A stretch of 64,000 bases of DNA from Squalus acanthias (GCA_030390025.1 CM059431.1:126606001-126670000); one strand, 5' to 3'; counted from the stretch's first letter, positions 1 to 64,000 are shown. The notes: generated from the letters alone by a model not told the origin. Program-made: numbers and translations.

Positions 1-1395
1 GTCCCTCGCTCTTTGCTGGCTCGCACTCTGGTCATTGGGCCCAGCCCCGTGAATTTGACTACGCGGGTGTTTACAAATCGCCGCACACCTGCGCCTTAGC
101 GGGAACATTTCTCATTACCTCTCACTATTGACCGATCGCTTCTGTCATCTTTACTTCACCTGCTATCTATTCCATCAGCATGGGTGCCCTTTATACTCTC
201 TCACCTTAGTTTTCAGATTCCCACCATGATCAGCCCCAACACCAGCAGCACCAGGCACACCAGCAACACCAACAACAACACCAACCTTCTCCACAATCAC
301 CTGATGCTGCACAGGACAGAGGGCATCAGCACCCGACCACATTGCTGCCCAGGAAACCTGGGATGGCCTCACCCTGGCCAGATTTAATTCACTTGACGCT
401 GTCCACCCTGGTTGCCACATGATGCGCCAGGTTGGCACCACCCCACACCAACACCTTAAAGCATCCCTGCAATGTCCAAGCCATTCCTTTCACACTCACC
501 ACCATTGCGGGGGGGGGGACGTTATGTCTCACCAGTCACTGCAACTCACTAAGCCACTTCCAAAGGTGCACACAAATCTGTCCAAGAACGCAAAGTGTTC
601 AAAATAAAGGTTTCAATTTTTGACACCACATCAACAGAAACTTTACGTGAACATTGCATAATACACTCAAGTGCCTACCCTTGGGTGTTGTTAGTTGGAA
701 TGATCGCACCAGGATGAGATGAGTGTGAAGGGTGGCTAGTGAGATGGGGATGTGATAATGTAGATAGACAGGGATGGGTGGAGGTGCAAGGTATGTTAGT
801 GTGAGTAAGGATGTGCAGGAGTAGGGTAGGGAAGGCACAGTGATGTGGATGTGATGAGAGGCACAGCAGGGTGAGGTTGAGTGTGGCTTTGTACTAACGT
901 TTTGTGATCTATTGAGATCATTGAAAAGTTTGCGGCACTGCACCCAGGTCCTCCTGACCATATCCCTGCTTGTGCCCTCCTCTGCAATGTGCGACTAGGC
1001 TGTGTTGATCTCCTGTGGAGGTCTCTTCCGCCCACGGGAAGGGAAGAGGATCTCCCTGCGTGCTCTGGAGGGAGTCATGGGAGAGCCTGGGTGCAGCCCT
1101 GCACCTCTGAGCAGTGCTTGTCAGTGTTTGCAGCACCTCACTGCTGTAGAACACCGACAGCCCAAATGTCAAAATAAATTTGGATATGGTCCCTTTAAGG
1201 AAACCGGCTGATGACGCGTCATCAAATGACGTCACCAGACTCGCTTCCTCGAATTGGCTGGGAAATGCTCTGGGCGGGCTCAGTAAGCCCAATCAGGGGA
1301 AATTTATTTCAGAGGCCGGGATGGAGACAGCAGCGGGGTCAGGACCCACCACTGACCTCACTCGCCACGCACCCGCAGGGGTTAGTAAAATCGTG
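1..1395. mobile_element. PIF/Harbinger-type element remnant, internally deleted, left end outside window
   Basis: Minus-strand Myb/SANT remnant (RRTWVQCRKLFNDL, ~895-1140) and a GC-rich subterminal region ending ...gtaaaatcg at ~1393, as in the other Harbinger ends here. Confidence 0.6.
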
Positions 1396-1399
1396 GACA

Positions 1400-2300
1400 A
1401 TGTCTTCGGAGCCCAGCACAAAGTCCGTTCCCTAGCCATTGACTCTATCCCTCTACATAGCATCTGCCTGAGGCTGAACCAAACTCTTCACAACCTTGGT
1501 GTCATATTTGAACCAGAAATGAGCTTTCGGCCTCATATCTGCAGCATAACTAAGACCGCCTATTTCCACCTCCGTAACATTGCCCGACTCCGCCCCTGCC
1601 TCAGCTCATCTGCTGCTGAAACCTTCATCCATGCCTTTGTTTCCTCTAGACTTGACAATTCCAATGCACTCCTGGCTCGCCTCCCACGTTCTACCCTATG
1701 CAAACTTGAGGTCATCCAAAACTCGGCTGCCCGTGTCCTAACTCGCACCAAGTCCTATTCACCTGTCACCTCCATGCTCGCTGATCTACATTGGCTCCTG
1801 GTTAAGCAATGCCTTGATATTAAAATTCTCATTCTTGTTTTCAAATTCCTCCATGGCCTCACCACTCCCCATCTCGGTAATCTCCTCCAGATATCTGCGC
1901 TCCTCCAATCCTGGCTTCTAGAGCAACCCTGATTTTAATCGCTCAACCATTGGTGGCCATGCCTTCAGCTGCCAAGTCCCTAAGCTCTGGAATTCCCTCC
2001 TTCTCTCAGAGGGTGGTGAATCTTTGGAATTCTCTACCCCACAGGGCTGTGGAGGCTCAGTCGTTGAGTATATTCAAGACAGAGATCGATAGATTTTTGA
2101 ATATTAAGGGAATCAAGGGATATACGTATAGTTCAGGAAAGTGGAGATGAGGTAGAATATCAGACAGATCTTATTGAATGGCGGAGCAGGCTCGAAGAGC
2201 CAAATGGCCCACTCCTGCTCCTATTTCTTATGTTCTTATGTTCTCCCTAAATCTCTCCACCTCTCTACCTCTCTTTCCTCCTTTAAGATGCTCCTTAAAA
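1400..2300 (+). mobile_element. L2 LINE 3' fragment, interrupted by a CR1 tail
   Basis: LGVIFEPEMSFRPHI...YFHLRNIARLRP...FVSSRLD is the L2 ORF2 C-terminus; L2 3' UTR resumes at ~2244. Confidence 0.85.
2001..2243 (+). mobile_element. CR1 LINE 3' end nested in L2
   Basis: FSQRVVNLWNSLP motif and ...ctcctgctcctatttcttatgttcttatg tail. Confidence 0.85.
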
Positions 2301-2384
2301 GTTGTTGTGGTTGTTGCTGAGCGAGTGGAGAGCTACAGACCTCTATCTGAATAGGAGCTGCATAATGGTGCGACATCAATCGTT

Positions 2385-2540
2385 GATCATTGAAATCAGA
2401 CTGATTTTTGTTGGGTAAGGTTATGAAGGCATATAGAGCAATGGCAAGTGAATGGAGTTGAGGCACAGATCAACCAGGATCTCATTGAATGGCGGAGCAC
2501 ACCCGAGAGGCTGAATGGCCTCCTTCTGTTCCTATTTTCC
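2385..2540 (+). mobile_element. CR1-type 3' tail fragment
   Basis: gatctcattgaatggcggagc...gctgaatggcctccttctgttcct matches the CR1 tails elsewhere in the window. Confidence 0.65.
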
Positions 2541-2544
2541 TGTG

Positions 2545-3740
2545 AAAGTTTTTTGCAGGGGTGGACGCAGATGGAAATAGGTTGGAAGGTGGTGGGGGGT
2601 TACGGGTGATAAAATGAATGGTCAGAGATGGCCTTGTCAATGATTGAGACCATGCAAGCAGTGAGGCCAGGAGAGACGGCAATGTAGAGGGGTGGACGTG
2701 ATAGGTAGGGGTGTTTAAGGGACAACAGGAGGGCAGTAAAATCGGAGGAGAAAGGACAAGGGGAGTTGAGATGGAGATTGAAATGACCGAGGAGGAGTCA
2801 ATGGGCTCGATTTTCCAAGCCCCGAGGAGGCGGGATTGGAGGCGTGTGAGGTGGTAAAATGGGAGAAATTGGGGGCGGGTGACACACCCGCCCCCATCCC
2901 GCCTCTGTGCCCTTTTGCCAGGAGCGGGATGATGTGCAGCTTCGGGTCCCGTCTCCTGGAGGCGGGAAAGGCTTTTAATCCTTTTAACTGCCTGTTAACA
3001 GGTAGTTAACAGGCAGAAAAAGGGATTAGTGCCATTTTACCTTCACAGGTGAAGGCTTCCCAACCTCGGAGAACCCCGTCGGGTTGGAGGAGACATGGAG
3101 GAGGTCTGCGACGGTCAGAGGCACCTGGAAGTAAGGTGTAGAGGTGAGTGATGGGTGCAAGTGTGGAGTGGTAAGTATGCAAGGTGAGTGATAAGTTTAA
3201 ACTTACCTTTTTTTACTTCTGTAGCCTTTAGCCGTGCTGGATCGGGAGAGTGGACATCCACCTTGTCAATTTCAGGTAATGGCCGATGGACCCTCCAATC
3301 CATCAGACATCTGAAATTTACTTTTTCCACAATGTTTTTTCAGTCCTCACCACAAAAACAAATCAAACTCAAGAGAATGTCAGTGTTTGACAGCTTCACA
3401 GAGCTGTCAAATGCTGTCATTTCTTCTTTCAAGAAGTCTTGACAGACAGCACGTCTGACGTTGACGTGATCTGTCAGTGACTTCTTCCATAATTGGCTTG
3501 CTGAGCCCGCCGGGCGGGCTTAACAAGCTCAATCAGGGGAAAATCCCTCTGAATGGTCAGGCGAGGATGGAGGCGGGACATTGAAACGACAAGCAGCAGT
3601 CCCGCCTCTAAGTCGCCTCCATTGACATAATCCAGCCCAATGAGTGCAGAGGCTGAAGGAGGAAAGCAGGGAGGATATGTTGGTGAGAAATCTGGGGTGG
3701 TGGGCAGTAGACAACAAGGATTTTAAAGGAGACAAGAGTG
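2545..3740 (-). mobile_element. L2 endonuclease-region fragment split by a MITE
   Basis: Removing 2803-3641 rejoins minus-strand ...SLLSSFSLCTH*LLLGHFNLHLNS (degenerate GDFN motif). Confidence 0.6.
2803..3638. mobile_element. Harbinger-type non-autonomous element (MITE)
   Basis: TIRs gggctcgatt / aatccagccc; perfect 3-bp TSD AAT (2800-2802, 3639-3641); inverted relative at 28533-30616. Confidence 0.85.
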
Positions 3741-3746
3741 GAAAAA

Positions 3747-3828
3747 ATGTCACAACGAACTGCTCTGATGTCACAACGGGCTGCTCTGATGTCACAACGG
3801 ACCGTTCTGATGTCACAGCAACTTCCTG
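3747..3828 (+). repeat. 21-bp tandem repeat, ~4 copies (atgtcacaacgRRctgctctg)
   Basis: Units start at 3747, 3768, 3789 and 3810. Confidence 0.9.
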
Positions 3829-4250
3829 ATGACATCATTAAGCAGCTTCAATCTCTGACACAGGAAGATCCCAATTTAAGGCAATTCTGCTAGAAATGTC
3901 TGTCCAACACTCCCATTTCCACATCTTTTGTCACAAGTACTTTGAGTGTCTGTGGTGCGATGAGGTTCTTTATTAGGAACAAACAGCTGCTCAATCCAAT
4001 ATGGCTGCCAAGGGTTGGGAATGTTGCCTTGTCCGTATGGTCTGTATCTCAGGCCTGGGCCTTAAACCCCAGCACCCACCTTAAAGCTGCCACAAAGAGC
4101 TGGCAGGACTTATATGGGCACATGACCCAGGGCCACATCACAATTGAGGGATTATGTAACCTGGCCTCACAATAAAAACCATGGCGACACAGAAACCCAG
4201 GGCTGGACAAAATACAGCAAAGTGCTACAAACTGTGCATTTCTGCATGAG

Positions 4251-5588
4251 ATGGATGTTGTGACAGAGATAAAGTGTCTCGGGCTAAAATCACAAATGGA
4301 CAACCTGCTTAACAAGCTCTACCAGCAGATTGGTGTTTCGCTGGAGTCTACTGATGATCTTGCTGTGAAGAACCAGACTGAGATCCTTCGCTGTTTCAGA
4401 GTTCTGTCCCCAGCTTATGCAGACAAATTGGTGGAATTTCTCCTATCTCAGTTAGAGAATGCTGACCAACAAATGAGAGTAGGAACACTCACCGTACTAA
4501 AGCTCCTCATCACATCGGTCTCATCGCACTTGGAGAGGAAGAAGGCTCAGATTGTGGCTGCAATAAAACCAGTCCTTCTCGACAAGAGTAGCAATCAGGA
4601 GAAGAAGCTCATTGCCCAGGTAATATGTGTCATGGCCCAGCAAGGTTACCTTGAGCCCAAGGGCGGAAAGGCAATGGTGCAATTCCTCATCCAACAGTGT
4701 GCGGCACCCGTTGGTTCTGGGTCCCTGGTACCACCCAATCATCAGCCAGACCCAGTAACAGATGAAGAATTAGTCACACTGTGTGAAAGAGTGATGTGTT
4801 TGATCACAACTGCAGTGAAGATGGAGGATGTCCTTTGGCCATCCTTACTGGAGTTTGTCACTATGATCCAGTACACCAAGACTTTAACAATAATCTGCAG
4901 TTGTTCAGCACATATTGGGAAAAAGAAACTGCGAGCTGGTAGTGAAAGCTTTTCCTTTATTTACAATGAAGATGCCAATCTCCCTAAAGCCCAGGTACTG
5001 CTGACCCGGCTCCTCGTTATGTCTTGTTGCCCATATCAGGGAGGAGGCCGAGGAGCTGTGGCACTGAGTCTACTGAAAGTCCCGAGTCTCGATGTCCACT
5101 CAGAATCAGTGAGGTGGTGGGAAGACGAGCTGACACCATTAGTTGACCATTTACTGGAAAATTCAGAGGAATCTCTGTCCCAATCGGAATGGGAGAATAA
5201 ATTATTGGCGGTCTTGCGCCGAGCTTTAAATACGATTGATGACGAGGAATGGACATGCCAGCTCGCTGATGAAATATCAAACATGTAGAAGCCTGGATCA
5301 GTTCAGCAAAAGATTTTGAACGAGAGAGAGCCATGGATGACCTTGGAGCTTCTGAAACTTTACTGGAGGAAGCTCAATGTTAGTGATGTAGTGCCTGGAA
5401 ATAACACGGGGACTCTGATTGGGTGACTGATGCCGCGCTGTGCAGACCCATCGCTTCCCGTTCGACAGATGGCCCTGGACTCTTTGTACATAATCCTGGC
5501 CATTCATTTGTCGTGTGAAGGCACCAATCTAGTTCAGCAAACGGAGCAGTTAGAGGGGCTGAAAAGAGTCAGAGAAAACTTGATTAAC
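4251..5588 (+). pseudogene. MROH1-like: Intronless MROH1-like (maestro heat-like repeat) copy, part 1
   Basis: 345-aa ORF with NQTEILRCF, RVGTL, MAQQGYLEPKGGKAMVQFLIQQCA, VLWPSLLEF, PYQGGGRGAVALSLL and EWENKLL, collinear with MROH1; followed by frameshifted WISS...ERERA and PRCADP...RQMALDSLY segments. Confidence 0.88.
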
Positions 5589-8500
5589 ATGAAACTATCG
5601 GATTGTCGTAAAAACCCATCTGGTTGACTAATGTCCTTTAGGGAAGGAAATCTGCCATCCTTACCTGGTCTGGCCTATATGTGACTCCAGACCGACAGCA
5701 ATGTGGTTGACTCTTAATTGCCCTCTGAAATGGCCTAGCAAGCCACTCAGTTGTAACTAAACGCTAGGAAACACAATAATAAAAATGAAACCGGATGGAC
5801 CACCTGGCATCGACCTCAGCACCGGCTACGGACACGGCAACAGCACACCCAGCCCAGTCAACCCTGCAAAGTCCTCCTCACCAGCATCTGGGGAGTTGTG
5901 CCAAAATTGGGAGAGAGGTCCCACAGACTAGTCAAGCGACAGCCGGACATATTCATACTCACAGAATCATACCTTTCAGCCAATGTCCCGAACTCGTCCA
6001 TCCCTATCCCTGGTTAAGTCCTGTCCCACGGGCAGGACAGACCCACCAGGGGTGGCGGCACAGTGGTATACAGTCGGGAAGGAGTGGCCCTGGGAGTCCT
6101 CAACATTGACTCCGGACCCTATGAAGTCTCATGGCTTCAGGTCAAGCATGGGCAAGGAAACCTGCTGCTGATTACCAACTACCACCCTCCCTCAGCTGAT
6201 GAATCAGTACTCCGCCATGTTGAATGCCAGTTGGAAGAAGCCCTGAGAGTAGCAAGGGCGAAGAATGTACTCTGGGTGGGGACTTCAATCTCCATCACCA
6301 AGAGTGGGTCGGTGGAACCACTACTGACCGAGCTGGCCGAGTCCTGATGGACAAAGCTGCCAGTCTGGGCCTGCGACAGGTGGTGAGAGAACCAACACGA
6401 GAGAAAAACATACTTGACCTCGTCCTCACCAATCTACCTGTCGCAGATGCATCTGTCCATGACAGTATTGGTAGCAGTGACCACGGCACAGTCATTGTGG
6501 AGACGAAGTCCTGTCTTCACACTGACGACACCCTCCATCATGTTGTGTGGCACTACCACCGTGCTAAATGGGATAGATTCAGAACAGATCTAGCAGCACA
6601 AAACTGGGCATCCATGAGGCGCTGTGGGCCATCAGCAGCAGCAGAATTGTATTCCACCACAATCTGTAACCTCATGGCCCGGCATATCCATCACTCTACC
6701 ATTACCATCAAGCCAGGGGACCAACCCTGGTTCAATGAGGAGTGCAGAAGAGCATGCGAGGAGCAGCACCAGGCGTACCTAAAAATGAGGCGTCAACCTG
6801 GGGAAGCTGCAACACAGGACTACATGCATGCTAAAAAGCGGAAGCAGCATGCTATAGACAGGGCTAAGCGATCCACAATCAACGGATCAGATCAAAGCTC
6901 TGCAGTCCTGCCACATCCAGTCATGAATGGTGGTGGATTATTAAACAACTAACGGGAGGAGGAGGCTTCATAAATATCCCCATCCTCAGTGATGGTGGAG
7001 CCCAGCATGTGAGTGCAAAAGACAAGGCTGAAGCGTTTGCAACCATCTTCAGCCAGAAGTACCGAGTGGATGATCCATATCGGCCTCCTCCTGCGGTCCC
7101 CACCATCACAGGAGCCAGTCTTCAGCCAATTTGATTCACTCCACGTGAAATCAAGAAATGGCTGAGCGCACTAGATACAGCAAAGGCTATGGGTCCTGAC
7201 AACATCCCAGCTATCGTGCTGAGGTCTTGTGCTCCAGAACTAGCCGTGCCTCCAGCCAAGCTGTTCCAGTACAGCTACAACACTGGCATCGAGCCGACAA
7301 TGCGGAAAACTGCCCAGGTGTGTCCTGTCCACAAAAAGCAGGACAAATCCAACCCGGCCAATTACCGCCCCATCAGTCGCCTCTCAATCATCAGCAAAGT
7401 GATGGAAGGTGTCATCGACAGTGCAATCAAGCGGCACTTACTCACCAATAACCTGCTCACTGATGATCAGTTTGGGTTCTGCCAAGACCACTCGGCCGCC
7501 GACCTCATTACAGCCTTGGTCCAACCATGGACCAAGGAGCTGAATTCCAGAGGTGAGGTGAGAGTGACTGCCCTTGACATCAAGGCAGCATTTGACCGAG
7601 TCTGGCATCAAGGAGTCCTAGTAAAACTGAAGTCAATGGGAATCAGGGGGAAAACAGTCCACTGGCTGGAGTCATACCTAGCACAAAGGAAGATGGTTGT
7701 GGTGGTTGAAGGTCAATCATCACAGCCCCAGGACAGCGCTGCAGGAGTTCCTCAGGGCAGTGTCCTAGGCCCAACCATCTTCAGCTGCTTCATCAATGAC
7801 CTTCCCTCCAACATAAGGTCAGAAATGGGGATGTTCGCTGATGACTGCACAGTGTTTAGCGCCATTCACAACTCCACAGATAATGAAGCAGTCCATGCCC
7901 GCATGCAACAAGACCTGGATGACGTTCAGGCTTGGGCTGATAAGTGGCAGGTAACATTCGCACGACAGAAGTGCCAGGCAATGACTATCTCCAACAAGCG
8001 AGAGTCAAAACACCGCCCCTTGACCTTCAGTGGCATTACCATCACCGAATCCCACACCATCAACATCCTGGGGGTCACCATTGACCAGAAACTTAACTGG
8101 ACCAGCCACATAAATACTGTGGCAACAAGAGCAGGTGAGAGGCTAGGTATTCTGCGGCGAGTGTCTCCCCTCCTGACTCCCTAAAGCCTTTCTACCATCT
8201 ACAAGGCACAAGTAAGGAGTGTGATGGAATATTCTCCACTTGCCTGGATGAGTACAGCTCCAACAACACTCAAGAAGCTCGACACCATCCAGGACAAAGC
8301 AGCCCGCTTGATTGGCACCCCCTCTACCACCTTAAACATCCACTCCCTCCACCACCGGCGTACTGTGGCTGCAGTGTGTACCATCGACAAGATGCACTGC
8401 AGCAACTCGCCAAGGCTTCTTCGGCAGCACCTCCCAAACCGGCGACCTCTTCCACCTAGAAGGACAAGGGCAGCAAACGCATGGGAACACCACCACCTCC

Positions 8501-8738
8501 AAGTTCCCCTCCAAGTCACAGATCATCCTGACTTAGAAGTATATCGCCGATCCTTCATCGTCGCTGGGTCAAAATCCTGGAACTCCCTACCTAACAGCAC
8601 TGTGGGAGTACCTTCACCACACGGACTGCAGCAGTTCAAGAAGGTGGCTCACCACCACCTTCTCAAGGGCAATTAGTGATGGGCAATAAATGCTGGCTTT
8701 GCCAGCGATGCCCACATCCCATAAAAATTAAAAAAAAA
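5589..8738 (+). mobile_element. Near full-length single-ORF CR1-group LINE (APE endonuclease + RT), disabled
   Basis: EN motifs (ILTESYL, GDFNLHH, LDLVLTN, SDH); RT motifs (NYRPIS, DIKAAFDRVWH, GVPQGSVLGP, FADD); A-rich tail; frameshifts/stops; inserted exactly between MROH codons ENLIN|PDL. Confidence 0.92.
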
Positions 8739-9050
8739 CCTGACCTTTCAGTGCTCTTTAACTCATGCTCTCTAATCACAGAGGTCATTTCCAAATGTTT
8801 GCCCCATGACCAGCTGGGTAACTTACTCTTCATGGTCTTCAAAGGACTTCATGCAAACTATCATTAAACTACGAGGCAATGAACTTGGGGACCAGGTGTC
8901 AGAGATAATTGATGCGCTGAGACTTGAATTGCAATCAATTCCTTACAAGCAGATGAAACTTTCAGTTCTGCGTAGTATCTCCATTCTGGCCTCACACAAC
9001 ACAGCAACAGTTGTGTCCTGTCTCCTCACCTACCCCGTCCCTTTGGACAC
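8739..9050 (+). pseudogene. MROH1-like: Intronless MROH1-like copy, part 2
   Basis: PDLSVLFNSCSLITEVISKCLPHDQL...RGNELGDQVSEIIDALR...VVSCLLTYPVPLD continues MROH1 homology after the LINE. Confidence 0.85.
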
Positions 9051-9777
9051 TCTTTCCCCATGACCCGGGACAAACAGCGTGAAGGTGCATGTGGCTTTGC
9101 TAGGATAGCTGGCTTCCCCATGGCGCAGGGCGCCATTGACTGCACGCATGTGGCATTGCGGGCACCTCATGAGAATGCAGAGGTATTCCGAAACTGCAAG
9201 GGCTTTCACTCTCTAATGTCCAGTTGGTGTGTGACCACAGACAGCGCATCCTCGCCGTCAATGCCCGCTATCCTGGCAGCAGCCATGATGCTTTTATCCT
9301 GCGTCAGACTGGTGTCCCAGGCCTCTTCCAACCACCGCGTCAACATCGTGGCTGGCTCCTCGGGGACAAGGGTTATCCACTCTGCACCTGGCTGGTGACA
9401 CCGCTCCGTAACCCCAACACTCCCAATGCATTGATAGCCATAGCGCCACCAGAAACCTCATTGAGCAGACGATTGGCATCTTGAAACAACGGTTCCAGTG
9501 TCTTGACCACTCTGGAGGAGCCCTGCAGTACTCTCCCGAGCGAGTCTCGCACTTCATTGTTGTGTGCTGCATGCTTCACAACCTTGCAATCATGAGGACA
9601 TAGCCATTGCCACCAAAGATTGGTGCACCACCTCAGGAAGAGGACGAGGGAGAGGAGGAGGAGGCGGAGGAGGAGGAGGATGAAGAGGAGGATCAGCAGC
9701 ACCAATATGGGAGGGAGGCACACAATGTTGCCTCTGCAAGGGCCGTCCGTGAACGCCTGATAGGACACCGCTTCTGA
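9051..9777 (+). pseudogene. Harbinger DDE transposase (HARBI1-like), 5'-truncated and frameshifted
   Basis: [57 protein letters not shown], acidic tail; TAG at 9601. Confidence 0.92.
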
Positions 9778-9892
9778 TGAATGACAGAGAAGATGGCTTC
9801 TGGGATGAGGAAGCACATCATCGCAAGCATCGCACAGCCCCTATTACCGGGCTAAGCTCCAATGAGACAAATGAGCAAAGTTGTAAACTTCC

Positions 9893-9912
9893 AATAAAAT
9901 GTTTTATTTATT
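9893..9912. terminator. Back-to-back poly(A) signals of the convergent Harbinger genes
   Basis: AATAAA on + at 9893 and TTTATT (AATAAA on -) at 9903-9912, between the two stop codons. Confidence 0.45.
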
Positions 9913-10083
9913 TTACAAACTGTCTTATTTATTCAGGACAAACAATTAGAAACAAACCCAACAATTCATAAACTAACAAAACTCGTTATCACAACATCGA
10001 GATAAGCAGCAAAACAGTAAAGAAATATATTAAGATGAACATCAAACTTTCCCACAAACATTCCCCCCATTTTTTAATAATTT

Positions 10084-11991
10084 TTACTTTTCGATCTTCG
10101 AGGGTGATCTCCATCCTCTGCGTACTTTCCCCCTTCCCACCCTACTACTCCTCCATAATGTGGCCCCAATGGCTGTAGCAAGGCTGGCAGAAGGCTGCTG
10201 AATGTTGGATCCAGAGACTGCTGATGACCTTGAAGGGCGCCCTCGACCAGCTCTGGGCATGGAGGGCCCGGCTGCAGACTGCACCAACTCTGCATGGGCG
10301 GCAGCAGTCTGGGCTGGCTGTGTTACAGGCTGTGGCAAGTGCAATGGCAGCGTGGCAGTGGTGGGAGCAGGAATGCTGTCATCCTGAGAGAGGACAACAT
10401 CTTCCTACTCGACCGACACACTGCCGCTCCCCCGGGGCAGAACCTCAGCATCCGGAGCAATCTGCTGGAGCACAGATTGCTGGCCTGCTGCAGTACCGTG
10501 AGATCCCCGGTGGACTGTGGGTGACCTAGCGAGGATGGCAGCAGTCAGCGCTTGCGTGACATCAATCTGAGACTTCAAGAGAGCAGTCTGAGACTGGATG
10601 ACACCAGCCAATGATTCGACTGCAGCACTAAGCCATTGCGTTGCGTCGGTCTGTGCTGCAATGGATCCTGCCACCTCACCCATTACACACGGTATGGGCT
10701 CTGGGTCCCCATGGCCTCCCTGCAATTCAACCATCCTCTGCAATGAGGCAAGGATGGGTTCAAGGGTTTGCGCACAGATGACAGCTGTGCTGGCGGCGGA
10801 CTCCTCCACGCTCCTAGCCAGTCCATCCATGCTGTCGGGCACCCTTGCCATTGCACCCATGAGCTCAGTGTGCATGCTCAAGGCCTGCATATTCATGGCC
10901 GCTATATCGAGGTCCTCATCCGAGTCCTGTGCAGCAGAACTCGTGCGTGTACTCACCCTCCGGGGAGATGGTCCCCGAGCTTCCCTTCCCCCATGGCATT
11001 GCTGCAGCCCGCTGGGTCCCGGAGCTTCACCCACATCAGATGCAAATCCCCTGCTCCCCTCCAGTGAACACGTGGCCCCAGTGTCGGAAGTATCACCCTC
11101 AGGAGACGCAGGCGGTGAGGCTCTGGCTTCCTCTCTCCTCTGGTGCGTCGCTGCCACTGGCAGGCTGAGGGACAGACTGGTCAGCTGGTGGTTCACTATC
11201 TGAAAGCAGGAAGTTACAAGAGTGGCTTTAATGTGAGGGCAGGGGGGCAGAAAGGGAGCAAGGACTGGAGACAGTTAGTTAGATTGAAAGTGTAAAAGAC
11301 TGGTGTTGTGAGGGGAAGTGGTATGAGAGAGGAGAGAAAGCTGTTGAACATACCATTGCTGTCCCCAAGGGGGTCGACCTCTCCACCGACCACAGCGCCT
11401 ACGACCTGGCTTGCAATCAGTATCTCGATTCTCTCCTCCAATTCAGTGAGGGGGTGTAGGTCCGCCTGTCCTCCTCCCATCTGCTGGGTCTCTCGGCAGT
11501 TATGTGAAAACTTGGGCCTGCAAGAAAAAGGAGAGTGTGTGAGTGAGTGTGCAGCCATGTGTTTGGCAGATGTGCCTACCATCGTTGAATAGCCGTTAAT
11601 GTGTGCATGGTGTGGGGTGTGCAAGTGAGTTTTATGAGATGGTCATAGTTGTTGGATGAGTGTTGGGCATTTGGGTATTTACACCGTCTGGGCACAGAGT
11701 GTAGTTGAGATGGTGGGATGTAGAAGTATTGAAAAGCAGGTACTCAGCCCTGACCACCCGAGTGAGGTCATTGAACTTTTTGCGACACTGTGTATGTGTC
11801 CTCTGCACCAGGCTCCGCAATGACACGTGCTGGGCCACCTCCCTCCAGACTCTTCTAAACTCGCAGGGCAATGGCCTCCTGCCACTCTCTGGAAAGAGCA
11901 CTGCCCGTCGCCGTTCAACTGCGCCAACCAGAGCCACCAAGGCCTGGTCCCTAAAGCGCCGAGCTCTCTCCCTGGGCCTCTGAGTATCCAT
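10084..11991 (-). pseudogene. Three-exon Harbinger Myb/SANT DNA-binding protein gene
   Basis: Exon 1 ~11991-11748 (RERARRF...WREVA...QCRKKFNDL); exon 2 11517-11354 (ttttcttgcag acceptor, gtatgt donor); exon 3 from 11199 (ctgctttcag acceptor), coiled-coil-like, with a frameshift near 10400. Confidence 0.8.
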
Positions 11992-13052
11992 CACAATTGT
12001 TTCAGCAATATCAATGAGTAGGTGTTTGCAGACCGAGGTCAAACGCTGCAATGAGCGAGGTGTGGCTGTGCAACAAGATGGACCCCCCCCTTTAAGAACT
12101 GGCCGGCGCCAGTCTGTCTGAGTACCAGTGTAATTGACATCGCGTGAGCTTCGGTAGCGTTCTGAGTTAGCGCCTCGCTCCCCGACATTAGCACCTTAAG
12201 AGAGGTGTGTTGCGCTTGATTTAGCGCTCAAATCACCTCCACTGGTGATGGAGGCGAATTTTGCGGTCGGCGGCGATAATTAGCGCCCGGCCGATATTAG
12301 CATGCAAATGGGTGATACCCAATTTCCCCCCCACGGAATCCCTATCTTTCGTTATGAACTGTCTACCCCTGCAAGCAGTATGGAAGAAATGAAAGGTTGC
12401 AATTGTGCTGACGATCTACAGTAATACCCAAATCTTAATATGCAACACACCGTGAGCATGACAACATTTACATATAAAATGCACATTCGATGGATCATTA
12501 CTTTGGACTGAATGCATGCAAGGATTTGAATAAAGGAATCTTTTGAGTCGAAGGCTGGTGGTGTTACATCCACACTTTACTTAATGGTCATTCATGGCCA
12601 TTATTAAAAAAAGTCTAAGACTGTGTCATAGGTGGATCATACACTGAGTTAATGGAATGGGAGTGTATTATTTTTACTGTAATATAATTCTTCCTAAGTT
12701 GCCTCCAGGTACTGGATACGTTGCTCCTGGCATTTACACTAATTGTCATTTCTTGTCAATCCTGTTAGATTGCTTGCCTGTGGGTCTGCAGCATTCTATT
12801 GAAGAAAGACAGTCCCTTTCTTGTGCCTCACTTCTTTCATCAGAATTTCTGTGGCCCCATTGGAGAAACTGGGCATTCTGTGTCTTCTTGAAATGCCTGC
12901 ATACTTGTTTACAAAGATAATGGTGCTGCCTTACAAATTGTGATGCCTGCCTCTTTAAGCAACTACAGGCCTTTCAATCCTTCAGCAGTGCCTGCTTTCT
13001 CAGCCTCCAATAAGCACCTCCCCAGTGACTGCCATTTTCATGCTGAGACTTT

Positions 13053-13239
13053 CAGGTAGGTTTTCAGCTTCACCACCTTGACAGTAAACTGGTGGAGCAG
13101 ACCGTCTACCATTACAGAACCCACCCTATCTTCAGTTCCCCTTGATTTCAGTGGAAATTAATATCGGGTGAGTTCTATAACGAGCGGGCGATCCACTCTG
13201 CCAGTTTGTCACCCTGGCCTTGAAGATAAAAATTACCCC
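13053..13239. mobile_element. Palindromic MITE
   Basis: Imperfect whole-length inverted repeat centred on ttcccttgatttcagtggaa; ends ggtaggtttt / aaaattacccc. Confidence 0.6.
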
Positions 13240-13681
13240 TCATCTCCATTAAGCAAATGACGTTAACCATTGCATTAGGAACAGGGTCAAAGCACTACAG
13301 GTCGAGCAGATGCTCATCTTCGACACTCCACTTCTGTTCAGGCTTATGCTCGATCAGAAAAACTAATCTCACATAGTAGCAGCAAACATCTTAGCATAGA
13401 ACAGACCTGGTGCAGAAAGAAGCTTCCTCTGCTCTGCCACAACAATATGGATTAATTCCAGCATCTCCTGCTGCACCAATGTAAGATTTCAGGTTAATAT
13501 GGCTTCCCTGACTGGGACAGGCATTTGGCAAATTCTGAGTAATTTTTAGCTGTGAACATGCTCCTATTAGGAACTGGATTGAGACTGCCGCAGTTTAGGA
13601 AGCTTCAATCTGCATCAATTCTGGGCGATCCCTGGTTTAAAATACTTCATGTAAACACGGGGTGCAAAAGTGGGAAATTAT

Positions 13682-13825
13682 GGCTAGAATTTCCTCGGGG
13701 CTTCTCTCGCTCCACCACTGTAACTTTGGCAGAAACCCCTCATATGTTCGTAAATTGGGCTTCTGCTGCACTTCAGCCAAAGTTATGACAACGGAGCGGG
13801 AGAAGCTCTGAGGAAATTCCTGGTC
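13682..13825. mobile_element. Palindromic Harbinger-type MITE
   Basis: Arms gaatttcctcggggcttctctcgctcc...taactttggc / gccaaagtta...ggagcgggagaagctctgaggaaattc; TAT on both flanks. Confidence 0.75.
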
Positions 13826-13967
13826 TATATCTTCTCCAGCATTGACGTCATTGAGCTTGCTCACAACAATTTCACGTGGGATCCTTCCAATTATCAGAGA
13901 AAATATATTTTTTTATCTCTGATTGGTTTAGACTGAGGGTAAAGTGTTGAAAGGATAGTGTGGTAAG

Positions 13968-14024
13968 CAACTCTGCTGATCAACTCTGCTGATCAATCCT
14001 GCTGATCAATCCTGCTGATCAATC
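13968..14024 (+). repeat. 13-bp tandem repeat x4 (aYYctgctgatca)
   Basis: Direct reading. Confidence 0.9.
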
Positions 14025-14164
14025 TAGGGGTTCTGTGACCCAATCCAGGACTTCATCAAGCCTATGACCAGGGTACCTTTTTAATTACAGTATCGATCTA
14101 CAATAGCATTGTGCTATTTTGTTTATATAATGTATGTTGTGGATCATAGCTTTATCACATCACA

Positions 14165-14713
14165 GGGGGTACAGTAGCATAGTGGTTGACGTAAGAAAAC
14201 TACTAGGCACTTGGTCTAAGCGTTAAACAAAGCTTTAATCAACTGTTTTACAACATGGAGGTCTAGTTGTGTCCTTCACTAGCTCCTGTTATGAATGTCC
14301 TGCGCAAGCTGGGCCCGTGCCCAAGTATTTATACTCTCCCTGGACAGCGCCACCCGCAGGCCACTCAGTATTATTTCCAAAGTCTTTCTTTCATGAATGA
14401 CAGATTCATGTCAGTGGTTATGTTAGTGGACTAGTATTCCAGAAGCCTGGATTACTGATCCAGAGATGAGTTCAAATACCACCACGGCAGCTGGGGAATT
14501 TAAATTCAGTTATATAAATAATTTGGAATAAAAAGCTAGTATCAGTAATGGTGACAATGAAGCTACTGGATTGTCGAAATCAGCCGTCCTTACCCGGTCT
14601 GGCCTATATGTGACCACAGCAATGTGGTTGACTCTTAACTGCCCTCTGAAATGGCATAGCAAGCCACTCAGTTGTACCAAACCGCTACAAAAAACAATAA
14701 TAAGAATAAAACC
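14165..14713 (+). mobile_element. tRNA-headed SINE / 5' end of the 5589-type LINE
   Basis: A box TAGCATAGTGG (14175-14185), B box GTTCAAATAC (14470-14479); 14557-14713 aligns with the LINE 5' UTR at 5589-5792. Confidence 0.8.
14187..14413 (-). mobile_element. Solo LTR, 227 bp
   Basis: TGAC...GTCA termini; 5-bp TSD GTGGT (14182-14186, 14414-14418); minus-strand TATAAATA then ATTAAA. Confidence 0.85.
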
Positions 14714-14715
14714 TT

Positions 14716-17245
14716 GCCATCATGAGGACGAGCAGCTGAGGAGGATGGGGGAGGAAGACAAGGAGGAAGAAGAAGAAGGGAGGAGGAAGAAGAAGGGAGG
14801 AGGCATCCTAGACAGCCCCTTTCTGGCCGGGCTATCTGTGATGACTCATCCGGCTGCGATACCAGTAAACGCAACCTCAATTCCCCATTCACCAACAGTA
14901 CCACACCTTACCTTCCCTCTGTTACTGGCCATCACAGCCTCTGCTTGGCCACAATGCAAAAATAAAAGCCAACACAAAATAAACATTCCAGACCAAATTT
15001 ATAAATCTAATCATTCCATATTGCATGCAAAGATCATTTAATCACCCTTGTGCATTCCTTTAGTGCCTGTCTTCCATGTGCCTGTGCCAGTCCTAGTGCT
15101 GCTACGCAGTGCTACCCCAGTGACTGCAGCATGACTGGTGGAAGGCTGCTGACTTTCAGTGGAGGAGACTTCAGATGGCCTTGGAGGATGACCTCGAGCA
15201 GGTCTGGGCCTAGAAGGCCCAGCTGTAGACTGTATCATCTCAGCATGGGCGGCAGCAGTCCAAGCTGGCTGGCTGACAGGCAACAGCAAGTGCACTGGCG
15301 AAGTGGCAGGGATGGGAGGACAAATGCTGTCATCCTCCACGGATCCATTGCCACTCCCCCGGGGCAGCACCTCAGTAATCCTAGTAATCTGCTGGAGGAC
15401 AGGTTGCTGGACTGCTGTGACACCCTGCAAGCCCCTTTCAACACTGGTAAATGCAGCCACGACGGCAGCAGTCTAAGCTTGTGTAACAGCTGACTGAGCT
15501 TGGCTGGCAGCAAGCTTCCACAGCAGCAGCCAGGTGTTGGGTGGCTTTTGCTTGTGCTGCAATGTAAGCTGAGACATTGACCATCAGATGCTGCATGATG
15601 GTTGGGCCCACAAGTGTGCGAACGGAGTTTTCCACCAATTCCACGCTGGAAAGGATGGGCTCCAAGCTCTGCACAAAGCCCTGTGCAATATTGGTGCCAG
15701 ACTCCTCCATGCTCCTTGACATTGCACGCAGTCTTTGTTGCATGCCTGCCAATGCACCAAGCGTTTCATTGTGCATACCCATCAGCCTTCTTCTATAGCC
15801 TGTCCCATCAAAGTACTCATCTGAGTCCTCTGTAGCAGAACTCCTGTGCATGCTCGCCCTCCGGCGAGTTGGCACCTGCACTACCCTTGCCCCCTGCCCT
15901 GGCTGCAGGCCACTCATGCCCAGTTTCTCACCACATGCAGATCCCACCTCTAAACTATCCTCTAAAATACGTGGAGTGTCAATATCTGAGCTGGTAGCTG
16001 TGAGTGTGAAATCGAGTGATGGTGTTTCTTCATCATCATTGACTTCTTCCACCTGTTACTCTTCCACCACCGCCTGGCCAGGTTTCAGTTCTTGGGGATC
16101 TGAAAGGAAAAAGGCTTGTTGAGGGGAGTGGGGAAAGCAAGTGTATGCTTACACCATCTGCAGCTTGTAAATCAGAAGAGATTGTGGGATGAGGGGGAAA
16201 TGGGATGTTAGAAGAAGGATTAGGTATGAAGATACCATCATCTTCAATTGATTCAATCCCACCGCTGGCCACTTGCTCAGCAACGGCCATTCCAATGATA
16301 GTGAGCACCCACTCCGCCATGGGGATAACAACATGCAATCGTGCCTGTCCTCTGCCAATTAGCTCCTGCTGCCTCTGGTTATGCACAAACTTGTCCTGCA
16401 AGAGAGAGGGAAGTGTGTCAGTGAGTGTGGTGCAATGTGGGGTGATGTGGCTGTCATGGTTGAATAGCTGGTAGTGTGTGCAAGCTGTGAGATTTGGGTG
16501 TGAAGCTCACAGCAGTGTTAAGTGTGTGAGGGTGTGGTGAAGCTATGAATGTTAGGTATGAGTAGTGATTGATAGAAATTTTTGGTAGGTGAGTGATGGG
16601 AATGTGGTGCATTGAGCAGTGTGTGAGGATAGTGGTGCAGTTGGTGGGATATGACATTTGAAGATGAATTCACTTACCTTGACCACTCATGTGAGGTCAT
16701 TGAACTTTTTGTGATACTGCTTCCAGGTCCTCGGGACTTGATTCCTAGCATTGACTGTCACTGCTATCTGGTCCCACTGCCTTCACAAAATTTGTCTGGA
16801 GGGCCTGCTGGACCCCTGTGGATAGAGCACATATCTCCTCCTCTCCACCTCCTCCACCAATGCCTCCAGTGCAGTGTCTGAGAATCTTGGAGCACACACT
16901 CTCCCCTATTGTGCCACTATTCAGCCTGTCCCAGGTCAGAATGTCTTCCTGCATGACATCCAGCACCTGCTCCAGCCACAATGCACCTCTCCTTTAAATG
17001 GTGCAGGCTGGTTTTAAGTAGTGCAGGCTAGCTTTAACTGGTGCTAGCCTGTCACAATATTGGTCCCCTGTTGAGGCGTGCATCCACTATTCAACAGCGC
17101 AGTTAGCACTGGCTGTACGCTAAAATCATTTGAATGAGCAGGCAGCATGAAGTTGACATGCTGCCTGCATCAGACTCAACGGGCGTGGGCTAATCACGCA
17201 TCGTGTTCCCCGCGTCCATTTTTGGGACCTGTCCAATTTAATCCC
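14716..17245. mobile_element. PIF/Harbinger transposon, left-truncated (transposase acidic tail + degenerate spliced Myb/SANT gene on minus)
   Basis: Minus-strand Myb-type exon ~16900-16677 (..KKFNDLT*VVK, gtaagt donor); later exons homologous to 10084-11517; terminal ccaatttaatccc. Confidence 0.8.
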
Positions 17246-18329
17246 TTGTGAGTCTTGCTGGTGCTTGCGTGTTTGCAAAGATTGTGCTTTGTATGAATGA
17301 GATTCCTGACAGTCAGGTAATGACAGCAAATCAGCATGGGAGATAAGAAGGTGGCATTATTTGAGAGTGTGCCATGCAGAGTATACAGTTTTGAATCATG
17401 TATGGAGGAATTCACAACTCGTAACACTGCAGTGCTGATTTTCCAACGCATATTTCCTTTGAATGCAACTCTCTGTTGAGCAGGCAGGATCAGTGAATTT
17501 ATCCTCATATTTCCAGTCTTGACATAGCTTTAGTGGCATTATGCTATTCGCCTTTAAGAGAAATGTAAGTCTTTTTCAATTTTAACTTTAAACTAATGAG
17601 GAATGAAAAAAAGACTTTGCAAAATTCCAGACACATATTGGTAAAGGTTGTCTCATATGCATCTGAAAACAAACACATTGGTGTCACAAATAAAATGGTT
17701 TCATCTTATTGCTCTGCAACGTTCAGTGTTGAATTTGCATAATAATAATGATGAGGCTGAATGTTGTTACAAGTGTATTAGTGTTCCTGTAACCCTGCAA
17801 TAATAGAACCAGAGCACACAGGTTTACAAGCAATAAGGTTCATGCAAGACTAAAGATTGGAAGGTTTTTTTCCCTCATAGAGTAGTGGATGTGTGGAACA
17901 CAAAATAGAGCTCAGTTACTTAATGCCTTCAAAAAAAAGCTGTCTAAATATCTGGTTAGAGATAGAATCAAAGGTGGGAGGTGATAGGCAGACTCCAATG
18001 CTCTAAAGGATGCAATGGTTCCTGTGCAACTAGCATGGGCCTAGTAGCACAGGAACCACTGTGTCCCATGGAGTATTTGACAACCTCAGTCAACCTATCC
18101 TCCCACCTCTGATGAAGCTTGTAATAGATGTGACTATGTCTACCTTTGACACATAAATTATTACTTTGCCCTGTGAAATGTCATTATTTTAGAAGGCAAA
18201 TATAAACCTGTTGGAATTCTTCATTTTTAAAGCCTAATGAGATGTTTATTTCCCAACAATTGGCAAGTTTTGTATATACTACAGTAAAGCAGTAAAAGAT
18301 ATACAAGAAGGTGACGAAGGCGGCACCCA

Positions 18330-19245
18330 GCTCTACCTCACCACCACCTTTCCCAACCCCTCCACTTCTTCCGTGTTGTCAGACTGCTTATCCGACATCC
18401 AGTTCTGGATGAGCTACAATCTCCTTCCATTAAACATTGGGAAGACAAAAACCATTGTCTTAGTCCCCCGCCAAAACTCTGTTTCTTAGTCACCGATTCC
18501 ACTCCCCTCCATGGCCACTGACTGAGGCTGAAACACACTGTTTGCAACCTCGGCATCCTCCTTGACACTGAGCTGAGCTTCCGACCCCATATCCTCTCCA
18601 TCACAAAGACTGCCTAGTTCCACCACCGTAAGGACCTCATCTCCGCTCCTGCCTCACCTCATCTGCTGCTGAAATGCTCATCAATGCTTTTGATACCTCC
18701 AGACTCGACTATTCCAAAGCCCTCCAGGCCAGCTTTGCATCTTCCACTTTCCATAAAATTGATCTCATCCAAAACTCTGCTGGCCGTATCCTAACTTGCA
18801 CCAAATCCCGTTCATCCATCACCCCTATACTCACTGACTCCCGGTCCACCAAATACTCAAATTTAAAATTCTCATCCTCGTGTTCAAATCCCTCCGTGAC
18901 TTTGCCTCTCCCCATCTCTATAATCTCCTCCAGCCCTACAACTATCCCACAACTCTGAGTTCCTTCAACTATGGCCTCTTGTGCAGCCCCCACTTCCTTC
19001 ATCCCACCATTGGCGACCGTGCCTTCAGCTATTTAGGCCTTAAGCTTTGGAATTCCCCACTAAACCACTCTGTCTCTCCACCTGTCTCTCCTCCTTTAAG
19101 ATTCTCTTTAATACTTTGACCAAGATTTTGGTCACCTGTCCTAATGTCTCCTTCTTTGGCTTGGTGTCAGTTTTGGTCTGATTACGCTCCTGTGAAGCAA
19201 ATTGGGACTTAAACTACGTTAAAGCCGTTATATAAATACAAGCTG
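18330..19245 (+). mobile_element. L2 LINE 3' fragment
   Basis: SRLDYS, IQNSAGRILT; homologous to 1400-2300; L2-type tail ...tatataaatacaag. Confidence 0.85.
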
Positions 19246-19532
19246 TTGCTGTTTGTTATTGTTAAGATGTTTTCCTTTGTGTATAATTTAAACTGCAATA
19301 GATTATCCACTTTGGAATTGCTCATGGAAAGAAATAAAACTGAATGTCTCAATCTACCTGCAGCTGTCATTCTATTTGTCTCCAACTCTTTAATTCGTTC
19401 TATATTGCTCTCTCCTTCTGTTTGCCTTCAGTTCTCTGTTCCATCTCTCTCTCTCTGTAGGCTTCTCAGACTTTAATCATCGTTGAATCACTGTGCCACT
19501 ATTTATCACTCTCTCTGTTTGTGTCTCTCATC

Positions 19533-20214
19533 GGGAGGAATTTTAACCCCCCAAAAATGGGTGGCTTGCGGTCGGGTGAGATGTAAAAATTTAAACATCT
19601 CAAACCCGACCCCAATCCGCCTCCAATCCGCCCACTTCCCACTTCCGGGTTTAATGGAGGCGAGACGGGGGCAGGCAGCCAAACCGCTCCCAGGATAATG
19701 AAGCTGAGAGCCTTGTACTTAACCTGTCTTACAGGTTTAACCCTGGCCGGCCAGGATTCCCAGGCCTCAGGAAACCTAGCAGCTCCAGGGAGGCGAGGAC
19801 AGCTTCAGGGAAAAGGTAAGTGCCTTTTCAGCGCTGATTGTAGGCCAAGAGGAGTGCTTCCCCCGGCCTCCCAAGCTTACCTTCTTCCCTGCCATCGGAC
19901 CAGCCCCCCCCATCCAAAGAAACCCCCTCCCCCCGCCACTGGGATCAAAGTTCCCCCCGGGGGTCGGGGATCAGCGTTCCCCCCCACCCCCAAATGCTCC
20001 GACTAGCAACTGCAGGCTCTCTACCTGCTCCTGCGGCCTGCTCTGGAGGGCTCCCTGCCCAACTGGGAGCCAAGCCTGTCAATCAGGCTGACTCCCGGGC
20101 GGGGATCCTGAAGAGAAAAATTGATGCACACTGTGGAGTCCAAACTCCACACCATGCGCCCGACTGAAACTCCTCCCCACCGCTCAAAAAACCTGTCCTT
20201 GTCAATATCGGGGC
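19533..20214. mobile_element. Harbinger-type MITE (family shared with 38428-39154 and 39613-40427)
   Basis: Ends gggaggaattttaacccc / gtcaatatcggggc; inverted homology to 38428-39154. Confidence 0.7.
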
Positions 20215-20363
20215 TTTTGTTTCAACTTTTCTCTTCCATATGTCTTTCTCTGTTTGCCTCACACATTTCCTCTTTCCCTTTCTATGTAAAGTTGAAATTC
20301 CAATTGGAGAAGATGCTTACGACATTCCAGAGTGTGCTGTTTATACACAGGTGTTGACTCACT

Positions 20364-20539
20364 GGGGTTGAGTTTAACCCGCCCGGCTAGCAGACACAAT
20401 GCGGTTCGACTTTACAGCTGGCAACATTTTACCTTCACTGACTTTGAAGTTGGCTGAGGCTCCTGCTAGCCTAATTTAAATCTAAAAGTCGCAGCCCGAT
20501 GACGTTATTGGCTTTACATTGGCAATTAAAATCGACCCC
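20364..20539. mobile_element. Short MITE
   Basis: TIRs ggggttgagtttaa / ttaaaatcgacccc; flanks ACT/ATT. Confidence 0.6.
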
Positions 20540-21186
20540 ATTTATTCTGAACAGATAACAGAATACACAACAATGTATTCATACATGAACTTTGCCGATT
20601 GGTATTTGTACCCTGGTATGTCTTTTCATTTCTATATATCTGTCCCTTCGAATGTATCTCAGACACTTTCACTTTCTCTATCTCACACACTCTTTTTCTT
20701 CTCAAATGTTATGGAAACCTGGAGACATTCTTAGGGCTCCAAACCCCTAATATCTGTAGAAGTTATCTTCTCTGTTCCTAGAAATTGCTGGAGCGGTGGG
20801 GGGGCGTACATGGAGCATGTGTTGCTTTGCTGCCTTCATATGAAGGAATACTGGAAGTGCATGATTTGGGAGGAAGCAAGGGGATGATGCTGGGACTGTA
20901 AGTAGGAGCGACTGGGGGGGTGAGAGGGGGGTAGTCAGGGCCTCACACTCAGGTTCAGAGGCAGTTTGATGCTAGGCCGAGAGTTTAGACTTGAGGTTGG
21001 AGGACTCAGGCTTTGAGGAAACAGAGAGGTTGGGGGCCCAGGTGAAAGAGGAGCAGGGAAGTGGGGCTTTGCTGCTGAGTAATACTGGGATCATATGTAT
21101 GGATTATGGTCCTTGGTAATCACATGAGTGATAATAAATTAACAATCACATGGTTAGCACGGCTCAATCAGATCTGAAAGACACCT

Positions 21187-21878
21187 GGGGGGCTAAATTC
21201 GGTTGATTAGCGTCTCCCGTTAGCACCCTAAGAGGGCGCTAACGGGGCACAAATCAACTAGTGCCTGAGCGTGGTGCCGCTAATGTCTCCCGTGAAATTC
21301 AGCGGGAGGTTAGCGGTGGCGCTAACCATTATCGCCGCACGGCGCTGCGCTGCCGGCGATGATATCATCGCCATGCGCAGCGCCCCGCTCGTGCCCCGGC
21401 TGTAATATTGGGTGGCGCCCCCCCCCCCCCAGACTTACCGCTGGACGCTATGTCTGCCAGGGTCAGGGGGGCCTACCTGCGGCCGGGGCGGCGCTAGTTA
21501 AAGGGGAGGTGGCAGGTGGCCATTTTTGTTGCAGGCCGCCTGCCAGCACCTGCCCCCGTTGCTGTCCCCGGCCCCTGTGAAGCCCCCCTGCAGGGTGCCG
21601 GCTGCTGTCCGTGAGCCTGGCACTCCTACTGAGTGCCGGGCACGTTTGCCGGCACTCCTGATCCCTGGTGGCCCAGCTGGGTGCCGGGACACGCTGAGCC
21701 AGGCCCCTCCCCTTTAATAAGGGGAGGAAGGCCTGCAGTACTGCAGCACGTAGTGCCGTGATATTGGCTCGCAGTGCCCCAAGAGGGACGCGGGGCGCTT
21801 CCAGTAGCACCCCTCCTACGTCTTGGGACGCTACCTGGGAAAATCGGCCGCGGGGGCGCTAACTTTTTCGGGGCAAGC
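21187..21878. mobile_element. CpG-rich Harbinger MITE, right end lost
   Basis: Start ggggggctaaattcgg resembles 31353 and the reverse complement of the 58140 end. Confidence 0.65.
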
Positions 21879-22299
21879 CACTTTATTGTATCACTACCTT
21901 CTCAGGGCAACTACAGATGGGCAGTAAATACCAGCCTTACCAGTGATGCCCAGAGAAGAATGTGGGCAAAAAAAAATATGGACTGGTAGTACAGGGGGCA
22001 CTGAAAGGGTATGGAGCTGAGTGAAGAATCAGCATGTAATAGAGGTTGGGGTTGTGACTATTATTCAATAGCAGCTGAGACTAGGGCTTGGAGTGGCAGT
22101 GGAAAATTGTGAGCAGTGTATGGGGAGGGTGAGGAGATTATGGGGCTGAGGCTGGTATCAGGATAAGAAGAAGGCAAATACTTTCCTCTATTTTGCTCAT
22201 ATTTCTTATGGGGCCCATCAACCTACCACAAACTTAAGTTGGAACTGCTACCCACTCTGGGGGGGGCTACCATTTCCAGTAAAGTGCACAACCATTGCT

Positions 22300-22620
22300 C
22301 TTTTGGACAGACTCTTTCATTGTGCATAAACTGAATGGCACATACCTTGAGGGTTGAGATAGCATCAGAGGTTCAACAGCCAAGAATGAAGAGATGGCAA
22401 TGTTCTCCTATGAGCAATCCACACAGTCTTCAAATAATGCAGGCACCATGAAATGCTGAACAATGGCATATCATGGCTTCTTCCAGGATAATGGCCACTA
22501 ACATACGTGATTATATTTCTGAGGTCAGATACCACATGAACATTAATTGAGTGCAAACACTTTTTCTTCATGAAAACCATGGGATTATATGAAGAGTCCT
22601 AATGCTTATATGCATAGTTG
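22300..22620 (-). pseudogene. Old Harbinger transposase fragment
   Basis: KKCLHSINVHVVSD...YPGRSHD motif. Confidence 0.65.
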
Positions 22621-24929
22621 AGGAAGCAAGTTGAGAAAATGTTTGGGCAAAACATCCCTTCTCCCTTTAAGTGTCTTAAATGTAACAGGTGAGCTCCGAA
22701 ACACAATCGGCACCCAATTATTTTGTGAAGATGTTCAAGCTGTGGACAGAGCCTCTTATAAAGTTATAAAATTCTAAGAACTAAAATGCAAAACATTGGA
22801 TTTATATATTAAAGGGGAAGAGGGGCTGCATGCCAATATGATCATTGAAGTTTTTGGCCCCAAAACACTGCTTGGAATATCGAACACCCCATTTTCTGAC
22901 CCCTGCTTGCTGAGTGTGAGGCTTCACTGACACAAAATTGCCTGATCTTCAGAAGAAAATAACTGCGAAAATAACATTGTGTGATTTGCTTTAGTTTGGA
23001 AATATGTGTGTCATAACTGCAGTATAGAAATATTGGTATGATTTAGCTCTGGGGTTCCATTAAACTGGGATTTATCTTTCAAGTGCTTATCTGATATGTC
23101 CTCACTGATTGATTAGCCGATTGTACACATTCTATTGAAAATGTGGAGCTGCCCTGATTTTCATATTCCACAAGCATGGTGTATAAGATTTTACTTTGCT
23201 CCAAACGTACTCTAGTTTGAAAAGGCAACTTTAATCTTATCGTTAGATTCTGTCTCAGGTTATTTCCTGGTACTCTCTCATTATTTTAGAATGCTCTCAT
23301 TACTAGTTATAGTGCAGCAGCTGCAATGGTTTCAAATGATATTAACAATGTTAGTGATTCTATAATCAACATCCCATCTACATAATTGGGAATCTTGCAT
23401 CTAGCACATATCCATCCTGTCAGACTTTTCAAAAGGTGCAAAAGTATCACACATTTGGGGGTCACACTTCAGGGCATCATACATCTATGGGGAAAAACTC
23501 GTAATTGGCTAAAATGAGGACTTAACTGTTAAGTTACCAATTAAATGTTCCATTGATTAAATTTGAGACAATAAAAGTCTGTTTGATTCGTTTGATAAGT
23601 ACCGATGAGGAATGAGTAAATAGAAGACAACATAGGAATTAAATCCTACCCTTTTTTTCAAAGCTGCCAATCCCAAACTAACAAGCAGCAGAAATTGACC
23701 AATCAAATGAGTACAATAATTTTGTGACCTTGGTTTGTTCTGCCATTTTGAGTTTTCAGCTGGTTGAAAATAAACCTGCGTAAGGAAAATTTATGACAAG
23801 AAACTTAAAAAACAATTTAGAATAAAATGCTTGTTTTTAGTCGTAAGGAATGATTCCACAATTCTGTGTTCCCAGTGGGAAAGCCATGCTCTGAACGAGC
23901 ATGAGTCAGAAATAAGGCTACAGCATTTTTGGCCAGATTCCCCAAACTATGCACCCAAGCTTTTCATGGCCTGCTTGTTTATCCACATCTGAGTAGACTG
24001 ATGTGTATTTTTATTCTTAAATAAAAATGCTCTTGTTTTCTTATTCAGACTTCTATGCTTTTTAGCTTCTCTATTGAGCGTATGAGATATTTTGATCAAT
24101 ATATCTGTATTACTTTGTGACTTCCTGTGATATAACACTTTACTATTGTAAAGTTTCTTCAACTAATCAAATCATAGAACTGGAAACTACTGGTCCGGAA
24201 ACCAATCACATCCCAGAACTATGCAACCAATGATCAATCGATTCCAAAACAATCTCTGGAGTGTAATTTCTGAATAGTGCACAGACAAAAACTATTGATC
24301 ATATTGAACCTAAAATATCCTAACTATAGGGAAGATGGTGAGTGGTCTCAAGCCACCAAAAGATTGGACAGTAATAACAGTTTTTAAACTTCAAACATAA
24401 AATCACCGCTCCCACTGTGTAAAACTGCACACCAGAACCACATAACCTCAACCCCCTGGACTAAATGAAAGTGGCCCTCAACTTTATTCCTCCACAATTA
24501 CCCAGGCTTCAGCCCTGAAACTCCCCACTATTCACAAATGCGAAAGTTTACGTCTCGTAACTCCCACCCTTCACCAAGCTAGCTGCCCTTCTCATTCTAA
24601 CTCATCCATGCGCTGCCAATTCCATTCCCCCTCCCGATGCACCACTATCTGCAGATGCCCCTCAGAAGCAACCACTACCCAACTTCATTTCCCATTTTAC
24701 AGTAACCCCGTCTAACTGCATTTCCGATCCACAGCCTGGCTATATTTCTCCTCTCCCGATTGGGATATGGGGATAGTGTGGGAAGGTGGAGTTGAGGTAA
24801 AAGATCAGCCATGATCTTATTGAATGGCGGAGCAGGTTCAAAGGGCTGAATGGCCTACTCCTGCTTCCATTTCTTATGTTCTTAAAATATGTTCAATCGG
24901 CCTACTCCTGCTGATCTGGATTCTCCTTC

Positions 24930-25200
24930 CTCAGCACTCTTCCTCTTCCTGACCCCTCTCTTTTCCTTCTCCCTCTGCTCTTTCTCCCCTCCCCTCTCTC
25001 CTTCCACTTCTCTTTCCCTCTCCTCTCCCCTTCCACAGTCTTCTCCCTCTCCTCTTCTTCCCTGCCACTCATTGTTCCCCTTCCCGTCTTCCTCTACTCC
25101 TCATCTCCTCTCCCCTTGTCCTCTCCCACGTTCCCTCCTTTCACCCTTCACACCTGTCACCCTCCCCGACTCCCCACCTCTCCCCCTACCCCGCACATAC
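24930..25200. repeat. CT-rich low-complexity tract
   Basis: Polypyrimidine composition. Confidence 0.8.
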
Positions 25201-25460
25201 CAAATCCTTTTTGCCTCCTTTTCCCCATCACCACCAGTGGTCCCATTATCCCTCATTCTATAACCCTGCTGGAGCTAAAATAATGAATATTTGTGTGCAA
25301 TGGGGTGGGAGATTGAATAGAAAAATCCCTAAAAATAAAATTTGTAACATGCACAACCTGGAGGGTGCTTCTCAGCCCTAAATATGGCTGTTGTCCTTTG
25401 GTGCATATCCTGCAGCAGGATCTCCAAATTTATAACATCAAAGGGAGCTGTGTTGCCTAC

Positions 25461-27100
25461 ATTTTATTTTTATTCGTTTATGGGATGTGGGCGTCGCTGG
25501 CAATGCCAGCATTTATTGCCTATCACTAGTTGCCCTTGAGAAGGTGGTGTGAACCGCCTTCTTGAGCCGCTGCAGTCCGTGTGGTGAAGGTACTCCCACA
25601 GTGCTGTTAGGGAGGGAGTTCCAGAATTTTGATCCAGCGACGATGAAGGATCAGCGATATATTTCAAAGTCAGGATGGTGTGTGACTTGGAGGGGAACTT
25701 GGAGGTGGTGGTGTTCCCATGCACCTGCTGCCCTTGTCCTTCTAGGTGGAAGAGGTCGCGGGTTTGGGAGGTGCTGCCGAAGAAGCCTTGGCAAGTTGCT
25801 GCAGTGCATTTGTAGATGGTACACACTGTAGCCACGGTACGCTGGTGGTGGAGGGAGTGAATGTTTAAGGTGGTAGATGGGGTGCCAATCAAGCGGGCTG
25901 CTTTGTCCTGGATGGTGTCGAGCTTCTTGAGTGTTGTTGGAGCTGCACTCATCCAGGCAAGTGGAGAGTATTCCATCACACTCCTTACTTGTGCCTTGTA
26001 GATGGTGGAAAGGCTTTGGGGAGTCAGGAGGTGAGACACTCGCTGCAGAATACCAAGCCTCTGACCTGTTGTTGTTGCCACAGTATTTATGTGGCTGGTC
26101 CAGTTAAGTTTCTGGTTAATGGTGACCCCCAGGTTGTTGATAGTGGGGGATTTGGCAATGGTAATGCCATTGAATGTCAAGGGGATGTGGTTGGACTCTC
26201 GTTTGTTGGGGATAGTCATTGCCTGTCACTTGTGTGGCGCAAATGTTACCTGCCACTTATCAGCCCAAGCCTGAACATCATCCAGGTCTTGTTGCATGCG
26301 GGCATGGACTGCTTCATTATCTGTGGCGTTGTGAATGGCGCTGAACACTGTGCAGTCATCAGCGAACATCCCCATTTCTGACCTTATGTTGGAGGGAAGG
26401 TCATTGATGAAGCAGCTGAAGATGGTTGGGCCTTGGATACTGCCCTGAGGAACTCCTGCAGCAATGTCCTGGGGCTGTGATGATTGACCTTCAACCACCA
26501 CAACCATCTTCCTTTGTACTAGGTATGACTCCAGCCAGTGGAGCGTTTTCCCCTGATCCCATTGGCTTCAGTTTTACTAGGGCTGCTTGATGCCAGATTC
26601 TGTCAAATGCTGCCTTGATGTCAAGGGCAGTCACTCTCACCTCACCTCTAGAATTCAGCTCCTTTGTCCATATTTGGACCAAGGCTGTAATGAGGTCGGA
26701 AGCCAAGTGGTCTTGGTGGAACCCAAACTGGGCATCAGTGAGCAGGTTATTGGTGAGTAAGTGCCGCTTGATAGCACTGTCGATGACACCTTCCATCACT
26801 TTGCTGATGATTGAGAGTCGACTGATGGGGCGGTAATTGGCCGGGTTGGATTTGTCCTGCTTTTTGTGGATAGGGTATACCTGGGCAGTTTTCCACATTG
26901 TCGGATAGATGCCAGTGTTGTAGCTGTACTGGAACAGCTTGGCTAGAGGCGCGGCTAGTTCTGGAGCACAAGTCTTCAGCACGATAGCCGGGATGTTGTC
27001 GGGGCCCATAGCCTTTGCTGTATCCAGTGCGCTCAGCCATTTCTTGATATCACGTGGAGTGAATCGAATTGGCTAAAGAATGGCATCTGTGATGATGGGG
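25461..27100 (-). mobile_element. 5'-truncated copy of the 5589-8738 LINE family
   Basis: Near-identical RT peptides (MGPDNIPAIVL..., FADDCTVF) and the same 3' tail; frameshifted. Confidence 0.92.
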
Positions 27101-27371
27101 ATATTATGAACAATTAGTCCACTTTTCTGTCACCACCACAACTTCCCCTGTTATGGTGGGCTGCAGCCCTTTAAAAACTGCTCCCTTGCTGGATGTTGTG
27201 ATGCCCAGCTAAGTGTACTAGAGCCCGATCTCTTTGGACATTGTTTTTCCTGAGCGTATAGGCTATTCAAAATATGGGACAATGATTATATTGCAAAATT
27301 CAGCGTTGCCTGCTTCTTGAGCTATAGGCATAGATGTGCCAGTTCATTGGGCCAGCACAACTTCATTTTTC

Positions 27372-27410
27372 ATGTTCTGACGAAAGGTCATCGACCTGAA
27401 ACGTTAACTC
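27372..27410 (+). ncRNA. Minimal type I hammerhead ribozyme motif in a short Penelope-derived repeat (~27370-27510)
   Basis: gtt-CTGACGA-a-aggtc-atc-gacct-GAAA-cgttaac: core boxes, 5-bp stem II, palindromic AACGTT stem III. Confidence 0.7.
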
Positions 27411-28026
27411 TTTTTCTCTCTTCACAGATGCTGCCTGACCTGCTGAGTGTCTCCAGCATTTTCTGCTTTTCTTTCAGATTTCCAGCATCTGCAGTATTTT
27501 CTTTTTGTGCAACTTTATTTTTGCCTGTCTCACAAAATCAGAGCTGATACGTTTTAGTAAAATCAACATCAGCAATCACATGTCTGAAACACGATCCCAG
27601 GAGCAACAGGAGCATTTGGCACACCACAACTTGTGAGGTTCAAATCTGTATAGCTGAGCTGGTGTTCTAAGGATGGTCTAAGGATAGTCACATAAACTTT
27701 GCTCCTTTTTACTGTAAAAGAGTTTTCTTTAGTTGAGCAAACTGGTTGGTCTGACGCCATGATTTATGTGGGGTAAATGATCTTAGTAAAAAGCTTAATC
27801 AAGTTCATGTGATGTGAATGACCCAACTGCTTTCCTAACACAGACCTGCTATATCCTCTGAGTAGCTCAGACTCACCAACTAAATATGGTTCAGGGATGG
27901 CCCACTGCAGACGATCAGTGAGACCACTCTGGTTGTACGGCTATCCACCATTTTACTCCAGGGCCTGAGTATGCCTTCTTATACTAATACCATCAAATTA
28001 ATTATTACTTTTCATTATTCTATTCA

Positions 28027-28053
28027 ATATATATATATATATATATATATATA
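28027..28053. repeat. (AT)n microsatellite
   Basis: Direct reading. Confidence 0.95.
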
Positions 28054-28532
28054 TTGCTTTTCATTTAAAATATAAAATATAAATTGAACAATAAATAGCA
28101 ATAAAGGTCAGTTTGCTGTACATAAATGTGAACAAGAAACCAAACAAAATCCCTTAATGGACATAATTGAATCTGAGTCTTTGTAACATTGATATAAACT
28201 TCTAAAGATTTCTGATGTTTCAGCACTTTGTTGATTTCAGTGTAAGTTGTTTGGATCCTGTATTAAGTTCTTGTGCATGTACAGTTACTGCACTTCAAAA
28301 AGCAGTTTACTGTGTGAAGCACTTTGAGATGTTCCGTGATAACATGTTATCTAAATGAAGTATTACTATTCGACATTTGGGTCTTCTTGAGTAGGAAATG
28401 TCTTCATTGTTTGTAATCTTAACCTTATTTTATGGCCCTGAAATTGCGGTCGGAGGCATACCTCTGAAGTACACCTCCGACCTGTGAAACATTTCCGAAC
28501 TTACCTCCAGGCTCCCAGGCTGTGGAGAGTTT

Positions 28533-30616
28533 GGGCTGGATTTTCTCAATGGGGAGCTTTTGGAGGCGAGACTCCCAATTGTCGGGTTTTAGTCCCGCCT
28601 CCATTGACTTATGGCCAACCCACGCTATTTTCCCTTGATTGACCTTGTTAAGCCTGCCCAATGGACTTAGCAGGCCAATTAAGGAGAAGCCGGTTACAGG
28701 TAAAGTTGGCGAGTGATTTTTCATCTGTCAAGAGCTTTTGACAGATGAAATGTCAGCGTTTGACGGCTCTGTGAAGCTGTCAAACACTGACAATCTGTCC
28801 TCTAAGTTGAGCCCTTCCACTCAGGCTCAGTTAGAGATCTCTCCTGAGCAGAAAGCAGAAGGCTGCAGCTTTTGATAGTTCAGCGGCCATTCTGCTTTCT
28901 GTGCCGGTGAGCTGAGGGACTTCCGAGACCTGAAGGGATGAAACCTGCAGGAAGAAGTAAAGGTAAGTAAAACTTATTAAAACACTTTACACTCACCTCA
29001 CACACTTACCTATCCACACTTGCACTCATCACTCACCTACACATCTCGGCTGGTAGAGTAACTGGTAGAATAGATAAGGGAGAACCAGTGGATGTGGTGT
29101 ATTTGGACTTTCAGAAGGCTTTCGATAAGGTCCCGCATAAGAGATTAGCATGCAAAGTTAAAGCACACGGGATTGGGGGTAAGGAACTGTCTTGGATAGA
29201 GAACTGGTTGGCAGACAGGAAGCAAAGAGTTGGAATAAACGGGTCTTTTTCCGAGTGGCAGGCAGTGACTAGTGGGGTACGGCAGGGATCGGTGCTCGGA
29301 CCCCAGCTATTCACAATATATATAAATGATCTAGATGAGGGAACTAGATGTAATATCTTCAAGTTTGCAGATGACACAAAGCTGGGTGGGCGTGTGTGCT
29401 GTGAGGAGGATGCCAAGAAACTCCAGTATGATTTGGACAGGTTGGGTGATTGGGCAGATGCAAGGCAAATGCAGTATAATGTGGATAAATGCGAGGTTAT
29501 CCACTTCGGTGGCAAAAACAGGAAGACAGATTATTATCTGAACGGCAATAGATTGGGAAAAGGGGAAGTGCAACAAGACCTGGGTGTCCTTGTGCACCAG
29601 TTGCTGAAGGTAAGCATGCAGGTGCAGCAGGCGGTTAAGAAGGCAAATGGTATGTTGGCCTTCATAGCGAGAGGATTCGAGTACAGGAGCAAGGATGTCT
29701 TGCTGCAGTTGTACAGGGCCTTGGTGAGACGACACCTTGAGTATTGTGTGCAGTTTTGGTCACCTTATCTGAGGAAGGATGTTCTTGCCATGGAGAGAGT
29801 GCAGCGAAGATTCATCACACTGATACCTGGGATGGCAGGAATGACGTATGAGGAGAGATTGGGTCGATTAGGCTTATATTTGCTAGAGGTTAGAAGAATG
29901 AGAGGGGATCTCATTGAAACTTATAAAATTCTAACAGGACTAGACAGACTAGATGCAGGAAGGATGTTTCCTATGGCGGGGGACTCCAGAACCAGGGGTC
30001 ACAGTCTAAGGATAAGGGGTAAGCCATTTAGGACTGAGATGAGGAGGAATTTCTTCAACCAGAGAGTGGTGAACCTGTGGAATTCTCTACCACACAAGGC
30101 AGTTGAGGCCAATTCATTAAATATATTCAAGAAGGAGTTAGATATATTTCTTAAGGCTAAAGGGATCAAGGGATATGGGGCGAAAGCAGGGACAGGGTAC
30201 TGCATTTGGATGATCAGCCATGATCTCATTAAATGGCGGAACAGGCTCGAGGGGCCGAATGGCCTACTCCTGCTCCTATCTTCTATGTTTCTATGGCCCC
30301 TCCGACCCCCACAGACCGACGGCCCGCCTCGCTGACCTTGGCGAGGTTTGGAGCCGTCGGGAAGCCCACACTTCAGGGCTGAAAATAGGGATTCTCCAAA
30401 AAACTGCCTGTTAACTACCTGTTAACAGGCAGTTAAGTGGCACTAATTCCCTTCCCGCCTCGAGGAGACGGGACCCGGCGCGGGTCAGGCACCCGCCTCC
30501 TGGGAAGATGGCACGGATGCGGGTTGGGGGTGGGATAGGTACCCGCCCTAGATTCTGCCATTTTCCTGGCAATCCCGCCTCCTTACCCGCCTCCCCAGGA
30601 CTGGCAAAATCGCCCC
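28533..30616. mobile_element. MITE of the 2803-3638 family, inverted, nested and split by CR1
   Basis: Ends gggctggatttt / aaaatcgcccc; internal homology to 2803-3638. Confidence 0.75.
29058..30294 (+). mobile_element. CR1 LINE 3' part (RT C-half, open frame)
   Basis: YLDFQKAFDKVPH, QGSVLGP, FADDTKL, HLEYCVQFWSP; tail ttctatgtttctat. Confidence 0.95.
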
Positions 30617-31352
30617 ATTTGGGTCATGGGCCTCCAGGCGTACGCCTGTATAAAGGCCCACTGATCCCAGGGACTCAGGCGGTTCGGAAGCGTCCCGAGG
30701 TTCACGTGGGCCAGGTCCTCCAATCACAAAGGAGGATTTAATTGCAGTCATTTCCGAACGGAATCCCCTAAAGGCATGCAATGAAATCCCCAAATAATTA
30801 AACAATTTACTCAATTCTAATAAATATAAATGTTCTGAATTTCAAATTTAATTAAAAGACCTTTCCTTACACCAAATTCAATAAAAATTAAATTTTTTGC
30901 AAAATAATTTTAAACATTTTAATTCGGGCCAATATTTGCATAAACTAATTTTAAGTGTTTGTGCATCATATTTATTTTTAAATGTCTAATTTAAGATTTA
31001 TAATCACCATTACACTCATGAAATCAGGCTCTATGGCTGCTTTTACCAGCCATAAGAGTTTTGTGGGCAATTGCTGGGCAGTTGTTGGGCAAATAGCCCA
31101 ACTCTGCGCCAGCGAAACTGATTTTAAATTCGGTTCGGTAGATCTGTCAAGGCAAACCTTGACAGATCACAAGTTCCGGGTTTTCATGGTTGCGCAAGTG
31201 GAAACCTGGAATTTTCAGGGCCTTTCAGAAGGATTAGAACGGCATATGCCATCGAAGACACTGTAATTTCAGGGCCAACATAATCTGACATTCCACTGTC
31301 TGAAATATTTTCCCTCTATATGTTTTATTTTCTTAATATGGGTACAGACACT

Positions 31353-32877
31353 GGGGGAGAAATTCGGTTGGTTAGTGCCTCCTGTTAGCACCTGGCGGGG
31401 GTAATAATGGGGTGCTAATGAAGTACGCCAGGGCAAGGCGAATCCAGTGCCGCACACCAAATCTGGCCCCCCGTAGCGCTGCCGCTAACAGTTACCGCCA
31501 GGGACTTCAACGCCAAGCAGATCATGATATCAGTGAGCGTGCAATGCTCACTGGGCGCCCGATCTGCCAAATTAATTTTCACCCCCTGCCTTAGTGCCTC
31601 GCCCCGACAGCGACAGGAAGAGGAGGCATCACGCAGGCGGATGCCAGCTCCAGGGGCGCTATTTAAAGGGATCATGAGTAATGAGTCACAGCTGTCAGGT
31701 TAGTGGAGTTTCAGTGCTTCCTTGTCAGTTTGAGATTGTGCAACAGTTTAATTCAGTCATTTAAAAGTTCGTAGTTTCAGGAGTGTTGTGGCTATGGAAA
31801 ATTAGTTACATTTATTCTGACAACACATCAAAGTGCGACACTTGTTTACATTAATGGGGGCTGTACTGGCAGTCGACCTTGCCCTCCAGGATCTACTGCG
31901 GAGGGAGCGGAGTCAGCGAGAAAGACTGGAACACGTGGCCAGAGGTAGGAGGAGGGACATTGGATCTCTCACCATGACGCCTTACTCTCCGAGGGTATTC
32001 TGACAACACTTCTCCTACCTTCAATGAAGTGAGGAGCATTGTATTAGAATGCTCCGCATCACCAAGGTGGTGGTCACAGAACTCTGCCACCTGCTCCAAA
32101 CAGACCTCCAGCCTCACACCAGGATGACTTAAACCTCACATCCCTTTTGCTCACCACATGCGCATCATACCATCCCTGTGTCATGCCATATCACAATGTC
32201 CTCCTGAGCACACAGGTGAAATGAGAGAGACCACAAAATATTGCAAACTCCATTACTAAATTTATGCATAAACATATCACACATATCACAATCATTCCAA
32301 CAACTAATGACCTTTGCGCCTTCCATGATTGAATAGCTGTCATTGTGTGCAAGGCGTGAGATGTGGTTGTGAGTGTTGGTAGGTAAAGATTGTTGGTGGG
32401 TGAGTGCTGGGGTGTGGTGCTTTGGGCAGTGTGTGAAGCTTGTGGTACAGATGGTGGTATGTAGCATTTGGTGAAGCATTCAATCACCCTGACCACACGA
32501 CTGAGGTGGATCTGCCATGTGCACAGCTGCTTCAGTCCTCCGGCTCCTTCTCCTTGTTGTGCTTCTCCTTGCTGAGGCAACTGCACAGTCAGCAGTGGTG
32601 AAAATGAGCTGCTGCAGTATCAATGAATCTCCCCTTAAAGTACAGGGAAAAGCCTGTGGCAATGATGACTTGAGATTAGACTGCACCCGATATTGGTCAG
32701 CGCTTTGAGTTTACCACCACTGAGCTCGGCCATTAGCGCTTGATTTAGCGCTCCAATCTTTTCTTTCAGTAATGAGACTGAATTTTGCGTGCAGTCTGAA
32801 TCATTAGCGCCTGGCGCTAAATCTAAATTTTTTCTAAGGTTAGCGCCCATTCCTGGGCTATAATTAATTCATCCCCC
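31353..32877. mobile_element. Internally deleted Harbinger related to 9051-12332
   Basis: TIRs gggggagaaatt / aattcatccccc; flanks ACT/ATT; transposase N-terminal remnant ~31850-32130; Myb exon remnant ~32480-32570. Confidence 0.75.
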
Positions 32878-32896
32878 ATTATGTTTATGTATAATC

Positions 32897-33140
32897 AAAG
32901 AAGAACAGGGAAGTTCTTCCAGTGTCCTGGTCAACAATTATTCTTCAGCCAACGTCACTAAAACAAATGAACTGTTCATTAATCTCTTTGCTGCTTGTGG
33001 TACCCAATATTGTGCAAATTTGGCTGCTGTGTTTCCATCCTTTACAACAGTGGCTACACTTCAAAAAGTACTTGATTAACTGCGTAGCTCTTTGGAACAT
33101 CACAAGGTCATTAAATAAATACAAGTCCTTTTTTTCTTCT
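32897..33140 (+). mobile_element. DeuSINE-like 3' half with L2-type tail
   Basis: gtgtcctgg...ttacaacagtggctacacttcaaaaagtactt; same tail at 63024-63137. Confidence 0.55.
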
Positions 33141-33151
33141 TTCTTTATGTT

Positions 33152-34185
33152 GCAGGAAACAGAGAGTAGTGGTGAGCGGTTGTTTTTCAGACTGGAGGAA
33201 GGTATACAGTGTTGTTCCCCAGGGGTCAGTACTAGGAAGGACCATTGCTTTTCTTGCTATATATTAATGACTTGGATGTGGGTGGACAGGGCACAATTTC
33301 AAAATTTGCAGATGAAACAAAACTTGGAAGTATAGTGAACAGTGAGGAGGATAGGGATCGACTTCAAGAAGACAGAGACAGGCTGGTGAAATGGGCGGAC
33401 ACGTGGCAGATGAAAATTAATGCAGAAAAGCGCAAAGCGATACATTTTGGTAGGTAGACTGAGGAGAGGCAATATAAACTAAAAGGTACAATCCTAAAAG
33501 GTGGTGCATGAACAGAGAGACCTGGGGGTATATGTGCACAAATTGTTGAAGGGGGCAGTGCAGGTTGAAAAAGCAGTTGAAAAAGCATACAAGATCCTGG
33601 GCTTCATAAATAGAGGCATAGAGTACAAAAGCAAGGAAGTTATGGTGAACCTTTATAAAACACTGGTTCGGCCTCAACTGGAGTATTGTGTCCAATTCTG
33701 GGCACCGCACTTTAGGAAGGATGTGAAGGCCTCAGAGAGGGTGCAGAAAAGATTTACGAGAATGGTTCCAGGGATAGACTGGAGAAGTTGGGGTAGTTCT
33801 CCTTAGCGCAGAGAAGGTTGAGAGGAGATTTGATAGAGGTGTTCAAAATCATGAGGGGTCTGGACAGAGTAGATAAAGAGAAACTGTTCCCATTGGTGGA
33901 AGGGTCAAGAACCAGAGGACACAGATTTAAGGTGATTGGCAAAAGAACCAAAGGCGACATGAGAAAAAACTTTTTTATGCAGAGAGTGGTTAGCATCTGG
34001 GATGCACTGCCTGAAAGGGTGGTGGAGGCAGACTCAATCATAGCTTTCAAATGGGAATTGGATAAGTACCTGAAGGAAAAAAAATTGCTACGGGGAAAGG
34101 GCGGGGGAGTGGGACTAGCTCTTTCAGAGAGCTGGCACGGGCTTGATGGGCCGAATGGCCTCCTTCTGTGCTGTTGTAACCATTC
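33152..34185 (+). mobile_element. CR1 LINE 3' part, degenerate
   Basis: YINDLD..KFADETKL, VRPQLEYCVQFWAP, RGDLIEVFKI. Confidence 0.9.
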
Positions 34186-36129
34186 TATCGTTAACCAGTG
34201 AAGTTACTACTAATGGCACCATACTATTGACTGGAACTGTTTTTAAAATTTATTCAGGGAGCAATAAGACTAATCTGGCAGAAAAGCTTCAGGCAGCTCA
34301 GATGCATTATTGGAAATCTAAGTAACGGTGGAAGCTACAGCTTCACATTCTTACCATATCAGTGATAAATTGTAACAATTGTCCACTAGTCGATGATGGG
34401 GCAGGGCTATGGGCAGACTGGAAGGATGTTCTCTCTAGATGACTGATAGCAGAAGTCAAGAACATCTGCAACCAGACACATGCCTCCTACTATCCTATTT
34501 GCAGAGGATGATTTTTTTTTACAGATATAGAGTGATCTATCTTTCTGCCCACTCTTTTGGCTCTAGGCTCATCATGACTATGGACCAGAGATAGTTGAAA
34601 AAAAGAATGTTTGAAAGAGAATTGCAGAAAGGTATCAAGTTGGAAAGTTGAAAATAAAGGAAAGAATGCATTTACTTATATAATCTAACTGCCTACTGCT
34701 GATCAAATGCATCACAAGGTAGGTACATCACAAATAAAAGGATAACAATACCCCAAATTTATGTTTGGTAAGATATTGCTGTTGCTTATTTAGATAAGAA
34801 TATTTCTATTAAAACTGAAAATAAAATAAAATGTGTAATTATTAATGACAACTGTAATAGGTCATGGAAACTGCAGAGCAGATTGATTTCTGAAGAAATG
34901 GCTATTATTTCAAAAATTCTTCCCAATGTTATAAAGCCTTGCTTAATTTGTATGCTGTCTGATGCCTGCCATTGAACGTCATTTCTCTGTGATTGAAGGA
35001 CTAAATGCACATGAGGATTTTCCCTTTTCCAATAAGATATTTTGGAAAGGTGTTTGCATTCATATGTAAATTTTCAATATTTGATATTTATCAAATTTTT
35101 TCTCTTGTAACTGGAATTTAAAATGTGAAACTAGTACAAAAGAGAACCATCAATAGATATACTCTGTTTGCTGCAGAATATTCCTAAAATGAACTCGTGC
35201 TTTGGTTTCTTCATTTTCTTCTGAAGATAGTGAATTATCGATGAACTACATCACCTTATTGGCGTTAACAATGGAATTAATTCATATACAACACTTCAAA
35301 CTGGATGATCAATTTCCTCACTTTGCAGAAAATTGCAGATATTGGCCCCAAAATTCTTGGGGCTGGAGAGGGCATGAATTGCATTTACACTCAGGATAGG
35401 GGATGGTGGGGGGAGGGTCAGCCAGGGTTCTGCCCCATTTGAATTGGACCTTTAAATTTCAGTCGCGGGAGTCACAGATGGACCTTACATCTCTCCCGCC
35501 CACATAAGGAGGGCATATCGGCGGACTTCCCGGGCATCCCTGTCAAATTCTTTCCTGTAGTCCTTGAAAGGCCTCAGTGTAACTCATGCCAGTTCACACT
35601 TGGCGCAAGTCCCTTTGAGGCCTTCTTCAAAGATTTGCTAGAGTAAACAAACCTGTCCCAGAGGAAATCAATTGTCATCTCTAATTGGAATGGCTCCAGA
35701 AGGCGTTGAAGAATTTTTTTTTAAGTCCCTGGAAGACTGCACGCCACCTTAGAAGGGCAGGACAACTTAAGCAAGGGCAGCCACTGCTGATGTTTCTTTA
35801 CAGGCACCAAGTACACACCTTGGCTCTGCGAATGACCCCATCCCTGAATTCGGGATGGGGTCTCTGGCCTTGGGCAAGGCGTGAAGTTTTCTACTCAGCC
35901 GCACTTAAACCAGGCAAGTGGGGCCCCAATGCTCCTGCTTCACCCACTGCCCACAATGTCCATGGCCGCCTCTTCTAATGGGGACAGGAAGGAGATGCTT
36001 GCTACACTTGCACTAACTGCCATTTGCACTGTACAGTACTGATTTAGTTGAATTAAAGGCAATGTGCACCTCCACTTTAAGAATTGCAGGCTGTCTTTAA
36101 TAGGCGTCACTGATTTCCTGTTCCCTCAC

Positions 36130-38310
36130 CATAAGAACATAAGAACAAGAACATAAGAATTAGGAGCAGGAATATGCCATAGGGCCCCTCAAACCTGCTC
36201 TGCCATTCAATAAGATTATGGCTGATCTATGACCTCAATTCCAATTTCCCATCCGAGCTCCATATCTCTTGATTCCACTAGAGTCAAAAAATCTATCTCT
36301 CAGCCTTGAATATAATAAATGATTTAGCATCCACAGCCTTTTGGGGTAGATAATTCCAAAGATTCACAAACCTCTGAGTGTAGAAATTCCTCCTCATCTC
36401 AGTCTTAAATGGCCGACCCCTTTTCCTGAGACTATGGGGGAGAAATCCGTATGGTTTGCGCCACACATTAGCGCCATGAGATGGCGCTAAAACGCCGTTG
36501 ACAGCTGTAATGACAGCTAATGCCAGTTCCAGCACTGCACATGATAGGGATGAACAATGATGGGGAGAGTTGGCGTCTACCAGCAGAAAGCAGGCTCCAG
36601 CAGCGATATTTAAAGGCACCATTCACAAACAGCTGTACCTGACAGGGTTTTGCAGTTTCAGTGCCTGTTTGCTACTTCCTGCAACTGAAACAGCTTTGTT
36701 TAGTTATTTCAAGTTTTTTTGGTGACAGGGAGTGTTGATTCAAGTGCAAAAGTCACTCATTATTTGTTAAAGGCTTCTGCTCACAACACTTCCTCATAGT
36801 CATGGGGGCTGCAGGATTGCGGGATTACTTCAGGAGGACGACGAGACAGAGGAGGATGAGGAGGAAGAGGCAGAGGAGGAGGATGATGAGGATGAGGATG
36901 ATGAGGAAAAGGAGGATGAGGAGGAGGACGAGGAGGAGGAGGACAAGGAGGAGGAGGAACAGGAGGGAGGGCGGAGGCAGCGGGACAATTGGCCTTCCAG
37001 GCGGGCTGTCCATAACCGGCTCAGCAGACTCCGATTCGCATGAATGAAATCCCAGATCCCTGTAGCTCACCACATCCCCATCATACAATCCCTGTCTCAT
37101 GGTGTATCACAGCGTCTTCCTGGGCACAACATATTTAAATGTATCTATAAACATATCACACATATCACATGAATTCTAATAACTAATGACCCTTGTGCCT
37201 GCCATAGTTGAATAACTGTCATTGTGAGCAAGGTGTGAGATGTGGTTGGGAGTGTTGCTAGGTAGAGATTGTTGGTGGGTCAGTGCTGGGGGTGTGGTGC
37301 ATGGAGCAGTGTGTGAAGCTTGTGGTACAGATGGTGGTATGTAGCATTTGTTGAAGCCTTCACTTACCCTGACCACCTGTGTGAGCTTGTTAAACTTCTT
37401 CCTGTACTGGGTGTGGGTCCTGGGGACCACAGTGCTGCCCGTGACGTGGTGTACCACCTCCCTCCACATAGTCCAGCTGACTTGTGACGAGGGCCTTCTG
37501 CCAGTTGGCGGGTGTAGGACCACCCACCTTCTCTCCACCGCTAAAACTAATGCCTCCAAAGCTTCATCGGAAAATCTCTGGGCTCTCTCCCTGGGGCAGC
37601 AATCTGCCATCAGGATTTGTAAATAAGTTCTCCTTCTCCTTGCTCTTTTTCTTATGGTAGTTGAGGCAGCTGCACACCCAACAATGCTGAGAATGTGGTG
37701 CTGCAGCATCAATGAACCTCCCCTTTAAGTACTGAAAAAAGCCTGTGGCAATCATTACTTGCGTTTAGACTGCCCCCGATATTGGTCCACCTTTTCAGTG
37801 TAGTGCCAATGAGCTTGGGTTATTAGATGAGAATCATGACAAATTTTGCGTGCAGCCTAGACGATTTTCAACAGGCGCTACAGAACCATTTTTACTCTAA
37901 ACACTGCCCATTGCTTGAATATAATGAATTTCTAACCCTATGCCCCCTAGTTCTAGACTCTCCAGCCAGAGGAAACAACCTCTCGGCATCTACCCTGTCA
38001 ATAACACTCAGAATTTTGTATGTTTCAATGAGATCAGCTCTCATTCTTCTAAACTCCAGAGAGTATAGGATCAATCTCTCCTCATAGGACAATCCTCTCA
38101 TCCCAGGGATCAATTTAGTGAACATTCATTGCATCTCCTCTAAGGCAAGTATATCCTTCCTTAGGTAAGGAGACCAGAACTGTGCACAGTACTCCAGGTG
38201 TGGTCTCACCAAAGACCTGTACAATTGTAGCAGGACTTCCTTACTCTTGTACTCCAATCCCCTTGCAATAAAGGCCAGCATCCCATTTGCCTTCCTAATT
38301 GCTTGCTGTT
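36130..38310 (-). mobile_element. CR1 3' part split by a Harbinger
   Basis: cataagaa tail at 36130; RT C-terminal peptides at 37939-38310; flanks rejoin as ctgagactat|gccccctag. Confidence 0.85.
36436..37938. mobile_element. Internally deleted Harbinger with intact Myb/SANT exon 1
   Basis: TIRs gggggagaaat / atttctaaccc; perfect TSD TAT; minus ORF RERAQRFSDEALEALV...WREV...KKFNKL with gtaagt donor; GAG-rich transposase tail at 36830-36970. Confidence 0.88.
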
Positions 38311-38427
38311 CTCAGATGAAAAAAACGTGATATAATGTTGGACGAAATAGCTTCATTCTGACTTTAGGTTGTAGTTCATAATTACTGCACCTAATGGCAA
38401 CTCTACTTTGATCCGCTCAGAAAAATA

Positions 38428-39154
38428 GGCTCTGATATTGACAGAGGCAGGTTTCGTAGGCGGGGAGGGGCAGAGTTTCAGATGGGAAACTCACAGCATG
38501 CGACTTTTTTTTAACAGGATCCCTGCCCAGAAGTCAGCCTGATTGAGAGGCTTGGCTTTCAGTCGGGCCGGGAGCACTCCAGAGCAGGCCACAGCCCCAG
38601 AGAGGGAGCATGCAGCTGCTAGCGTGGGGGTGGGGAGGTTCAATCCTGGGGCGGTCCGATCCCCTACCCTGGGGAGGGGGGGGGACTTGATCCGTGTATG
38701 TCCAATCGCCAACCCCGGGGGGTTATCTCCTCTCCCCAACCCCGAAGGGGTACAATCCCCGACCCCGGGGTGTCTTTGTATGAGGAGGTTTCGATCCAAT
38801 GCAAGAGAGTAAGCTTGGGGTGCTGGCGGAAAGCAATCCTGCTCCTCCTGGCCCACAAGCAGTGCTTCAAAGACACTTACTGTCTCCCCAAAGCTGTCTT
38901 CGCCTCCTTTCAGCTGCCGGGTTTCCTGAGGCCTGGGTAATCCAGTTGGCCAGGGTTAAAGGTTAAATCTGAGGATGCCAGCCTCATTAAAATATTTAAA
39001 TGACCAACCCACCTCCTGGGAGCGGGTTGGCTGGCTGCCCTTGTTCCGCCTCTATTATACTCGAATGTGGGCAGGTTGGTGTTGGTTTTGAGAATTTTAA
39101 AATTTTAACATCTCACCTGACCCCAACCCATTTTTGGGGGTTAAAATTCACCCC
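38428..39154. mobile_element. Harbinger-type MITE
   Basis: Ends ggctctgatatt / aaattcacccc; flanks ATA/TTA. Confidence 0.7.
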
Positions 39155-39612
39155 TTAGTCTCTGGAGTAGGAAGATGCAATAGATGCCACCAAGAAAGAA
39201 ATTAGCACAGAGGTTTACAAGTCATCAGTAATTTTTTCATTAGTGAAGTCAATTTTTGATAAGGCAAAATACATGTAAGAATTTGTTCAATGAAATGCAC
39301 AATGAATGAACTATATTTTTTTGACTAACACATTGGCAGCAGAATTTCAGATGAAAGCTCTATTGGAATATTTAAGTTGAAAATAATTGATTTAATCAAT
39401 CTGATCTAGACTACAGTGAGCACAGAAGTACATATCGAACAAAAATTAGCAGTCACACACTCAGGATACAGATTGATAAGTCATATTGTTAGAAAAGCAT
39501 TTTCTGCGAACTACTGCATAAATTGGTAAAAGCATCAACAGGGCTTGTCTAAAGATTGCGTAATCTGGTTTAATTGGTACGTCCTTAATGAAAACACATA
39601 ATAAGACACATA

Positions 39613-40427
39613 GGCCTCGACCTTATGTCGGAGGCGGGGAGGATGTGGGAGGGAGGGGCAATTTTGCGGTCAGGAAACCTGAAAGTATGGGTTCCCCTCA
39701 GGTCCTGATGAATTTAATGGCAAGGCCTGATTAGCACTTTGCGTATCCATTTCCCGGCTGCAGCCAGCCAGATTGAGAGGCTGGGTGGCTGTTGCGTGGG
39801 TAGGCCTTCAGCACCAGGCAGCAGCCAGGTAGCGGAGAGGAGGGATTGGAAAGGCCAGAATGGGGGAGGGGGGAGACTGTAGCGTAGAGGGGAGACCGGT
39901 GGTTGGGGTAGGGGGAAGATCGGGGTCCGGAGCAGAGGGGTCATCAGAGTCTGGGGTCAGTGGAAGATTGCGGTCTGAAGCAAAGGGGAGATCGGTGACC
40001 AGAGGGTAGATCAGAGGCCAGAGGAGAGATCGGAAGGGTCGGGTGGGGTGCGGGGGGGGGGGGGGCGGGGGGTGGCAAGATTGGAAGGGTTGGGCAATGT
40101 CTGTTCGTGGGGGGTGGGTGAATCAGGTAAACTGGATCCAGCAGGTAACCTTCTGGATCCAGCAGACCTCACCTCCCTTTAGCTGCTGGGTTCCCGGAAC
40201 CTGGCCGGCCAGGGTTAAATTTAACACGGTGGTTAATTCTGAGGCACGGAGCCTCATTATAATATTTGAATGATCAGCCCGCCTCTTACAAGCGGGTTGG
40301 TTGCCTGACCCCTTCCTGTCACCGTTAAAACCAGAAGGGTTGGAGGCGGGTTGGGGTCGGGTTTTAGTTTTATAACATTTCTACATCCGACCCAAATCAA
40401 CCTGTTTTTGGGGGTTAAACTTCCCCC
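39613..40427. mobile_element. Harbinger-type MITE
   Basis: Right end gggggttaaacttccccc homologous to the 39154 end; flanks ATA/ATT. Confidence 0.65.
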
Positions 40428-40429
40428 AT

Positions 40430-40890
40430 TGTCTCCATAAGTTTTATGTTCATGGGATCATAGCATGGGAACTGTTAGTTGTCTGTTGATGTGTGTGGAA
40501 TGTGCAGGAGTTGGCAGGTGGCTGGTTGGCTTGGAAGCATTGAAATTGATTGGCCTGCAGGCCCAAAGTAGGTTCAAAGTCCCATAATGTAATAAGTGAT
40601 TAATGTATATAAGCTGGACTTAAACCATAGATGTTAGAGTGCTTCCTGGAGCGGATCTGGACTTGCTCAGGCGATTGCAAGGCAACTCGGGTTTAATCAC
40701 CTTGTTGATTTGAAGCAGGTTGTATCTCAACATCTTAGTTGGCATGTTATAATTGTATCCTTTGCATTTTAACATCTTTTCTTCTTGTATTATAGTTTTT
40801 TTATAACTGTAATAAAACCTAGATACTTTGGAACAAAGCTCCCTCTAGTCTTTGCATACCAAAGACCGAATCTAATGTAAATTACTCACA
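40430..40890 (+). mobile_element. Candidate LTR
   Basis: TGT...ACA ends with TATATAAG (~40606) and AATAAA (40811) in U3-R-U5 order; no clean TSD. Confidence 0.4.
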
Positions 40891-41999
40891 CATATGCATC
40901 AGTCAACAAGTATATGTAATTTGATGTAGTGCGTCAGGCAAGGACATTTATCCTGTTCCTGGTGCATGTATATTCACAGAAATGGAGTCATCAACCTCTA
41001 TAGCCAACATATCCTCTCTCCCTAAGATCGTGTTGAGTTTATCGAGCTGTCCAGTGTAGGGTAATGCAGGAATCACATGGGACTAGCCAGGATTCATTCA
41101 AGCAAGATGATGAGGTTGAAAAGGTGGCAGAGAAGGATGAGAAGAAAACCTACACCATATGTTTTGTTTATTTGACACCTTATAAACATTCCAATGGAAA
41201 ATTAAGATTGGCACTGGTGATGGAGAGATCTTAAGAAGATTAGCTGTGCCTCACTGGGTTCATATCTTAGAGTGCCATCCCTTACAAATGGGTTTTACAG
41301 GCATCTTTGTTCCGATAGGAAGAAGCATGTTTAGGAAGGCACAGACACCAATCCACATTACCAGTGAATCTGATGTGTAACCATTGATATGGAATATACA
41401 TTATAAGGTAGTAAGTTTTGAAATAACCCCATGAGACAGTCAATGATCAGTTATATTGAGGTTGAATGATATCTTCAACTTCACAACTCTTATACAGATT
41501 GACCCGACTAACACCCTCACCATCAACCTACAATGTTTCTCAAATGTCAAGAGAGCTGATTATGTAACCAATCTTTCATAAAAGAAAAAGATCACACTGT
41601 GGGCTGGATTCAGCTTTTAAGCTCCTTCATGTTTGTCTCCTCTTCTTCTCTAAGAGCAGGACCATATTGCCTGAAACCATTCCTTCAGAACACTTTGGTA
41701 TTTTTTTCCCTTTAAAATGTTTTTTTTCTGCAATAAGAACAGCCTTCAGCCCATATTACTTGCTTCAGGCATTTGGATCAAATCAAAAGTGAGAAAATAA
41801 CAAAGAATACATTTTGCTATGATGCAGTAGTATAATTCTAAGTACAAATTGGACTCAGAAAAAAGCTATACAATCACAGCAAAAATAGGAGGGAAAAAAC
41901 AATGTGGCTGGGATAGATGTTGGAGTGAAGCAGTGATTGTTCAGCTGAAGCATTGTTCAGTGACCTACTGCCAGCGAGCTCTGGCTACAGGTTGGTGTT

Positions 42000-42685
42000 T
42001 GTGCCCTCCTGCTTCTGTACCATCAATGCCATTTGTGTTTTATTCATCATTTAGTTGAAGGTCCTTGTCCAATGGTGGCTCCATGTGTTGTCCCTGTCAT
42101 ACTTGTCCACTAGACTTGTCCAGGCAGTGGAATCATATCTTGAGCACTACAAGGGTCTGCTCAGTGATGGTTCCAGTCAACTTGTGAATCTGGTGGTAGC
42201 ACAGTTTGGTCAATAAGTGTGTGTTTCTGAGAGGAGTCATGAGCCATGTGTGTGGGTCATAACCCTTCTCCCCAAGAAGCCAGCTTTGCACTTGATGTGC
42301 AGGGTCAAAGAGTGCGGGGATGGAGGATTGCTGCAATATAAAAGAATCATGGAAGCAGTCAGGAAAATGGGCACAGACCTGCACATTAATGGTATGGAAG
42401 CCCTTGTGATGCATGAAGGCAGCGGCTTTACTGCAGGAGCCCTCATGGCGATGTGTATGCAGCCAATGATGCCCTGAACTTTGGGATAGCCTATAATCTG
42501 CACAAACCCCAGAGCCCATCCACTGTTTCCATGGAGTATGTGCTAAACTCAGTTGCTTTAGCAAATATGGCATCAGTCACCTACTTAATATAAGCATGAA
42601 CTACAGGCCAACTGATGTTGCTGATATCTCCTGTGGCTGCCTGGAAGGAGCCAGAGGCAGAAGAGTTGAGGGCTGTGGTACATTG
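42000..42685 (-). pseudogene. Degenerate Harbinger transposase
   Basis: GYPKVQGIIGCIHIA, KGFHTINVQV, HDSFIL, WLLGEKGY..WLMTPLRN. Confidence 0.8.
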
Positions 42686-43011
42686 ACAAGGCACAAGTCA
42701 GGAGTGTGATGGAATACTCTCCACTTGCCTGGATGAGTGCAACTCCAACAACACTCAAGAAGCTCGACATCATCCAGGACAAAGCAGCCCGCTTGATTGG
42801 CACCCCATCCACCACCTTAAACGTTCACTCTCTCCACTATCGGCATACCGTGGCTGCAGTGTGTACCATCTACAAGATGCACTGCAGCAACTCGACAAGG
42901 CTTCTTTAGCAGCACCTCCCAAACCCGTGACCTCTTCCACCTAGAAGGACAAGGGCAGCAGGCGCATGGGAACACCACCACCTCCAAGTTCCCCTCCAAG
43001 TCACACACCAT
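42686..43011 (+). mobile_element. Fragment of the 5589-type LINE
   Basis: MEYSPLAWMSA...IQDKAARLIG, as at 8221. Confidence 0.9.
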
Positions 43012-43191
43012 GTAAGGCACTCTAGGAAAAGTTTTATTAAAGAATTCAATTTATGTTCAGGAACCTATTCTGTAGTTAAGCGACAGTTTTTCAAAATCTG
43101 TAGAAACAGGCAGAATCTGCAAGGCTCTAACTGTTGTCATACAAGATAGCCTTGGATAGTTCTGATCTTCTAATAGATATATCTACATCTA

Positions 43192-43380
43192 AAACCAAAG
43201 CAAATAACTGCGAATGTTGGAACTCTGAAATAAAAAGAGAAAATGTTGGAAATACTCAGCAGGTCAGGCAGCATCTATGGAGACAGAAACAGAGCTAACG
43301 TTTCAGTTTGATGAACTGGCAAAGGTAGAGATGGAACAAGTTTTAAGCAAGTACAGAGGCAGGGAAAGGGGGGAGGGATA
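43192..43380 (-). mobile_element. Second copy of the 27370-27510 repeat, hammerhead core deleted
   Basis: actcagcaggtcaggcagcatct...taacgtttcag is the reverse complement of 27397-27450. Confidence 0.65.
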
Positions 43381-44912
43381 TGACCACATGTTTAGCTTTT
43401 CTATACTTGTAAGGACACCTTTAGTTCTGAGATTTGCTTGGTGGAATGCTGAGCTCATGCAGTAAGTCAATGTAAAACCATGGAGGAGGTGATGTAATGG
43501 CCTTTTAACTGACCTCGCAGTGAGACCATTGTAGGGGAGATTGAGGGTTGACACCCCGCAGCTTGAGCTCAACAACTGTAATGTGAGATCTACCGCAACC
43601 TTCGCATCACAGTGTGTATTGTCTGTGAGTATCATTCTAAACATAAAATCTGTAAAACTAAGACTCTGTGTTTAGAATCTTAGGGCTGGATTTTAATGTG
43701 AAGGGGTGCGTGGGTTTGGGAATGGGTGGGGGGGTTAAAACCGGCGAAATTGACAGCACGCAGGAAGCCAGATCCAACCCACCGGCTTCCGGGATTCACT
43801 ACAACGTGTTAGGCTGCATGTGAGCAACCCCCTCGGGACAGGCAGGTTGACAATTAGCATATGTTAATCGCTCAAATTGACCCAGATTCTTCACTTTAAC
43901 TTAGTGTCTACGGGTTTCCCGGGCTTCCTGAAACTCGCCAGTGAAAGCAAGGTGAGAATACAACGGCAACTGAGGGAGCTGAATCAATCTCAGGGAAATA
44001 TTTAGTACTCACAGTCACCTGAGAACTCATTTTTAGTGTGGAAGCAAGTCATCCTCGGTTCCGAGGGACTGCCTAAGAAGAGTCCTCACAGCTGCTTTCT
44101 TACCTGCTTGTGGGAAAGGGTTTGCTCACAGTAATTTTGCTGAGAGGTTACTTTACACACTTTGAAGGTTTCTTCAACACTTTGGAGGTTTGGAGGTCTG
44201 ATCTGCACTTTGCAGGTCTGATCTATCAGATCAGGATGGGTGCCGCTTATGCTGCCTCAGATTGGACCTCAGATGAGGACCAAGATGACCAGTAACAGCA
44301 CCAGCAGCAGCCTGTTGGTCTCAGACCTGTAGCTCCACAGGAGAGAGGGGAGCAGCAGAGGGGAGCAGCTCACAGGAGGCTATACCCAGCACACAGGGTC
44401 TGCAGGCAGAGGATAAGCTTCCTCGACATGTCAGAACACCAGTGTTGCAAGAGGCTCAGGGTGTCATATCAGGTTGTAGTAGACATTTGCAGCCTGCTGG
44501 AACAAGCCTTGCTGCCTGCTAGACCTGGTGGCCACACTTTACCAGGGCTGTCAAAGTCACCACCACCCTCAACTTTTTTGCCTCTGGATCCTTCCAGGGC
44601 TCTGCTGGAGACATTTGCAGGATCTCCCAGTCAGCGGCACACAAATGCATAAGACAGGCGACTGATGACTTGTTTGCCAGGGCTGCCAATTATGTCAACT
44701 TAGCCTGTGATGACACCACTCAGAATGAGTGGGTGCTCAGATTTGCGGCTCTGTCTGGCTTCACACAGGTGCAGGGCGTCATCGACTACACACACGTGGC
44801 AATTAGGGCACCCATAGATCACTCAGGATTGTTCATCAACCGCAAGGGCTTCCATTCCATCAATGTGCAGCTGGTATGCAACCACACAAAGATCTTTTTG
44901 CAGGTGTGCACA

Positions 44913-45204
44913 AGATAAGGGGTAAGCCATTTAGGACTGAGATGAGGAGGAATTTCTTCACCCAGAGAGTGGTGAACCTGTGGAATTCTCTACCACAGAA
45001 GGCAGTAGAGGCCAATTCATTAAATATATTCAAGAAGGAGTTAGATATATTTCTTAAAGCTAAAGGGATCAAGGGATATGGGGAGAAGGCAGGGACAGGG
45101 TACTGAATTTGGATGATCAGCCATGATCTCATTGAATGGCGGAGCAGGCTCGAGGGGCTGAATGGCCCACTCCTGCTCCGATCTTCTATGTTTATATGTT
45201 TCTA
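44913..45204 (+). mobile_element. CR1 3' end inside transposase
   Basis: Very similar to 30010-30294; splits VCTR|FPGSCH. Confidence 0.9.
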
Positions 45205-45498
45205 TTCCCGGGCAGCTGCCATAATGCTTTTGACCTGCAGCAGTCCACCCTCCCAAACGTCTTTGCACCCGGAAGTAGGGACACGAGGCAGCATGTCAAG
45301 TAATGATTGAGTGGGGGGCAATGGGTATGAAGTGTTAGCGCTTTGAGCAGAGCCCCCACTTCCACGTCAGCTTCTGCCATCAACCCTCTCTTGCCCCAGC
45401 CATACTTTATTGCTACCACTGCGGCTGGAGACAAGGGATATCCAATTAAAACGTGGCTGATGACACCTCTCAGAAACCCGAGGAATGAGGAACAGAAA

Positions 45499-45958
45499 TC
45501 ATAGAATCATAGAATCATAGATATTTACAGCACAGAAGGAGGCCATTCAGCCTATCATGTCTGTGCCAGCCGAAAAAGAGCTATCTAGCCTAATTGCACT
45601 TTCCAGCTCTTGGTCTGTAGCCCTGTAGGTTACGGCACTTCAAATGCATATCCAAGTACTTTTTAAATGTGATGAGGGTTTCTGCCTCTACCACCCCTTC
45701 AGGTAGTGAGTTCCAGACCCCCACCATCCTGTGGAAAGTTCTCCTCAACTCCCCTCTAATCCTTCTACCAATTACTTTAAATCTATGCCCCCTGGTTATT
45801 GACCTCTCTGCTCCGGGAAATAGGACCTTACTATCCACTCTATCTAGGCCCCTCATAATTTGTTATACCTCAATCAAGTCTCCCCTCAGCTTCCTCTGTT
45901 CCAAAGAAAACACCCCCAGCCACATAGCTAAAATTATCTAGCTAAAAAGCTAAAAATA
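45499..45958 (-). mobile_element. CR1 3' end inside transposase
   Basis: (catagaat)n tail; flanked by AGAA on both sides; splits EQ|KRYN. Confidence 0.85.
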
Positions 45959-47799
45959 GAAGCGTTACAATGAATGCCATATGACCACCAGATGTGTCAT
46001 CGAACAAGCCATCGGCATGCTGAAGAGGTGCTTCAGGTGCCTGGATAGATCTGGAGGCGCCCTTCAGTACGCACCAGCCAGGGTCTCCAGAATGGTCGTG
46101 GTGTGCTGTGCTCTGCACAACATTGCCCAGCAGCGAGGTTTGGACCTGCAGGAGGACCAAGGCGCAGAGCGCAGTGCATCTTCAGGGGATTCTGAGGAGG
46201 AGGAGGATGACGAGGAGCTGGAAGGTGATGAGTGCACTGCACCACCAGCGGTGCACATTTCTGCCTGGGATGCCTGGAATGACCTGATTATTGCAAGGTT
46301 CACTCAGGTTCCACCAGTAAACCCATCTCACAACCTGGTGCAAAAGTCACTTTACACCTCACCACCCGTGACCACGCCACCCCAACACCCTGCCTCGATG
46401 TCACTAACACAAAGCAGTCCTGCAAACAACCAAGCATTCCTTTCACATCTCCCCATTGGTCGACGTCAATTTAAGTTTTCCCATTCATCATCAAACAACT
46501 AAAAAGGCCACTTGGCAACCAGCAACCAAGAATGGGCAATATGGGAAAGTGGTGAAAACAATAATATTTATGTACTTCAAATGAATAAAATAAACTTAAC
46601 AATACAACAATGTGCAAGACACCCATGTGCATACCCTTGTGCAACTACAAATCTTTAATCTTCCTTTTCCTAGCACTTCTACGTGGCTTCAGCAGAGGTA
46701 AAGGCAGGCTGCTCATATCTCAGCTCTGACTGTTGAGCTGCTCCTGGCTGATGTCCTCTGGGTTCTGGAGACCATGAGGGCCCAGCCAAAGACTGCTCCA
46801 CCTGCACCTGTGCAGAGGCAGACTCAGCCATCAGGACACGAGACAGCATGTTGAGCAATGACTCAGTGGGGGGCAATAGGTATGAAGTGCTAATTCTTTG
46901 AGCAGAGCCCCCACTTCCATTTCCCCATTCGCCATCAACCCTCTCTTGGCCCAGCCTTAATTCACTGCTAGCACTGTGCTGGAGAACACTTTGCTGCAGA
47001 TCAGTGGGGTGCTGCAAGGCCAAGGCTAGGGTATCAGTTATCCTATTTAAGGTGGCATTCAGAGTCTGCAAGCCCTTGTTCAAGGCTTGTATGCACTCGT
47101 CGACTGCCGCGTTTGATGCTCCATGCAGTTGGCCACTCTATCCATGGAAGGAGACATCATTGCAATGGCCTGCGACAGCATCCCACTCATGCTTGAGGTG
47201 GACTCCTCTAATCTCTCTGCAATTGTGGACAGTGTGATTGGAACGCCTGTCAGTACACTGCACAATCTCTGCTGCTGCTCAATGATTATACTCTTCATCG
47301 ATGGCCCCCAGGATACAGCATCTGCGTTCAGCCGAGCAGAGGTTGGAGAGGCCATCGCCCTCTGACGCGGACACACCACTGCTGTCCCTCACTCCACCAT
47401 CTGCTCTTGCTCACTTGTGAGTCACCAGGTGAACACGCAACTATCTCTCTTACTGGTCCCACCGAAGTACGAATATCTGAGCTGGTGCATGAGTCCTGTG
47501 ATGGTGCACCCTCAGAGGGATTGAATTCCTCTGTGGAATCATTGTTGGAGACTTCCACCAACTCCTGCTGGATGCATGAGGGCCCTGTGGGAGATAAAAG
47601 ACATGAGTACTGTAAGGGGCTTAATGCCTGTTTTCGGTGGCCGCTAGGAATGCCTAAAAAATTGCCTGACCCAATATGGGGTTTAATGTCTTTCAAGTGA
47701 CCTTGGGGCCTTGCTCCAGAAGTTGGTAGTTTTTGTGCCCATTTTCTGCCCAGGCGTAATGAAGACTAATTTCTCCTCCCAAGGCTTCAAGATGATTTA

Positions 47800-48400
47800 A
47801 TTGGAGGAATATAACAAAATTCATCCAAGCCTCTCGAGCATGTTCTGCAATTCAATTAGATCAACACCATCTGTACCTCAACTCCATTTACCCACCTTTA
47901 AGTACCTTGATACCTTTACCTAACAAAAATCTATCTATCACAGTCTTGAAAGTTTCAATTGATCCAGCATCCACAGCCTTTTCGGGGAGATAATTCCAGA
48001 TTTCTACTACCCTTTGTGTGGATGACCTCACACTTGACCACTTTGCACTTCATCTGCCATAGTTTTGCCCAATCACTTAATATCTGTGTCAACTTTGCAA
48101 CTTCCTGCTCCCACCTGCACTACTTACTTTGTCTCCTAATTTAGTGCCATCTCTAAACTTGGATATACAGCTCTCTATTCCTTCATCCAAGTCATTAATA
48201 AATATGTTGAAAAGTTGAGGCCCCAGTACAGATCCCTAGGGAACACCACTTGTCACATCCTGCCAATCTGAGTTCATACCCTTTATCCCCACTCTCTGTC
48301 TCCCACCTCCCAAACCATTTCCGATCCATCAAAAGGCTACCTCCAATTTCATGCGCACTCAATTTTGCTAATAACCGTTTGTGTGAAACCTTATCAAAGG
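47800..48400 (-). mobile_element. Degenerate, internally deleted CR1
   Basis: AFDKVSHKRLL motif and CR1 3' UTR remnants. Confidence 0.7.
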
Positions 48401-48978
48401 CTAATATGAGATGCAGATTTGATTCCTCCACAGAGCTAACTTCCCAATTTCAGCCCTGCTGGTGGGAGGATTGCCAAGCAGAAGCCAGATGGCTTTCCAT
48501 ATGAGGGGGAGAAAATTGGACCCAGGTCTCTATTGCATACATCATAGCAGCTAATTTCAAACTTCCATTTGTAGATTTCAACCTCCTGGTTGTGAGTCAC
48601 CTGCGCAGCCCAGCCTCTCAGCTGCAGATTGTGTATGATCTGTAACACCTTTTTATGGATTTGTTGGTAAAATGGTAAGATGAAAAGCAGAATGTGCAAG
48701 ATGTTTTTGATCATGGTGTGTGCTTTACTTCCTTGGTTACAGCTTATTGATTATCTGCTATAATAGTGTGTAACACGGGTGAAATTGGCAGACGTCAGCA
48801 CCATGGAAACACCAAGAACATTGTATGAAGAGATGGCTATCATTGTGGTCAGCTCGACCAATTAGATTAACTGTTCCAGGCCAGCAGCAGAAAGCAAGCC
48901 CAATTAATAATGAACAGCTCCAGCAGGGCACCTCATGGCAAAGGGCAAGCAGCATCCAATCAGGTTCTGGATAAACAG

Positions 48979-51900
48979 CGGGGACGGGTCCGAATGGAGA
49001 GAAGGGGCGGGTCCGTTTGGAGAGAAGGGGCGGGTCAGGATGGAGAGCAGGGACGGGTCTGGATGGAGAGAAGGGGTGGGTCAGGATGGAGAGAAGGGGT
49101 GGGTCAGGATGGAGAGAAGGGGCGGGTCAGGATGGAGAGAAGGGGTGGGTCAGGATGGAGAGACGGGGCGGGTCAGGATGGAGAGAAGGGGCGGGTAAGG
49201 ATGGAGAGAAGGGGCGGGTCAGGATGGAGAGCAGGGACGGGTCTCGATGGAGAGAAGGGGTGGGTCAGGATGGAGAGAAGGGGTGGGTCAGGATGGAGAG
49301 AAGGGGCGGGTCAGGATGGAGAGAAGGGGCGGGTCAGGATGGAGAGACGGGGTGGGTCAGGATGGAGAGAAGGGGTGGGTCTGGATGGAGAGCAGGGACG
49401 GGTCAGGATGGAGAGAAGGGGCGGGTCAGGATGGAGAGCAGGGACGGGTCTAGATGGAGAGAAGGGGCGGGTCAGGATGGAGAGACGGGGCGGGTCAGGA
49501 TGGAGAGAAGGGGTGGGTCTGGATGGACAGCAGGGACGGGTCAGGATGGAGAGAAGGGGCGGGTCAGGATGGAGAGACGGGGCGGGTCAGGATGGAGAGA
49601 AGGGGTGGGTCTGGATGGAGAGCAGGGACGGGTCAGGATGGAGAGAAGGGGCGGGTCAGGATGGAGAGCAGGGACGGGTCTGGATGGAGAGAAGGGGCGG
49701 GTCAGGATGGAGAGCAGGGGCGGGTCAGGATGGAGAGCAGGGGCGGGTCAGGATGGAGAGAAGGGGTGGGTCTGGATGGAGAGCAGGGACGGGTCAGGAT
49801 GGAGAGAAGGGGTGGGTCAGGATGGAGAGAAGGGGCGGGTAAGGATGGAGAGAAGGGGCGGGTCAGGATGGAGAGCAGGGACGGGTCTCGATGGAGAGAA
49901 GGGGTGGGTCAGGATGGAGAGAAGGGGTGGGTCAGGATGGAGAGAAGGGGCGGGTCAGGATGGAGAGAAGGGGCGGGTCAGGATGGAGAGACGGGGCGGG
50001 TCAGGATGGAGAGAAGGGGTGGGTCTGGATGGAGAGCAGGGACGGGTCAGGATGGAGAGAAGGGGCGGGTCAGGATGGAGAGCAGGGACGGGTCTAGATG
50101 GAGAGAAGGGGCGGGTCAGGATGGAGAGACGGGGCGGGTCAGGATGGAGAGAAGGGGTGGGTCTGGATGGAGAGCAGGGACGGGTCAGGATGGAGAGAAG
50201 GGGCGGGTCAGGATGGAGAGACGGGGCGGGTCAGGATGGAGAGAAGGGGTGGGTCTGGATGGAGAGCAGGGACGGGTAAGGATGGAGAGAAGGGGCGGGT
50301 CAGGATGGAGAGCAGGGACGGGTCTGGATGGAGAGAAGGGGCGGGTCAGGATGGAGAGCAGGGGCGGGTCAGGATGGAGAGCAGGGGCGGGTCAGGATGG
50401 AGAGAAGGGGTGGGTCTGGATGGAGAGCAGGGACGGGTCAGGATGGAGAGAAGGGGTGGGTCTGGATGGAGAGCAGGGATGGGTCAGGATGGAGAGAGGG
50501 GGCAGGTCCGGATGGAGAGCGGGGGTGTGTCAGGATGGAGAGCGGGGGTGGGTCAGGATGGAGAGAAGGGGCGGGTCGGGATGGAGAGAAGGGGCGGGTC
50601 TGGATGGAGAGCAGGGACGGGTCAGGATGGAGAGAATGGGCGGGTCCGGATGGAGAGCAGGAGCGGGTCAGGATGGAGAGAATGGGCGGGTCCGGATGGA
50701 GAGCAGGAGCGGGTCAGGATGGAGAGAAGGGGCGGGTCAGGATGGAGAGAAGGGGCGGGTCAGGATGGAGAGAAGAGGCGGGTCAGGATGGAGAGAAGGG
50801 GCGGGTCAGGATGGAGAGAAGAGGCGGGTCAGGATGGAGAGAAGGGGCGGGTCAGGATGGAGAGAAGAGGCGGGTCAGGATGGAGAGAAGGGGCGGGTCA
50901 GGATGGAGAGAAGAGGCGGGTCAGGATGGAGAGAAGGGGCGGGTCAGGATGGAGAGAAGGGGCGGGTCAGGATGGAGAGAAGAGGCGGGTCAGGATGGAG
51001 AGAAGCGGCGGGTCAGGATGGAGAGAAGGGGCGGGTCAGGATGGAGAGAAGGGGCGGGTCAGGATGGAGAGAAGGGGCGGGTCAGGATGGAGAGAAGAGG
51101 CGGGTCAGGATGGAGAGAAGGGGCGGGTCAGGATGGAGAGAAGGGGCGGGTCAGGATGGAGAGAAGAGGCGGGTCAGGATGGAGAGAAGCGGCGGGTCAG
51201 GATGGAGAGAAGAGGCGGGTCAGGATGGAGAGAAGGGGCGGGTCAGGATGGAGAAAAGAGGCGGGTCAGGATGGAGAGAAGGGGCGGGTCAGGATGGAGA
51301 GAAGGGGCGGGTCAGGATGGAGAGCAGGGACGGGTCTGGATGGAGAGAAGGGGCGGGTCAGGATGGAGAGAAGGGGTGGGTCAGGATGGAGAGAAGGGGC
51401 GGGTCAGGATGGAGAGAAGGGGCGGGTCAGGATGGAGAGAATGGGCGGGTCAGGATGGAGAGCAGGGGTGGGTCCGGATGGAGAGAAGGGGCGGGTCTGG
51501 ATGGAGAGAATGGGCGGGTCCGGATGGAGAGAAGGGATGGGTCAGGATGGAGAGCAGGGGCGGGTCAGGATGGAGAGAAGGGGCGGGTCAGGATGGAGAG
51601 AAGGGGCGGGTCAGGATGGAGAGAATGGGCGGGTCAGGATGGAGAGCAGGGGTGGGTCCGAATGGAGAGAAGGGGCGGGTCTGGATGGAGAGAATGGGCG
51701 GGTCTGGATGGAGAGAAGGGATGGGTCAGGATGGAGAGCAGGGGCGGGTCAGGATGGAGAGCAGGGGCGGGTCAGGATGGAGAGAAAGGGGCGGGTCTGG
51801 ATGGAGAGAAAGGGGCGGGTCAGGATGGAGAGAATGGGCGGGTCCGGATGGAGAGAATGGGCGGGTCAGGATGGAGAGAAAGGGGCGGGTCAGGATGGAG

Positions 51901-54900
51901 AGAATGGGCGGGTCCGGATGGATGAAAGGGGCGGGTCTGGATGTAGAGAATGGGCGGGACAGGATGGAGAGCAGGGGCGGGTCAGGATGGAGAGAAAGGG
52001 GCGGGTCTGGATGGAGAGAAAGGGGCGGGACAGGATGGAGAGCAGGGGCGGGTCAGGATGGAGAGAAAGGGGCGGGTCTGGATGGAGAGAAAGGGGCGGG
52101 TCAGGATGGAGAGAAGGGGCGGGTCAGGATGGAGAGAAGGGGTGGGTCAGGATGGAGAGAAGGGGCGGGTCCGGATGGAGAGAAGGGGCGGGTCCGGATG
52201 GAGAGAAGGGGCGGGTCAGGATGGAGAGAAGGGGCGGGTCAGGATGGAGAGAAGGGGCGGGTCAGGATGGAGAGAATGGGCGTGTCTGGATGGAGAGAAG
52301 GGGGCGGGTCAGGATGGAGAGAAGGGGCGGGTCCGGATGGAGAGAATGGGCAGGTCAGGATGGAGAGAAGGGGCGGGTCAGGATGGAGAGAAGGGGCGGG
52401 TCAGGATGGAGAGAAGGGGCGGGTCCGGATGGAGAGAAGGGGCGGGTCAGGATGGAGAGAATGGGCGGGTCAGGATGGAGAGAAGGGGCGCGTCAGGATG
52501 GAGAGAATGGGCGGGTCAGGATGGAGAGAAGGGGTGGGTCAGGATGGAGAGAAGGGGCGGGTCAGGATGGAGAGAATGGGCGGGTCCGGATGGAGAGAAG
52601 GGGCGGGTCAGGATGGAGAGAAGGGGTGGGTCAGGATGGAGAGAATGGGCGGGTCCGGATGGAGAGAAGGGGCGGGTCAGGATGGAGAGCAGGGGCGGGT
52701 CAGGATGGAGAGAAGGGGCGGGTCAGGATGGAGAGAAGAGGCGGGTCAGGATGGAGAGAAGGGACGGGTCAGGATGGAGAGAAGAGGCAGGTCAGGATGG
52801 AGAGAAGGGGCGGGTCAGGATGGAGAGAAGAGGCGGGTCAGGATGGAGAGAAGGGGCGGGTCAGGATGGAGAGAAGAGGCGGGTCAGGATGGAGAGAAGG
52901 GGCGGGTCAGGATGGAGAGAAGGGGCGGGTCAGGATGGAGAGAAGAGGCGGGTCAGGATGGAGAGAAGCGGCGGGTCAGGATGGAGAGAAGGGGCGGGTC
53001 AGGATGGAGAGAAGGGGCGGGTCAGGATGGAGAGAAGGGGCGGGTCAGGATGGAGAGAAGAGGCGGGTCAGGATGGAGAGAAGGGGCGGGTCAGGATGGA
53101 GAGAAGGGGCGGGTCAGGATGGAGAGAAGAGGCGGGTCAGGATGGAGAGAAGCGGCGGGTCAGGATGGAGAGAAGAGGCGGGTCAGGATGGAGAGAAGGG
53201 GCGGGTCAGGATGGAGAAAAGAGGCGGGTCAGGATGGAGAGAAGGGGCGGGTCAGGATGGAGAGAAGGGGCGGGTCAGGATGGCGAGCAGGGACGGGTCT
53301 GGATGGAGAGAAGGGGCGGGTCAGGATGGAGAGAAGGGGTGGGTCAGGATGGAGAGAAGGGGCGGGTCAGGATGGAGAGAAGGGGCGGGTCAGGATGGAG
53401 AGAATGGGCGGGTCAGGATGGATGGAGAGCAGGGGTGGGTCCGGATGGAGAGAAGGGGCGGGTCTGGATGGAGAGAATGGGCGGGTCCGGATGGAGAGAA
53501 GGGATGGGTCAGGATGGAGAGCAGGGGCGGGTCAGGATGGAGAGAAGGGGCGGGTCAGGATGGAGAGAAGGGGCGGGTCAGGATGGAGAGAATGGGCGGG
53601 TCAGGATGGAGAGCAGGGGTGGGTCCGGATGGAGAGAAGGGGCGGGTCTGGATGGAGAGAATGGGCGGGTCTGGATGGAGAGAAGGGATGGGTCAGGATG
53701 GAGAGCAGGGGCGGGTCAGGATGGAGAGCAGGGGCGGGTCAGGATGGAGAGAAAGGGGCGGGTCTGGATGGAGAGAAAGGGGCGGGTCAGGATGGAGAGA
53801 ATGGGCGGGTCCGGATGGAGAGAATGGGCGGGTCAGGATGGAGAGAAAGGGGCGGGTCAGGATGGAGAGAATGGGCGGGTCCGGATGGATGAAAGGGGCG
53901 GGTCTGGATGTAGAGAATGGGCGGGACAGGATGGAGAGCAGGGGCGGGTCAGGATGGAGAGAAAGGGGCGGGTCTGGATGGAGAGAAAGGGGCGGGACAG
54001 GATGGAGAGCAGGGGCGGGTCAGGATGGAGAGAAAGGGGCGGGTCTGGATGGAGAGAAAGGGGCGGGTCAGGATGGAGAGAAGGGGCGGGTCAGGATGGA
54101 GAGAAGGGGTGGGTCAGGATGGAGAGAAGGGGCGGGTCCGGATGGAGAGAAGGGGCGGGTCCGGATGGAGAGAAGGGGCGGGTCAGGATGGAGAGAAGGG
54201 GCGGGTCAGGATGGAGAGAAGGGGCGGGTCAGGATGGAGAGAATGGGCGTGTCTGGATGGAGAGAAGGGGGCGGGTCAGGATGGAGAGAAGGGGCGGGTC
54301 CGGATGGAGAGAATGGGCAGGTCAGGATGGAGAGAAGGGGCGGGTCAGGATGGAGAGAAGGGGCGGGTCAGGATGGAGAGAAGGGGCGGGTCCGGATGGA
54401 GAGAAGGGGCGGGTCAGGATGGAGAGAATGGGCGGGTCAGGATGGAGAGAAGGGGCGCGTCAGGATGGAGAGAATGGGCGGGTCAGGATGGAGAGAAGGG
54501 GTGGGTCAGGATGGAGAGAAGGGGCGGGTCAGGATGGAGAGAATGGGCGGGTCCGGATGGAGAGAAGGGGCGGGTCAGGATGGAGAGAAGGGGTGGGTCA
54601 GGATGGAGAGAATGGGCGGGTCCGGATGGAGAGAAGGGGCGGGTCAGGATGGAGAGCAGGGGCGGGTCAGGATGGAGAGAAGGGGCGGGTCCGGATGGAG
54701 AGAAGGGGCGGGTCAGGATGGAGAGAAGGGGCGGGTCAGGATGGAGAGAATGGGCGGGTCCGGATGGAGAGAAGGGGCGGGTCAGGATGGAGAGCAGGGG
54801 CGGGTCAGGATGGAGAGAAGGGGCGGGTCCGGATGGAGAGAAGGGGCGGGTCAGGATGGAGAGAAGGGGCGGGTCAGGATGGAGAGAAGGGGCGGGTCAG

Positions 54901-54949
54901 GATGGAGAGAAGGGGCGGGTCAGGATGGAGAGAAGGGGCGGGTCAGGAT
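48979..54949 (+). repeat. 23-bp G-rich minisatellite, ~260 copies (gggtcaggatggagagaaggggc)
   Basis: Direct reading; variant units recur at 644-bp and 1967-bp offsets. Confidence 0.97.
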
Positions 54950-55555
54950 AAATCCATACCTGACTTCCAACTGAAAGGGAAAGACAGCATAATGTCACAC
55001 TGAATGGTGGTAGATGTTTGTGAAGTACATTTACCTGTATTGTGTTTAAGTTGTTTTTTATTGAAAATAGTGCATGTGACTAAAATGGTGTCTGCATAGA
55101 CTCGCCTTTTTTCAATTGGATAACACTAATCTAGTTGATGAAAGAAGGGTTTTAAAGCCTGTGATACTGTTCAGTTCTGGGATACTTTCTGGGGGAGAAA
55201 TTCATTATAGCCTCTTTTGAGGGGCTAAAACTTCGGATGTGGAAAAATTATTGCCAGGCACTAATGATGAGAGGCTTCGGCAAAATTCAGTTGTTGCGCT
55301 CCAAAAGGGAAGTGGAGCGCTAAATCAAGCACTACCACTTCCCTTAGAGCGGTAAAGGGAGTGCGAGGGGAGGTATCGGCAGAGCGCTGATCAATGTTCC
55401 GTGCAGCGCTGCCGGATTCGCAGGCTCCTTCCCGTCCTTAAAGGGAAGGGCCAATGCTCACAGCAGTTAATGATGTGGAGATGCCGGAGTTGGACTGGGG
55501 TGGACAAAAATAAGAAGTCGCACAACACCAGGTTATAGTCCAACAGTTTTATTTG

Positions 55556-55600
55556 AAATCACGAGCTTTCGGAGCACTGCTCCTTCGTCAGGTAAAGTGA
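55556..55600 (-). ncRNA. Minimal type I hammerhead ribozyme motif in the Penelope pLTR
   Basis: Minus strand ttac-CTGACGA-a-ggagc-agt-gctcc-GAAA-gctc-gtga. Confidence 0.8.
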
Positions 55601-57562
55601 AGGAATACAAATCAGCAAAGCATATATAGACAGAGAACAATGTGTAGCGTACAATGTCAGACGACTATAGTAAATCTTTCTGACTGCCCTCCATCACACC
55701 TCGGCAGAGAGACAATCAGGCCAGTTAGGAAGGCATTACATCAAAGACACAGCAAAATGCAGCTAAGACAATGAGGTGGGGTCACAGGGGGTCCAATGTG
55801 TCAAATGCTGCAGTCTGTATGGTTAAGCTTTTTACTTTTTTTAAAAACTGGAAATCACATCTGTGAACAAGCCAACGACGACTCAAGTCTGGATGACTCT
55901 ACGTCATGTAGCGTGACATGAAACCAAGATCCCGGTTGAGGCCGTCCTCATGGGTGCGGTACTTGGCTATCAGTTTCTGCTCGATGATTTTGTGTTGTCG
56001 TGTGTCTCAAAGGCCGCCTTGGAGAACGCATACCCGCAGATCCGAGGCTGAATGTCCTTGACTGCTGAAGTGTTCCCCGACTGGGAGGTAACAATCCTGC
56101 CTGGTGATTGTTGCACGGTGTCCGTTCATACGTTGTCACAGTGTCTGCATGGTCTCGCCGATGTACCATGCTCTGGAGCATCCTTTACTGCAACGTATGA
56201 GGTAGACAACGTTGGCCGAGTCACATGAGTATGTACCATGTACCTGGTGGATAGTGTCCTCACGTGTGATGATGGTATCTGTGTTGATGATCTGGCATGC
56301 CTTGCAGAGGTTGCCGTGGCAGGGTTGTGTGGTGTCGTGGTCGCTGTTCTCCTGACAGCTGGGTAATTTGCTGCGAACGATGGTACTTTTGAGGTTAGGC
56401 GGCTGCTTGAAGGCGAGTAGTGGAGGCATGGGGATGGCCTTAGTGAGGTGTTCGTCGTCATCGATGACATGTTGAAGGCTGCGAAGAACATGGCGTAGTT
56501 TCTCCGCTCCGGGGAAGTACTGGACGACGTAGGGTACTCTGTTGGTTGTGTCCCGTGTTCGCCTTCTGAGGAGGTCTATGCGATTTTTCGCTGTGGCCTG
56601 TCGGAACTGTCGATCGACGAGTCGAGCGTCATATCCCGTTCTTACGAGGGCGTCTTTCAGCGTCCATAGGTGTCCATTGCGTTCCCCCTCGTCTGAGCAG
56701 ATCCTGTGTATTCGTAGGGCTTGTCCATAGGGGATGGCTTCTTTAACGTGGTTAGGGTGGAAGCTGGAGAAGTGGAGCATCGTGAGGTTGTCCGTGGGCT
56801 TGCGGTAGAGTGAAGTGCTGAGGTGTCCGTCTTTGATGGAGATTCGTGTGTCCAAGAATGAAACCGATTCTGAGGAGTAGTCCATGGTGAGTTTGATGGT
56901 GGGATGGAACCTGTTGATGTTAGCGTGTAATCCTTTCAGTGATCCTTCGCCGTGGTTGTACCATCGTTCGCAGCAAATTACCCAGCTGTCAGGAGAACAG
57001 CGACCACGACACCACACAACCCTGCCACGGCAACCTCTGCAAGACATGCCAGATCATCAACACAGATACCATCAACACACGTGAGGACACTACCCACCAG
57101 GTACATGGTACATACTCATGTGACACTGCGACAACGTTGTCTACCTCATACGTTGCAGGAAAGGATGCACCGCAGCATGGTACATCGGCGAGACCATGCA
57201 GACACTGTGACAACGTATGAACGGACACCGCGCAACAATCGCCAGGCAGGATTGTTACCTCCCAGTCGGGGAACACTCGAGTCGTCGTTGGCTTGTTCAC
57301 AGATGTGATTTCCAGTTTTAAAAAAAAGTAAAAAGCTTAACCATACAGACTGCAGCATTTGACACGTTGGACCCCCTGTGACCCCACCTCATTGTCTTAG
57401 CTGTATTTTGCTGTGTCTTTGATGTAATGCCTTCCTAACTGGCCTGATTGTATCTCTGCCGAGGTGTGATGGAGGGCAGTCAGAAAGATTTACTGTAGTC
57501 ATCTGACATTGTACGCTACACATTGTTCTCTGTCTATATATGCTTTGCTGATTTGTATTCCT

Positions 57563-57606
57563 TCACTTTACCTGACGAAGGAGCAGCGCTCCGAAAGCTC
57601 GTGATT
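57563..57606 (+). ncRNA. Minimal type I hammerhead ribozyme motif in the inverted pLTR
   Basis: ttac-CTGACGA-a-ggagc-agc-gctcc-GAAA-gctc-gtga. Confidence 0.8.
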
Positions 57607-59039
57607 TCAAATAAAACTGTTGGACTATAACCTGGTGTTGTGCGACTTCTCATTTTTGTCCACAGCAGTTAAAGGTAAGGTTGGGGATGGGTCGGTGACG
57701 GCACCTGCGATCCGCGAGGAGCAGCCCCAAGCTCTCTAAGAGAGGGCAGGCTGATCAATCGTGGCAATGAAAAATTTAAAAAAACAGCACCAAGGGGTGA
57801 GAACATTTTTTTGGCCTACCTGACCACCAATCCCTTTAATTACCGCTCCCCAAGCGGCCGGCCGAGGTCACAACACCTCCTGCAGCTGCCGTTGCTGATG
57901 CCCAGCGAAGCTGCAGGGGGCGGAAGTGAATTTAGGATCCGGGGTGGTAACAGGGCGATGTGCGTCACGATCTCTGGGGCGCTGGAGATCGAGGCGGTAA
58001 GTTTTACCGCCGGCGCTACCCCCCATTTAATTTCGCGTGAGCCGTTTCTTTTGCCGCGCCCGGTCGGGAAGTCGTTAGCGCCCCATTATCGCCCCCTGGA
58101 GGCGATAACGGGAGGCGCACAGGAGGCCAATTACTAGCCCTCTGTCTTCTACTATATACCTACTCATGACCATGTTCAGATATAAACCTCAGTTTGCTAC
58201 TTTTATATTGTCTTTAATTATCAAATGCATTATTTCTGTTTCTGGTATTAAAATAATCAGATTATTCAAACATCCTATGCGTTAAAACACCTTTTGGAAA
58301 GTTTTGTTTATAGTCTTAAAGCAGAATCTTATATTAGATTATTTATCTCCTACAATACTTTATGCAAGTCTATTCCAGGAAAAATATAGCAGCTAGAGTT
58401 ATTATTACATTCTAGATAGATGTCAACAGTTCCTTGTAAACCATAGCAAAAAACCGCTTCTTCTGATTCTGGATTGCTTTTCCCTCATTACAAATAACTG
58501 TTGCCCATACTCTGATTTTAGCTTCAATTCCCTTTACAGCTGACTTCTATTTCGTTCCCTACAGGTCTCTTTCCTAGCACTCACTTGAGGTCTAACCTTT
58601 ATGAACAATTGCAGCACCAACCCACTATTAATTCCTAAGCCAAATCAAAGAAACAGGAACCTATCTTAGACTCCAGTTTCCATAGTAACCAATCCATTAA
58701 AAACTGTAGGAGTTATCAGAGACATAGTGATTCTCAAAATCTGCATTTGCTATTCTTCACATAACAGAAATAACACGCACAAAAACATATTACTTTACTG
58801 CACAAAGGAATGCTCAGTTTGTTTATGGCTGCATAGATACACACAGCAGTTAGATTTTTATCTTCACTGCCTGGCCAGTAATCTGGTGGATTATAGAACC
58901 CATCTGATTTTCATTCCATTGATTTTGGTGAAGATGAAAATCTGCCTCACAGTGATGGGTCTGATAGTGCAGTCCTATTTCCTGCATCCAAATGAGTTTG
59001 ACCTCATACAATAATACAACGTCAACTCATTTAAATATT

Positions 59040-60730
59040 TCGGAGGCAGCGGCTGTGGGACATCAAGAAGAGAGCGGAGGAACAGCACGGACCTAATCGG
59101 AGGCAGCGGTGGAACATAAAGGAGAGAGCAGAGGAACAGCACCGTCCTAATCGGAGGCAGCGGTGGAACATAAAGGAGAGAGCGGAGGAACAGCACGGAC
59201 CTAATCGGAGGCAGCGGTGGAACATAAAGGAGGGAGCGGAGGAACAGCACCGTCCTAATCGGAGGCAGCGGCGGTGGAACATAAAGGAGAGAGCAGAGGA
59301 AGAGCATGGTCCTAATCGGAGGCAGCGGCGGTCGAACATAAAGGAGAGAGCGGAGGAACAGCATGGTCCTAATCGGAGGCAGCGGCGGTCGAACATAAAG
59401 GAGAGAGCGGAGGAACAGCATGGTCCTAATCGGAGGCAGCGGCGGTGGAACATAAAGGAGAGAGCAGAGGAAGAGCATGGTCCTAATCGGAGGCAGCGGC
59501 GGTCGAACATAAAGGAGAGAGCGGAGGAACAGCATGGTCCTAATCGGAGGCAGCGGCGGTCGAACATAAAGGAGAGAGCGGAGGAACAGCATGGTCCTAA
59601 TCGGAGGCAGCGGCGGTCGAACATAAAGGAGAGAGCGGAGGAACAGCATGGTCCTAATCGGAGGCAGCGGCGGTGGAACATAAAGGAGAGAGCGGAGGAA
59701 CAGCACGGTCCTAATCGGAGGCAGCGGCGGTCGAACATAAAGGAGAGAGCAGAGGAACAGCACGGTCCTAATCGGAGGCAGCGGTGGAACATAAAGGAGA
59801 GAGCAGAGGAACAGCACGGTCCTAATCGGAGGCAGCGGTGGAACATAAAGGAGAGAGCAGAGGAACAGCACCGTCCTAATCGGAGGCAGCGGTGGAACAT
59901 AAAGGAGAGAGCGGAGGAACAGCACGGTCCTAATCGGAGGCAGCGGTGGAACATAAAGGAGAGAGCAGAGGAACAGCACCGTCCTAATCGGAGGCAGCGG
60001 TGGAACATAAAGGAGAGAGCAGAGGAAGAGCATGGTCCTAATCGGAGGCAGTGGCGGTCGAACATAAAGGAGAGAGCGGAGGAACAGCATGGTCCTAATC
60101 GGAGGCAGCGGCGGTCGAACATAAAGGAGAGAGCGGAGGAACAGCATGGTCCTAATCGGAGGCAGCGGCGGTCGAACATAAAGGAGAGAGCGGAGGAACA
60201 GCATGGTCCTAATCGGAGGCAGCGGCGGTGGAACATAAAGGAGAGAGCGGAGGAACAGCATGGTCCTAATCGGAGGCAGCGGCGGTCGAACATAAAGGAG
60301 AGAGCGGAGGAACAGCATGGTCCTAATCGGAGGCAGCGGCGGTGGAACATAAAGGAGAGAGCGGAGGAACAGCATGGTCCTAATCGGAGGCAGCGGCGGT
60401 GGAACATAAAGGAGAGAGCGGAGGAACAGCATGGTCCTAATCGGAGGCAGCGGTCGAAAATAAAGGAGAGAGCGGAGGAACAGCACCGTCCTAATCGGAG
60501 GCAGCGGTGGAACATAAAGGAGAGAGCAGAGGAACAGCACGGACCTAATTGGAGACAGCGGTGGAACATAAAGGAGAGAGCGGAGGAACAGCACGGACCT
60601 AATCGGAGGCAGCGGTCGAACATAAAGGAGAGAGCGGAGGAACAGCGTGGACCTAATTGGAGACAGCGGTGGAACATAAAGGAGAGAGCAGAGGAACAGC
60701 ACGGTCCTAATCGGAGGCAGCGGCGGTCGA
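59040..60730 (+). repeat. 54/57-bp CpG-rich tandem array, ~30 copies
   Basis: Unit cctaatcggaggcagcgg(cgg)tSgaacataaaggagagagcRgaggaacagcaYggt. Confidence 0.95.
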
Positions 60731-60971
60731 ATCTTCCACAATTTCAAAAAAAAACAAGGTGTCACGTCACAGGACAGCAGGTAACTGATTGGTTGGTGAG
60801 TATCAAGGGTTTTTTCTTCTCTCTAAACTAAGACAGTGGTTTAATCTACGAGCGGGAAACTACAACATACTGTTTTAAATTTATAGCTTAACTAGTTAAA
60901 CTAATTAATATAAATAATTGTTGAATAAAGACTTTAACTAATTAAATAAATAAAACAAGGCTAGACTAAGA

Positions 60972-61907
60972 TATGGCAGGTTGTGTGTCTGGACTGCAGC
61001 ATGTGGGATTTTGTGGACAGCGAGACTGTCCCGAGCAAACACGTCTGCAGGAGATGTTTCCATCTCGAATCTCTCCGGCTCAGAGTCATTGAGCTGGAGT
61101 GCGAGTTGGAGACACTCCGACACATAAGGGAGGGGGAGGAATTTCTGGACAGTTTTATTCAGAATACAGTCACACCCCAGAGGAAAGCACAGGTTCAGGA
61201 AAGGGAGGGAGATGGGTAGCGGGGATTTAGGAGAGGTTGAGAAGGAGGTCCCATAGACACTGGTCCTGGCCAACAGGTACGATGTACTCGCTACCTGTGA
61301 GGACAAGGAGAAAGACTGCAGGGAAGACAGCCACAATGTAGACCAAGCACCGTGGCTCAGGAGACTGTCCAAGGCGGGGGGGGGAGAGCAGAATAAAAAT
61401 GTGGTAGTGATAAGGGACTCTATAATTAGGGGGCTAGATAGCGTCCTCTACAGCCAAGAACGAGAATCACGAAGGGTGTGTTGCCTACCCGATGCCAGGG
61501 TAAGGGATATCTCATGGCGGCTGAAGAGGAACTTGGAAAGGGAAGGGGTAAATCCAGTTGTCATGGTCCATGCTGGAACAAACGACATAGGTAGGAACAG
61601 GGAGGAGGTCCTGCTGAAAGAGTATCAGGAGTTAGGCTCTAAATTAAAAAGCAGGACCTTGAGGGTGATAATCTCTGGATTATTGCCCGAGCCACGTGCA
61701 AATTGGCATAGAAGCAGACAGATCAAGAGAATTAACACGTGGCTAAAGGGCTGGTGTGGGAAAGAGAGGTTCCTTTTCATGGGACACTGGCACCAGTTCT
61801 GGGACAGGAAGGAGCCGTACCAATTGGATGGGCTCCAATTGAACTGGGATGGGACCCATGTCCTAACGGAAAGGGTAAATAGAGAGGTGGCAAAGGCTTT
61901 AAATTAG
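60972..61907 (+). pseudogene. CR1 ORF1 (CxxC zinc finger/leucine zipper + SGNH esterase), frameshifted
   Basis: CLDCSMW...CRRC..LRLRVIELECELETL; VVIRDSI, CLPDARVRD, HAGTNDIG, ISGLLP. Confidence 0.85.
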
Positions 61908-62084
61908 TAAGATGGGGGGAGGGATCTACAAGAAACATAAGTAGTCTAAATATAAACAAAACAGGAAAAGAGAGCATAGGAAAAAATAAAGTAAGGGAGG
62001 ACATTGATGGCAAGGGAATAAATAGAGTTATAGAACAGGAGTCGAAAAAGATGGTTAAACATAAAGTGAGAGGAAATCCTATTA

Positions 62085-62755
62085 ATAATGAGTTAAACTG
62101 CCTGTACAGCAATGCACACAGTGTCCGTAATAAAACAGGGGAGCTGGAGGCAATCATGCGTTGCGAGGAACCAGACATAATAGGGATCACTGAGACATGG
62201 CTACAGAAAAATCAGGACTGGGAATTAAACATTGCAGGGTATAATATATTTTAAAAAGATAGAAAGGGAAAATTGGGAGGTGGAGTAGCTGTACTTATTA
62301 GTGATAACATAATGGCAGTAGAAAAAAGTGACGCATTTATCAGCGAGACAGAAATAGAATCCATATGGATAGGGATAATAGAAAAGAAAGGATCAATCAC
62401 ACTAATAGGCATAGTCTACAGACCACCAAATAATGGAAGGGAGGTGGAGGAAGAAATATGCAGATAAATTAGGGAAATGAGTAAAAAACATAGAATAATA
62501 ATCATGGTGGATTTCAACCACCCGATATTAATTGGACAGAAGAGGTAGGTAAAGGGGATAAGGGAATGGAGTTCCTACAATGTGTACAGAACTCCTTTCT
62601 AATACAATATATAAAAAGCCCAACAAGGGAGGATTTGCTATTAGATCTAGCAATGGGGAATGAACCAGAGCAGATAAGAGAAGTAAAAGTAGGGGAACAT
62701 CTAGGCAATAGTGACCATAATATAATACGCTTTAAGATGATAATTGAGAAGGACA
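62085..62755 (+). pseudogene. CR1 ORF2 endonuclease domain, 3'-truncated
   Basis: CLYSNAHSVRNK, DIIGITETW, GGGVA, YRPP, PTRE, SDHN. Confidence 0.88.
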
Positions 62756-64000
62756 TAAGAGCATAAAAACATAAGAAATAGGAGCAGGAGTCGGCCATTT
62801 GGCCCTTCGAGCCTGCTCCACCATTCAATCAGATCATGGCCGATCTTCTTCCTCATCTCCACTTTCCTGCACTATCCTCATATCCCTTGATTCCCTTAAT
62901 ATTCAAAAATCTATCGATCTCTGTCTTGAATATACTCAACGACTGAGCCTCCACAGCCCTGTGGGGTAAAGAATTCCAAAGATTCACCACCCTCTGACTG
63001 AAGAAATTTCTCCTCATCTCAGTCCCACATTACAACAGTGACTACACTTCAAAAGTACTTCATTGGCTGTAAAGCGCTTTGAGACGTCCGGTGGTCGTGA
63101 AAGGCGCTATATAAATGCAAGTCTTTCTTTCTTTCTTTAAATGGCTGACCCCTTATTCTGAGACTGTGACCCTTCGTTCTAGACTCCCCAGCCAGGGGAA
63201 TCACCCTCCTTGCATCTACCCTGTCAAGCCCTGTAAGAATTCTGTATGTTACAATGAGATCACCTCTCATTCTTCTAAACTCTAGAGAATATAGGCCTAG
63301 TCTACTCAATATCTCCTCATAGGACAATCCCCCCATCCCAGGAACAAGTCTGGTGAACCTTCGTTGTACTCCCTCTATGGCTAGTATATCCTTCCTTAGG
63401 TAAGGAGACCAAAACTGTACACAATACTCCAGGTGTGGTCTCACCAGGACCCTATATAATTGCAGTAAGTTGTCTTTACTCTTGTACTCAAATCCTCTTG
63501 TAATAAAGGCCAACATACCATTTGCTTTCCTAATTGCTTGCTGTACCTGCATGGTAACTTTCAGTGATTCATGTACAAGGACACCCAGGTCCCTCTGAAC
63601 ACCAACATTTCCCAGTCTCTCATCATTTAAAAAATACTCTGCTTTTCTATTTTTCCGACCAAAGTGGATAACTTCACATTTCTCCACATTATATTTAATT
63701 TCCCATGTTCTTGTCCATTCACTTAGCCTGTCTATAACCCCTTGAACCTCCTTGCATCCTCCTCACAACAGCATTCCCACCCAGCTTTGAATCATCAGCA
63801 AACTTGGATATATTATATTTGGTCCCCTCATCCAAATCACTGAGGCAGATTGTGAATAGCTAAGGCCCAAGCACTGATCCTTGCGGTACCCCACTACTTA
63901 CAGCCTGCCAACCCGAAAATGACCCGTTTATTCCTACACTCTGTTCTCTGTCCGTTAACCAATCCTCAATCCATGCTAGTATATTACCCCCAATCCCATG
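62754..64000 (-). mobile_element. CR1 LINE 3' part, runs off the window
   Basis: cataaga tail at 62754; KCEVIHFG, VRPHLEYCVQFWSP. Confidence 0.92.
63024..63137 (+). mobile_element. L2/DeuSINE-type 3' tail nested in CR1
   Basis: gtaaagcgctttg...aaaggcgctatataaatgcaagtc(tttc)n interrupts CR1 ctcagtc|ttaaatggc. Confidence 0.75.

Follow-up and report, generated by a model that had tools for sequence, protein, structure and literature searches.

A decayed MROH1-like paralogue in Squalus acanthias, probably joined to a truncated Harbinger transposon by a local deletion

Introduction

Pack-TYPE transposons, including the Pack-PIF elements of maize and rice, have two terminal repeats and a duplication, and their copies are clustered, according to the sections of PMC8903248 drawn on here. 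Vertebrate Harbinger elements combine a DDE_Tnp_4 transposase with a Myb-like gene. In the part of PMC9179366 used here, they are described as undetected in elephant shark, and a check for Harbinger in other cartilaginous fish is called for. MROH1/HEATR7A and C. elegans HPO-27 are lysosome fission factors, and the gene is multi-exon, with exons 5-7 named in the cited portion of PMC13587356.

We analysed a 64-kb stretch of Squalus acanthias DNA (the window, always meaning this whole stretch) in which MROH1-like coding sequence runs directly into a Harbinger transposase. If the transposon had carried the gene sequence as cargo, Pack-type gene capture would extend to vertebrate Harbingers.

Results

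The MROH1-like fragment

The window contains a single MROH copy and no tandem array. It matches PF23210 with an E value of 3.9e-94 and is 67% identical to XP_041052603.1. Compared with the 1624-aa white-shark protein P0001, three plus-strand blocks remain (Table 1), with 1,649 of the 4,872 coding nt between them. An earlier sequence-only reading of this DNA had described an intronless MROH1-like sequence with more than 1 kb of unbroken coding sequence. The unbroken block measures 1,026 nt (4251-5276, codons 290-631). That reading did not mention that codons 1-289 and 632-926 are gone, that a LINE lies within the remainder, and that two frameshifts and a stop interrupt it. HMM searches extended the first block weakly back to codon 281 (at 4221) and found no MROH homology beyond that codon in 3640-4260. 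With an HMM of 17 clade proteins, there was no trace of codons 1-280 and no further MROH piece in the window. The internal deletion is not exon skipping, a possibility we rejected on the change of frame and the microhomology at its ends. The inserted LINE is 3.15 kb long, contains RVT_1 and Exo_endo_phos_2 domains and shares 93% identity with another copy at 25462-27101; we take it to be CR1-like.

Protein searches with the last MROH block (queries of 41-133 aa) gave no match, and an exact look-up of window products in a protein collection returned none of eight. Pattern scans of metagenomes yielded 74 matches in one, none of them confirmed, and no matches in another.

Table 1. Coordinates of the features discussed, counted from the first base of the window
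Feature	Coordinates	Strand	Remarks
Harbinger-type MITE (as interpreted)	2803..3638	+	both ends, 3-bp AAT duplication; within what we read as an old LINE remnant
Non-coding DNA 5' of MROH	3694..4250	.	depth in related genomes equals that of the coding DNA; bridged by X4 record 10
MROH1-like block 1	4251..5281	+	codons 290-631; open, intron-free; 67% identity, ungapped over 4251-5276
Microhomology, 5 bp	5277..5281	+	about 885 nt (codons 632-926) deleted here; frame changed
MROH1-like block 2	5277..5588	+	codons 927-1030; 2-nt frameshift at 5336, stop at 5424
LINE (endonuclease and reverse transcriptase, A-rich tail)	5589..8738	+	between MROH codons 1030 and 1031
MROH1-like block 3	8739..9049	+	codons about 1031-1147; frameshift at about 8849
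Harbinger transposase, C-terminal 60%	9050..9777	+	PF13359 above cut-off, E 1.2e-11
Harbinger Myb/SANT gene	10084..11995	-	PF13873, E 1.6e-6; convergent with the transposase
Harbinger right terminal repeat	12311..12332	-	assigned on its position and a G-rich end; lacks a partner in the window

An elasmobranch paralogue clade

Which MROH gene does the fragment come from? A maximum-likelihood tree (38 rows, 342 columns) puts the window among 23 rows of sharks and rays, a clade with support of 100/100. Neither the MROH1 of teleosts and tetrapods nor any of three further shark clades belongs to it. The tree thus places the window sequence as a member of an elasmobranch-specific paralogue clade and not as canonical MROH1. 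Its nearest named proteins all come from sharks and rays; the grouping of the window with Pristiophorus has support of only 86/87. Several species carry clade paralogues on the same chromosome: three in Rhinoraja, with near-consecutive accessions, and two each in Pristis, Narcine and Leucoraja. The four clade proteins of Pristiophorus are 99.2-99.6% identical to one another. Together with the tree, the shared chromosomes and the near-identical Pristiophorus proteins indicate that the clade is old and prone to duplication. One Pristiophorus paralogue is frameshifted at 1141. The Pristiophorus protein P0045 ends where the MROH sequence of the window ends, which we regard as coincidence; the cause is a frameshift within MROH sequence, with no transposase join. 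At title and abstract level, we found no literature on an elasmobranch MROH1-like clade; the gene-family tables in the supplements of shark-genome papers may list the expansion. A search for literature on MROH1 as a retrogene found nothing relevant.

Intron loss

MROH1 has about 43 exons. Differences between mammalian isoforms (lemur, jerboa, mouse, degu) place boundaries at 517, 591, 962 and 1096, as inferred from proteins and not from gene maps, and the window is continuous through all four. Diverged genomic contigs are unbroken too: run X6 has four, of low depth and 87-92% alike, that align without a break over 247-327 nt. Three gene models of the clade have gaps in this region. At the positions of these gaps, the coding DNA of the window has GT at three of five donors and AG at both of the acceptors covered, against backgrounds of 9% and 12% of codons, respectively. 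In the skate model, the gap at 413-552 sits on GT..AG within coding DNA. This pattern is what would be expected of introns invented by annotation in continuous coding DNA, and it suggests that they are of this kind. AG/GT is favoured at real exon joins as well, and model P0041 has two gaps, at 774/775 and 1096/1097, that come within two residues of boundaries in the mammalian isoforms and may be real introns.

Introns are therefore absent from the fragment, as the sequence-only reading had argued in proposing a retrocopy made through an RNA intermediate. On these indirect signs, however, their loss is probably old and common to the elasmobranch paralogue clade; if so, it does not require a fresh retrocopy to have arisen at this locus. 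The MROH 3' end, where a processed pseudogene would carry its poly(A) tail, is gone, and there is no poly(A) at the point where the sequence is cut.

Copies in related genomes and the upstream DNA

Part of 3900-5640 is present in 20 of the 23 listed runs, which represent 8 studies and no fewer than 8 organisms; the best contains 0.37 of the words. Four runs (X4, X5, X6 and X18) were aligned to 3600-9500 at 85% likeness. X5 and X6 comprise about 2 Gb of contigs each, and X5 is presumed to be DNA. Across nine bins in 3797-5569, the median summed depth is 1980 against a baseline of 19 in X5 (ratio 104) and 829 against 9.3 in X6 (ratio 89), where summed contig depth is not the same as copy number and the baselines carry a two-fold haploid/diploid doubt. 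These baselines come from long listed pieces, seven of eight for X5 and six of eight for X6, after pieces of depth 201, 51 and 192 were dropped. Single contigs can be very deep, with 475 at 3963 in one X5 contig, 603 at 5336 in two X5 contigs and 168 at 3694 in one X6 contig. To within that factor of two, the depths suggest that the clade family probably has tens of near-identical copies in related genomes.

The amplified unit is not confined to coding sequence. Its left limit lies beyond 3600, where the aligned stretch began, and upstream bins are about as deep as coding bins (1665 and 1981 in X5; 846 and 863 in X6). Moreover, record 10 of X4 spans 4117-4364 and so crosses the boundary at 4250. 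Because the upstream bins match the coding ones in depth and a contig bridges this boundary, we attribute the copies to DNA duplication rather than to repeated retrotransposition of mRNA. Upstream and coding bins are also covered alike in X18, which is presumed to be RNA and from which we draw no conclusion on expression or introns. What, then, is the DNA before the first block? AG stands directly before 4251, clear homology in the window begins at codon 290, and model P0041 has an exon end at codon 289. It is plausible that 3694..4250 is the 3' end of a long retained intron before codon 290, with a weak acceptor context, and we hold the matter to be evenly balanced. The 4.2 kb upstream of MROH is repeat debris, a patchwork of independent old elements.

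The two bases that the window copy lacks at 5336 are present in 603 of 638 depth in X5 and in only 151 of 357 in X6. Of the 735 difference rows, the 40 best supported include 21 coding ones; 6 of these are synonymous and 15 not, and at 13 of the 15 the runs have the residue that is commoner in the clade. At the internal deletion, record 12 of X4 departs from the window at 5281, leaving 187 letters unaligned, and record 3 of X18 joins it at 5277 with 755 letters unaligned (minus-strand coordinates, as we interpret them); these letters would correspond to codons 632-926. Judged by such comparisons, the window copy is the decayed one, and the copies in the runs appear mostly to keep the conserved residues and the frame.

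The join

The last MROH1-like codon is 1147 of 1624 (9046-9048), and MROH1-like sequence ends at base 9049. Transposase homology starts at 9051-9054, corresponding to residue 149-154 of homologues 387-410 aa long. The join is clean, with no filler. It has no poly(A), the longest A run within 9001-9100 being 3, and we found no target duplication there. MROH is read in frame +1 and the transposase in frame +3. The join is real and is as the sequence-only reading described it, with MROH homology stopping near 9050, transposase following at once in another frame, and the left terminal inverted repeat and N-terminus of the transposon missing. Since the MROH reading frame meets a stop codon four codons past the join and the transposase has no N-terminus, the joined product is predicted to be non-functional. 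HMM searches of 199 MROH proteins and 60 transposases revealed no fusion of the two. The MROH HMM matched none of the transposases, and the transposase HMM matched one MROH protein, P0133, through an acidic stretch only, for which reason we rejected it as a fusion.

The Harbinger remnant

The element at 9050..12332 is a broken, truncated Harbinger copy. It has the DDE_Tnp_4 transposase and the Myb/SANT gene of the family, and it has neither paired ends nor a 3-bp duplication. The transposase is 75% identical to P0052 and carries a frameshift at about 9214, a short deletion at about 9420-9433 and a stop at 9601. In the Myb/SANT gene, PF13873 scores 28.4 bits against a cut-off of 21.7, and PF13837 stays below its family cut-off. 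No partner for the right end was found in the 4.25 kb searched upstream of MROH: its 14-nt motif matches only itself in the window at two mismatches or fewer, and there are no matching 3-mers at 4251, 512 or 12332. The closest upstream look-alike, at 512-533, has 5 mismatches in 20, which is chance level. We rejected it as a left end on these mismatches, on the occurrence of four matches of this quality on the plus strand of the window and on its differing flanking 3-mers. We also rejected the MITE upstream, which, carrying both its own ends and its own duplication, is a separate insertion.

Further transposase pieces lie at 22.5, 32.0, 42.1-42.7 and 44.4-46.3 kb and Myb pieces at 0.6-1.1, 15.3-16.9 and 37.4-37.6 kb, all of them partial. 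No fewer than six further remnants of transposases or MITEs are present in the 64 kb, and Harbinger sequence makes up at least 8.8% of the remaining window. With debris this dense, a deletion that ends in Harbinger DNA is unremarkable. In related genomes, depth in the Harbinger (at 9086) exceeds that in MROH (at 8953) 34-fold in X5 and 58-fold in X6; nearly all such Harbingers thus have no MROH attached.

Harbingers are abundant in the window, whereas none was detected in elephant shark in the part of PMC9179366 used here.

Discussion

We consider it likely that the locus is one decayed copy from an intron-poor MROH1 paralogue family amplified as DNA, and that a private local deletion joined it to a neighbouring Harbinger. 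An old RNA-based duplication before the shark/ray split would have founded the intron-poor clade, perhaps with an intron kept before codon 290. Tandem or segmental duplication would then have produced the tens of clade copies to which the depths in related genomes in part attest. The window copy has decayed through the substitutions, two frameshifts, stop, LINE insertion and internal deletion that it displays. Finally, a second deletion may have taken away codons 1148-1624 and the 3' flank together with the left 40% of a Harbinger located within or behind the gene. As the copy had already suffered one large internal deletion, another at 9049/9050 is an economical cause of the join. MROH copies reportedly occur in segmental duplications in birds, according to a preprint on such duplications, a possible precedent for amplification of MROH by this route.

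How do other explanations fare? The sequence-only reading had offered two and preferred the simpler, in which a single deletion brought MROH up against a Harbinger nearby. This remains the best fit to a locus with no left end found upstream, with private lesions and with dense Harbinger debris around it. Its other proposal, that a Harbinger derivative captured MROH sequence and distributed MROH paralogues in the manner of a Pack-type element, would account for the many copies: MROH and its upstream DNA are indeed multi-copy in related genomes. The clean join without filler and the presence of the Myb gene and right end would also suit it, as would the existence of Pack elements of the PIF superfamily in plants, described in the cited part of PMC8903248. 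The amplified unit, however, includes non-coding DNA upstream, and there the 4.25 kb examined is a patchwork of unrelated old elements with neither a left terminal repeat nor a duplication. Family alleles that look conserved in coding, with some copies continuing beyond the internal deletion, fit whole genes better, clade paralogues of other species sit together on one chromosome, and no fusion protein was seen. We therefore think it very improbable that the MROH block travelled as Harbinger cargo. The full form of this idea, in which a vertebrate Harbinger derivative spread an intron-free MROH1 block to about a hundred places in shark genomes and its left end lies more than 4 kb upstream, is just as hard to credit.

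The join might instead be old, made by a single deletion, after which segmental duplication copied the fused block and transposition played no part. Such co-amplification would leave flanking non-coding DNA in the amplified unit at the same depth, as is observed, but the other lesions (the frameshift at 5336, the internal deletion and the 15 non-synonymous changes) are largely private, and we judge it unlikely. Least probable, in our view, is a recent processed pseudogene specific to this locus, copied from a clade gene with introns, missing everything 5' of codon 290 and later cut by a deletion. The abrupt start of homology near codon 290, the absence of codons 1-280 from the window and the two P0041 gaps near mammalian boundaries would agree with it. 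Yet the passage from upstream DNA into codon 290 is bridged in another organism, by record 10 of X4, and is multi-copy; the unbroken diverged contigs and the placement of the skate gap also speak against a recent origin. Altogether, a private deletion in a decaying member of an amplified family accounts best for the locus, and the join is ordinary decay in a transposon-dense genome.

Beyond this locus, sharks and rays have an unstudied MROH1 paralogue clade that is probably intron-poor and seemingly reaches tens of near-identical, apparently conserved copies in some species. Given the role of MROH1 in lysosome fission in mammals and worms, a lineage-specific expansion of this size would be worth mapping and testing for tissue expression.

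Each described system shares something with the locus. Like Pack-PIF elements, the window has host-gene DNA beside a PIF/Harbinger end. Pack-TYPE cargo has terminal inverted repeats on both sides, whereas here only a right end occurs in 64 kb, with 4.25 kb upstream covered, and there is no 3-bp duplication. The window element has the DDE_Tnp_4 transposase and Myb-like gene of vertebrate Harbingers, from which it differs in having lost its left end and first 150 residues. With MROH1/HEATR7A and HPO-27, the fragment has the HEAT-repeat family PF23210 in common; these proteins are about 40% identical to it, belong to a separate clade and are multi-exon, and their function is not transferable to the fragment. 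Closest are the annotated elasmobranch MROH1-like proteins (XP_041052603.1 of Carcharodon, XP_078271720/733/735.1 of Rhinoraja and four UniRef100 entries of Pristiophorus), which belong to the same clade and are 52-67% identical over the first block. Those paralogues are full length in automatic annotation (about 1600-1670 aa), whereas the window copy is dead and retains a third of the coding length.

MROH1-like coverage and the start of the coding remnant

Contigs from sequencing runs X5, X6 and X4 match the MROH1-like family at window positions 3694-5588 and 8739-9049; in two related genomes (X5 and X6) the summed depth is ~90-100 times that of single-locus contigs, a measure of depth rather than of copy number. 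Alleles of the MROH1-like family on contigs from these runs mostly retain conserved residues. Together, the deep coverage and the conserved alleles possibly reflect a large expansion of a coding gene.

Codon 290, where the first coding block begins, is immediately preceded by AG (window 4221-4251), and this AG coincides with an exon end in the whale-shark gene model P0041. A retained intron in a partly processed MROH1-like gene is thus possible at this site. The two Harbinger-type MITEs in the table are related to each other.

Repeats and MITEs in the window
Feature	Position	Strand	Remarks
Harbinger-type MITE	2803-3638		AAT duplication
21-bp repeat	3747-3831		4.1 copies; in co-amplified DNA upstream of the MROH1-like block
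Harbinger-type MITE	28530-30620	-	interrupted by LINE piece
Purine-rich 23-bp satellite	48981-54949		259 copies
57-bp repeat	59040-60731		30 copies

MROH1-like paralogues in other sharks and rays

Pristiophorus encodes four near-identical MROH1-like proteins (P0008, P0044, P0045 and P0046), Rhinoraja has a cluster of them (P0013, P0015 and P0047), and sharks carry at least four additional lineages. Since the protein P0020 (1654 aa) is encoded on a 39.7-kb contig, MROH1-like clades other than the elasmobranch paralogue clade may be intron-poor too.
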